From Mobula hypostoma (taxonomy: Eukaryota): DNA of 64,000 nucleotides. The DNA lies in contig NC_086097.1 of NCBI RefSeq assembly GCF_963921235.1, positions 133,860,001 to 133,924,000 of the forward strand. The letters are read 5' to 3'. Within the stretch, counting starts at the first letter, position 1, and every line of letters starts with the position of its first letter. Made by a program: the position numbers and the translations under genes. This document shows, piece after piece, positions 1 through 64,000 of the stretch. Below the pieces are notes generated by a model. That model made no database searches. It saw only the letters and a list, made by a program, of their open reading frames with translations, and was not told the DNA's origin.

Positions 1-2774
1 TTTGATTCCACTATCTTTAAGAGCTCTATCCATCTCTTTTTTGAAAGCATCCAGAGACTTGGCCTCCACAGCCTTCTGGGGCAGAGCATTCCATATATCC
101 ACCACTCTCTGGGTGAAAAAGTTTTTCCCCAACTCCATTCTAAATGGCCTACTCCTAATTCTTAAACTGTGGCCTCTGGTTCTGGACTCACCCATCAGCG
201 GGAACATGCTTCCTGCCTGCAGCGTGTTCAATCCCTTAATAATCTTATATGTTTCAATAAGATCCCCTCTCAGCCTTCTAAATTCCAAAGTATACAAGCC
301 CAGTCGCTCCAATCTTTCGACATATGACAGTCCCGCCATCCCGGGAATTAACCTTGTGAACCTACGCTGCACTCCCTCAATAGCAAGAATGTCCTTCCTC
401 AAAGTTGGAGACCAAAACTGCACACAGTACTCCAGGTGTGGTCTCACCAGGGCCCTGTACAGCTGCAGAAGGACCTCTTTGCTCTTATACTCAATTCCCC
501 TTGTTATGAAGGCCAGCACGCCATTAGCCTTTCTCACTGCCTGCTGTACTTGCATGCTTGCTTTCAGCGACTGGTGTACAAGAACACCTAGATCTAGTTG
601 TGCTTCCCCTTTTCCTAACTTGACTCCATTTTGATAATAATCTGCCTTCTCGTACTTACCACCAAAGTGAATAACCTCACATTTATCCACATTAAATTGC
701 ATCTGCCATGCATCTGCCCACTCACCCAGCCTGTTCAAGTCACCCTGCATTCTCATAACATCCTCCTCACATTTCACACTGCCTCCCAGCTTTGTGTCAT
801 CGGCAAATTTGCTAATGTTACTTTTAATTCCCTCATCTAAATCATTAATATATATTGTAAACAGCTGCGGTCCCAGCACTGAACCCTGTGGTACCCCACT
901 GGTCACTGCCTGCCATTCCAAAAGGGACCCGTTAATCGCTACTCTTTGTTTTCTGTCAGCCAGCCAATTTTCAATCCATGTCAGTACTCTGCTCCCAACA
1001 CCATGTGCCCTAATTTTGCCCACTAATCTCCTATGTGGTACTTTATCAAAGGTTTTCTGAAAGTCCAGGTACACTACATCCACTGGCTCTCCCTTGTCCA
1101 TTTTCATAGTTACATCCTCAAAAAATTCCAGAAGATTAGTCAAGCACGATTTCCCCATGCTGACTCGAACCAATCCTGTTACTACTATCCAGATGTGTCG
1201 AAATTTCATCTTTTATAATTGACTGCAGTACCTTTCCCACCACCGACGTCAGGCTAACCGGTCTATAATTCCCTGTTTTCTCTCTTCCTCCCTTCTTGAA
1301 GAGAGGGACAACATTAGCCACCCTCCAATCCACAGAAACTGATCCTGAATCTATAGAACATTGGAAAATGATTACCAATGCATCCACGATATCTAAAGCC
1401 ACCTCCTTAAGTACCCTGGGATGCAGATCATCAGGTCCCAGGGACTTATCAGCCTTCAGACCCAACAGCCTATCCAATACCATTTCCTGCCTAATATATT
1501 CCTTCAATTCATCCATTACCCTGGGTCTTTTGGCCACTATTATATCTGGGAGATTGTTTGTGTCTTCCCTAGTGAAAACAGATCCAAAGTACCTGTTCAA
1601 CTCGTCTGCCATTTCCTTGTTCCCCATAATAAATTCAGCCGCTTCTGTCTTCAAGGGCCCAATTTTGGTCTTAACTATTTTTTTCCTTTTCACATACCTA
1701 AAGAAGCTTTTACTATCCTCCTTTATATTCTTGGCTAGTTTACCTTCGTACCTCATTTTTTCTCCGCGTATTGCCCTTTTAGTTACCTTCTGTTGCTCTT
1801 TAAAAGTTTCCCAATCCTCCGGCTTCCCACTCGTCTTTGCTATGTTATGCTTCTTCTCTTTTATTTTATACTGTCCATTACTTCCCTTGTCAGCCATGGC
1901 CTCCCCTTACTCCCCTTAGGATCTTTCTTCCTCTTTGGAATGAACTGATCCTGCACCTTCCGTATTACTCCCAGAAACACTTGCCATTGCTGTTCCACTG
2001 TCATCCCTGTTAGGGTATTGTTCCATTGAACTTTGGCCAGCTCCTCCCTCACAGCACCATAGTTCCCTTTGTTCAACTGTAATACTGACACTTCTGAGTT
2101 TCTCTTCTCCCTCTCAAATTGTAGATTAAAACTTATCATATTATGGTCACTACCTCCTAATGGCTCCTTTACCTCGAGGTCCGTGATCAAATCCGGTTCA
2201 TTGCACAACACTAAATCTAGAATTGCGTTCTCTCTGGTAGGCTCCAGTACAAGCTGTTCTAAGAATCCATCTCAGAGGGACTCCACAAACTCCCTTTCTT
2301 GGGGTCCAGTACCAACCTGATTCCTCCAGTCTACCTGCATGTTGAAATCCCCGATAACAACTGTAGCATTACCTTTGCGGCATGTCAATTTTAACTTTTG
2401 ATTCAACTTACACCCTACATCCAGACTACTGTTTGGGGGCCTGTAGATAACTCCCATTAGGGTCTTTCTACCCTTAGAATTGCTCAATTCTATCCATAAT
2501 GACTCTACATCTCCTGATACTATGTCCCCCCTCGCAAGGGACTGAATATCATTCCTCATCAACAGAGCCACCCCACCCCCTCTACCCATCAGTCTATCCT
2601 TTCGATAGGACGTATACCCTTGAATATTCATTTCCCAGGCCCTGTCCACTTGAAGCCATGTCTCTGTTATTCCCACAACATCATACTTACCAATTTCCAA
2701 CTGTGCCTCAAGCTCATCCACTTTATTTCTTATACTCCGTGCATTCATATACAATACTTTTAATTCATTACTCT
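1..2774 (-). mobile_element. CR1 LINE, 5'-truncated, ORF2 (APE endonuclease + RT) broken by frameshifts and a small deletion; runs off the left edge
   Basis: Minus ORFs 2272..2799 (LKVLYMNARSI, GITETW, GGGVAL, IYRPP, GDFN), 1861..2211 (LGGSDHNMI) and 1136..1897 (GPDDLHPRVLKE, NYRPVSLTSVVGK) are CR1 ORF2 motifs. Reverse complement of 780-930 gives GVPQGSVLGP and AKFADDTK. Confidence 0.95.
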
Positions 2775-2975
2775 TCCAGGTGCTCCAGTAAACTCCCAAA
2801 TCCCAAAGCTGTCTTGTGCGTTAGCTGGCCACTCTACATTACCCCCAGAGACTAGATGGGCAGCAGGAGAATCAGGGGGAAGTTGATGGACATGGGAGAG
2901 AGATAGAGGTAGGGGACTGGGACTGTTCCAAAAGCCGACATAGATTTGATAGGCCAAATGGCCTCCTATATGGTA
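2775..2975 (+). mobile_element. V-SINE-like SINE, 3' part, interrupted by the CR1
   Basis: ccaggtgctccagtaaactcccaaatcccaaag resembles the V-domain core seen in the other SINE copies here; it ends in a CR1-type tail (ataggccaaatggcctcct). Confidence 0.55.
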
Positions 2976-3744
2976 AAAAAGTGAAAAAGCTAGAATATTT
3001 ATTGTCAAAACTGTTCACTTGCCTTTCATGCTTTTGCAGCTTTTTTCAGGTTTAAGATGGAGGTGGTGAAGCACAGTGATGACTTGTTGGCAGCAAAAAT
3101 AGCCATTAACTACTTTATTATTCACATTTTTTCTCAAAAATGATCACTGCAATCAATAGCCTGTAACTTTCCTTTTACCACCCGTACGACCTGGCGTTTC
3201 TGCTGTGTGAACTGAGGCCACGAAGGTGCAGAATAGTTGCAGCATGGCACATTTGGCCATCACTGGAGTGGACTCAGAGGCAATTTGTAGCAGCAGAATC
3301 TGCAGCAGCAGAGCTGAGGTGACGGGGCCTGGGCCCAAGGCTATTTGGCCAATTTATGTGCCAGGCCAGATTGAAAATGTTGGGTATAGGATGAATCGAC
3401 CTGGCGGGGCCTAGGCCTAGGCCTGAGAGCGTATCGAAGCGACAAGGCCCAGGTCTGAGAATGAGGAATGACTCAAGGTTCCACCAATTTAAGCATTAAG
3501 CCAGATTGAAAAGGTCAGGTTGTCATGGCCAGAGGCGAGGGATGGGCCAGTGTTCAGCTCACTGATCCATGAGGTTTACTCATCTCTGCACTGAACTGAG
3601 GCTAAGACCTGCAACTAACCAGCTCTTGGATCGACTATGACTGGCTTTATGGATGTAGACTCACTTTTGTGGACTTCAGTTCTGAATGTTAATTGCTTAT
3701 TTTTATTGTTTTTGTTTTCCTGCACATTGGATGCTCTCTTGTAA

Positions 3745-5660
3745 TGGCGACATCACTCACAACTGCCAATTGACAGTCTCAAACTTCTGGCATATTGCTA
3801 CCATCTTCCACAGTGAAGACTGATGCAAAATACATATACAGCTCGTCGGCCATTTCCTGGTCCCCCCATTACCATCTATCCAGCATTATTTTCCATCAGT
3901 CTAACACCTACTCTCTCCTCTCTTTTACTCTTTATGTATCTGAAGAAACTTCTGGTATCCTCTTTAATATTATTAGTTAGTTTACCTTCATGTTCCATCT
4001 TTTCCCACATTATGACTTTTTTTAGTTACCTTCTGTTGGTTTTTAAAAGCTTGCAAATCCTCTAACTTCCCAATAATTTTTATTCTATTATATGCCTTCT
4101 CTTTGGCTTTTACGTTGGCTTTGATTTTTTTATTGTCGGCCATGGTTGCCTCATTCAGCCTTTAGGATACTTCTTCTTTGGTATGTTTTGATCCAAATTG
4201 CTTCCAGAAACTCCAGACATTGTGGCTCTGTCATCATCCCTGCTAGTATCCCCTTCCAATCAACTTTGGTTAATCCCTTACTGATGCCTCTGTAATTCCC
4301 TTTACTCCACTGTAATACTGATACATCTAACCTTTAGCTTCTCTTTCTAAAATTTCAGGGTGAATTCGATCATATTACGATCATCTTCCTCTAAGGGTTC
4401 CTTTACCTTACACGCTTTAATCAATTCCAGTTCATTGCACAACACCCAATCCAGAATAGCTAATCCCTTGGTGGGCTCAACCACAAGCTGCTATAAAAAG
4501 CCATCTCGTAGGCATTCTAGAAATTCCTCCTCTCGGGATCCAGCACTAACATGATTTTCCCAACCTACCTGCATATTGAAATCCCCCACGAGTATCATAA
4601 CAGTGACTTTTTGACATGCATTTTCTATCTCCGATTGTAATTTGTAGTCCACATCTTTGCTACTGTTCAGAGGTCTTATATACTGTAAGTCCCATCAGGG
4701 TCTTGCAGTTTCTTACCCTTGCCGTTTTTGAGCGCTACCGACAACAATTCTACACTTTCCAATTCCATGTTACTTCTTTCTAATAATTTGATTTCATGTG
4801 GTACCAACAGAGCCACCACACCCCCACTGCCTACCCTCCTGTCCTTTCAATACAATGCATATCCTTGGATGTTAAACTCCCAGCTATAATCTTCTTTCAG
4901 TCATGATTTATTGATGCTCACAATGTCACACATGTCAATTTCTAACTGTGCTGCGTTCATCTACCTTATTCCATATACTCTGTGCATTCAAGTATAACAC
5001 CTACAATCCTGTATTAATCACCCTTTTCCATTTTGTCCCCCTTTTACATTGAAACATTGCGTTGACTGCAATTTTGCCCTATCTTCAGCTTGTCTTTACT
5101 AGCAGTCTCACTGCACACTGCCTCTGTTTGTAAAACAACTGCCCCATCCTCAGTTCTATCACTCCGGTTCCCATACCCCTGCCAAATTTGTTTAAACCTT
5201 TCCGACCTGCTCTGGTAAACCTGCCTGCAAGGATATTGGTCCCCCTCAGGTTCAAGTGTAACCCGTCCTTTTGTACAGGTCATACCTTCCCCAGAAGAGA
5301 TCACAATGATCCAAATATCTGAACCCCTGCCCCTTGCACCAGTTCCTCAGCTATGCATTCACTTATCAAATTCTCAAATTCTTAAATTCTTACCCTCACT
5401 GGCACGTGACACAGACAGCAATCCAGAAATTACTACTTTGGAGCTCTTGAAAAATCTCTCTTCAGGACCTCCTCACTTTTCCTACCCATGTCACTGGTGC
5501 AAGACATGGACCTGGTCTGAGAGATCCCTGACTCTGGCACCTCGAGGCCACATACCATCCGGGTGTCTCTATCGCTTCCACAGAATCTCATCTCTATTCC
5601 TCTAACTATGGAACCTCCTATCACTACTGCAGTACTCTTCACTTCTCTTCTCTTCTGAGC
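3745..5660 (-). mobile_element. Older CR1 LINE fragment spanning ORF1 (esterase-like) and the ORF2 endonuclease
   Basis: ORF 5433..5708 VVIGGSIVRG..FCGSDRDTRMVC resembles the GDSIVR SGNH/esterase motif of CR1 ORF1. 3800-5000 aligns by eye with 1550-2760. Confidence 0.85.
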
Positions 5661-5869
5661 CGCACCGCCATTTGCAAGTCTATTATTGCATACCATATTT
5701 GGCACCACACTCAGCCGTTTCTATTGCTTTCCTCTTGGCTTTACCGCTGTCATTCACCTCAATTTCAGCAACTATCCTGCCCACCACCGTATGACTGCCC
5801 TTGTCGTTTGTTCTACTCACCTTTCTCCCACTGACTCTACAACTTAGAACATATCTTTTATCTCTTACT

Positions 5870-7095
5870 ACGCACAATATTGAAAAAGGTAGCATTTCCA
5901 TCTGTCGCAAAGAAATGCTTCGAGAAATTGGTATTGAATAGAAATAGCTCCCATCTTTGCAAGCATCTGGATCCATTGACATTCACCTACTATCACAACA
6001 GGTCTACAGAAGATGCAGTCTTACTGTTCCTCCACTCTGCTTTGGAGCACCTCCACAAAAAAATATATACAAGGCTGCTGTTTTTCGGTTACTGCTCAGA
6101 AATTAATACCATGATCCTCTCTGTATTATTCACAGCTTTTAAACCTGGGCCTCTGTGCCTCCCTCTGCAATTAGATCTTCAGCTTCCTCATCGGGACACC
6201 ATAGTCAGTACAGATGAGTAACATCTCCTCCTCACTGACAATCAACACAGGCAAACTTCAAAGATGTCAGTGATGTGTGCTTAGTGCACTGCTACACTCA
6301 TAACCATGGCTAAGCATAGCTCAAATGCCAACTATAAATTCACAGATGACACCATTGTTACAAGAGTGAGATAGATTGGCTTATTGAATGGCGCCACAAC
6401 AACAACCTCTCACTCAACATAAGCATGACCAAGGACTTGATTGTGGACTTCAAGAAAAGGAACACACACCAGTTCTCATTGACGGTTCTATGCTGAGAAG
6501 TGTCAGCAGCTTCACATTCCAACATTTCAGAGGATCTACTCTGGACCCAACACATCACAAAGAAGGCATGCCAGTGACTCCACTTTGTCAGGAGTTGAGG
6601 AGAATCAGTGTGTCACTAAAAGCTTACAACTTCCTAAGGATGCATGGTGGTGATCATTCTGACTGGTGTATCACAGCCTGGTATGGAGGCTTCAATGCAC
6701 AGGATTGGAAGAGGCTGTAGACTGTTACAGGCTACCAGATCCGTCACAAGCACAACCCTCCCTACTACTGAGGATGTGTCTTTAAGAGGCAGATTTTTAA
6801 GAAGGTGGAATCCACCACAAACGACCCTCGCCATCCAGGCCATGCCCTCTTCTCATTACTGCCATCAGGTTGGAACCTGAAGACCTACACTCAATTATTC
6901 AGAAACAGCTTCTTCCCCTTCAGCATCAGATCTCTGAATGGTCCACGAACCCTTGAACACCAGTTCATTATTGGTTTATTTTGCGCTATTTACTTCCTTA
7001 TTTTTAGTAAAGTAAAAAATTCCAATTCCAATGCTATTCCAAAACAACAAATTTCATGTCAGAATACAGTAATAATAAATTTGATTCTGATGCTG
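5870..7095 (+). mobile_element. Degenerate Rex1/Babar-type LINE 3' fragment
   Basis: KCFEKLV..HLDPL..Y..NRSTEDA, CITAWYG and HPGHALFSLLPSG..FRNSFFP motifs; tail aataataaatttgattctga. Confidence 0.85.
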
Positions 7096-7310
7096 CGGTT
7101 AATCGACCTGAGACACTAACCCATCTCTCTCTATAGCTGTTACCTGCCCTCCTGAGTAATTGATTTCTGAAAGTGCTTGAGCAATTTAATTGGTGAGTTG
7201 AAAATGTTCATTTAACTGGAACAGTTATACAATCAAACAGCTTTCTAGTTACACACATCAAAGTTGCTAGTGAATGCAGCAGGCCAGGCAGCATCTCTAG
7301 GAAGAGGTAC

Positions 7311-7346
7311 AGTCGACGTTTCAGGCCAAGACCCTTCGTCAGGACT
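7311..7346 (-). ncRNA. Minimal type-I hammerhead ribozyme motif, array copy 1
   Basis: Minus strand reads AGUC CUGACGA AGG-gucuugg-CCU GAAA CGUC GACU: stem I AGUC/GACU, CUGANGA core, stem II, GAAA, palindromic ACGU stem III, GUC cleavage triplet. Confidence 0.85.
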
Positions 7347-7595
7347 AACTGAAGGAAGAGTTAGTAAGAGATTTGAAAGTCTACAGATGGGGAGCAGTGA
7401 GAGATAGTTTCACTGAACTCCCGTCGAAGAGAAGATTTAAACTTCTTCAGTGTAGGCATCACCAGAAGAGGCTTCGCAGTAGTGAATTTAAAAACGCAAA
7501 CAAGAGGAATTCTGCAGATGCTGGAAATTCAAGCAACACACATCAAAGTTGCTGGTGAATGCAGCAGGCCAAGCAGCATCTCTAGGAAGAGGTAC

Positions 7596-7631
7596 AGTCA
7601 ACGTTTCAGGCCGAGACCCTTCGTCAGGACT
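7596..7631 (-). ncRNA. Minimal type-I hammerhead motif, array copy 2 (GUU triplet)
   Basis: AGUC CUGACGA AGGGUCUCGGCCU GAAACGUU GACU. Confidence 0.78.
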
Positions 7632-7880
7632 AACTGAAGGAAGAGTTAGTAAGAGATTTGAAAGTCTACAGATGGGGAGCAGTGAGAGATAGTTTCACTG
7701 AACTCCCGTCGAAGAGAAGATTTAAACTTCTTCAGTGTAGGCATCACCAGAAGAGGCTTCGCAGTAGTGAATTTAAAAACGCAAACAAGAGGAATTCTGC
7801 AGATGCTGGAAATTCAAGCAACACACATCAAAGTTGCTGGTGAATGCAGCAGGCCAAGCAGCATCTCTAGGAAGAGGTAC

Positions 7881-7916
7881 AGTCAACGTTTCAGGCCGAG
7901 ACCCTTCGTCAGGACT
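7881..7916 (-). ncRNA. Minimal type-I hammerhead motif, array copy 3 (GUU triplet)
   Basis: Identical to copy 2 and 285 nt from it. Confidence 0.78.
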
Positions 7917-8531
7917 AACTGAAGGAAGAGTTAGTAAGAGATTTGAAAGTGATTTGAAAGCTTTCTAGTTCTCTGTTATCTATGGAGGTGCATAAACCAA
8001 AATGGCCACTCAGAAAAATGGGAAACAAATACATTTGACTGGTCAAATCAATTTGTTGATGCTTGGCCTGGGTATAAAGCAGTTCCAAAAGGAATCAATT
8101 GATTTGTTTGATTTTTGGGATGGGAACTTTCCCTGCTTGGCATAAAGCAGGTGGGTGGAAACATCTGTAAAATTAACAAAATGCATGCAATGTCTCCAAA
8201 ACACTACTCCAAATTAGCAAACTGATTCAGTTTAAGCAGTATTTGCAGTATAAACTGAATTTGCATTCAGTTCTCTGGTTTAGCTGAACAGCAACACCAG
8301 TATGGAACATTTGCAAATTACAAGTCCAAGTCAAAGTCGAGTCTATTGACATATGCACAAATACATGTAAGCACAAGTAACAGAGGTGCAATGAAAAACT
8401 TACTTGCAACAAGCAGCATCACAGGCCCATAGCATTGGAGAGGTGACAGGCACGTAACATTGTAAAAGTGCATAGAGTACGTTGGCTCAAGGTATTGGGG
8501 TAATTTATACCAACTGACTCTTTCTTTGTGT

Positions 8532-8785
8532 ACACACAGGAGTTTCTGCAGATGCAGGAAATCTTGCAGAACACACACAAAGTGCTGGTGGAACTCAACA
8601 TGTCAGGCAGCATCTATGTAAGAGAATAAACAGTTAATATTTTTGGCTGAAACCCGTCATCGGGATGCAGTCTTCAGGTCCTAATGAAGGATCTCAGTCC
8701 GAAATGTTGATTCTGACCGCCCCACCCCTACCACACACGCTGCCTGACTTGATGATTTCCTCTAGCATTTTGTGTGCATTTCTCT
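8532..8785. mobile_element. Degenerate Penelope terminal-repeat element in inverted-repeat (foldback) arrangement
   Basis: acacacaaagtgctggtggaactcaacatgtcaggcagc ... gctgcctgacttgatgatttcctctagcattttgtgtg; decayed hammerhead ggtcctaatgaagg..ccgaaatgttga near 8677-8712. Confidence 0.7.
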
Positions 8786-8982
8786 TTCCTTGTGTCAGAC
8801 AGTCCTCACACCACATTAACTCCTCATCATTCATGAGAGATGGGGACAGATAACGCAGACTGCGGTACCATTCAGTCCACTGGTAGAAACACTAAGGCGG
8901 CAATATCATACGGCAGCCAGTTCCTCCATGGATATAACAACCTACCTAAGTTTTAGTGTTCCTGGCCCTAACCCTGGTTATA

Positions 8983-10605
8983 CAGAGGCCTGCAAAAGTT
9001 TGGGCACCCCTGGTCAAAATGTCTGTTACTGTGAATAGTTAAGTGAGTAGAAGATGAACTGATCTCCAAAAGTCATAAAGTTAAAGATGAAATATTCTTT
9101 TCAATATTTTAAGCAAGATTAGTGTATTATTTTTGTTTTGTACAATTTTAGAGTGGAAAAAAAAAGGAAAGGAGCACCATGCAAAAGTTTGGGCACCAAG
9201 AGATTTGAGCTCTCAGGTAACTTTTACCAAGGTTTCAGACCTTAATTAGCTTGTTAGGGCCATGGCTTGTTCACAGTCATCATTAAGAAAGGCCAGGTGA
9301 TGCAAATTTCAAAGCTTTATAAATACCCTGACTCCTCAAACCTTGTCCCATCAATCAGCAGCCATGGGCTCCTCTAAGCAGCTGCCGTACACTCTGAAAA
9401 TTAAAATAAATGATGCCCACAAAGCAGGAGAAATCTATAAGAAGATAGCAAAGCATTTTCAGGTAGCCGTTTCCTCAGTTCATAATGTAATTAAGAAATG
9501 GCAGTTAACAGGAACGATGGAGGTCAGGTTGAGGTCTGGAAGACCAAGAAAACTTTCCAAGAGAACAGCTCGTAGGATTGCTAGAAAGGCAAATCAAAAC
9601 CCCCGTTTGACTGCAAAAGACATTCAGGAAGATTTAGCAGACTCTGGAGTGGTGGTGCACTGTTCCACTGTGCAGCAACACCTGCACAAATATGACCATC
9701 ATGGAAGAGTCATCAGAAGAAAACCTTTCCTGCATCCTCACCACAAAATATCAGCATCAGAAGTTTGCAAAGGAACACCTAAACAAGGCTGATGCATTTT
9801 GGAAATAAGCCCTGTGGACTGATGAAGTTAAAATAGAACTTATTGGCCACAATGAGCATAGGTATGTTTGGTGAAAAAAGGTGCAGAATTTCATGAAAAG
9901 AACCCCTCTCCAACTGTTAAGCACAGGGGTGGATTGATCATGCTTTGGGCTTGTGTTGCAGCCAGTGGCACGGGGAACATTTCACTGGTAGAGGGAAGAA
10001 TGAATTCAATTAAATACCAGCAAATTCTGGAAGCAAACATCACACCGTCTATAAAAAAGCTGATGATGAAAAGAGGATAGCTTTTACAACAGAATAATGA
10101 TCCTAAACACACCTCAAAATCCACAATGGACTACCTCAAGAGGCGCAAGCTGAAGGTTTTGCCATGGCCCTCACTGTCCCCCAACCTAAACATCATCAAA
10201 AATCTGTGGATAGACCTCAAAAGAGCAGTGCATGCAAGGCGGCCCAAGAATCTCACAGAACTAGAAGCCTTTTGCAAGGAAGAATGGGCGAAAATCCCCC
10301 AAACAAGAACTGAAACACTCTTAGCTGGCTACAGAAAGCATTTACAAGCTGTGATATTTGCCAAAGGGCATGTTACTAAGTACCGACCATGCAGGGTGCC
10401 CAAACTTTTGTTTCGGGCCCTTTTCCTTTTTTGTTATTTTGAAACTGTAAAAGATGGAAATAAAAAAATAATCTTGCTTAAAATATTAAAGAAATGTGTC
10501 ATCTTTAACTTTATGCCTTTTGGAAATCAGGTCATTTTTTACTCGCTTAGCTATTTACAGTAACAGAAATTTTGACCAGGGTGCCCAAACTTTTGCATGC
10601 CACTA
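8983..10605 (+). mobile_element. Full-length Tc1-like DNA transposon, IR/DR type, TA target duplication
   Basis: TA|cagaggcctgcaaaagtttgggcacccctggtcaaaat ... attttgaccagggtgcccaaacttttgcatgccacta|TA. Imperfect TIRs of ~215 bp with inner repeats caaaagtttgggcacc near 9182 and 10395. Confidence 0.96.
9364..10386 (+). pseudogene. Tc1 (DD34E) transposase pseudogene
   Basis: Paired-like HTH, SGRPRKLS, LWTDEVK, TVKH.GG.IMLW, QQNNDPKHTS, WPSLSPNLNIIKNLW, VTKY. Frameshift near 9750, stops near 9806, 9871 and 10078; the second D and the E are mutated. Confidence 0.93.
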
Positions 10606-11202
10606 TATACCCAGTCTGCACACTCACACTCTAGCTCTGATCACACACATGGCCCACGCTCTAGAACCCAGCTCCAAACACACACTTTGTCCACCTTCTC
10701 AGAAATACATGGCCATCCTCATGAATATGTCAGCAGGGAATGAGGGCTTAGTGTAGTTGACAATTTGTACACACTCCAGATAAAAGCAAGTGCTACTCAC
10801 GTGGGGCTCAAGGTTCTGAAGCTTTAGCGGAAATGGCAGCTATTTGCGTACTGCTAATTAAATCTGCGGCATGCTTTATTTGTGATAAAATAAGACTGTA
10901 GCCAGCATCATTTTGGAGGAGGATGAGAAGAAGCAATGGAGGGAAGGGGGGAGTGGGAAACACGCCCAGAACCTAAGACAGATCGCAACCTGTGTGCTTT
11001 CAAATTGATTAAACGGCAGGCTTGACAAGGTAGCCGGTCAGAAAGACTTTAGTTTTGATGGCAGTAGTCATCATGTTCTGAAGTTCTTCACAAGCAAGAA
11101 AATACTTTTGAAGTTCAGTCATGTTGGAAATGTGGAAACAAATTTGTGTAGCAAGCTCCCATAAATAAGAAGGTGATAACCACTAGATTATCTGTTCTTG
11201 GA

Positions 11203-11915
11203 ACAAACAAGAGAAAATCTGCAGATGCTGGAAATTTGAGCAACACACACAAAAAGCTGAAGGAACTCAGCAGGCCAGGCAGCATCTATGGAAAAAAATA
11301 CAGTCGATGTTTCAGGCCGAAACCCACCCCCCCCCAACATTTCCCATCCCCTTGTCCCTCTCTCATGTTACCTCCTTGCCCACCCATCACATCCCTGTTG
11401 TGCTCCTCCCCCCACCCCACCCCCACTTACTACTTTCTTCCATGGCCCTCTGTCTCTTTCACCAATCAACTTCCTAGCTCTTTGCTTCATCCCTCCCCCT
11501 CCAAGTTTCACTTATCACCTGGCGTTTCTCTCTCCCCTCCCCCCACCTTTCAAATCTATTCCTCCAACACACATCAAAGTTGCTGGTGAATGCAGCAGGC
11601 CAGGGAGCATCTCTAAGAAGAAGTACAGTCGGCATTTCGGGCCGAGACCCTTCGTCAGGACTAGGGTCTCGGCCCGAAATGGCAACTGTACCTCTTCCTA
11701 GAGATGCTGCCTGGCCTGCTGCATTCACCAGCAACTTTGATGTGTGTTGCCTGAATTTCCAGCATCTGCAGAATTCCTCGTGTTTACGAACAAAATCTAT
11801 TCCTCAGCTTTTTTTTCTCCAGTCCTGCCGAAGGGTTTCGGCCCAAAACGTCAACTGTACTTTTTCCCACAGATGCTGCCTGGCCTGCTGAGTTCCTCCA
11901 GCATTTTGTGTGTAC
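11203..11915. mobile_element. Penelope terminal-repeat element (inverted arrangement) hosting a nested copy
   Basis: acaaacaagagaaaatctgcagatgctgg... arm, C-rich pLTR, mutated hammerhead agtcctgccgaagggtttcggcccaaaacgtcaact at 11821-11856, complementary arm ending near 11912. Confidence 0.8.
11565..11792. mobile_element. Nested foldback Penelope pLTR element with 13-bp TSD
   Basis: TSD aaatctattcctc at 11552-11564 and 11793-11805; inverted arms of ~90 bp around 11660. Confidence 0.88.
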
Positions 11916-11939
11916 TTATCTATTCTTGGTTTTGGTGGA

Positions 11940-12115
11940 GAGCCAAATACTGGTGAAGACCTGGAGGAGAATTCTCCTGTTCCTCTTGGGAATAGTACTG
12001 TAAGATCCTTTATCCACATCAGGGATCAGGTGGGGCCTCAACTTAGTATCAGTTGTAGCTGTTAGGGGCAGCAATTCCTCAGCAGAACGGTGGGAGTGTC
12101 AGCTTAGAGTTTTGT
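11940..12115 (-). mobile_element. Ancient Deu-domain SINE relic (AmnSINE1/SacSINE1-like)
   Basis: attctcctg..cttgggaatagtactgtaagatcctttatccac..ggggcctc..ggagtgtcagcttaga resembles the reverse complement of the Deu domain as recalled from memory; not aligned. Confidence 0.5.
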
Positions 12116-12129
12116 AATCTGATAAATCG

Positions 12130-12520
12130 GTTTGTAATTGTCAAATGTACCAAGGTGGAATAAAAAACTTTGTTTTGTATGCCATCTGTACAGATCATTT
12201 TGTTACACAATGCATTGAGGGAGTACAAGGAAAAACAATAACAAAATTGATAAAGAAGTGTTACAGTTACAAAGTGCAGTGCGGGCAGCGCAAGTCCATA
12301 ACGAGGTAGATTGTGAGGTCAAGAGTCCATCTGATCATACTAGGAAACCATTCAATAGTCCTGTAACGGCAGGATAGATGCTGTCCTTGAGCCTGTTGGT
12401 ATGTGATTTCAGGTTTTCATACCTTTTACGCAATGTGGTAGGGGGGAGGTGAGGAAGAGTCAAGAGAGAATGTCCAAGATGAGAGGGGCCTTTGATTATG
12501 TTAGCTCCTTTACTGAGGAA
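12130..12520 (-). mobile_element. Rex1-type LINE 3' end
   Basis: ORF 12335..12535 IIKGPSHLGHSLLT..LKSHTNRLKDS.YP matches the C-terminus of the other Rex1 copies. Confidence 0.7.
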
Positions 12521-14439
12521 GGGAAAAGGGCACATGCAGAAGTGAACACAGGATAAAAACTAAAAAAAGGACAAAGTAATAGTCATGGGGTGCAAAGAGT
12601 TAATGATAAAGGTATTCCGGTGACTGTTTCCCACAGTAGCAGGATGAAGGAGTCATGTGCTGATTAAGTTGACCCGGTATAAGAAGAGATCCCTCCAGCA
12701 GTCAGTGACACATTGAGTGATCACATGCTAAGCTATACAGTCACAGTGACAAAAGATACATCTTTTGCTTTGCCCATTCATGTTGTTCACTCCATCCACT
12801 GCAGACGACTCTGTCACAAGCCATCAGATGCACTGAAAATATCAGACAGCATCCGTGTTTCTGAGATTAAAAAAAAATCTCTGGTGTTGTTAAGTGTCCA
12901 GATAGCTTTGTCACATTGGTCAGGCATTGCACTATCTGGAAATTAACCACAAGTGTTAATCCTTAGCCATGTTACACACATGAATTAATGCCTATCTTAA
13001 AATATTGCATACTAAAATGGCATGGGAAAGTTCCCACCGTAGTTGTAAAAAGCCAGCTGTAAAATGTTTACTGCCCTTCCTCTTTGGGTGAAGAAATAGC
13101 TCTGTTATTGAGAAATTCATAAAATAAATTTATGTTGCAACTGTAGGGCACAACCACAGCTGCTGGTGGGCAATGAAGTTTGCCCTGTGGTAATGCAGAG
13201 AAGTGCTGCTTACACTCAGCTTCCTCCAGCAGCAACGTGGTGAGTGATAAATGGCCAGATAATCTTAGTCTAATCCTTGTCTAGTCATTGATAATTGAAG
13301 GGTTAACTTTGGCACGACATTTAGCCCTCAACCCCAGCAATGACCAAGCAGAGATTATCTTTGGGAATTCTCATGACCCTCTTCAATTCCATAGTCATCT
13401 TTTACACTCACTTGGGAGAGGAAAAGTGCATTTCTCCCTCTGCAGATGATTCCCTGCCAAGGGAGTTGAAACTAATCCTTTGACTCAGAGGGAAACTTGT
13501 TACCCTTTGAGCCACAGTTAACCAGGTATACACAAAGTCCAATGTAACTTGTATTAGATCGGCACATCCATCAGATTGTTTCTTAAGTAAAACTTGGAAC
13601 TCCAATATTAGATATTACTGAAACTCTAATTAGATTTTCTGTTTCAGAGGATCTTCCAGGTATTGCAGATTAGGGATCAAATTCATTCAAGTTTATTGTC
13701 ATGGGCATACATACCCAGGGTATAAATGTCATAAAAATTAGCTTTTTACAGCAGCAGCAAAACAAATTACAGACATGACAAACATAAATTACATAAACAA
13801 ATTAGCATAAATTATATGTAACTGTCAGAATAAACAAAAATAAACATAATGACATTAGTGCAAGTTAAGGGAAATAAACTGAAGCTTGAGATAGAAATTC
13901 TTCTAAGTAAGTATCGATGCTGCTGTGCCTTTTTCATGTTTCAGATGTGTACTGAGCCCAGGATAGCCCTCTGTGACGTTGACAGCCAGGAACACGAAGC
14001 TGCTCACCCTTCAATGAGGACCACAGCTTGCCCGGCTTCCATTTCAACTTTGTCAACATTGATGGACAACTAGGAGCAGGCTTGTCACTGATTAGATGAT
14101 TTCCATTCCCTTCCCTTGACCCTTGTTCAGAAAGAAGGTCACACCTTTAGGGTTATAGCTGAAAGAATTTTGGCAAACACACCCCTTGCTCTCCTCCTTC
14201 AGAGGCTGATAATAAGCTACCCCAGACCCTTGTCGGATCGCAGATCTGAGGTCAGCAGGGCACTGGCACATAGGAGATCAGACATGGTAAAATTGAATTT
14301 TCCTGAATGTTTTAGCTTGGTTTCAAACTTGCAGTGTTTGCAGTTGTTTTGTTTTTAGAGATTGCTGGAGGAGTAGCCAGAGAGCTCTGGAGCTCTGGAC
14401 CAATGATCGAGAGAAATGAGCGAAGTTCTGCCACTGCAC

Positions 14440-14720
14440 ACAACGGCGTAGTGGTTGGCGTATTGTCCTACGGTGCCAGCTGCAGATCGGGGTTTGATTC
14501 CTGCTGCTGACTGTGGGAAGTTTGTATGTTCTCCTCGTGATCACGTGGGCTTCCCCTGGTGCTCGGGTTTCTTCTCACATTCCAACGATGTACAGTTAGT
14601 ATTGGTGAATTGTGGGCATGTTATGATGGCACCAGAAGCATGGCACCACTTGTGGACCGGCCACCACAATCCTCACCATTTCATTATATGTTTTGATATT
14701 TGATATTTAATATTTTAAAT
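14440..14720 (+). mobile_element. tRNA-derived V-SINE-like element
   Basis: A box ggcgtagtgg, B box ggtttgattcc, then gaagtttgtatgttctcc..gtgggcttcccctggtgctcgggtttcttctcacattcc core. Confidence 0.75.
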
Positions 14721-14799
14721 AAATCTGATATTTAAAACAAGAAAAGAAACTGGTTTCAGTAACAGCAAGAATAAGATGGTTGAGCCCAGGGATTATTTT

Positions 14800-15450
14800 G
14801 GGACAGAGGCACCTCGAAGTACAAGTGTACAGTTTGTTAAAAGCATTAATGAAAAAGGCACTTGGCATGCCAGTTATCATCAGACAGGGCAGTGAGTATC
14901 AGAGTTGGGGCTTTACGTTACAGTTATACAAGACGCTGGTGAAACCATGCTTGAAGTATTGTGTATAGTTTTGGTCACTCCGTTATTTATGGAAGGCAAT
15001 AAAATGGAAAGACTTAGAATAATGCTGCTGGGACTGGAGAGCCCAATTTATAGAAAGAGGCTGGGCAGGCTAGGACCTGGAGTGTAGGAGATTGAGGAGC
15101 ATAAAGTTATAAGGAGCAGAAATAGGGAAAAGCACATTGCCCATTTCCCAGGGAAGGGGAACTAAAAACAAGAGGGCATAGGTTTAAGTTGGCAGGTGAA
15201 AGATTTAGAAGGGACCTGAGGGGCAATTTATAACCACAAAGGGTGGTGTGTATATGGGACAAGCTGCCAGAGGAGACGGATGAGGCAGGTGCAATAACAA
15301 CATTCAAAAAACACTTAGATACAGTAAAGGGATAGGAGGGGTTTAGAGGGTTATGGGCCAAATGCAGGCAGATAGGCCTAGCTTGGTGGGTACAAGGCTG
15401 TTCATGGATGAGTTGGACTGAAGGGCCAGGTTCCATGTTATATCATTGTG
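14800..15450 (+). mobile_element. Degenerate CR1 3' end
   Basis: LQLYKTLVKPCLKYCV motif and CR1 3' UTR (ttatgggccaaatgcagg ... gaagggcc). Confidence 0.75.
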
Positions 15451-16609
15451 TCTTCCAACAGAAACTGGAGCAGGACTGAGGAACACAGATGAGGCCTTTG
15501 GATCTGGGTTTGGGGTTGGTGATATGAAACTTAAATCCCAGATCAAAAGGAAAGCCGCAGTTGCACTTGTTTGTAGCAGAGAGATTTTACTTTTCTGAGG
15601 AGAAGTCTTTGCCACCAGCACCACTGCAGTAAGGGAAGGGTGAGCTGGTCAGTCACTGTTCATCATGCCTCAGTGTACTGTCAGTGGTTGGACTCTCTGA
15701 GAACCACAAGAGCTGCACCAGCTCTCTTGTAGCCCAGAGGGACTGAGAGAGAGTGAAGAGTATCCCCAGCATCAACAGTTATATTAAGATTACAAGTAAA
15801 AGTATTTCACCATAGACTAAGGAATTCTGGTCTTTTATTTGTAACTAAAAATTCCTCCTTAGGAATTCTGTAGTGCTAGAAATAATTCAATTACTAGCCC
15901 ATTGTAAACAAGAGTAAGCCAGGGGGAATACCGGTTCTACAATGCCTTCCCTCATTCTACTCTCTGAAAACTTGTAAACTCAATTAGCACTGCTTGTCTC
16001 TCATCCATCACCCTTGTGCCTGCTTGCTGAGTTGGCTCCCTGTTAAACCGCATCATAATTTTCAGCCTTATTTTCAAATGGTTCTGTGATCTCAATCCCC
16101 TCTGCCTCGGTAAGCTCGATATCCCTCAGAGACGGCTGCACCCTCAATTCTGGCTTCTTGATCACCCCTGAATTTAATCACTCCACCATTGGTTGTTGTG
16201 CCTTCTGCACCAGAATTTCCCTTTTAAATCCATCCTGCTTACTCTTTCCACTCTGTCTCTTACCTCTCTTCTCCTGATCTGCTCTGTCATTCATACACTC
16301 ACTCTAGCCTTCCCCATCACTCTGTTTCTTTCCCTTCCTCCACCCAGCCCACCTACATTCTCCTTCTATTGGTTCCCCTCATCCCACCATTCCCACCTGC
16401 CCTCTGCACTTCCCTCACCTGATTCCATGCTCCACCATTGTCTTCTATAATATTCCAGCTCCTGCAGCCCTTTGTTGTTGTCACCTATCACTCCCCAGCT
16501 TCTGTTGTTATTTCCATTCTCCCATCTTCCATCTGCCTACCACCACTCCTCAAATGAATCCACCTGTTGCTTGCCAGCGCTTGCTCATCTTCCCTTCATC
16601 TCATAAAAA

Positions 16610-16930
16610 TTAAAGATTAGCCTTGTTTGTCACATGTACATCCAAACCCTGAAGCCTACAGTGAAATGCATCATTTGTGCCAGCAACCAACACAGTCTGA
16701 TCCTGTACAGGGTGCAGCCCACAAGTGCTGCCAAGCTCCTGGTGCCAACATAGCATATCCACAACTTAACTGTATGTCTTTCAAATGTGGGAGGGAACCA
16801 AAGCACCCGGAGGAAACCCATGAGAAGAACATGCAAACTTCTTACAGACAGTGACAGGAAATCAAACCACAATTGCTGATCACTGGCACTATACAGTGTA
16901 TGCTAACTGCTACACTTTTGTACCACACAT
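16610..16930 (-). mobile_element. V-SINE-like element inside a decayed Penelope terminal repeat
   Basis: tgtgggagggaaccaaagcacccggaggaaacccatg..gaacatgcaaact is the reverse complement of the SINE core at 14440. Confidence 0.65.
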
Positions 16931-17029
16931 CTCTTTATACTGGCTATCTCCCTCTATCTTTCAAAAGGATCTCGATCCAAAATGTCAACTGCCCATTTCC
17001 CTCCACAGATGCTGCAGAGTTCCAACATT

Positions 17030-17905
17030 TTAGACTAGATTAGATTCAACTTTATTGTCATTGTGCCAAGTACAGATACAAAGCCAATGAAATGCAGTTA
17101 GCATCTGACCAGAAATGCAAAGAATAGTATTATTTACAAAATAACTGCGAATAAAAAGTAAGTGCTACAGCACACAAATATAAAAGTACTGAGACAGTAC
17201 AATATGATGCAATACTGCTTAGCGCTGTGATGTGAGGTTCAGCAGGGTCACAGCCTCAGGGAAGAAGCTCTTCATGTGCCTGCTGGTGCGGGAGCAGAGG
17301 CTCTTGTAGCGCCTACCGGATGGGAGGAGAGTAAAAAGTCTATGGTTAGGGTGAGATGCATCCTTGATAATGCTTTTCGCCTTGCCCAGGCAGCGTTTAT
17401 GGTATATGTTCTCAATGGTGGGCAATTGGGTGCCGATAATCCGCTGGGTAGTTTTCACTTCACGCTGGCATGCTTTGCGGTCCGATACAGGACAACTGCC
17501 ATACCACACTGAGATGCAGTTGGTGAGTATGCTCTCAATGGTACAGTGGTAAAAGTCCGTCAGTATCCTGGGACAGAGGTGAGCTTTCTTGATGCTCCGC
17601 AGGAAATAAAGCCGCTATTGCGCCTTTTTGATCAGGATGGAAAAGTTCAGGGACCAGGTGAGATCCTCAGAAATGTGGCCACCAAGGAATTTGAAGCTTG
17701 ATATACGCTCCACTACAGCTCTGTTGATGTAGATGGGGACGTGAGTGTGGCTCCTAGCATGCCTGAAGTCCACAATGATCTCCTTGGTCTTCTGGTGTTA
17801 AGGGCCAGGTTGTTGTCGGCACACCACGCAGCCAGGTGCTGGACCTCATCCCTGTAGGCTGACTCGTCATCCCCTCTGATCAGGCCAACCACCGTGGTGT
17901 CGCCT
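17030..17905 (-). mobile_element. Rex1-type LINE 3' fragment (younger) with a short (TAGAT)n-type tail
   Basis: WYGSC..SDRK, IIKDASHPNHRLFTLLPSGRRYKS..SFFP; tail tagactagattagattc at 17030-17047. Confidence 0.88.
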
Positions 17906-17999
17906 TGTTTACTTGTTTCATCTTAAAGCCTACCCAATTTCCCACATGTTCACTTACCTGCCCGAAAATGTAACCCAGCGGCAAATCCTGATGGATAGT

Positions 18000-18485
18000 G
18001 CACCTGAGAAACAGATTGGCAACTGCTCTGCCCAAGACCACAAGAAACTGCAGAGAACTGTGAACACAGCCTAGTCTATTGTACAAACCAGACTTCCCTT
18101 CTGCACTTCCCACCACCTGGAGAAAGCAACCAATATAATCAAGGACTCCTCTCAAACCAGTCATCCTCTCTTCTCCCCTTTCCTGCTGGGCAGGAGGAAA
18201 ATAAGATCAAGAGCACATACCACTAGGCTCAGCAACAGCTTCTAACCCAATGTTATAGGACTCTTGAATGGAAATCTTGTACGAAAAAGATAAATTCTTA
18301 ACTTCACAACCTACCTTGTTTTTGGCCCTTGAGCTTTATTTGTCCACCTGCACTGCACTTTCTCTGTAACTGTAACACTATATTCTGCATTCTATTTCAT
18401 ACTCCCTTGATTATATCTGGAAATCAAGATGGAATGCAAACAAAAGCTATTCGCTTTTCATGTGACAATAACAGAACTATTACTG
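18000..18485 (+). mobile_element. Degenerate Rex1-type 3' fragment
   Basis: ggcaactgctctgcccaagaccacaagaaactgcagagaactgtgaacacagcc matches 35970-36030. Confidence 0.65.
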
Positions 18486-19319
18486 ATATTTTCTTACATT
18501 ATAGATGCTATACAAATGCAAGTTATTGTTGTTGATGTGCAGCAATAATGCATTGGTTCAGTTTAAAATGAAGCAACATCCAACATTAAGGTTATAGTGG
18601 ATAAAAACAATGCAGGAAATTGTACCCATAACCTTTTCAAGGACCAACAACTAGCATTCTATTTCATTAATATTTTTATATAATATCACACGTCCAAAGG
18701 AAAGAATAAAATAATCAATTTCCATCTGTTCTCTTTCCCTAAGCACCCAGTGAACATTCAAGGGCAGATTCTGTCTCACACATGATTGGCAGTGAATCAA
18801 CTTTAGCACTGAACCAATCGTAGTACAAGGAGCAAGGTCAGCACAGTGGGGTATCATTTCCAAATGAAAGTCATGGCTGATCTCCATTCTCTACCCAACT
18901 CTCTCTCTCCTAACCATTTAATTCCTTCTCCTCCTCCAAACACAGAAAGAGGGAAGATGCATAAGATGAATTAGGATTTATCGTTTAAATAGATTAAAAT
19001 CATTTCGTGGACCTCATGTAACATGGGGTACTGTACAGGAAACAATTGTTTTTCTCTCATGTTCAACAACAGCTCATTGTGTTTGAAGGTGGAATTAGCC
19101 CAAGTGATAGGAAAATCAACACTCATGTGTGTTATGGGATTAATGCAGATAGGTAGGATGAAACATGTTGGGTTGAAGGCTATCTCTCTGAGCGGTCCAA
19201 CTCTGTGACTCTATGACTGTATGACAAAATCCTGATTGTTAACAAAGAACATACGCCCAATAATTTCACCCTCCACACAAATCTAACACGTGCAGTTAAA
19301 ATCTTACATTTATATGCCA

Positions 19320-19705
19320 TAAGACCACAAGACATAGGCATAGGAGGAATATTAGGCCAGTCAGCCTATTAAGTCTGCTTCACCATTCAGTCAGGAGTGA
19401 TTTATGTTCCCTCTCAACCATGTTCTCCTGTTTTCTCCTTGTAACCTTTGAAGCCCTGACTAATCAAGAACCTATCATCCTCCGCTTTAAAAGTACCCAA
19501 CGACTTGGTTTCCACAGCTAAATGTGGCGATGAATTCCACAGATTCACCACCTTATGGCTAAAGAAATTTCTCCTTATTCCCCCTCTATTCTGAGACTGT
19601 GCCCTCTGGTCCTAGACACTCCCACGACTGGAAGTATCCTCTCCATGACCATTCTATCTGAGCCTTTCAATATTCCATAGGTTTCAGTGAGATTCCCCTC
19701 ACATA
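19320..19705 (-). mobile_element. CR1 3' end fragment
   Basis: cataagaccacaagacatagg tail and gaattccacagattcaccacc..ctaaagaaattt, typical of CR1 3' ends. Confidence 0.75.
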
Positions 19706-19744
19706 CCTCCTTTCATATCTGCATCAATAGGTTACTTTTTGTAT

Positions 19745-20045
19745 TCTGGTTGCTGTTGTAATGAGAGAATTCTGGCAGCCAAATGGCGTACAGTAAGGTC
19801 CCGCATTGAACAACGTATCAGCGACCAGACAAAACTATCTATTGGCTAGACGGAGGTGAGGGTAGGGGTTAAATATTGCCCAGTACACCAAGGAAACTAT
19901 ACAAAATAGTGTTGTGAGACTTCTTCTGGCCTGCTGAGAGAGCAGATGAAGGCCTGATTTAACATATCATGCGATGACAGAACCTCTGGCAGATAGGTAC
20001 TCCTCTGGTTCTTCACTGAATTGTCAGTATGGACAATTCACTCCA
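19745..20045 (-). mobile_element. Ancient Deu-domain SINE relic
   Basis: aaatattgcccagtacaccaagg..ctgagagagcagatgaaggcctgatttaacatatcat..gtactcctctggt resembles the Deu domain as recalled from memory; not aligned. Confidence 0.55.
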
Positions 20046-20069
20046 CTCATAGTGTGATAGACTGCAGGA

Positions 20070-20620
20070 ACAGGCTCTTCAGCTCATAATGTCCCTGCCA
20101 GCTTTTTTGCCTTTCCATACCAAATCCAATTTGTCAACATTATGCGCATAATCCCTTCCTTGCCTATGTAAATTCCTGTCGAAGTGGCACTTAAACATCA
20201 TGATTGTATCTGATTCCATCATCTCATCCGTTAACACTTTCCAAATATCAACCACTCTCAGGATTAAAAGAAAGTGAACCCTCAAGTTTCCTTTAAAACT
20301 CCTTTCTTTCCCTCAGACTCTCTTCAGAACTCCTTTCTTTCACCTTAAACATATGCATATAATAATGTGTTCTTGATATGGCTATGTGAAAAAGATTTTG
20401 AGTACCTACCCTATCTATGCCTCTCATAATCTTCTGTGCTTCTACATGCTCGCCCCTCGGTCTCCTTTGTTCCAGGGAAATCAAGTACAATCTTTCTCCA
20501 TAACTGAAGTCCTCCAATCCAGGCAACATCCTGGTGAATGCTTTCTGCACTCTCTTCAGTGCAACCATATCTCTACTATAATGCAATGACTAGAATTGTC
20601 CAAAACAGTCAGGCCTCAAT
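20070..20620 (-). mobile_element. Degenerate CR1 3' end
   Basis: ORF 20293..20586 LKRVQKAFTRMLPGLEDFSYGERL..SLEQRR.RG..IMRGIDRV. Confidence 0.85.
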
Positions 20621-20882
20621 TGTGTACCATAGATTAATCCACTTCAGGCAGATATCGGAGAAAACCTAAAAGTTTGAAGATGCTGCGCATGGGGTGCCTG
20701 CCCTATTACAAACAGCATTCTAGGACTGGTGTGCAAATGAATTCTGACCTGCTATGCACTGTCCATTTAACAGGTCTTACTGAGCCTGGAAGAATTTCTA
20801 GGCCTACTGTATGTGTCATCAAGTTAGTGTCATCTATTTCAGTCTGGTGGTCCATTGCAAGTTCAAAGATAGTGGGGAATAC

Positions 20883-23802
20883 CATAGAACCATAGAACCA
20901 TAGAAACTACAGCACAGAAACAGGCCCTTTGGCCCTTCTTGGCTGTGCCGAACCATTTTCTGCCTAGTCCCACTGACCTGCACATGGACCATATCCCTCC
21001 ATACACCTCCCATCCATGTATCTGTCCAATTTATTCTTAAATGTTAAAAAAAGAACCCGCATTTACCACCTTGCCTGGCAGCTCATTCCATACTCCCACC
21101 ACTCTCTGTGTGAAGAAGCTAATGTTCCCTTTAAACTTTTCCCCCCTCATCCTTAACCCATGTCCTCTGGTTTTTTTCTCCCCTTGCCTCAGTGGAAAAA
21201 GCCTGCTTGCATTCACTCTATTTATACCCATCATAATTTTATATACCTCTATCAAATCTCCCCTCATTCTTCTACGCTCCAGGGAATAAAGTCCTAACCT
21301 ATTCAACCTTTCTCTGTAACTGAGTTTCTCAAGTCCCGGCAACATCCTTGTAAACCTTCTCTGCACTCTTTCAACCTTATTTATATCCTTCCTGTAATTT
21401 GGTGACCAAAACTGAACACAATACTCCAGATTCGGCCTCACCAATGCCTTATACAACCTCACCATAACATTCCAGCTCTTATACTCAATACTTTGATTAA
21501 TAAAGGCCAATGTACCAAAAGCTCTCTTTACGACCCTATCTACCTGTGATGCCACTTTTAGGGAATTTTGTATTTGTATTCCCAGATCCCTCTGTTCCAC
21601 TGCACTCCTCAGTGCCTTACCATTAACCCTGTATGTTCTACCTTGGTTTGTCCTTCCAACGTGCAATACCTCACACTTGTCAGTATTAAACTCCATCTGC
21701 CATTTTTCAGCCCATTTTTCCAGCTGGTCCAAGTCCCTCTGCAGGCTCTGAAAACCTTCCTCACTGTCTACTACACCTCCAATCTTTGTATCATCAGCAA
21801 ACTTGCTGATCCAATTTACCACATTATCATCCAGATCATTGATATAGATGACAAATAACAATGGACCCAGCACTGATCCCTGTGGCACACCACTAGTCAC
21901 AGGCCTCCACTCAGAGAAGCAATTCTCTACCACCACTCTCTGGCTTCTTCCATCGAGCCAATGTCTAATCCAATTTACCACCTCTCCATGTATACCTAGC
22001 GACTGAATTTTCCTAACTAACCTCCCATGCGGGACCTTGTCAAAGGCCTTACTGAAGTCCATGTAGACAATATCCACTGCCTTCCCTTCATCCACTTTCC
22101 TGGTAACCTCCTCGAAAAACTCCAACAGATTGGTCAAACATGACCTACCACGCACAAAGCCATGTTGACTCTCCCTAATAAGTCCCTGTCTATCCAAATG
22201 CTCGTAGATTCTGTCTCTTAGTACTCCCTCCAATAACTTACCTACTACTGACGTTAAACTCAGCGGCCTATAATTTCCCGGATTACTTTTCGATCCTTTT
22301 TTAAACAACGGAACAACATGAGCCACTCTCCAATCCTCCGGCACTTCACCCGTAGACAGCGACATTTTAAATATTTCTGCCAGGGCCCCCGCAATTTCAA
22401 CACTAGTCTCCTTCAAGGTCCGAGGGAACACCCTGTCAGGCCCCGGGGATTTATCCACTTTAATTTTCCTCAAGACAGCAAGCACCTCCTCATTTTCAAT
22501 CTGTACAGTTTCCATGGTCTCACTACTTGATTCCCTCAATTCCATAGATTTCATGCCAGCTTCCTCAGTAAATACAGATGCAAAAAACCTATTTAAGATC
22601 TCCCCCATTTCCTTTGGTTCTGCACAAAGCCAACCACTCTGATCTTCAAGAGGACCAATTTTATCCCTTACAATCCTTTTGCTCTTAATATACTTGTAAA
22701 AGCTCTTTGGATTATCCTTCACTTTGACGGCCAAGGCAACCTCATGTCTTCTTTTAGCCCTCCTGATTTCTTTCTTAAGTATTTTCTTGCACTTCTTATA
22801 CTCCTCAAGCACCTGATTTACCCCCTGTTTCCTATACATTTCATACAACTCCCTCTTCTTCTTTATCAGAGTTGCAATATCGCTTGAGAACCAAGGTTCC
22901 TTATTCCTATTCAATTTGCCTTCAATCCTGACAGGAACATACAAACTCTGCACTCTCAAAATTTCCCCTTTGAAGGCTTCCCACCTACTAATCACATCTT
23001 TGCCAGAGAACAATCTGTCCCAATCTACGCTTTTTAGATCCTTTCTCATTTCTTCAAATTTGGCCTTCTTCCAGTTCAGAATCTCAACCTTAGGACCAGA
23101 TCTATCCTTGTCCATGATCAAATTGAAACTAATGGCGTTATGATCACTGGAACCAAAGTGCTCCCCTACACAGACATCCGACACTTGCCCTAATTCGTTT
23201 CCTAACAGGAGATCCAATATTGCATCCCCTCTAGTTGGTCCCTCTATATACTGATTTAGAAAACTTTCCTGAACACATTTTACAAACTCTAAACTATCTA
23301 GACCCCTAACAGTATGGGAGTCCCAATCAATGTATGGAAAATTAAAATCCCCTACCACCACAACTTTATGTTTCCTGCAGTTGTCTGCTATCTCTCCGCA
23401 GATTTGCTCTTCGAAGTCTCGTTGACTATTGGGTGGTCTGTAATACAATCCCACTAATGTGGCCATACCTTTCCTGTTTCTCAGCTCCACCCATAAGGAC
23501 TCAGTAGACAAGCCCTCTAATCTGTCCTGCCTGAGCACTGCTGTAATATTTTCCCTAACAAGCAATGCTACTCCACCACCTTTCATTCCTCTGCCTCGAT
23601 CACATCTGAAACATCGGAACCCTGGAATATTAAGCTGCCAGTCCTGCCCCTCCTGTAGCCAAGTTTCACTAATTGCTACAACATCATAATTCCACGTGTC
23701 AATCCACGCCCTCAAGTCATCCGCCTTCCCCGCAATACTCCTAGCATTGAAATATATACACCTCAGAAGATTTTTACCACCACTCACAACCTTTCTATCA
23801 GC
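20883..23802 (-). mobile_element. Young CR1 LINE, 5'-truncated, with (TTCTATGG)n tail and 7-bp TSD
   Basis: Tail ccatagaaccatagaaccatagaa at 20882-20905; ggaatac at 20876-20882 and 23803-23809. Confidence 0.96.
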
Positions 23803-23811
23803 GGAATACAT
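21037..23811 (-). CDS. CR1 ORF2p: APE endonuclease + reverse transcriptase, 924 aa, open except at the extreme C-terminus
   Basis: FNARSI, ISETW, GGGVAL, YYRPP, GDFN, SDHN; NYRPLSLTS, QHGF, DFSKAFD, GVPQGSVLGP, KFADDTK. Confidence 0.93.
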   Translation of the reverse strand: MYSADRKVVSGGKNLLRCIYFNARSIAGKADDLRAWIDTWNYDVVAISETWLQEGQDWQLNIPGFRCFRCDRGRGMKGGGVALLVRENITAVLRQDRLEGLSTESLWVELRNRKGMATLVGLYYRPPNSQRDFEEQICGEIADNCRKHKVVVVGDFNFPYIDWDSHTVRGLDSLEFVKCVQESFLNQYIEGPTRGDAILDLLLGNELGQVSDVCVGEHFGSSDHNAISFNLIMDKDRSGPKVEILNWKKAKFEEMRKDLKSVDWDRLFSGKDVISRWEAFKGEILRVQSLYVPVRIEGKLNRNKEPWFSSDIATLIKKKRELYEMYRKQGVNQVLEEYKKCKKILKKEIRRAKRRHEVALAVKVKDNPKSFYKYIKSKRIVRDKIGPLEDQSGWLCAEPKEMGEILNRFFASVFTEEAGMKSMELRESSSETMETVQIENEEVLAVLRKIKVDKSPGPDRVFPRTLKETSVEIAGALAEIFKMSLSTGEVPEDWRVAHVVPLFKKGSKSNPGNYRPLSLTSVVGKLLEGVLRDRIYEHLDRQGLIRESQHGFVRGRSCLTNLLEFFEEVTRKVDEGKAVDIVYMDFSKAFDKVPHGRLVRKIQSLGIHGEVVNWIRHWLDGRSQRVVVENCFSEWRPVTSGVPQGSVLGPLLFVIYINDLDDNVVNWISKFADDTKIGGVVDSEEGFQSLQRDLDQLEKWAEKWQMEFNTDKCEVLHVGRTNQGRTYRVNGKALRSAVEQRDLGIQIQNSLKVASQVDRVVKRAFGTLAFINQSIEYKSWNVMVRLYKALVRPNLEYCVQFWSPNYRKDINKVERVQRRFTRMLPGLEKLSYRERLNRLGLYSLERRRMRGDLIEVYKIMMGINRVNASRLFPLRQGEKKTRGHGLRMRGEKFKGNISFFTQRVVGVWNELPGKVVNAGSFFNI

Positions 23812-23822
23812 GGAATGAATAT

Positions 23823-23968
23823 AAACAAGAGAAAATCTGTGGATGCTGAGAATTCAAGCAACACACACAAAATGCAGGAGGAAATCAGTAGGTCAGGCAG
23901 CATCTATGATAAAGAGTACAGGTGACGTTTCGGGCAGGACCTCAACATTTTGTGTGTGAGTTGCTTGG
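23823..23968. mobile_element. Short foldback Penelope terminal-repeat relic
   Basis: aaacaagagaaaatctgtggatgctg..acacacacaaaatg ... cattttgtgtgtg. Confidence 0.65.
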
Positions 23969-24229
23969 AACAGTTCATGGAATATTTCATTTCGTATATC
24001 GTATAAACGACTTGGTTAAAGACATAAAGAGTTGTGATCTATGCTTTAGAGACTTTTGTTGCTTATTAAGATTGTTACAAAGTGTCTGGAGAAGGGCATA
24101 AGCTTAGGGAGGGAATTCAGGATCTCGGGGACCATGCACTGTGTTCATTACTGGTGGAACATTGGAAGGCAGGAACGTACAGACAGACAGAAAGGTAGGA
24201 GCACTGGGGTCACAGAGGTGTTGTAAGGT

Positions 24230-25085
24230 CGTAAGACCACAAGAGAGAAAAGCAGGATCAGGACATTTGGCCCATCAAATCTGCTCCACCAGTTAATCAT
24301 GTCTGATTTATTTTCTCCACCCATTCTTCCTCCTTCTCCATGTAACCCTTTACACCACTGAGCAGTCAAAGACCTATCAATATCTGTCTTAAATATACCC
24401 AGTGACTTGGCCTCCACAGTCCTCAGTGGAAATAAAATTCCACACATTCACCACTCTCTGGCTAAAGAAATTCCTCCCGATCTCAGTTCTAAAGAGTTAG
24501 ATCAGATAATCTAATCTAATAATCTAATCTAATCTTTCTTTTGAGATTGTGCCCTTGGATCCTAGACTCTCCTACTAATAGAGACATCCTCTTCAGTTCC
24601 ACTCTATCCAGGCCTTTCAGTATTCCATAAATTTCAGTGAAATCCCCCATCATCCTTCTGGACTCCATCGAGTGTAGCCCCAGAGACGTCAAACACTCCT
24701 CACACATTAAGCCTGCCATTTATGGGATGTTGGGCGTGAACCTCTTCTGGATCGTCTCCATGGCCAGCACGTCTTTCCTTAGATATGGGACCCAAGATTG
24801 TTCACCATATTTCAAATGCAGCCTGACCAATACCTTACAAAGCCTCAGCAGTACATCATTGCTTTTCTATTCTCACCCTGCCAAAATGAGTGCTAATATT
24901 TCATTTGATTTCCTTACTACCAGCTGAACCTGCAAGTTAGCCTTAAGGAAGACCTGAAATAGGACACCTAAGCTCTTTTTCACACTCAATGTATGGATTT
25001 TCTCCCAATTTAGATAGTAGTCTACACTTCTACTTTTCTTACAAAAGTACATGACTCCAAACTTCCCTACACTGTATTCCATCTG
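24230..25085 (-). mobile_element. Degenerate CR1 3' fragment
   Basis: SLGLHSMESRRMMGDFTEIYGILKGLDRV; tail gtcgtaagaccacaagag. Confidence 0.8.
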
Positions 25086-26205
25086 GGAGGAAGCTACGTA
25101 GCATCCACAGCAGAACCACTGGACTCAAAACTGTTACTTTCCCCAAGCAGTAAGGCTGATCAACACCTCCACCCATTTACTCCACCACTACTTTATTATT
25201 TCCCATTAATCACCTTATATAAATCCTAACATCACTTTATGGACATACAATCAATCTATGTATATATATCTTATGTATTTATATGTATTGTGTGTGTGTT
25301 TTATTATCATTATTTGTTCTTTATCTTATTGGGGTTTTTTTTGTGCTGTATCGGATCCAGAGCAACAATCATTTTGTTCTTCTTACACATTTGTACAGGA
25401 AATGACATTAAACAATCTTGAATTCCTTGAATTTCTTGAATTGTTGAATCTACTATTTCTTTGCCCACTCTCCTTACCTGAACAAACCCCTCAGCACCTC
25501 CTCCACTGAGCTCAAATTTAACAAAGAAAGGGGCTTTAAAAATCTGTAAAAGGATGGCAACAATTAAGGTGGGTTTTGCGAGTGGGGAATGAAAGCAAAT
25601 TGAGGAAGGGTTGCTGCTATTTGTTCCCTTCCCTTCCCCCTTCTCCCGATGTTTGACTCTCAAGAATCGCTGGTCCTCACACTCAGTGGCTGTCACGTCT
25701 CCCCGGCATACACTGGGTAATTAAACTGATTTATTGACAGACAGCAACAAATCCCAACCAGCTTTTTTATGACATTCATACTTCCCAAGGCTAAATTTAC
25801 TCTATTAACAGTCTCTCTCTTTCTCTTTCAATATGTTGGCAATGGCTGATGATTTTTTCCCCAAGCAAGGGGGGGCATTTGGCAAAAGATTTGTTGGGAA
25901 GGGGTGAGGCACACCTTGAAAACAAAGAGAGAACAGATAAAATGCAATCCAGTAATAAACTATTGCCCCAATATTCACATAAACACAATATATACTTGGA
26001 AGGGCTTTGAAGGAAAAACAAGATCCACTTTGAGCTAATATTACACATAGTTCCAATTTTACCTTAGGGAAAGTGGATTTATTAAAAGTCATGACTGAAA
26101 TGGCATGACAGGTGCCAATATTCTCCACCCCGACAGATGTCTAAGCTTTTGAATGCCATTTCCTTGTCACAAATCCCTAGATGGAGTTGCTCCATCAACC
26201 ATTTG

Positions 26206-26210
<5 letters not shown>

Positions 26211-26243
<33 letters not shown>
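26211..26243. repeat. (CT)n microsatellite
   Basis: Read directly from the sequence. Confidence 0.95.
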
Positions 26244-26246
<3 letters not shown>

Positions 26247-27049
26247 TAGATCACACATGCCCATCTTTTTTGCCTCCAAGCTGCAATGCGCGTTTGATGT
26301 TCAAGGATTCTCACAGTGATGCTTGTCAAAAAATGTCCATTATTTATACCGAGAGGGGAGCTTTTAAAAGCAGTCATGTGTTCTGAACAACATCAACAGG
26401 TCCAACTGAAATCCTTCATCTGCCGTGCACAGACCCCACCCCCACAAGTAAAAAAGAAGAAGGGATTTTTAAATTCCTGATTGGGACAGGAAAACCAGAA
26501 ATAAATAATCCCTCTATATACAAACACACACACATACAGATACACATAGATATATATGCACGTACACACATAAGCAAACAATGAGATATTTCTCAGTTTA
26601 TTTGTGACCATGTTTGAATCCAAAAACAACAGCCCCTGTCTTCTGTAAGAATTATATGGAGCTGGGTCTTCATAATTGTAGATATAGAGTGGCAACTGCT
26701 CAACGCAAGGTGGTCTGTGTAACCAGATTATATACAAGGTAGAGAGAGAGAAACAGACAGACAGACAGACTGAGACAGGAGGGAATGAGGGAGAGAGAAA
26801 GGATGCCACTCTCTGCCAAAGAGCTTCCTGGCTCCTGCAACACAGGCCCACCTGAGAAGGATGGGCCAGGCTTCTTGCGTAGTGTGTGGCATTTTTTTTT
26901 CCCATACAATTCCATTCAAGTCTACAATAGTGCAGACAGAATGTTGTAGAGCAGCTGCAAGGAGTGAAAAAAAAGAGCTTCATAAAGAGGAGCAGACGAG
27001 AAGTGACAGTTCTATATCTCTCTCACTGGTACTGACAGCTGACAGATGG

Positions 27050-27052
<3 letters not shown>

Positions 27053-27093
<41 letters not shown>
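27053..27093. repeat. (CA)n microsatellite
   Basis: Read directly from the sequence. Confidence 0.95.
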
Positions 27094-27096
<3 letters not shown>

Positions 27097-27229
27097 TAGG
27101 ATGAGAGCTCTCTGTTCATGGGGACTAGATTTGATGGAATATAGCTTAGAATAATAAACCCTTGTCAATTTTTTCTGATGGCAATTTGACTATATAGCCT
27201 AATTCCCTTTCTTGTATTCACTAAGAGCT

Positions 27230-27230
<1 letters not shown>

Positions 27231-27269
<39 letters not shown>

Positions 27270-27330
27270 CCTCTCTCTCTTTCTCCCTCTCCCTATCTAT
27301 CCTCTCTCTCCATTTCTATTTCTCTGTCTC
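27231..27330. repeat. (CT)n-rich microsatellite
   Basis: Read directly from the sequence. Confidence 0.9.
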
Positions 27331-30300
27331 AGTAATAGGACACAGCCAACCACAGATTTTCAACAGATCAGTACACTGATCATTTTTTTTATTTGTACTG
27401 CTCCCGTTGGGGGCAAAATTGGATGCAAAATTTAGAAAGAAAATGTACAATTGTCATTTTTTTATTAAAAAAGCAGAAATTAAAAGCTGCTTGCCAGATG
27501 GATCTAGACTGACAGTCAGTTCATCTCCAAAATACACACTGCAGAAAAAAGCTGTCAGTGTTCCCTGCTTCAACTTACTGGAGATAATCATGGATTAATT
27601 GTGAAGGTATAAAAAAGGACACTTTTTTTAATCAAAGCTCTTGCCTCTGGCGAGTCTCACAGACGCTGCCGATTTGGATTTTTGTTATTTCAGACTTACA
27701 TCCACTGGTATCAGAAATTGTCCCTATCATGTCTTGTGGGAGGGCCTCGGGAGATAAGACGATTGTTACAATGCACTCAAAGCACACTGGACACTGATGT
27801 GTTGACTGCGGGGTGAGTGGGTGGGAGTCCGAGGCTGGGAGAGTACAGCAATCATCTTTGTCCTTAATGGGCAAATTCAGCTGATACTCTGTGTGAGGAT
27901 GAGATACCTGCAGATCACCACCAGTCACAGGATTAGGCAGAAATGGATCTTTCTGGTTGCTTTATTTGGACAGTAATTACTCATTAAACTGGCTGTAAAA
28001 AATATTAACTCTAATAACTCACCATGTAGATATCCTGCTAATGATGAACTAATTCATACTGCCAATCAATCATTCCCACCCACGTAATAAACAATTCTAA
28101 GCAGGGATCTTACCTGCTTCAGTTTGTAAATTGCTTTAATAGATTTAAAAATTGTACATTATTTTTGAAAACATCTTTCATTTAATCCACCTTTCTTCTC
28201 CTCGCATTATTTTTCTTTCTACTTCATCCACCATCCTTAACATTCTCTCCCTCTGCCACCAACACACGATAATTGCACAGTGTACCGTCTACAAAATGCA
28301 CTGCAATTACTCAGCAAGGCTACCATCGCCGCCCAAATGTGTGGCTTCCAATGTAAGGATGAGTTCTGCAGGTAAATGGGAGCACCAACACCTGCAGGTT
28401 CCCTCCAAGTCATGCTCCATCATGATTCAGAAATGTTTCAGCAGTCCTTCTTTGCCACTGGGTCTCCCAATGAGAGTTTAGTGCTAATAACGGTTCATAA
28501 AGCTAGCTCACCATCGTCTTCTCAAGTACATTAATAAATGAGCAATAAATGCAGACCTGCAGCAGCAACGTTCTATAAATGAATAAAAGAAAAATGCATT
28601 GAATTCACCCATTCTAAATTCACCTGCATTTTTTCCTCCTTTTGGACTTCTAACCTTGCTGTTCACCCAGTTTACAGATGTCACCTTGCCCTCGCTTCTC
28701 TCTCGCCATTTAAGACTTCCAGCAACTTCAGAATCAAGTTCGCTTATTTATCACATTGAAACATGCAGTGAAATGCGTCATTTGCGTTAACAATCAACAC
28801 AAACCAAGGATGTGCTGGGGGCAGCCCGCAAGTGTTGTCTCACATTTTAGCGCCAACATTGCATGTTTACAATGCTCAGCAGAACAACAACAGAACACAA
28901 GCAAAACAACAGTAAATAAGCCCCCTTTCTTCCCTGTCACCCACCTACCCACATGGACAGTCCTCCAACACCAGGACAGGCCTCAAGGCCTTCAGTCTCT
29001 AGTCTCCAGGCTTAAGCCATCGGGCTTCAATCTCTGGATTCCCAATCAACCTTTCGGCTTCATTGACCATAAGAACACAAAGTATGACAAAACTGACCCA
29101 CTTGCCCTTCATTTCTGTTCCATCATGCACTGAGGTCATGATGTTACTCTCCTGCTCCAGCTACACATATCTTGATTTCCATAATACTTAAAAATATATT
29201 GGCATTGCCATTGGCACTTCATCTCATGTCCTCTTTATTTATTGCTATTTATTTATATTTGCATTTGCACAATTTGTTGTCTTTTTCAACCTGGCGGAAC
29301 ACCCAAGTTGGGTGGTCTTTCATTGATTCTGTTATAGTTACTATTCTATAGAATTGTTGAGTATGCCCACTAAAAAAATGAATCTCAGGGTTGTATATGG
29401 TGACATTTAGGTACTTTGATAATAAAATTTACTTTGAACTTGGAATTTTGAACATACTCAGCAACTGGGTCTCCACTGCCCTCTTGAAAAGATAATTCCA
29501 TAGATTCAAAACTCTCTTGGTATAGAAACCTTCTCTTAAGTTCATCCTGAATAGCTGAACCCTTATTTTGAGACTGTGATCCCTAGTTCTATGCACCATA
29601 GCCAGAGGAAACTTTGATTCTGCATCTAGTCAGGGAAGCCTCTAAGAATTTTGAACATTTCAATGAGATCAACACTCTTTCTTCTGGTTCAAGAGAGTAT
29701 GGGCCCAGTCTGCTTAATCCCTCCTCACATGATGAAAGATCTGAAACCAAAGCTCACACAGACAGATCTAACAAGGGAACATCTGCTCCATCAAATATGG
29801 CCCAGTACAGCTCGCTCAGAATTTGTCACAAAAATAGTAATGCTGGAGGGTGTGAACTAGCCTGAAAACCCATACTCAATGATTCAGAAACAGCTTCTTC
29901 CCCTCCACCACAAGATTTCTGAACGGACCATTAACCCATGAACACTAACTCATTATTATTGTTTTTTGAACTTTCTTATTTAATAGTAATTTTATGTCTT
30001 TGCACATACTGCTGCTACAAAGGAAATTTCACCTTAAATAAGACAGTGGTCATAAACATGATTCTGATTTGGAATCTGATTCCTCTGACAGCTCATTCCA
30101 TATATATACTGCCTTCTGTGTAAAAAAAATGTCCCACAAGTTCTGACTAAATCTTTCCACACTCACCTTAAACCCATACTCTCTTGTTCTTGAAACCTCA
30201 ACCCCAGGGAAAGGATTGAGTGCATTCACCCAATGTATGAAAATCGAGAAGCTAGTAGTTGTTAACTACTCCACAATTCAGCTAACTTGCTAGCTTAGAG

Positions 30301-30451
30301 GTGCATACTAATACTTTTCAGAAATAAGACCTCTTTTTGTAAATCAGTGAGCCTCAGAGCAGAGAGGCTAACGCTAAATTCTTGTAGGATGTTTCTCAAA
30401 CCTGTGCATAACTTATATTCAAATGAAAGTGTTTGTAATGTGACTTTGTAT

Positions 30452-30648
30452 CAACGTTCCCTCTAATTTATTTACAGCTGTGAGGACCAACCATTGCTTT
30501 CAGCAGGAAATTTTTACATGGCCTGAAAATTGCACGACACTTTAATGAAACATCATATAAAAGAAAATTCTGGCTGCACGGCAACAAAGGCTATGTGTGT
30601 GGGAGCATTTCAGTTACTGTGCGGCGGCGCACTTTAGAGGGGACTGTG
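30452..30648. mobile_element. hAT-type MITE (~197 bp) with 8-bp TSD
   Basis: Left TIR caacgttccctctaa versus reverse complement of the right end cacagtcccctctaa (12/15). Flanks ctttgtat (30444-30451) and ctctgtat (30649-30656). Confidence 0.75.
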
Positions 30649-31543
30649 CTCTGTATTGTGCACTTTATCAGTAAAAGAATGATGAAAGTAAATGTCTCAC
30701 ATTTGCACATTGCTCCAACTCTGCCGATATAATGGATGTTGGTGCTCTATACTCCCCATTCCCCTGGGTGAGTGCAGTTCCAATAACACTGAAGAACTGC
30801 AACATCATCTGGACAAAGTAGGCTGCCTGATTAGTACTCCATCCACCGCCCCCCGCCCCCGCAAATATTCATCCCTAGTGCACCGTGGACCATCACAGTT
30901 GTCACCTCCCTACTCCTTGACCACCAAGAAGTACAAGTTCAGGAAAATAACAATCCCTGCAGTTTTGTCTCCATGTAACACATTATCCTGACTTCCTTCA
31001 TCATTGCTGCGTCTAGATCTCAGAACTCCTTTGTCCAACATCTCCCTGGGCTACATTCTCCACACAGAGTTCAGTGACTTAAAATGGTGGCCGAACACCA
31101 TCTCTCAAGGGCAATTAGACTTAGGTCATAAATGCTGACAAGAAAGTAAGTAAAAAATATCTAAGTAGACTGCCTTGCCTCATCTGCATTTTAAAATCTG
31201 GTGCTCTTGCTGAGGAAGTCTCTATCTGGTTGTATGGGAGCTCAGGTGGTGCAGTGATAATGGTATTGGCTTGATAATCTAGAGAACTGAGTTCAAATCA
31301 TGCTTTTGGAACTATGATGTGTAAATTCAGATGCTATGTACAGTATATGATTTTTTTAAAAAAGACAAGTTACTATTAGTGAGTAAGTCGATTCTGGAAA
31401 ATACACAAATATCACTCAGTTTGGTAACTATACACATCTCCACAGTGTTGCAGTGAATACTGCCAAAAGCAGGTAAGACTGATAAAAATGAATAATTAAT
31501 AAAAGAGGAGAGAGAGAAGAAGCTAGTTCTACCATAAAGAATA

Positions 31544-33419
31544 CACAGTGAATTCCAGTTAATTTGGACACATAGGGTCCAGTTAATTTTGGCCCATTTT
31601 GTCAAAGTTTCAAGGAAATAGTTAAAAAAATATTTAAAAAAAGACAAACTACAATTCAACCAAGTAGCAAACTATGTATTTAATGAAATACAGAACAAAT
31701 TAGAACACTACCAATACTACTTGCTGGTGGTTGTCCGTCGTATCCAAAGATGACAGGAATCCTATGTGGGAGAGATTTTAAAGTGGAAAAGCAGTAGCAC
31801 TAGGGCAGTTCCACTCTCTCGACCACAGAAGTCTGGGTCCAGTGGGATGAGTAGCCTTCACAGCTGGGGTCTTGCCTGGTTGCAGTGGATGACCACAACA
31901 TCTTCTATGCCTGGTCATGCTCTTGGCTTTCCACGAACCTCTGTTGGATCTTACTGTAGACTCATCTGCCCAGTGTGCCAGAGCTGACCACGTGCTAAGA
32001 CAGGCATGTCCCTGTCTCACTGGGGTATGAGACCCACTGGTTACCCTCATCGGCTTTAGCCTGCCAGTCAAAGTGGTATACTGGTGTGTAGCCCCTGTCG
32101 CATGCAAACAGCTATAGGTGAGAGCTACTGGGGACCAAAGGTAACATTCAAGATGATCAAAGTCAAAGTATGTATGCAGTATACAACCCTGAGATTCGCC
32201 TTTCCGCAGGCAGTCACGAAACAAAGAAACAACGTGGAATCCATTCAAAGAAAACATCAAACACTCAGTATACAAAAAAAAAGAACAAATTACGCAAATG
32301 GCAAAAAATAAGTAAAAAACACTCAGAATATTAAACATCAAACTGCAAAGACCCCAAAACTGTCTAGGAATGTCCAGTTCAGTTCAGTTCAGTTCAGCTT
32401 AACACTGTTGTTCGTTGACTGCAGCCTGCAGAACTAGGCCTCGTAAAAGTTCCCCAATCAAAATCATGTAAAATTGCAATGAAAATAACCAGAAACACAT
32501 ATACAATGAACTGCAGAGTCCTCTAGAAACAAGTCCAATCCATAAACCATGCCAATCAAATCTTGCCCAAGAGCCAAGACTCCTGCACCTTCCTCCGGCA
32601 GTGATTAACCAGAGGGAGAAGGAGACCAGTCAAACACAGACAGACGGTGCCGAATACCCGCTTGACTTCTGCTCCTGTCCTTGTTGATTTCAATCTTTTT
32701 CGGCACTTTAATCGGTAAGATCAGCAAGTGATGGAGCCAATTATGGGTCCGCACTCCACCATTAGGCTGCATTCTCCATTTTCCACCTTGCTCTCAACCA
32801 CACTAAATTTCCTTAGAGCCAGCAAAAGCACCAGACCGCTCAGTTGACCCAAAAACACATTATCAAAAAGTAAGTTATGGGCTCCAATCACACACAGATT
32901 AGTAGTAGGTGTATATTTAAACAAAGAAGGAAAAGCAAATGTTTCATGAACTGTCTGCAGGATGTCGCCATTAGTTGCATTAATCACTGGTGCCACCTTG
33001 CCCACAGATGATTGTCAATATCTTCAAATCCTTTGTAGTTCATAACTTGCTGAAGTAGTGAAACATTTTCATTTTCACTCCCAGCATTTCCAAGTCTGAA
33101 TGCTTGAAACTGCAGTCAGCAAAACCGTTCTGTATTGTCTTACCGCTTATTTTTCGCCAACTATCAGTGACAAGAATCACTGCTTTTTGAACACAAACAC
33201 ATGCCACTGATGCTATTTAAAGACAGTTCACTCTAAGCATGGTGCATGTAAGTGACGTTAAATAGCAACAGTCTCCTGTCCCAGTTAAGCAGCATATTGT
33301 CCCAAATAATTAAAGGGAATTCCCACTATTTTCTTAATTTGCTTTTGTTCTTTAAGAGATGTCACAAATAAGTGGATGCCGCGATTAACCAATGACCCAA
33401 TTAACTGGGATCCACTCTG
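31544..33419. mobile_element. Tc1/mariner-superfamily (Tigger/pogo-like) non-autonomous element with nested insertions
   Basis: TA|cacagtgaattccagttaatttgg ... cccaattaactgggatccactctg|TA, a 20/24 TIR match. Confidence 0.7.
32145..33003 (-). mobile_element. Non-autonomous retroelement with Rex1-like 3' tail, nested in the Tigger-like element
   Basis: Minus-strand tail gaatctcagggttgtatactgcatacatactttga matches the tail at 29380-29445. The 5' end caaggtggcacc resembles aagatggc. Confidence 0.55.
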
Positions 33420-34694
33420 TATACGCATGTTGGACTCTTGAATTTAATTATACCTTGTGAGCTTGCTTGTATGTAGAAGTGTCCATAATTCGGGCATTCA
33501 TAACCTAGGGACAGCTTGTAATGTCCTTCAGGGAAAGATCTTGCTCATTCTTAACCAGTCTGGCCTACACGTGACCCCAGACCAATGTGTTTTGTTCCTA
33601 CAATCTAGCACACCATTCAGTTGCCAGCACCAGTTTCTCAAGGGACAGTCAATGATGAGGAATAAATGATTACCTTCCTTGTAACTATCGGATCCTGAAA
33701 GAAATGTTTAAAAAATTTACTCTGTAATATACAATGATTTTTGAAAACAAATCTATCTTTCAAGAAATGCTTGGGTTGCTAAACCCACTCGCTTCACGCT
33801 CTTAATACATAATATTCACTCTTTTGTTTGCTGAATCAATTCTCAGAGTTAATATTTCAGTGTCTTTCCTTCTTCTTAAACATGCAGAGTTACAGCTGCG
33901 TTAAAGTGGACTGAGTGTATCAGGTTTAAAGAATGGAAAGCAAGCAGTTTAAAAAATGGATCATTGATTAGGGCCATCACAGCGGGTAGTTGTGAAATGG
34001 CACACATTGCTTTGATCGCACAGTTAATGATGATGGCTCACACTAACTGTGACCCAATCCATAAAGTAGCGCAAGTGAGTCTGAGCTGATTGCTGTTGTA
34101 AGGTGCTCAAATCCTTAAATCAGCAGCAGTTCAGCAGTCTGACGTTTCCCTGATAGCACAGAGACTGACAGATGACACACTTGACATCTGCAAAGTGGGA
34201 TAGGTAGCAGAAGCCCGCTGGCTGTAATACTTGGCTGAAGGGAAGGGTTTGCGAGGGGGCCATCTCTTTCTCTGCCAGTGCCCATGTACAGCCATGTTCC
34301 TCACAGAGTCGTCACCTGAGATTAATGTTCTGCACACAACAAGAGTTCAGGCAACCAACCACTACATTAAATCACCAGGTCAAAGAATGTTTTAAAAATA
34401 AATTACCACTTCCCAGTGAGCTGAATCATAAAATCAGATACTAAATAATTAGAATCAAACAGCACTGAAACAGGCCCTGGGCCAAACTAGTCCATGGTCA
34501 CCAAGATGCTCATCTAAGCCAGTCACCTTTGTCAGCATTTCACCTATAACCTCTAAACTTTGCCTACCCATGTATCTGTCCACCTGCCTTTATAATGTTG
34601 TTATTGTACCCGTCTCAACCATGCTCTCTGGCAGCTCATTCCACACAGATCTTTGTGCAAAAATTTTGTCAAGTTGAAATGCCTTTTATATCAT

Positions 34695-36498
34695 ATAAAA
34701 AGTAGACTATGGCAGGGTCTAAATGAGATCACTGGGCGCAAAGAAAAGGCTGGGAATATCAATAACTGTGACACTTCTCTTCCTGATGAACTTAACATAT
34801 TCTACACAAGATTCGAACAGAAGAGGAGCGTCCCGCTCCCTCCGGATGAACCGGACCTGGTGGCATCGAGATTCATCGTCACTGAGGTGGACGTTAGAAG
34901 GGGCTTCCTGAAGACAAATCCAAGGAAGGCAACGGGCCCAGATGGCATCCCAGGATGGGTTCTCCAGGCCTGTGCAAGGGAGCAAGCTGGAGTGTTTGCT
35001 GACATCTTCAACTGCTCCTTGCTTCAGTCTAAGAAGTGTTTTAAGAAGGCAACGATAATCCCGGTGCCGAAGAAGAGCAAGGTGGCATGCCTGAATGACT
35101 ATCGACCTGTGGCTCTGACATCAATTGCTATGAAGTGCTTCGAGAGATTGGTTATGGCACACATCAACCACAGCCTACTGGTCAACCTCGATGCTTTGCA
35201 ATTCGCCTACCGGAGCAACAGGTCAACAGCAGATGCCATCTCTCTGGTCCTACATTCCTCCTTAGAACACCTGGAGAATAAAGACACATACGTAAGGCTC
35301 CTTTTCATAAAGCTCTGCCTTTAATACCATCATTCCAAATAAATTGATTCCTAAGCTCCAGAACCTGGGCCTTAGCACTCAGATCTGTAGCTGGATCTTC
35401 AACTTCCTCACAGACAGGACCCAGGCTGACAAAATAGGGGACAAGCTCTCCTCTACAATCACTCTGAGCACCGGTGCCCCACAAGGCTGTGTACTCAGCC
35501 CCCTGCTGTACTCACTGTACACCCATGATTGTGTAGCCAAGTTTCCATTAATCTCAATATATAAGTTTGCTGATGACACAATAATTGTAGGCTGTATCTC
35601 GGGTAATGATGAGTTTGAGTACAGAGAGGAAATTAAGAACTTGGTGGCATGGTGCGAAGACAATAGCCTATCCCTCAACGTCAGCAAGACGAAAGAATTG
35701 GTTGTTGACTTCAGAAGGAGTAGCGGACCACACAACCCAATTTACATCGGTGGTGCACAAGTGGAACAGGTCAAAAGCTTTAAGTTCCTCGGGGTCAATA
35801 TCACAAACGATCTTACTTGGTCCAACCAAGCAGAGTTCTCTGCCAATAAGGCCCACCAGCGCCTTTACTTCCTGAGAAAACTAAAGAAATTTGGCCTGTC
35901 CCCTAAAACCCTCACTAATTTTTATAGATTCCCCGTAGAAAGCATTCTTCTAGGGTGCATCACAACCTGGTATGGAAGTTGTCCTGTCCAAGACCGAAAG
36001 AAGCTGCAGAAGATCGTGAACACGGCGCAGCACATCACACAAACCAATCTTCTGTCCCTGGACTCACTTTACACCACACGCTGTCGGAGCAGCGCTGCCA
36101 GGATAATCAAGGACACGACCCACCCAGCCAACACACTTTCCGTCCCTCTTCCCTCCAGGAGAAGGTTCAGGAGCTTGAAGACTCGTACGGCCAGATTTGG
36201 GAACAGCTTCTTTCCAACTGTGATAAGACTGCTGAACGGATCCTGACATGAATCTGGGCCGTACCCTCCAAATATCCGGACCTGCCTCTCGGTTTTTTTT
36301 TGCACTACCTTACTTCCAATTTTTCTATTTTCTATTTATGATTTATAATTTAAATTTTTAATATTTACTAATTTAACTATTTTAATATTTTTAATATTTA
36401 ATATTTGTAATCCAGGGAGTGTGAAGCGCAGAATCAAATATCACTGTGATGATTGTACGTTCTAGTACCAATTGTTTGGTGACAATAAAGTATAAAGT
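34695..36498 (+). mobile_element. Rex1/Babar-type LINE, 5'-truncated, RT largely intact with one frameshift near 35310
   Basis: ORFs 34653..35324 (KATGPDGIP, CLNDYRPVALTS..KCFERLV, LQFAYRSNRST) and 35344..36246 ([31 protein letters not shown]); tail gacaataaagtataaagta. Confidence 0.93.
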
Positions 36499-36954
36499 AC
36501 ATGTGCCGTGGGAGGCACCTATAGGGGACAAAAACCTCATCACTGGCCCCACAGCAGCTGACCCTGTTATTGATCTCCCTCACCACAGTGTCGATTCCCT
36601 TATCCGGATCCACCCAGGCACTGCCGTCTGGAAGTTTAGCTGCCTCAGTGCTGCTGCTGGTAGAACCTCGCTGTCCCAGAGATCTGGGTTCAGCTTCAGA
36701 TTCACCCATTTATCACACATACATCCAAACAAAACCATGAAATGCAACGTCTGTATTAACAGCCAACACAACTTACGAAGGTGCGGCAGGCAGCCTGCAA
36801 GTGTTGGCATGCATTGTGGGCCGAAGGGCCTGTACTGTGCTGTACTATTCTATTCTATTCCGGTGTCAACATAGCAGAACAGCACAAACAACAAGACAAC
36901 AATAACAACAAAACAGAACAGCAGCAGCAAAGCAAGCCTCTTTCTTTCATCCCA

Positions 36955-37810
36955 CTCACACGTCCATCCATTCAACTCCATCATACCCTCAGAAATAATT
37001 CACAAGCTCCAAAACCTGGGCCTCTGTACCTTTCTCTGCAACTGGATCCTTGACTTCTTCACCGGGAGACCACATGCAGTGCCCATTGGAAATAACATCT
37101 CCTCCTCGCTTAGAGTCAATAACACTGGCATACCTCAACGGCATGTGCTTAGCTCTCTGCTCTACTCTTTCTACACCCTATGACTATGCAGCTAGGCACA
37201 GCTCAAACACCATCTATAAATTTGCCAATGACACAACTCTTGTTGCAGAATTTCAGGTGGTGATGAGGAAGTGACAGAAATCAGCTGGTTGAGTGGTGTC
37301 AAACAACAATGCTGCATTCAACATCAGTTAGACCAAGGAATTGATTGTGCACTTCAGGAAGGGAAAATCAAGAGTACACATACCAGTCCTCATTGAGGGA
37401 TCAGTAGTGCAAAGGGTGAGCATTTTCAAGTTCCTCGGTGACAACATCTCTGAAGATCTATCCTGGGCCCAACATGTTGTTGCAATTACAAGGAAGGTAC
37501 AACAGCAGCCATATTTCATTCGGAGTTTGAGGAGATTTAGTATGTCACCAAAGACTCTCAAAACTTCTACAGATGTACCATGAAAAGCATTCTCATTGAT
37601 TTCATCACTGTCTGGTATGGAGGGGCCACTACACAGGACTGGAAAAAGATGCAGAAAGTTGTAAACTCAGCCAGCTCATCATAGGTATCAGCCTCCCCAA
37701 CATCGAGAACAACTTCAAAAGGTGATCGGCCACACCCTTCATGATATATATTATTGTAATTTATAGGTTTTCATTATGTATTGAAATGTACTGCTGCTGC
37801 AAAACAATCT
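36955..37810 (+). mobile_element. Degenerate Rex1-type RT fragment
   Basis: IYKFANDTT, FKFLGDNISEDLSW. Confidence 0.8.
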
Positions 37811-37892
37811 CAGTGAAACTCCTCTCTCAGACTAACCCCTCTCAGTGTAACCCTCTCGCAGTGTAACTCCTCTTTCAGTGTAACCCTCTCTC
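37810..37892. repeat. Short ~17-bp tandem repeat (ctctcagtgtaaccct-like)
   Basis: Four to five degenerate copies immediately before the minisatellite. Confidence 0.7.
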
Positions 37893-38790
37893 ACAGACAT
37901 CAGGTTCCATGACTTACTGACTCACAGACATCAGTCCCTGACTTACTGACTCACAGACATCAGTCCCCTGATTTACTGACTGACAGATATCGGTCCCCTG
38001 ACTTACTGACTCACAGACATCAGTCCCCTGACTCACAGACATCAGTCCCTGACTTACTGACTCACAGATATCGGTCCCTGACTTACTGACTGACAGATAT
38101 TGGTCCCTGACTTACTGACTGACAGACATCAGTCCCCTGACTTACTGACTGACAGATATTGGTCCCTGACTTACTGACTCACAGACATCGGTCCCTGACT
38201 TACTGACTGACAGACATCAGTCCCTGACTTACTGACTCACAGATATCGGTCCCTGACTTACTGACTGACAGATATCGGTCCCTGACTTACTGACTGACAG
38301 ACATCAGTCCCCTGACTTACTGACTGACAGATATCGGTCCCTGACTTACTGACTCACCGACATCAGTCCCTGACTTACTGACTCACAGACATCATTCCCT
38401 GAGTTACTGACTCACAGATATCGGTCCCTGACCTACTGACTGACAGATATCGGTCCCCTGACTTACTGACTCACAGACATCGGTCCCTGACTTACTGACT
38501 GACAGATATCGGTCCCCTGACTTACTGACTTACAGACATCAGTCCCCTGACTTACTGACTCACAGACATCAGTCCCCTGACTTACTGACTGACAGACATC
38601 GGGTCCCCTGACTTACTGACTGACAGACATCGGGTCCCCTGACTTACTGACTCACAGATATCGGTCCCTGACTTACTGACTCACAAACATCGGTCCCTGA
38701 TTTACTGACTCAGAGACATCAGGTCCCCTGATTTGCTGACTGACAGACTTTGGGTCCCTGACTCACTGACATTGTGCCTCTGACTTCTGG
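37890..38790. repeat. Minisatellite, 29-31-bp unit CCTGACTTACTGACT(C/G)ACAGA(C/T)ATC(A/G)GTC(C), about 30 copies
   Basis: Read directly; there are no unique spacers between units. Confidence 0.95.
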
Positions 38791-39064
38791 ACATACTAAT
38801 GGGTCCCTAACTCACCTGCTTGCAGAGTGCAATACCCTTCTCCTCTGATTTTGAGCGGTACCTGCCTGCGATCCTCATGATGCCATACATGACAAAGAGA
38901 TAGTAGAAGCCAACGTTACCAGGCCAGGATAACGACTCAGGTTGAGGTGCACTTCAGCCCAGCCCTCATACCTGCCATGATACTGAACAGGCACATTGAA
39001 GTATTGACACACACAACAAGTTCAAGGTCAATCCTGACTTCCAGTGCTGCGTGTGTGGATTTTG

Positions 39065-39630
39065 CTTGTCTTCATCAGTCAGGGCATTGAGTTCAAAAGT
39101 TAAGATGCCATATTACAGCTGAGGAAGATGTTGGGAAGTCCACTCTTGAAGCATCCTATAGCCATCCTGTAGGAAGGCTGGGATTAAGGTAGTGGGGTGC
39201 AGAAAAGATTTGCAAGGATGTTGCTGAGACTGGAGGGCCTGAGGTATGAGGAAATACTGGTTTCCCTGAAGTGAATGAGGCTGAAGGATGACCTTATAGA
39301 GCTTTATAAAATCATGAGGCGCATTGAACAGGTGGACAGTCTTCGTGATTTCCCTCGACTGGGGGGCATAGTTCAAGGTGAGAGGAGAGTGAGGAGAGTG
39401 ACTCAAAGGGAACTTGAGGGACAAGTTTTCCATGCAGAAGTTAGTAGGTATATGGAACATGCTGCCAGAGGATACAAATATAATGGTTTGAAGCCAGTTG
39501 GACAGGTACATGAATATGAAAGGCTTTGTGGGATATAGGCCAAGTGCGGATAAATAGGACAAGCTCAAGTAGGCATCTTGGTCAGAAAGGACAAGTTGCA
39601 CTCGAGGGTCTGTGTCCATGCACACCAGCC
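39065..39630 (+). mobile_element. Degenerate CR1 3' end
   Basis: MRLKDDLIELYKIMRRIEQVD and a CR1 3' UTR. Confidence 0.75.
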
Positions 39631-41259
39631 ATCATCTAACTGGATTATAGAACAGGTTCAAGGGGCTGAACGACCCTCCTTCTAACTCTTAAATGAGCAA
39701 GGTTGGGATTTCATGTCATGTGGAGGAAGGAATACCCTTTATAAATTGGTCAAAGTGTGTTACTGAGAACAAAGGGTTAAACTGTGAAGTGACAGCAGAG
39801 TGTCAGCTTAGACTGCAGTTCAAGCAAATATTTAAAAACAGGTAGGGCTTAATGAAGGTGAACTTAAATACAGGTTTGACTCCCTTTGTTACCAAGAAGA
39901 CTGTATGCATTAATACACTGCACCTGCTGCTGAGATTGGCAAGATTTCTCACAAACATGTCAATCTCACTGTCAGAATCTTGGAATTTGTTTTAGAGACT
40001 TAAGGCATTCTGTTAAATTGCTCCCATTTTCCAAAGGGTTTTGAAAGAGGTGTAGGAGCCAAAATGTATTGCTCTCTTAAGCATTTATAAGAGTTTAATG
40101 AAATTGATCAGAGACTCTTCTAACCTCCAAAATAACACTTGAGTGTTCAAGGTGGGCTTTGGTTTAATCCGACGGACAACAGCTCTGATTGCAGCTTTAA
40201 GTCGCTGTTAATTACGCTGCATTTTCTAACTACGTGGAGCAGCAGTTGAGTATGATGCAAGCTTTTACATATTTCATCAATGCCCACCCCCCCGCCACCA
40301 CTCAGCACTGCACCCCACCCCACCCCCACCCTCAGATGCCTTCTCATCACATCTCACTCCTCGCTACACAAGAAATGAAAATGACAGCCATTCGCGTGCT
40401 GGGTCCCTACCACTGTAGGTAAATCAATCCATCAAAAATTCCTCCATGAAACTTAATCATGAAAGGTCATGTTGGGGAGTGAAGAACAGATTAAATTAGC
40501 ATAGTATTAGATATGGAAAATGATTTCTGTCAAAATCATCCTTACCACAATTATAATATGTTAATTACGTATTTCATTAAGGAAGTTGATTATAGTGCAC
40601 AGATGAAATCATGCAGGATAAAGCACCTGGAAAGATGCATTGAAGCCTGAAGCCTTTTTTTTTATTCTGTCCCCACCACCCACCATCTCCCTCCCCCCCC
40701 CCATACAATGCGCACCCTCCTCCCCAACCAACCCTCACTCAGCATAGAGCCTTATCTCTGATTGTCTGTACAAGGGGAGGGAAGAGCAAAATGTAAAATT
40801 GAAACAGTATTGCAAGCTCTGTGGGAATAGAAATAACCAAAAATATGGTACTGGTGGCTATGTCTCCCGTCAATTAAGGGTGGATAATGCATTTTCAGTG
40901 CTTCCTAAACCAAGGATCAAAGGGTGAGCTTCCAAATGGACACGGGGGTGTGGGGGGGTATATAATGCGAGGTCTATATTTTTGATGGGCTACCAGGATT
41001 CTTGGGAATTCTTGCTCATTCTCTCTGAATGGCCATGTTTCACCCAAGTGTTGCTGCATGTCCTTCCAACAACTTTGTGAACGTACAGTACCAACCTGCT
41101 GCCATTCTGCTCTCTGGAACAGCAGGCAGAATCAGCGCTGCTGGTTCCACATTGACCATCCAATTGAGATCAGAAACAAAGCTCTGGCAGCAACAGCTGG
41201 TACAAACATGTCTGCAGCTCTGCTGCTGCATCATAAGTGACATGTTGTAATCCAGGCAA

Positions 41260-42230
41260 ATGGAGAGGCACATGGACAGCTGAAATGAGAGAAAGATAGA
41301 TATGCAGAGAGACAGAAGCAAAGGAATGAATGGTAGGGAAATATATTTACCCAGATTATCAGAGATATTGAAAGGGAGATGGATAGATTGACAGACAGAG
41401 TGAAAGGAAGGTGGATAGACAGATAGACAGATTAGTCAGATGGAGGATGGTTTGCTGGATGCTGCAGGGCTGCAGGCATCTTCTGTCAGGTCGAAACGCA
41501 GATCGCGGCAATATCATTGCATCTTGCAGAAAAATCCAAATGGTTGATTTAAAAGCCCTGGTTTAACCATGTGTTGCCTTGGTTGGCTGATCTTTATTTA
41601 AATATATTACCAGGCAGCCTCACTTCCAGTTTGTGAACTGTGGAGGTTATGAATGGTTCTCAGGAGAGGAACCCTGTCATTACCTGGAGAGGTCCTGTAG
41701 ATGGATTTATGGATAGAAAGAGCATGATATAGATTGTGAGACAGATTGACTGACATTGAGAGAGCAGAGATTGACGTGTAGACAGACAGAGATGAAGATC
41801 ATTAAATATTGAGAGGTAGACTCAGATGCAGACATAGATAAATATGTAAACAGACTTGCAGAGACAAAGGAAAAGAGAGACAGATAGGTAGACAGATGTA
41901 CAGATAAATGGACTGATAGATTAATTCATGGCAAGTCATCAACCTGAATCATTAACTGTGTTTTTCTCTCTCCACAGACACTGCCTGACCTGTTGAGCGT
42001 TTGCAGCATTTTGTCTGTATTTTATATTGATTGATAGGCAGACAGTTAGACACAGACATAGACAGATGATACCAGGTAGATAGAGAGATAAAGAGAAAGG
42101 GAGATAGATAGTCAGACGGATTGACAGACAGATACATTGAATGATAAGTAAGCAAGCAGATAGAGAGATAGAATGATAGGCAGATAAACGCAAGGAAAGA
42201 GAGACAGATGGAGAGCATGAATAAAAGTCA
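41260..42230. repeat. Decayed GATA/GACA purine-rich simple repeat, interrupted
   Basis: Many gataga/gacaga motifs. Confidence 0.6.
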
Positions 42231-42610
42231 ATCACAAATAAATCCCAGTTGTGAATTGAGGAGAAATCTCTTTATCCAGAGAGTAGGAGGAGAGTAAAAC
42301 TGATTCTCACGGAGACAGGTTGAGATGAACAACTGAGTTTGGTTTAAATACATAAACACACAATGAAGAAAGGATTAGAGATGGCGATGAGTGACATGGA
42401 GAGAGTAAAGAGTTAAGAAAAACACCAGCATGGAACTGCTGGACCTAATGATCTCTATGGCCCAAATAACTGCATGTTAGTACTTAACTAATCTCTCAAT
42501 ATTGACTTTGTAATTTGCACGTATTAATACAGGTACAGTTAGATACACCTAGATAAAGCATGCCTTTGTTAAGTGGATATTTTGTTACCATAGTCAATGC
42601 CACAAAACAA

Positions 42611-42650
<40 letters not shown>

Positions 42651-42842
42651 CGGATCTCCCCCTCCCCCTCCCACTTTCAAATCTCTTACTAGCTCTTCTT
42701 TCAGTTAGTCCTGACGAAGGGTCTTGGCCTGAAACGTCGACTGTACCTCTTCCTAGAGATGCTGCCTGGCCTGCTGCGTTCACCAGCAACTTTTATGTGT
42801 GTTGCTTGAAATTCCAGCACCTGCAGATCTCCTCGTGTTTGC
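42651..42842 (+). mobile_element. Solo Penelope terminal repeat inserted in a TA tract, 12-bp TSD
   Basis: Same family as the 7251 array; atatatatattt at 42639-42650 and 42843-42854. Confidence 0.88.
42707..42742 (+). ncRNA. Minimal type-I hammerhead ribozyme motif (intact)
   Basis: agtc ctgacga agggtcttggcct gaaacgtc gact, identical to array copy 1. Confidence 0.85.
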
Positions 42843-42951
42843 ATATATATATTTATATATAAAACAATCAGTGTGCATGTGTGTATGCCTGCATGTGTAT
42901 GTTTGCACATGTGTGTTCATGTACATGTGTTCATCTGCATGTCTATATATT

Positions 42952-42952
<1 letters not shown>

Positions 42953-42998
<46 letters not shown>
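42953..42998. repeat. (TG)n microsatellite
   Basis: Read directly from the sequence. Confidence 0.95.
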
Positions 42999-43000
<2 letters not shown>

Positions 43001-45420
43001 CTGAATGCTTTTTGCTTGTGTTTTCTTGATAACTGAATGATTGTCTCTGCCATTCTGAGAACTGAACCCTCTTGGAACCTATTACTATACTATGTATCTC
43101 CAAATGATACTTGTTAAAAGAAAAACAGTACCTGATCATGCAACACAGTGACTTTGACAAATGTTGCCATATATTCTGAACTGACTAAATGTTGCACCCG
43201 GACATTATATAGTTGCTATGCCAATTCTTTCATGAATTCCTCACTAAGCGTAGCAAGCAACAATTACAATGTTCACAAATGCCTCATATCTATACACTAG
43301 GATGAAGGATTGGTACACCTGTCGTCTTATACTTTCTTCCTTGCATCTGTGAATGAGAATGAGAATGTGTGTGCTCGTGTGTGTGCATGCACATGTGAGT
43401 GTGGCATAACTCTTTTTCACAGGGTGGAGGAATCAAGAACTGAAGGCATGGGGTTAAAGTGCAAAGGGAGAGGGAAGAAATTTAATAGGAAACTGAAGGA
43501 CAACTTCTTACCCAGAGATGGTTAATATATGGAATGGGCCGCTAAAGAAAGTGGTTGAGGCAGATACATTAACAACTTTTAAAATAATCTTGGACAGGTA
43601 CACGGACAGGAAAGGTTTAGAGAGATACGGGCCAAATGAAAGCAAATAAATGGACTAGTGTAGATAGGAATCTTGGTTGGTGGGGACCAGTTTGTCTGGA
43701 AGGCCTATTTTGCTGCCATTTGACTATGACTCTAAATGGCCCTTTACTGTCCCTTTGGATCTGAAGAGACAGCATACCCAACTGAAAATAACAACATTTC
43801 TCCCCTCTCCCCTTGCACTTTAAACCCATATGAAGGTCTCTCTGGGGTTTAGTTCACAGATGTTATCCAGTTCTTCCCTACAGCTTTGCACTTTCCCTCC
43901 TTAATGTCTTCCAGCCCAACATCTCTCCATGATCTCTCCATTTCTCATTTGGAGCATCTGCTCTGGAATTACTTCCATAAATGACTCTCCATGTTTTCTT
44001 CCTCCATTAACTTGCTCCTTAAAACTTCCCTCTTTAAGCACGTCTTTGACCAACCAACCAGCCAACCTGGCATGTTGCCAAATTCTAGTTTTTGAACTAC
44101 TGAAAAAAATACTCCCTAAGGAACATCACATGAAACTCTGTGCCCAAAGCAAATGGCAACCAATCAGAAGTTACATTTACATATACTTTAAGGTAGGTTG
44201 AGCATGGCTTTTATGATGTTCATACAGACTACTGACCAATCCCATGTGACTGGAGATACTCTTGCTACACTGTGTGCCCTCCTGTTGTCCTAAATTAAGA
44301 TGAGGCCTGTGGCTTGACTATTGCAGAAAAAGGTGATGCATGGAAAACAAAAGGTGAACAAGATAGCACTTTGTTAAAGAAATAACTAATCCTGAACCAA
44401 TCCATAATTGCTATGATTAATAATGTTAATTGGCTATGTCTTATGGAAACTTAAAGTCAATGCACATCATGGGTGTTTTTGTTTTAAATACCTATTTTGG
44501 CAAAAGTGAAAAACAATCCAAAAAGCTCTTAAATGGAACCAAAAAGCTCAAAAATGTTCTTAAATGGAACCAAATTTAAAAAATGATGGGAACCAATCCC
44601 ATTCTCAATGTTTAGTGAAGCATCCTTTGTGATTTTACTTTGTTCAGAGAGCTATGTACAGTAGATGTATGCTCAATAAGTTGTACCTTCTGGTTTGCTC
44701 TTTTTTTTCCTTTAGTCTTCACTGTGTGTCCTGACTGTTGACCTCGGTTAAGAGGAGGTCTATGGATAATACCACTCAGCTGTAAAGATGAGGTGGGCTG
44801 GTCACAAGTCAACAAGTCATTGTAAACAATATCGTGACTGGAATCACTGATAGCTCCAACAGAGGGCACTTTGAACCACTGCCCACATCTCCCATCAGAA
44901 AGTTGCAAATTTTAAAGAATTTAAAGGATGTTATTAAATAAAATAATAGAAGATCTCAACCGTACTGAGACAGTGTTTTGCCTGGATGTTTTACGGTTTG
45001 CTTTCTGAGGTCATTCACTGAACATACAAAATAGAAGTAGTGAGAGATCTTTCTGCCCACCAGATCTGCAACATTATTTAACAAGATCGCGGCTCATTTA
45101 CATCCTCTCTATTATCTCATTAACATCTGTTTTAAATGAACTGAGTCTCCTCCTCCCTCTGAGATTCACTGCCCTCTCTGTGAAGACACTTCTCCTCACC
45201 TCAGTCCAAAATGACCTCATCCATTTTCAATGTGAGTGTAAACTCCTGAGCCAAGGGATACTTTCTCCCTGCAAGCTCTGTCAAGCTCTGTAAAAACTTT
45301 GCAAGTTTCAGTCAGTTTCTTTCTTCTAAATTACAGAGACCTAATCTCTCCTCAACTAAAAATCTACCATGGCAGGATACAGTCTGGTGAAACTTCACTG
45401 CACTCCTTTTATACTAAGTA

Positions 45421-46075
45421 GGGAGGGAGGAGAAGATGGCCGTGCGACGCAGCACGTGCGGCCGTTCCGAATGAATATCGATTATGTGTAGCTAGGGGCT
45501 GTGCACAATCTGGATTTGATGGAGGCAGCCGTGAGAAGAGCAGAGGAACATCTGGAGTAACTTCTGAAATGCCTGCTTCGCTGCCGCTGCTACTGTGCGA
45601 TCGAGAATCTCCGGAGATGAAGGCCCCAAATCCTCGGCTTTGCATATCGCCTGTTGCCGGGGCTGGGATCGAAGCGCTCGGCAGAGATGGTGCTCAGTGC
45701 TCAGTGTCGAAGAGGTGGTCGGAGGCTTGGAGTTTTTCAGACGGACTCAGAGTCGGACTGTGGTTGGATGCTTCCAGGATGCTGCACTGGCAAGTTGGCG
45801 GTGCTGGAGGTTTACCGTCTGTGTGAGATGATGGGACTTTCGAGATACTTTGAGACTGTTACCGTGCCATGGTTTGTTCTTATTAAATTACGGTATCGCT
45901 TTGCACTGTTGTAACTATATGTTATAATTATGTGGTTTTTGTTAGTTTTCAAGTTGGTTTGTCATGTGTTTTCGTGATATCATTCTGGAAAAACATTTTA
46001 TCATTTCTTAATGCATGCATTACTAAATGACAATAAAAGGGGACTGCGTGTCCTCATAATCATAATAATAATAAA
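45421..46075 (+). mobile_element. Young CpG-rich non-autonomous retroelement (~650 bp) inserted in a CR1 relic
   Basis: Starts ggaggagaagatggccgtgcg and ends gacaataaaagg...cataatcataataataata. CR1 sequence is interrupted at 45420 and resumes near 46076. Confidence 0.7.
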
Positions 46076-48555
46076 ATATATCCTCCTTTGAAAGGAAAGC
46101 TAGAGGGCTGTCTGGAAATGCAGTGGACTTCAATTAGATCTATACTTATTTAAATAATCAATATATTAAACATTTTAAAATTACTCCCCACTGATTTAGT
46201 TAACAATAAAGATATACTTCTATTCAATTGTTCACTCCTATCTTGGGACCTCTTTTTAGCCTTGGCAAACCACTAAATCTGTCAATTTGAAACACTTTTT
46301 TGTCAATTTAGAAGATCGGTTGACATTTTCACACAACAATTATACCTCGTGAATGTGGGTTTTCTCTTGTGCAACTGAATCTTAAAACCTTCAATCCAAT
46401 GGATGGAATGGTGCCAGAAATCCAAAGATTCCAAAAATAAAACCTGGCCACCTCCGGTTTTAGCAGAGGCATGGTTAGAAGTGTTTGGCCAATCCACATA
46501 GGAAAAGAATATTTACAATGAGCCTTCACTAGAATGGGCAGTCTGGTTCTACCCACAGATGGTCAGGTTTCCCAAAACTTAGGGAATGTGATACCTGATT
46601 AAATGAAAGTCATTCCAGCATTGTTTAAAGGCCTGAGTTTTCACCAGCCTCAACAATACACCCAGTAAATCCAGCTCCATAATCCGTCTGTGCCCCCGCA
46701 ACTATGATTTCCTTTTTCCTTGGACTTTTGATAACCTGCCCAACTTGAAATCTACCCCATAATTCCTCTCCCCCACTGCATCCACTCACCTTCAGGCTGC
46801 TCCTGCCAGTTTCTGGGTCCTACACTCTAATTCATACCTATCTTTCCCCTTTACACTGCCATCCTACACGGCAAGCATCCAACCTCCCAGTAGGCCTATC
46901 ACTGGGTGAAAGTTCTATTTGCAGATCAGCTGGCAAACCCACATTCTCAGTTTCCCAACATCAACAACAGCCTTTTGAACCCCATTCCTTACCCCAGAGT
47001 CAGAACATAGAACCTACCCCACAGCCTGTCACCTCTGTTGTGACTTAATTCAATATTCAAGAAAATGCTTTGTTGCGTTTAAGATATAGCCTTTTCGTTG
47101 TCTCTTCCATCTTCCTTAAAATGCTGCTTAAGTTGGCTCTAGCCATCTCCACTGCAGATTGGAATATAAAACTACTTCTACAACACTTCTTTAAAACAAC
47201 TTCTATGATTTGAATTTAGAATCCAGAGTAAAATGGTTACAGGCTTAACAGCAGTGAGAAAAAACAATAAATTCTAATACTTATTAAACCAAAGAGCCTA
47301 CCCATACATCAAATAATGAACTGCATTGCTGTTTCCCTCACTCAATTAACTACAATATTTTAGACTTAACAGCAGAAAACTTGCATTAATATATTACTGC
47401 ATCAGTAAATGAGGCACTCTGGGGTATGGAGTGGACTAAATAAATGAAAGGAAATAGCACTAGATATGGTTTTGATTATATTCAAATACTAGAAGACACA
47501 GAGTTAAGGTGAGAGAGGTAAAGCTTAAGAGGCATATGGGGCAAGTTTTTTTTTACACACAGTGGTAAGTGCCTGGAACAGCTTTCCGGGGTAGTGATGG
47601 AAGAAGGTGCAACTGTGGTGTTTAGGAGGCTTTTGGGTAGTCACATGTAGGGAATGGAGGGTTCATTGTAGGCAGAAGAGATTTGACATCATGTTCGGTG
47701 CAGACTTTGTGGGCCAGAGGTCCCGTTCCTCTGAGGTACTGTTCCAGGTTCTATGCTCCAGAACACTGAGCATGTACAGCACAGAAACAGGCGCTTCAGC
47801 CCACAATGTTGGGCCAAACTAATTAAGTTAATGATGCCTAATTAACCTAATCCCTTCTGTCTGCTTACGATCTAGTTGCCTGCACCAGTACCCCAGACAG
47901 CGCATTCCAAGCACCTACCACGCTCTGTGCAAAATAACTGGCTCTGTGCAAAATAACTGGCCCCATGCATCTCAGAATCAGAATCAGTCAGGTTTTATAT
48001 CATTGGCATTTGTCATGAAATTTGTTGTTTTGCAGCAGCAGTACGTTGCAAAGCATAACAATTTTTAATAACTATGAATTACTACAGGACATAAATATTA
48101 AAAATTAAATTAACTATCATCTTCATCATTACGTACCGTGTCGTATGACATGGGTGATCATGGTCCTGACCATGATGGTTCTTGGCAAATTTTTCTCCAG
48201 AAGTGCTTGCCATTGCCTTCTTCTGGGCATTGTCTTTACAAGATGGGTGACCCCAGCCATTATCAATCCTCTTCAGAAACCGGCTATCTAACGTCAGTGA
48301 TCACATAACCAGGACGTGTGATATGTACCAGCTGATCATACGACCATCTGCCACCTTCTCCCATGGCTTCACTTGACCCTGATCGGGGGGGAGGGGTGGG
48401 TAAGCAGGTGCCACACCTTACTCAAAGGTTACCTGCGGGCTAGCAGAGAGAAGGAACATCTTACATCTCCTTTGGTAGAGATGTATCTCCACCTCACCAC
48501 CTTTAAGTTAAATAAGCAGTGCAAAAAGAGAGCAAAAGAAATACTAAGGTAGTGT

Positions 48556-48678
48556 GCACACACAAAATGCTGGAGGTACTTGGTGGGCCAGGCAGCATCT
48601 ATGGAAAAGAGTACAGTCGACGTTTCAGGCCGTGTGTTGCTTGGATTTCCAGCACCTGCAAATTTTCTCTTGTTTGTG
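48556..48678. mobile_element. Short foldback Penelope terminal-repeat element in a Rex1 3' fragment, 13-bp TSD with one mismatch
   Basis: actaaggtagtgt at 48543-48555 and actgaggtagtgt at 48679-48691. Confidence 0.75.
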
Positions 48679-49234
48679 ACTGAGGTAGTGTTCATGGGTT
48701 CATTATCCTGATGGTGGAAGGGAAGAAGCTATTCCTGAAACACTGAATGTGTACCTTCAGGCTTCTGGACCTCCTCCTTGTTGATGGCAATGAGAAGGGG
48801 GCATGTCATGGCTGAAAGGGGCCCTTGACAACGGATGCCTTCATCTTGAGGCATCGCTATATGGACATGTCCTTGATGCTGGGGAGGCCGTTGCCCATGA
48901 TGGAGCTGGCTAAATTTACAGCTTTCTTCAGCTTTTTCTGACTATGTGCAGTGGCCTCTCCATTTCAGATGGAGATGCAACCAGTCAGAAGCTCGCCATG
49001 GTACACATGTAGAAATTTGCGAGTTTTTGACAACATAACAAGTTTCCTTATACAGTACTCCTAATGAAATATAGCCACTGTCGTGCCCTCTTTGTAACTG
49101 CGTCAATATGCTGGGCGCAGGATAGACCTTCAGAGACGTTGACAAGCAGGCATTTGAAACTGCTCACCATTTCCATTGTTAATTCCTCAGTGAAGACTGA
49201 CACATGTTCTCCCAACTTCCCCTTCCTGGACTTT

Positions 49235-49735
49235 TCCTCTTCACCTTAAATGCATGCCCTCTAATATTAGACATCTTGACCCTGGGAGCAAGATACCTGA
49301 AGAAGTCTATCTATGCTTCTCATAATCTTATATATTTCGATGAAGTCTCCCCTCATTCTCTGCCACTCCAGAGAACACAACCCTGGTTTGTTTCCACTCT
49401 CCTTACAGCACTTGCTGTCTAATCCCAGCAGCAGCATGGTAAACCTACCCTGTACTCTCACCAAAGCCTCCACATCTTTCCTGTATTGGGATAACCAGAA
49501 CTGAATGCAATATTCCAGATGTGGCCCAACCAGCATTTTATAAAGCTGCAACATATCAACCCATTCAATTCCACACCTGATAATAAGACAACTATGCCGT
49601 GTGCCTTTTTTTCCACCTTATTGAGTTGTGTACCCACTTTCAGGAAGCTGTGGACTTGGACCCTAAGATCTCTCTGTGCATCAACGTTGCTAATGATCCT
49701 GCCATTAGCTGTGTACATTCCCTTTACATTAATAT
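49235..49735 (-). mobile_element. Degenerate CR1 3' fragment
   Basis: MLQLYKMLVGPHLEYCIQFW..RVQGRFT..RMRGDFIEIYKIM. Confidence 0.85.
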
Positions 49736-49782
49736 CCTAGTGGGAAGGTCTGTCAGTGCTGCACGGGCTGGAGGAAGGGGTT

Positions 49783-50137
49783 AGAACCACAGAACCATAG
49801 AACACTACAGCACAGAAAACAGGCCATTTGGCCCTTCTAGTCTGTGCCGAAACTTTATTCCGCTAGTCCCATTGACCCACACCCAGTCCACAACCCTCCA
49901 GACCTCTCCCATCCATGTATCTATCCAATTTGTTCTTAAAGCTTAAGAGTGAGCCCGCATTTACCACGTCAGGTGGCAGCTCGTTCCACACTCCACCACT
50001 CTCTGAGTGAAGAAGTTCCCCCTAAACCTTTCCCCTTTCACCCTAAAGCCATGTCCTCTCATATTTATCTCTCCTAATCTAAGTAGAAAGAGCCTACTCA
50101 CATTTACTCTGTCTACACCCCTCATAATTTTGTAAAA
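49783..50137 (-). mobile_element. Young CR1 3' end of the same group as 20883-23802, nested in another CR1
   Basis: agaaccacagaaccatagaacactacagcacagaaaacaggcc tail and 3' UTR closely resemble 20883-21250. Confidence 0.85.
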
Positions 50138-50686
50138 TTGAGGTTGCAGGGGAATGGGAACCAGAGTGCCAGAGAGCCAGAACAGATAGCGGAGAGGTTT
50201 TGGAGACAGATGTTGATAAGACCCTAGACAAAGTTGGGAATCAAACAGTTGAGCACAGTGCGACTAATGTTCTGAGCTGTGTATATTTCAACGCAAAAAG
50301 TATTGTGGGAAAGGTAGATGAGCTCAGAGCATGATTCAACACATGTAATTATGATATTGGAGCCATTAGTGAGACTCAGGTTGCAGGAGGGGCAGGACCG
50401 ACAGCTCAATATTATAAGGGATATAAATAGGGTAAATACAAATAGGCTATTTCCTCTGAGGTTGGGTAGGACTGCAACTGGAGGTCATCAGTTAAGGGTG
50501 AAAGGTGGAATGTTTAAGGGGAAATTCAGGGGAAACTTCTTCATTCAGAGGGCCATGAGAGTGTGGAACAAGCTGCCAGTGCAAGTGGTGCACACAAGCT
50601 CAATTTCCACATTTAAAAGAAGTTTCTATAGGTACAAGGATAGGAAGGGTATGGAGGGTTATGGTCTGGGTGCAGGTCTATGGGAC

Positions 50687-51589
50687 CGGTCTCTGGAGAC
50701 AAACTGTCCACTGACATCTTCTACAAGCCCACTGACTCTCATAACTACCTCGACTATACCTCTTCCTACCCCGCCACATGCAAAAATGCCATTCCCTATT
50801 CCCAGTTCCTCCATCTCCTCCGCATCTGCTCCCAGGATGAGGTTTTCCATTCCAGGACATCTCAAACGTCCTCCTTCTTTAAGGATCGTGGTTTCCCTTC
50901 TGCTGTCATCAATGATGCCCTCACCCACATCTCCTCCATTTCCCGCACTTCGGTTGTCACCCCATCCTCCTGCCACCACAACAGGGACAGAGTTCCTCTT
51001 GTCCTCACCTACCACCCCACCAGCCTCCGGATCCAGCACATTATCTTCCGCAACTTCCGCCACCTTCAACAGGACCCCACCACTAAGCACATCTTTCCCT
51101 CTCCACCCTTCTCCGCTTTCCGCAGGGATTGGTCCCTCCGCGACTCCCTGGTCCACACGTCCCTCCCCACGGATCTCCCACCCGGCACTTAAGCGTAAGT
51201 GCTACACCTGTCCCTACACCTCCTCTCTTGCCACCATTCAGGGCCCCAAACAGTCCTTCCAGGTGAGGCAACACTTCACTTGTGAGTCTGCTGGGATCAT
51301 CTATTGCATCCGGTGCTCCCAGTGCGGCCTCCTCTACATCGGTGAAACCCGATGCAGGTTGGGGGACCGCTTCGTCGAGCACCTCCGCTCTGTCTGCCAC
51401 AACAGACAGGATCTCCTAGTAGCCACCCACTTCAACTCTGCTTCCCGCTCCCATTCAGATATGTCCATACATGGCCTTCTCTACTGCCATGATGAGGCTA
51501 AACTCAGGTTGGAGCAGCAACATCTCATATACCGTCTAGGTAGTCTCCAGCCCCTTGGAATGAATATAGAATTCTCCAACATCCAGTAA
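50687..51589 (+). pseudogene. Truncated Penelope RT-thumb/GIY-YIG ORF, frameshifted near 51190
   Basis: ORF 50680..51192 continues in the C-terminal part of ORF 50318..51589. Confidence 0.9.
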
Positions 51590-51853
51590 TTCCCTCCCCC
51601 TCCCTTCCTTTATCCCTATGTCACTCTGCCCCCTCCCCCAGCTGCCTATCACCCGCCTCATGGTTCCACCTCCTTCTACTACCCATTGTGTTTTACCCTA
51701 TTCCTTCTTCACCTTTCCTGCCTATCACCTCCCTGCTTCCCCTCCCCCACCCCTTTATCTTTTCCTTTACTGGTTTTTCACCTAGAACCTACCAGCCTTC
51801 TCCTTCCCACCCTCCCCCCACCTTCTTTATAGGGCCTCTGCTCCTTCCCTCTA

Positions 51854-51891
51854 CAGTCCTGACGAAGGGTTCCGGCTCGAAACATTGACTG
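51854..51891 (+). ncRNA. Hammerhead motif in the Penelope terminal repeat (stem III palindrome decayed)
   Basis: cagtc ctgacga agggttccggctc gaaacatt gactg. Confidence 0.65.
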
Positions 51892-52819
51892 ATCATTTCC
51901 ACGGATGCTGACCGACCTGCTGAGTTCCTCCAGCGTGATGTGAGTGTTGCTTTGACCCCAGCATCTGCAGATTATTTTGTGTTTACTATGGGACTAGGAT
52001 ACTTAAATGGTTCAGCATGAACTAGATGGGTGAAGGATCTGTTTCTGTGCTGTACATTTCTTTGACTCTTTGACTATTAGATCTCCCAAAAATGTAGCAC
52101 CTTATTCTTATCCCAATTAAACTCCATCTGCCATTTACCTGCCCATATATGCAACTAGATCTATATCCTGCTATAACCATTGACATTCTTCTCCTCATCT
52201 CAGTCCTATTCTATTTGGCATTTCTATAGTGATCTCTGTTTTGTGCCATATATTGCTATTGAGAATGAGTGTTTTTGGGGGTGTGAGGTGAGATGGGGGG
52301 GGGAGATGTATCACCTTTAATCCAAGTAGGATCCAGAATAACACAATGGCTTGTGTTTAAAAAAAACAGAGCTCATTTCACGGAGGGGGAAATCATACAC
52401 ACAAGAATGGAACATGAGTCAAACTCTCCATGATTCAGTGGGGTTTGACAGAATCCAAATATTACAGATGAAACCACTCTGTAATATGCAGGAAATAAGA
52501 TAAAACAAACACAAGCAAACCACTGTGTGCTACTCCCAGAATGCTCATTTTCTGTCTTCATGTTATGAATGATGATTCAAAGCAGTCACAAATTCATGTT
52601 TTCAAATGCTGTTGTATACTCCAGGGCTTTCATTATATTTTCCACTATCTGGGGGAGTTTCTAAACCAGGAAAATATTTGTTTGATATGCAACTTGACCT
52701 CTTATTGCCCAGCATCCTGCCTCAGTTTTTAACCACTGCATCATGGTTCTTTATTGCAAAACCAGTGCTCTGTTAAGGATGTCTGGAATGCCTGCTATGG
52801 TCTGTCATATAATATCTGC

Positions 52820-53095
52820 TTCATAGCTCCAGGTTCAATACTAAGCCTTGATGCTGTCTGTGCAGAGTTTGCACATTCTCCCTGTTACTGTGTGGGTTTC
52901 CTTCAGACGTTCTGGGTTTAATGGCACATCTCAAAGACTGCAAATTAATTGGCCATTGCTAACTGCCCTTAATGTACAATTAATTGGGAGTGTCTGATGG
53001 GGATGGAAATGGAATAAAAATAGCATTAGTGCTGAGTGGCATTTGGTAGTTGACAAGGTCACAGCGGGCTGAAGAGCCTGTTTCTGACTCTGATT
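52820..53095 (+). mobile_element. V-SINE-like element
   Basis: ggttcaatac B box, gagtttgcacattctccctgttactgtgtgggtttcc core, CR1-type tail. Confidence 0.65.
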
Positions 53096-53954
53096 ACCCA
53101 ACAGAGGGACTATGTGTACTGAGAGAGGTCTCACAGTGATGCAGAGTTGTCCAGTGAGGAAAAATCGAAGAGTGAGAGCTTTATACAGCAAAGCTAAAAG
53201 AATGAAACTACAATGAAACCGAAAACATTTCACAGAACAGGACAGCACTTGGCAGGCTATTAGACCTGTGATGTTGTGCCGATTTTAATGCCAATTTATA
53301 TTAAATGCCCATATCCCTCATTCCCTTCATAGTCATACATCTATCTAGAAGTCTCTTAAACGTCACCAAATTGCCTGCTTCCACTACTACCCTTGGTAAC
53401 CCATTCAACACTGATCACTCTCTGCATAAAAGCCTTGCCCCTCACTTTTAAACTTCCCCCCTTTAACACCCTTGATGAAAACAGAAACATGTGCACCACC
53501 CACACTGCCCACCACCCCTTTCCTGAAGTCAATGATCACCTCTTACATTTTGCTGACATTGAGGGAAAGGATGCTATCGTGCCACTAGTTGCTTTGAATC
53601 ATCATTCATAACATGGATAGAAAATGAGCATCCAATGTTTCACTGAAGGAGTGCTGCTCTGACAGAGAAGCAGTCCTACATATGAGATGGTCACCTGAGA
53701 TCCCACCTGCCCTTTTAGTTGTATGTAACAGACTTTAAGGCACAGATTCCAAGAAGAACTGGAAGTTTTGAAGGAGGGTTTCGACCTGCTTTATAAACTC
53801 TTGATTTTTCTCCTCCACAGGTGCTACCTGATCTACTGAGTGTTTCCAGCATTCACTTTTGAATACAGAGCATCTCCCTCAAACACAGCCCAATATTTAC
53901 CCCATTGCCAACATCACCAGAAAGAAATCAATTGTGAAGCTCACTCTAGAGGGG

Positions 53955-54135
53955 GCAACAAACAAAATGCTGGAGGAACTCAGTGGGTCGGGCAGGATCT
54001 GTAAAGGGAAATGGACAGATGAGGCTTTGGGTAGAGACACTTCATCTGGGCTGTGAGTTTCTACCCAAAATATCAACAGTTCATTTTTTGCCACAGATGC
54101 TGCCTGACCTGTTGAGTTCATTTAGCATTGTGCTT
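53955..54135. mobile_element. Degenerate foldback Penelope terminal repeat
   Basis: acaaaatgctggaggaactcag ... gatgctgcctgacctgttgagttcatttagcattgtg. Confidence 0.65.
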
Positions 54136-57100
54136 ATCATTTGAGATATGATGTCTCAACACTCTAAAAGACCTGTCCCTTTTTTAATCATTAATAATTT
54201 ATTTCCAATGAAGTCTAACTTTTTACTGTGCTGTAGATAGTAACTGAAAAGTGCACATCAAGCTAATTTAGCAGAAGAACTGTTACCAGCTTCAAAAAAT
54301 GTGGAACTCTGAGTAGAATCAAAATAAGACTCATTCTGCTTCTAAAGAGTCTAGATCCTATATTACTTTATAACAGTTTTTAAGCTCAATGATGCAGTAT
54401 TAAAAGAGGGCAGTTTATCATTCATAACACAGTTTTAGATAAATATTTTTCAAGAACAAGGTCGAAATATTACCGTATCTCTCAAAGAGTTACTTATGAC
54501 CCTGGAGTAACCACGCAGATGGGAAGATGGGATGCAAATGCTGCCTCTCCTGAACAGTTGCTAAGACTCTGAATGAGAAGAGGTATGTTTTTTTTTCTGA
54601 CTCCAGTTGATCATTACTTCACAGCTTTTAATTCAGCCCATCCAAGATGGAACTAATTGGGGAGAATTCTGCAATTCTGTAGTAAAAAGCTTGATTCCCA
54701 ATACTAGCAACCAGCCTTCGATTAAAACAAAATAAACCCCTTTAACCCTTGTAGAAATACCGTCCATTAATTATAAAGCATCCATTATTTTGTTCTGTTT
54801 TACACATAGATGATTCTTTCATATTAATGCAGTGGCAGGATACTTAAGAACAAATTTGCTCAAATAACAACCATATGTAGACAGGAAGGCATTATAATTC
54901 AGATTTTACAGCGCATTCTTTTCTACAATTTGTTTTATTATTTGCCTTATTTTTCTTTTTCACTTTTCTTTATTCTGCTCACTTTAAGTATAAATGAAAA
55001 TAGACATAGGTAAAATTGGCCTGACAGAAGGCATTGTGGAACTGATGCAGAACTGCACAGCATTCTGAGCAGAATTTCTCAAGCACTCTTTTTTTTTGGC
55101 AAATTCAATTCCTAACAAGAGCTGTTGAGCCTCGTGGTTTTACGTGTGGTTGATGTGTGGATCATGTCACCTCTTTGCAAATCACCGTTCCAGCACAAGG
55201 CTACAGAGACCGAGGTCTGCTGTTGCTCTGGATTTAAACCGAGGTTTAAAGTGCCAGCCATGCACTGCTGATTAAATTCAACAGATTGAGGGGAGGTTCG
55301 ACTTCCACCTCAATTCAGCCTTGCAATGCTGCGTGTGACGCTGTCTATTAAACACCCCATTGTGCAAGAACATAAGGACTGAAGGAACATCGAGTAATAG
55401 ACACAGAAAAATGCATCACAGAAACAGGCCTTTCAGCCCAAATCGTCTATTATCTACCATGATTCCCATCTAAGCTCTTCTTATCTGCCTGCATTTCACC
55501 CATATCCGTCTAAATCTCTAAACCTTCCCTATCCACATACAAGTCCAAGCGCCTTTTGGCAAGTTCATTCCATATATCTGTGTGAAGAAATTGTGCCTCT
55601 GGTCCCTTTTAAATCTTTCCCCTCTCACCTTAAGCCTATGCCTTCTCTATTTACTGGGAAAAAGACTGTGCATTCATGATATTGATGCCCCCTAAACTCC
55701 TCCATACGGTCAAACATGGAGAACAGGCCAAGGCAATTCAAACCCTCAAACCTATTCTGTCACTTATACTATGGCCAACTTGCATCTTTACCCAATCCAT
55801 CTGTATTGGTTATGCTATCCCCAGTATCTTTCCCTAATGAAAACCATTAACCATTTAACTTCAGTTATGAAGTTTCCAAAAACCCCATAAAACATTTTAA
55901 GAGGAGGAAGTTCCAGATTTTCATTCCCCTCTGTGTGACCCATCATTGCCAAACAGCCAGGTTCTGATTTTAAAATAATGCCCCTGTGACCTGCGCTCCT
56001 CTCTTCCCACCAAATGTCCCATTTAACGCAGCTTGTGGGGCCTCAGGATTAACCCTTTAACCCTGGAATCTTTGAAGTGGTTCGATGCTGCTCTCCCGCC
56101 AAGGTGTACATCTTGGAGACACAAGAGACTGCAGGTTCTGGAGTCTGCAGCAACATACAAGATGCTGGATGAACTCAAAGGGTCAGCCAGCATTTATGGA
56201 AGAAAATGTACAGTCAATGTTTTGGGTCAAGACCCTTCATCTGGACTGAAAGACAGACAGTGCACCCTATTGTGTTTGGTTGATGCTTTACATAGATGTA
56301 GATACATTTCCAATCATCTATTCCAAACACCACTAACCTTTGGTAACATTTAGTTCTAACCAATCCATTTATCAGCCTGTGCCTCCTCAATCCCTAGTTT
56401 CACTGGAAGAAATCTCAGTGAAGTCATAAGCTTTTGACTGAATTAAGGAGTACACTCCCAGTTGGTGAGTACATTTGTTTCTGTGACAGATATAAACAAA
56501 AGTCACAAACTCATCACCACTGAAATGCCATTCTATTTGTCAGCCATACCAGTGATCATATCTGGAAAGCATTTGCCAGCGATTACACTAAAAGTCTATG
56601 TTTGATGTTGATGTTTCTACGTATTCACAATGGGCAAAGTTGTCAAGGGAAACGTCTTTTCTCCCAAAAGCTTTCATCAAATTCAAAACACAACAGGAAG
56701 CCAGGCGTTCAATAAGGAACATGTCCATTTTCGTAGTTCAAAAAAAAAGATGTGTTTGAAGTGGATTGAAAAGGAAACTGAATAAATGCCCTAGGGAGAA
56801 AAGAAGAGAAAGATAAGATGATGGGGGTGAGATGGAGAGAGGTGGGAAGAAGCTCATTTTGGCTGAGTAGTCAGTTTCACTGCTGCAAGTTCTAATAACT
56901 AACTGCTTAATAGATGCTCTGTTGAACCTTGATTATTGACTGCACAAAGGGCAAGAATCCACATAGGTCCATGTTCCCAAAATTGTCAGTGACCCTGTAG
57001 CCACAGTCCTCCAAGGTAGGGAATCCCAAAGATTCAGCAACCTTTTCAGAGAGCAAGCACACTTATCTCAATGCTAAACGGCCACTGCTTATTCTGCCAA

Positions 57101-57959
57101 CGTATCTCCCAGTTCTTGGCTGCCCTACCTGAAGACCCATCCTCTTAGTACAATCTCTCATCTTGATTAAGTATGTATCTCATTCGTCTGAGTTCCAGAG
57201 AGTCTGTTCCACCTTTCTGCATAAAACAACACCATCCTCTTCAGAGTCAATGAGTGATCTTTCTCCATAAAGCCTCTCAAGCAATTTGTCTTCCCTTGAA
57301 GCAGGAGATCAAAACTGTACACAGGATCCCGGGTAAGAGTAAGGAAAAAATAAAGAAAATGCATCGTCCTAATCTGCCAATGATTGTTTAGTATAGTGAT
57401 TTTGTTTCAATTAATTCATACAAGAGATTTACCTTTATGATAATATTACAGTCCAGCTTTATTCAAAGAAGGAATTATTTTAGTAAAAGTAGTACCATTG
57501 AACAACAGTAGAGTGACACGTCATTTGCCTTGTTGGTTATTTCATTTGATTTTGTTTGTGGAATGTGGAGGCTGGTGACAGCAGTTATTGCCTATCCCTA
57601 ACAGCCGTTAAATTGAGAAGGTCAATCACATTGCAGCGTCTGGAATCAGACTCAAGCCATACCGCTAAAAAGCATGAGATATTATTTCCCAAAGATCATT
57701 AATGAGTTTTTACAACTAATTTGTTACTGACTCATTTTTTTAATTCCCCAGTTGTCATAACGGGGATTTGAACTCATGCCATCAGATCTGTCAATAGCAC
57801 AGTCTGCCGGCAGGATAACTTAACCAAGTCTATTGTGCCACTGACTAATTCTCTTGCTGGATATAAGCTGCTGAATGTAAAATAGGGGCAATAAAGCATC
57901 TGGCTCTTTGGTAGGACCAAAACTCTCTCTATGTCTGTCAATTACTGAGGAATAAACTA

Positions 57960-58285
57960 AGGACCACAGTGATGCAGTGATGGTTTACAGTGCCAGGGAA
58001 TCCTGACATTGGGTACTGTTGGGGTTTTGCATGTTCTCCTTGTGACCATATGGGTTTTCGCTGGGAGCTCCGGTTTCCTACCATATCCCAAAGGGGTGTG
58101 GTTTGTGAGGTTAACTGGCCACTGTAAATTGCCCCTAGTATGTAGGTGAGTGATGGGATTTGGGTGGAGTTGATGAGAATTCAGAGAGCATAAAAAAAAT
58201 GAAATCAGTGTGGGATTGGTATAAAAGGGTGTTCGATAAATAGTACGGACTTAGTGGACCAAAGGACCTGTTTCCTTGCTGTACC
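57960..58285 (+). mobile_element. V-SINE-like element
   Basis: tttgcatgttctccttgtgacc..gggttttcgctgggagctccggtttcctacc..ttaactggccactgtaaattgcccctagt; CR1 tail ggaccaaaggacctgtttcc. Confidence 0.75.
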
Positions 58286-60699
58286 AGGAGGCAGAATTCA
58301 AAGAAGGTGAATATACTGAAACATCAAACACAGAAACAGAAAGAAAGGGACCAAAAGAGAGTAACAAAAAAGAGATGTTAGAATTCAAAGAAAGCAACTA
58401 ATTCTAAAATATGGCATTTCAAAACTCTCCTTACCACAACCTAAAGAAGTAGGGCACCACTCAGTTAATCACTATCTGAGCCAGATAAATAGCAGTCATT
58501 GACAATAACGACATCATTGACATAGTCCATACTGAACTCTCTACGAAACATTTACTGGGGAATTAACTCAACAAATTGGGGGACAGCATGGCAGGTTGTG
58601 GAGGAGACCCTGATGAAAATGTTAAAGAGAGTGTTCAAGATTTTGTAGCAACTTGCAGTTCATACAATTGGAAGTTTTTTTTTCACTATTTGACAATATC
58701 ACAGTTTGATTTTGTTCTAAGGCAGATGGATACTTGTACACGTATCAACAAAACTACAGAATAGGCCAGAGAGAGGCATCTTCTGATTTCCCCTGACCTG
58801 TCTTGTCACCAGCTAATTTACATAGTAGTAATGAGTGCCCTTAGAATGTCAGCAACTTCTGGCTCAATCGATCTTTAAGCATCCTGATGTAATGCTGTAG
58901 CCAGGACAATACTTAAAGAGAGGATAAGCATTGGCAAAGCATCCAGAAAAGCAATTTATTTTTGTTTCTCCTCCCCCCCCCATGTACACACACATGCAAG
59001 GATACCCATATACATACACACAGAGACACACATGCCTTCTTGTGGTATAAAGCTCATTTGCAAATGACGATCTGGCCCAGCAGTGAGATAAAATGCATGC
59101 ACGGTACTGGAATGAGCATGCTCTCATTCACAGAACCTATCTAATCCATGTCTTAATTATTAAAAAGGTTTGCATTTTATTTTCCATTGTGGAAAGTACA
59201 TCCTCTGCCAATGAGAGGGCTCAATTATTTATTTATTTCCTACAGTAATAGAAAGAAAGCAACACACAGTCATTTCCACACATTTTCATTGCTTTTCATT
59301 TATCTTCCAGGTACAGTAGTTCTTTTTCACACTGGGTGGCAGCTGATCTTTAGCAGCTAAACTTGGCAGCACATCTGTCTAAGAAGAGTGTTTCAGCCAC
59401 TGTGCAAAAATGAGCTAGCTCTAGCCCGCTGTGTCCACAGAAGGGCAGAGGCCTATTCATCAACGGCTGGCGGCTGCTGAGAGGCACTTTCTGCAGCAGT
59501 CTGAACCTCCAGTGACTTTTCCGGGGTCTAGACGTCTCATGGTTATAATCAGTCAACTTCCCGCTGAACTTTCTCTCACCCTGCCGACCTTTGTCTCAAC
59601 CCAGGCAAATGCTGCTCTGTGACCCCACAGGGGCCTAGCGGCCAGCAAAGCCTACAGTCTCCTTAACTATGCCATTGAGAGCAGGCAGACTTTCTGGGCC
59701 CAACTGCAGTCACTGATACCCTTACATTATAAACTCAGTTAGTCAGTGAGAATACAATATGCTATGATGAGCTGGGGTTTGGGGAGTGTTTCTGGTGGTG
59801 TGTGGTAGTGAATGGGCCTTTCTGAATATACAGTTTTCCCAAGAGATCCCCAACAGGAATAAAAAAGACAAAAATAATGTATAAATCCTATAAAAAGTAA
59901 AGTAAAAACATTTATAACGAAGAGGATTCACAAAGGCTTGAGCCTATTTCCATTATACAGACCCCTTGTGGGAACTACATTAAAGAGGAATTACTTTGCA
60001 TAAAAATGGATTTCATACAGCCCTGGTTAGATGACTGACTAAAATGATAATACACAGCTGAAGGCATATCAATCAGCCAATGAAATAAAACCTGATGGGT
60101 TTCATAAAATTGGCCATTTTGTTTTTTTTTATTGTAAATGATTTTGCCTGTGCAAATTCTGCCGGTTTCTTTATGAAGAGCTTCAAATGATGCGGGTATG
60201 TGTGAATCTCCCACACTATCTCTCTCTTTCCTTTGATCCAGTGAATGAACAAATGATATGATATTTCTTCACGAGCAGGAAGCAGAGCGACAATGCAACA
60301 AGCCCAATTGCAAACTCAAGGGTCTTTTGACAGCAGCAATTAAGCAACTTAATTAATGAATGACTAAAGATGATAATATTTACCATGCAAGAGCATTCTG
60401 TTTTGCATTTTCATTTGCATCATACAGCGGAACGATTTTTACTTAGCTTCATGCCACTAAGATCTTTCAATGGTATTTTTTTACAATAAAGTCCTTTACT
60501 CCTCAGAGGGATTAACCCCAATGTTGTGAAATCCAACTTTTGGTGAAGGCAGCCTTCTTTTTCTGAGGGACAATTTCCTTGTGCTTTTGCAAGTGGAACT
60601 TTACATCAAAGTGGTAGATTAATTACTGATAAGAGGCTAATAAAATATTAATGACTTTTGTAATTAACAAACTCCAGAGCTGATGTCTGCTCATCACCC

Positions 60700-63130
60700 T
60701 TCCAGCCACCCGGTTAAGTGGCACAATCACTCCTATAACAGGTGCCACTTAGAACGAGCTGCTGCACAAGCGTAGCAAGTGTCAGCCAGTGACTTGGTTC
60801 ACCTTCCTGAAGTACAGACAAGTTGCGGTATTAAAGATGATGCTAACTGTGCGATGGAGTGAATCATTAGCAAATGGTCCCTCCAACGAACACCCTTAAT
60901 CGCAGACCAGGTCTGAACAACATTTCATCCACGTGGATACACTGCAAGGCTGGACCAGCTCAAGAAGAAGAAAAGGTCATCACGTTGACAGTGACGGAGG
61001 AAAGTGAGGGAAAGAAATGTAAGCAATGTACTTTTCACCTCAGGCCAAGGTCAGGTAGACACTGCAGGAGCTGAGGTCCATAATTAGCATGAAACAATGC
61101 ACCCGGATGCCTTCCCTATCACTGCATGGGGATTTTAAGCTGGCCAGTCTCTGAATAATTACCACAAACCTATCACCTGCAGAACCAGAGGAGCCAATAC
61201 ACTTGACCACTGTTATACCACCAGCAAGAACACTTACCATGCCATTCCATGCCCACACTTTGTAAAGTTCGATCACCTGGCTGTACTTCTACTACCGGCA
61301 TATAGGCAGAGACTAAAAACTGCAGCATAAAGAGGGTATTGTCAAGGGAGGTGGAGAAATGTTTACAGGACCACTTTGAGTTGGTGTACTGGACAATATT
61401 CAGGGATTCATCTTCAAACTTGAATGAATATGCCACAGTTGTCATGGACGTCATCAAGACTTGTGTGAATGAGCGTGTGCCTTTGAGGATAATACTGCAC
61501 GTCCCCAAATCAAAAGCCATGGATGAGTCTGCTGAGGACCAGATCTGAGGCATTCAAGACCGGTGATCCAGAACTATACAGGAAGTCCAGATACGACCTT
61601 CAGAAAACTATTTTAAGAGCTAAGAAACAATTCAGATTGAAGTTCAAGGTGGAATTGGATGCACATCAGCTCTGGCGGGGTTTGCAGGCCATTACATATT
61701 ACAAAGCAAGACCTAGCATCATGAATGGCTGTGATGCTTCACCCCCAGATGAGCTCAGCGCCTTTTATGCACGGTTTGAAAGGGTGAATAAAGCTACACC
61801 TGTGCGAATCCCTGCGGGATCTGGTGACCCTGTGCTCCCTGTCTCAGAGGCTCACATCAGAACATCTTTCAAGAGGGTGAACCCTCGCAAGGCATCAGGT
61901 CCTGATGGTGTTCCTTGTAGGGAACTGAAAACCTGAGCCAACCAGGTGGCGAAAGTGTTCAAAGACATCTTCAATCACTCACTGCTGCGGTCTGAGGCTC
62001 CTACCTGCTTCAAAAGTGCCCCAAAAGAGCCGGGTGCACTGCCTCAAAGACTTTCACCCAGTTACACTCACATTTATGGTGATGAAGTGATTTGAGAGGT
62101 TGGTCATGGCTAGAATCAACCCCTGCTTACGCAAGGACCTAGACCCGTTGCAATTTGCCTATCGCCAGAATAGGTCTACAGTGGATGCAATCTCACTGGC
62201 TCTCCACTTGGCCTTCGATCAGCTGGACAATGGTAATACCTACATCAGACTGCTGTTTATTGATTACAGATCAGCCTTCAACACAATCAGACCCTTAGTC
62301 CTAATGAACAACCTCCAAAGCCTGGACCTCTCTACCGTCACCTGCAACTGGATCCTTGCCCTCCTCACTGGGAGACCACAGTCAGTGCAAATTGGAAATA
62401 ACATTTCCTTCTCACTAATAATCAATACTCACACACCTCAAGCTTGTGTGCTTAGCCCACTGCTCCAACCTTGTTACACCATAACTGTGTGGCTAGGTGC
62501 AGCTCAAAGGGCATCTATAAATTTGCCAATGTCACAACTATTGTTGGCAGAATTTCAAATGGTGCGGGAGCAAGATAGATCAACTGGTTCAGTGGTGTCA
62601 CTACAACAACCTTTCACTCAGCATCAGTAAGACCAAGGAATTGATTGTGGATTTCAGGAGGGGGAAGTCAGGGGAACTCACACCAGTCGTCACTGAGGGA
62701 TCAGCAGTGTAGTAGGTATTGAGCACTTTCAAGTTCCTGGGTGTCAACATACCTGACAGTCTATCTTGGTCCCAACATATTGCTGCAATTACAAAGAAGG
62801 CACAACAGTGGCTATCTTGCATTTGGAATTTCAGGAGACTTAGTACGTCATCAAAGCTCTTTCAAATTTCTACAGATGTACTGTGGAGAACATTCTAACT
62901 GAAACGACCTGTACAGGCCTAATCACTAATTCATGCAGCACTATGATCACTTTACAATGTAATAGACATTATTTTCTAATTGTTTTCTTTTTCATAAAAA
63001 ATTGTATATGTTGTTAATTTATGCTATGTATTTCTAATGCTATGTACCTGTGATGCTGTTGCAAGCAACCTTTTGCATCTATGCATACATGCACTTGAGT
63101 TTATGACAATAAATTCAACTTTGACTTTAT
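60700..63130 (+). mobile_element. Degenerate Rex1/Babar-type LINE with endonuclease and RT remnants
   Basis: CLQDHFELVYW..F, KASGPDGVP, LDPLQFAYRQNRSTVDA, RLLFIDYRSAFNTI, CVLSPLL; tail gacaataaattcaactttgacttt. Confidence 0.88.
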
Positions 63131-63752
63131 GTGATTTCATGAATAAGGGTTATAATTGCCTTTAATGTAGTGCGAGAAATACTTGAACATTTTCCTTCTC
63201 TCAAAAGCAAGGGTGAGAAATTTTGTGGAAGCAACAGAACACAGACCCGTTGCTTCTGATAGCCATTGAAATTGTGAAGCATGTAAATATATCCAAAATC
63301 ATGGATAACAGGTGTGAATTTTAACTCTCCCCACTTTGCATGCCTTGGTGTAAAAGGTGCCATTCACACTACGTGCTGTTGCCAATAATCCTCCTGTACC
63401 TCACTCTAAATGGCAACACTTCTATGAGAGAGTTATCATCACGGACTGCTTGGTAGTGAAAGGAATCACAAAATGAAACTGAATTTCATCGTGGGATGCT
63501 GAATTCTGAACTGTTTGCAATAATTTTCTTATCTCTGGGTTAAATTTGAACTGAGGGAGCAAGTAAATTGGGGACAAAACATGGAGTGTTGCAATTATAA
63601 AGAGAGCAACAAAAGTACTCAGAACTTGCTTCACGGAAGAAAAGAGAGATAGGAAAGAATCTCAATGCATATAAAATCATTTATAACCATCTTTCAAATT
63701 ACAACTACTCCAAGGAAAGGAAGTAATAAATATATTTATTTATTTATATTTA

Positions 63753-64000
63753 ACCGTGTCTACGCCCACCCGCACAAGCCAGCGAGCACTGTGAGGGTCA
63801 TGTTTTTTGACTTCTCCAGTGTGTTCAACACCATCCGCCCTGCTCTGCTGGGGGAGAAGCTGACAGCGATGCAGGTGGATGCTTTCCTGGTGTCATGGAT
63901 TCTTGATTACCTGACTGGCAGACCACAGTACGTGTGCTTGCAACACTGTGTGTCCGACAGAGTGATCAGCAGCACTGAGGCTCCACAGGGGACTGTCTTG
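63753..64000 (+). mobile_element. Younger Rex1-type RT fragment running off the right edge
   Basis: Translates RVYAH..KPASTVRVMFFDFSSVFNTIRPALLGEKL..WILDYLTGRPQYV..STEAPQGTVL. Confidence 0.85.

Follow-up and report, generated by a model that had tools for sequence, protein, structure and literature searches.

The 64,000-nt stretch of Mobula hypostoma DNA analyzed here (the window) contains a short tandem array with one hammerhead ribozyme in each unit. The locus raises the question of whether such an array spreads as a ribozyme-processed, non-autonomous element, as a first-pass annotation had proposed, or whether it was left behind by a retrotransposon of a known kind. Below, the array is described, its unit is traced to a parent element, the unit's deletion junction is compared with those of related copies, and the possible origins are weighed.

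Layout of the array and its hammerheads

The array (7251-7950) was detected by TRF with a period of 285, 2.5 copies, and 99% matches. It is enclosed by a 12-nt direct repeat, the TSD, so that the earlier description of an approximately 2.5-mer within a 12-bp direct repeat was confirmed. The right TSD copy is separated from the array by 8 bases, a short duplicate of the element's end (Table 1). As had also been reported, 7666-7950 is letter-identical to 7381-7665 (0/285 differences), and the first arm, A1, departs from the other arms at four of 130 positions (7269, 7287, 7315, and 7328). The length of the TSD is typical of the family: 39 of 57 closed related loci gave a repeat of at least 8 nt, and 27 of these 39 were 12-14 nt long, with the reservation that short calls may be chance.

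Table 1. Coordinates of the array and its parts within the window.
Feature	Position	Strand	Basis or remark
TSD, left copy, 12 nt	7239..7250	.	direct repeat
Arm A1: PLE 3' UTR end, hammerhead, and pLTR	7251..7380	-	7251 = element 3' end, 64 nt past cut
Minimal type-I hammerhead 1, GUC, predicted cut after 7315	7311..7346	-	sequence
Deletion junction 1: one untemplated base, ORF codon 26 to 3' UTR ~65 nt before cut site	7381	-	junction search
First 26 codons of PLE ORF, ATG at 7459	7382..7459	-	frame stop 6 codons beyond junction
PLE 'tail' extension and 5' UTR	7460..7535	-	tail as in PMC8557442 and PMC11167929 (both in part)
Arm A2: pLTR with hammerhead 2 (7596-7631, GUU)	7536..7665	-	
Unit 3: junction 2 (7666), ORF start (ATG 7744), 5' UTR, arm A3, hammerhead 3 (7881-7916, GUU)	7666..7950	-	
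8-nt duplicate of element's 5' end, between array and TSD	7951..7958	-	
TSD, right copy	7959..7970	.	direct repeat

Three CUGACGA cores are present on the minus strand, starting at 7342, 7627, and 7912. The three minus-strand cores with 285-nt spacing that had been claimed are thus real; the positions given for them (7311, 7596, and 7881) do mark the hammerheads, but they are the ends of stem I and not the starts of the cores. The predicted cut base, N17, is 7315 in the first hammerhead (GUC), 7600 in the second (GUU), and 7885 in the third (GUU). All three have the CUGANGA and GAAA boxes, NUH, a 4-bp stem I, and a palindromic ACGU stem III. Position 11.1 is U in all three, which places G.U at the base of stem II instead of the G10.1-C11.1 pair. 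Across family copies, this position is U in 87 of 108 and C in 20 of 108. The GUU triplet of units 2 and 3 is a CpG-decay state found in 7 of 108 family copies. A GUU triplet cleaves less well than GUC.

These hammerheads are non-canonical, with a minimal motif that has no stem III and none of the loop 1-loop 2 contacts of a canonical hammerhead. An Rfam scan of 6800-8500 at E ≤ 10, a check that the first-pass annotation had suggested, gave no match to a hammerhead model, which is expected because the minimal motif has no stem III. Four weak Rfam matches in the same interval (PrrB_RsmZ, SCARNA14) were below the gathering score and were taken as chance. The 61-nt hammerhead regions folded at -12.2 and -11.8 kcal/mol into predicted structures that are not hammerhead-shaped and, with z-scores of 0.66 and 0.87, are no better than those of shuffled sequences; these values apply to the folding of a single RNA, and a dimer fold lies outside the model. 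In a 700-nt RNA fold, likewise of a single RNA, stems I and II had a probability of at most 0.01. In the available part of PMC4209133, minimal hammerheads show weak cleavage in vitro, even as dimers. Genome-wide, the hammerhead core has 57,460 exact-pattern matches and the reversed control has 0. The array is non-random as a repeat, yet the hammerhead itself is not rare in this genome.

Origin of the 285-nt unit

Each unit consists of the hammerhead-bearing pLTR, the 5' UTR, and the first 26 codons of a PLE of probable Neptune type, and approximately 3.23 kb of the 3,514-nt parent is gone. As the parent reference we used L096, a natural full-length copy among six long copies retrieved, in which a 1016-aa ORF is open and the hammerheads lie 3,514 nt apart. 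Numbered from the hammerhead cut of this copy, the unit is made of 3449-3514 followed by 1-216, and a single untemplated base stands at the deletion joint. The L096 ORF matched Pfam RVT_1 (E = 2.6e-5) and, at its C terminus, GIY-YIG (E = 0.001), both with scores under the curated cut-offs. Judged from its sequence, the parent is an EN+ PLE whose single ORF encodes RT and, C-terminally, GIY-YIG. Structural features of EN+ PLEs were also found: pLTRs from partial tandems, inverted 5'-truncated arms, and a 30-40-nt tail.

By eye, the L096 translation has a C-X4-C-X2-C linker, a CxxC between GIY and YIG, and CCHH cysteines. Neptune elements are recognized by a CX2-5CxxC linker between RT and EN together with a CCHH motif (PMC8557442, in part). 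The linker and the CCHH motif suggest that the parent is of the Neptune type, with the qualification that the Nematis linker is similar. The array unit is wholly built from an element of this kind. It has in common with EN+ Neptune-type PLEs, as far as they are described in the available parts of PMC4209133 and PMC8557442, the pLTR, the minimal type-I hammerhead with an unpaired base before stem II and a palindromic stem III, the 30-40-nt tail, the tandem and inverted 5'-truncated arms, and a parent with RT and C-terminal GIY-YIG. In contrast to those elements, approximately 92% of the parent unit is absent from the array copy, which codes for nothing and whose position 11.1 is U and not the usual C.

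The 3' ends of family copies form two clusters, at 60-75 nt (46/110) and at 99-111 nt (40/110) past the cut, and the array's end, at 64, falls in the first. These clusters match what is described for PAc, a Poseidon element of Anolis, in which two internal RT start sites approximately 35-40 nt apart define the tail (PMC11167929, in part). With this PLE composition and a family-typical TSD, the first-pass reading of the locus as a retrotransposed insertion with PLE-type minimal hammerheads, sense on the minus strand, was upheld.

The array's junction pattern has 2 matches genome-wide, both inside the array, whether searched exactly or with 1 mismatch. Since the junction occurs at this locus only, the 285-nt unit is not a spreading family. 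The spacer between the hammerheads is the ORF start of an autonomous PLE, for which a motif has 836 matches genome-wide, and 0 of 86 sampled copies start within 2 nt of the hammerhead cut. The first-pass annotation had proposed a propagating, ribozyme-processed, non-autonomous element and had named the genome-wide junction search beforehand as a refuting test; on these results, the proposal is not supported.

A DNA search with the unit, in which 40 of 3,110 candidates were scored, found look-alikes of up to 93% identity with junctions unlike the array's and mostly unlike one another. Three pairs of other gutted copies have a common junction. In L005 and L006 (C50:8.15 and 7.32 Mb, 0.84 Mb apart), it has 3 matches genome-wide, all in these two loci. 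In L045 and L047 (C1:36.21 and 37.28 Mb, 1.07 Mb apart), the inversion point is common as well, and a third pair is formed by L053 and L054 (C1:47.22 and 47.29 Mb, 0.07 Mb apart). Within each pair, private variants are common to both copies and the flanks are not, and the two copies lie within approximately 1 Mb on one contig. Given the common junctions and private variants in different flanks, these gutted copies seem to result from local second-round copying or from one template used twice, so some of the minis seem to have been re-copied locally.

Other repeats surround the array. An older inverted pair of PLE ends, approximately 80% identical and with decayed hammerheads, lies 600 nt away (8536-8776). 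Further PLE fragments were found at 11204-11903, 23823-23935, 42647-42850, 48586-48676, 50689-51971, and 56129-56247; among them, 50689-51584 holds part of a related 3' ORF (77%) with GIY-YIG. An open 938-aa frame on the minus strand (21037-23853) resembles, by eye, the ORF2 of an APE-RT LINE, and a PLE fragment overlaps its start. A 29-nt minisatellite of 30 copies with a higher-order period occupies 37890-38770. All ORFs of at least 150 aa in the window are repeat-derived as far as they are legible.

Deletion junctions across the family

To describe the junctions, Y denotes the deletion point in the ORF start and X the later parent point joined to it. The first sample comprised 90 of 100 listed places among the 836 ORF-start matches, which are 88 loci on contigs C1 and C2 only. 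The array's two matches, three loci from the unit search, one match inside a retrieved stretch, and the last four were left out. A Y-to-X deletion was found in 40 of the 88 loci, with 38 different Y/X pairs, and the unit was shorter than 500 nt in 27 of the 40. Scaled to 836 matches, this amounts to approximately 250 short-unit copies, extrapolated from contigs C1 and C2 only.

Y was located 210-320 nt past the ribozyme cut in 30 of the 40 deleted loci of this sample. Because the motif used for it forces Y above 209, a second sample was drawn on a motif at 109-133 (742 matches), with Y allowed from 134; its 30 matches are 29 loci, many of them common to the first sample. By hand count, Y lay at 210-320 in 15 of its 20 deleted loci, below 210 in 4, and above this range in 1. 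For a motif at 349-373 there are 733 matches; detection differs between motifs, so these totals do not give a ratio. For 28 of 38, the binomial tail of the Y clustering is approximately 5e-33.

The outer ends of the arms were compared with X in 60 loci, composed of 37 unbiased loci, 22 from the unit DNA search, and the array. Duplicate views of one locus, L006, L026, L047, and L054 (junction common to a kept locus), and L137 (X below 2000) were omitted. The outer 5' end of the main arm was within 8 nt of X, a window chosen after seeing the data and applied to BLAST ends that wobble by a few bases, in 17 of the 60 loci and in 17 of the 31 whose arm reaches back past the cut. The permutation mean for the 31 was 3.8, and 0 of 20,000 shuffles reached 17. 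The coincidence was found in 8 of 19 loci of the unbiased subset. In the array, the outer end of unit 3 (7950) is exactly X in parent numbering. In 10 of 21 cases, the start of the inverted arm was no more than 8 nt from X. Thirteen of the 31 arms stop short of X, and in L136 and L118 the upstream arm extends far beyond it, so jumps also occur on long templates.

An identical junction was found in both inverted arms of L045, L119, L155, L189, and L193. Exchange between direct repeats was ruled out as the source because one junction stands in both inverted arms. The cleanly resolved junctions are mostly blunt or have 1-2 nt in common; about half of all junctions are blurred at the base level by nearby mutations. 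Homology-driven deletion was rejected as a general cause, as most clean junctions have only 0-2 nt in common. Splicing had been considered for the pyrimidine run and AG before the junction and was rejected, since no template accounts for the G and the positions of Y and X change from one locus to another. In the literature searched on internally deleted or template-switching PLEs and pLTR circles, no description of the junction pattern was found, which is weak evidence of novelty; the family may be listed in the supplementary tables of Li et al. 2026 for the one chondrichthyan covered there.

Three further observations were made on individual copies. Two separate insertions, L070 and L091, have the same inversion joint (parent ~866/2691), a possible hot spot for priming or template switching. 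In many short copies and junctions, L063-L092 and others, the end falls at approximately 3483, where hammerhead stem I has its 5' edge, and palindromic inverted pairs are frequent among them; folding of the ribozyme may mark a protected template 5' end or stall the RT there. The 5' flank of L005 (1102-1131) contains a repeated 6-mer from the hammerhead loop, resembling reiterative, telomerase-style addition by the RT.

Formation of the array and its meaning

Units 2 and 3 have four rare variants in common and no private change in 285 nt, and two rare changes within 128 nt are private to A1. The probability of finding all four differences in the comparison with A1 is approximately 0.01, or approximately 0.03 if one of them is a subfamily state. 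One such site, 7287, is a common subfamily state (132 vs 47). Co-born arms bear private changes in most other multi-arm loci; against a later duplication stands L028, which has the same shared-variant pattern across three units. From these variants, it is likely that the third arm was added later by DNA duplication, and the earlier caveat that unit 3 is a later copy within an A-B-A insertion is probably right.

In a second species, contigs run from each flank into the element, and the flanks differ at 6 listed places in approximately 740 nt; the overlap with the element is under 31 nt, which is less than the bridging threshold and makes this a weak bridge. The insertion is likely, on this comparison, to be older than the split from the second species, yet young. 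With a young insertion, units 2 and 3 could also have been identical from birth. Four Logan contig sets were swamped by family copies, and 0 contigs span the array. No RNA run was among the sequencing runs recorded as containing array sequence.

We consider it probable that the unit is the hammerhead end of a PLE plus 26 codons, that it lost approximately 3.2 kb when the RT ran off its template and jumped during one insertion, and that the third arm is a later DNA duplication. The parent is the EN+ PLE with the 1016-aa RT/GIY-YIG ORF described above. Its protein would have made a cut in the target, staggered by 12 nt, with priming at an internal site 64 nt past an uncleaved hammerhead, as the 3'-end clusters and the available part of PMC11167929 suggest. 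Arm A1 would then have been copied back to X, 65 nt before the cut site, as the end of the template. One base would have been added before a jump to Y at codon 26, which was probably the RNA's 3' end, and a second round of copying to the same X would have given A-B-A. Alternatively, a host ligase could have joined X to Y in a short RNA; if copying halted at that joint, the DNA would look identical, and DNA traces cannot tell linear-RNA jumping from a ligated circle. Finally, the last 52 bases of the arms, which are identical, would later have allowed unequal exchange or slippage to extend the array to A-B-A-B-A. Hammerhead cleavage is not needed to explain the array, which is most likely an inert fossil.

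The outer ends at the junction, and the junctions that recur in tandem and inverted arms, point to run-off-and-jump copying of a short RNA and not to a ribozyme-cut circle. In vitro, PAc primes internally, on both target strands, with uncleaved RNA as the template; it requires the first 172 nt of its ORF, and hammerhead cleavage is dispensable (PMC11167929, in part). By analogy across clades, these requirements would fit a short protein-protected RNA that ends just inside the ORF. Unlike the present element, PAc belongs to a different clade, and the available part of that paper describes neither a jump from the template 5' end to the ORF start nor deleted multimers. We tentatively extend the run-off-and-jump reading to the family, which is an open bet rather than a favored conclusion: the PLE RT would make retrozyme-like multimers de novo at one insertion, from a short protein-protected RNA that reaches from just before the hammerhead to approximately 110-150 nt into the ORF, by run-off at the 5' end and a jump to the 3' end, repeated and on both strands. 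The genome would then hold a few hundred locus-unique mini-arrays, some re-copied nearby, with the hammerhead as a passenger.

It is also conceivable, but unlikely, that the whole 2.5-mer was made at insertion, by two jumps or by the rolling copying of an X..Y circle formed by ligation, and that A1 came from another template molecule or pLTR. Some multimers do combine a single junction with private changes in each unit (L009, L033, L116, and L135), the A1/A2 difference at 7287 is a subfamily state, and the insertion is young. However, units 2 and 3 have rare CpG-decay changes in common and none of their own, while A1 has acquired two over less than half that length.

A true non-LTR retrozyme, in which dimeric hammerheads cut a multimer into a 285-nt circle that is copied by the PLE RT and spreads as a family, is very unlikely. 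The array looks the part. It has three intact cores, one per unit, with the palindromic stem III, and it passes the operational filter of two consecutive units (Li et al. 2026, 10.64898/2026.07.22.740005, in part); the pairs L005/L006, L045/L047, and L053/L054 suggest second-round copying of minis elsewhere. Like metazoan non-LTR retrozymes, it consists of head-to-tail units of a few hundred bases with one type-I hammerhead each (PMC7229834 and Li et al. 2026, both in part), has a TSD of more than 4 nt, and is PLE-derived (Li et al. 2026, in part). Unlike them, as far as those sources describe them, it has a minimal hammerhead, a locus-unique unit, and an included ORF start, and it is known from DNA alone; classical retrozymes bear canonical hammerheads (PMC7229834, in part). 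The junction's restriction to this locus and the decayed GUU triplet of units 2 and 3 speak against a spreading family, and the accumulation of 5' ends at the deletion junction is not accounted for by a circle joined at the hammerhead. Minimal hammerheads cleave poorly in vitro (PMC4209133, in part), and 8 of 9 Xenopus dimers tested did not cleave.

Least credible of all is that a full-length PLE later lost 3.2 kb by DNA repair or that an assembly error produced the third unit. The letter-for-letter identity of units 2 and 3 fits the latter, and no Logan contig spans the array, but such an error would account for the third arm only and not for the deletion. Random deletion at a later time would neither gather Y in one interval nor place the same junction in inverted arms or the outer end at X.

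The array locus itself is an unremarkable by-product of a retrotransposon type already known; what merits following is the junction pattern across the family. PLE-derived retrozyme arrays have already been published, among them arrays in one chondrichthyan with a mean consensus of 363 bp, and local DNA amplification of the terminal repeat after insertion has been suggested for them (Li et al. 2026, in part). Because inverted arms have common junctions and outer ends match junctions, our observations suggest that reverse transcription, too, can give rise to multimers. They also carry a warning, in that motif-based retrozyme counts include locus-unique PLE debris. The pattern bears on two open questions, namely the origin of the tandem and inverted ends of PLEs and how non-LTR retrozymes arise from PLEs. 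If the de novo reading is true, the mini-arrays would be non-LTR retrozymes caught at birth.
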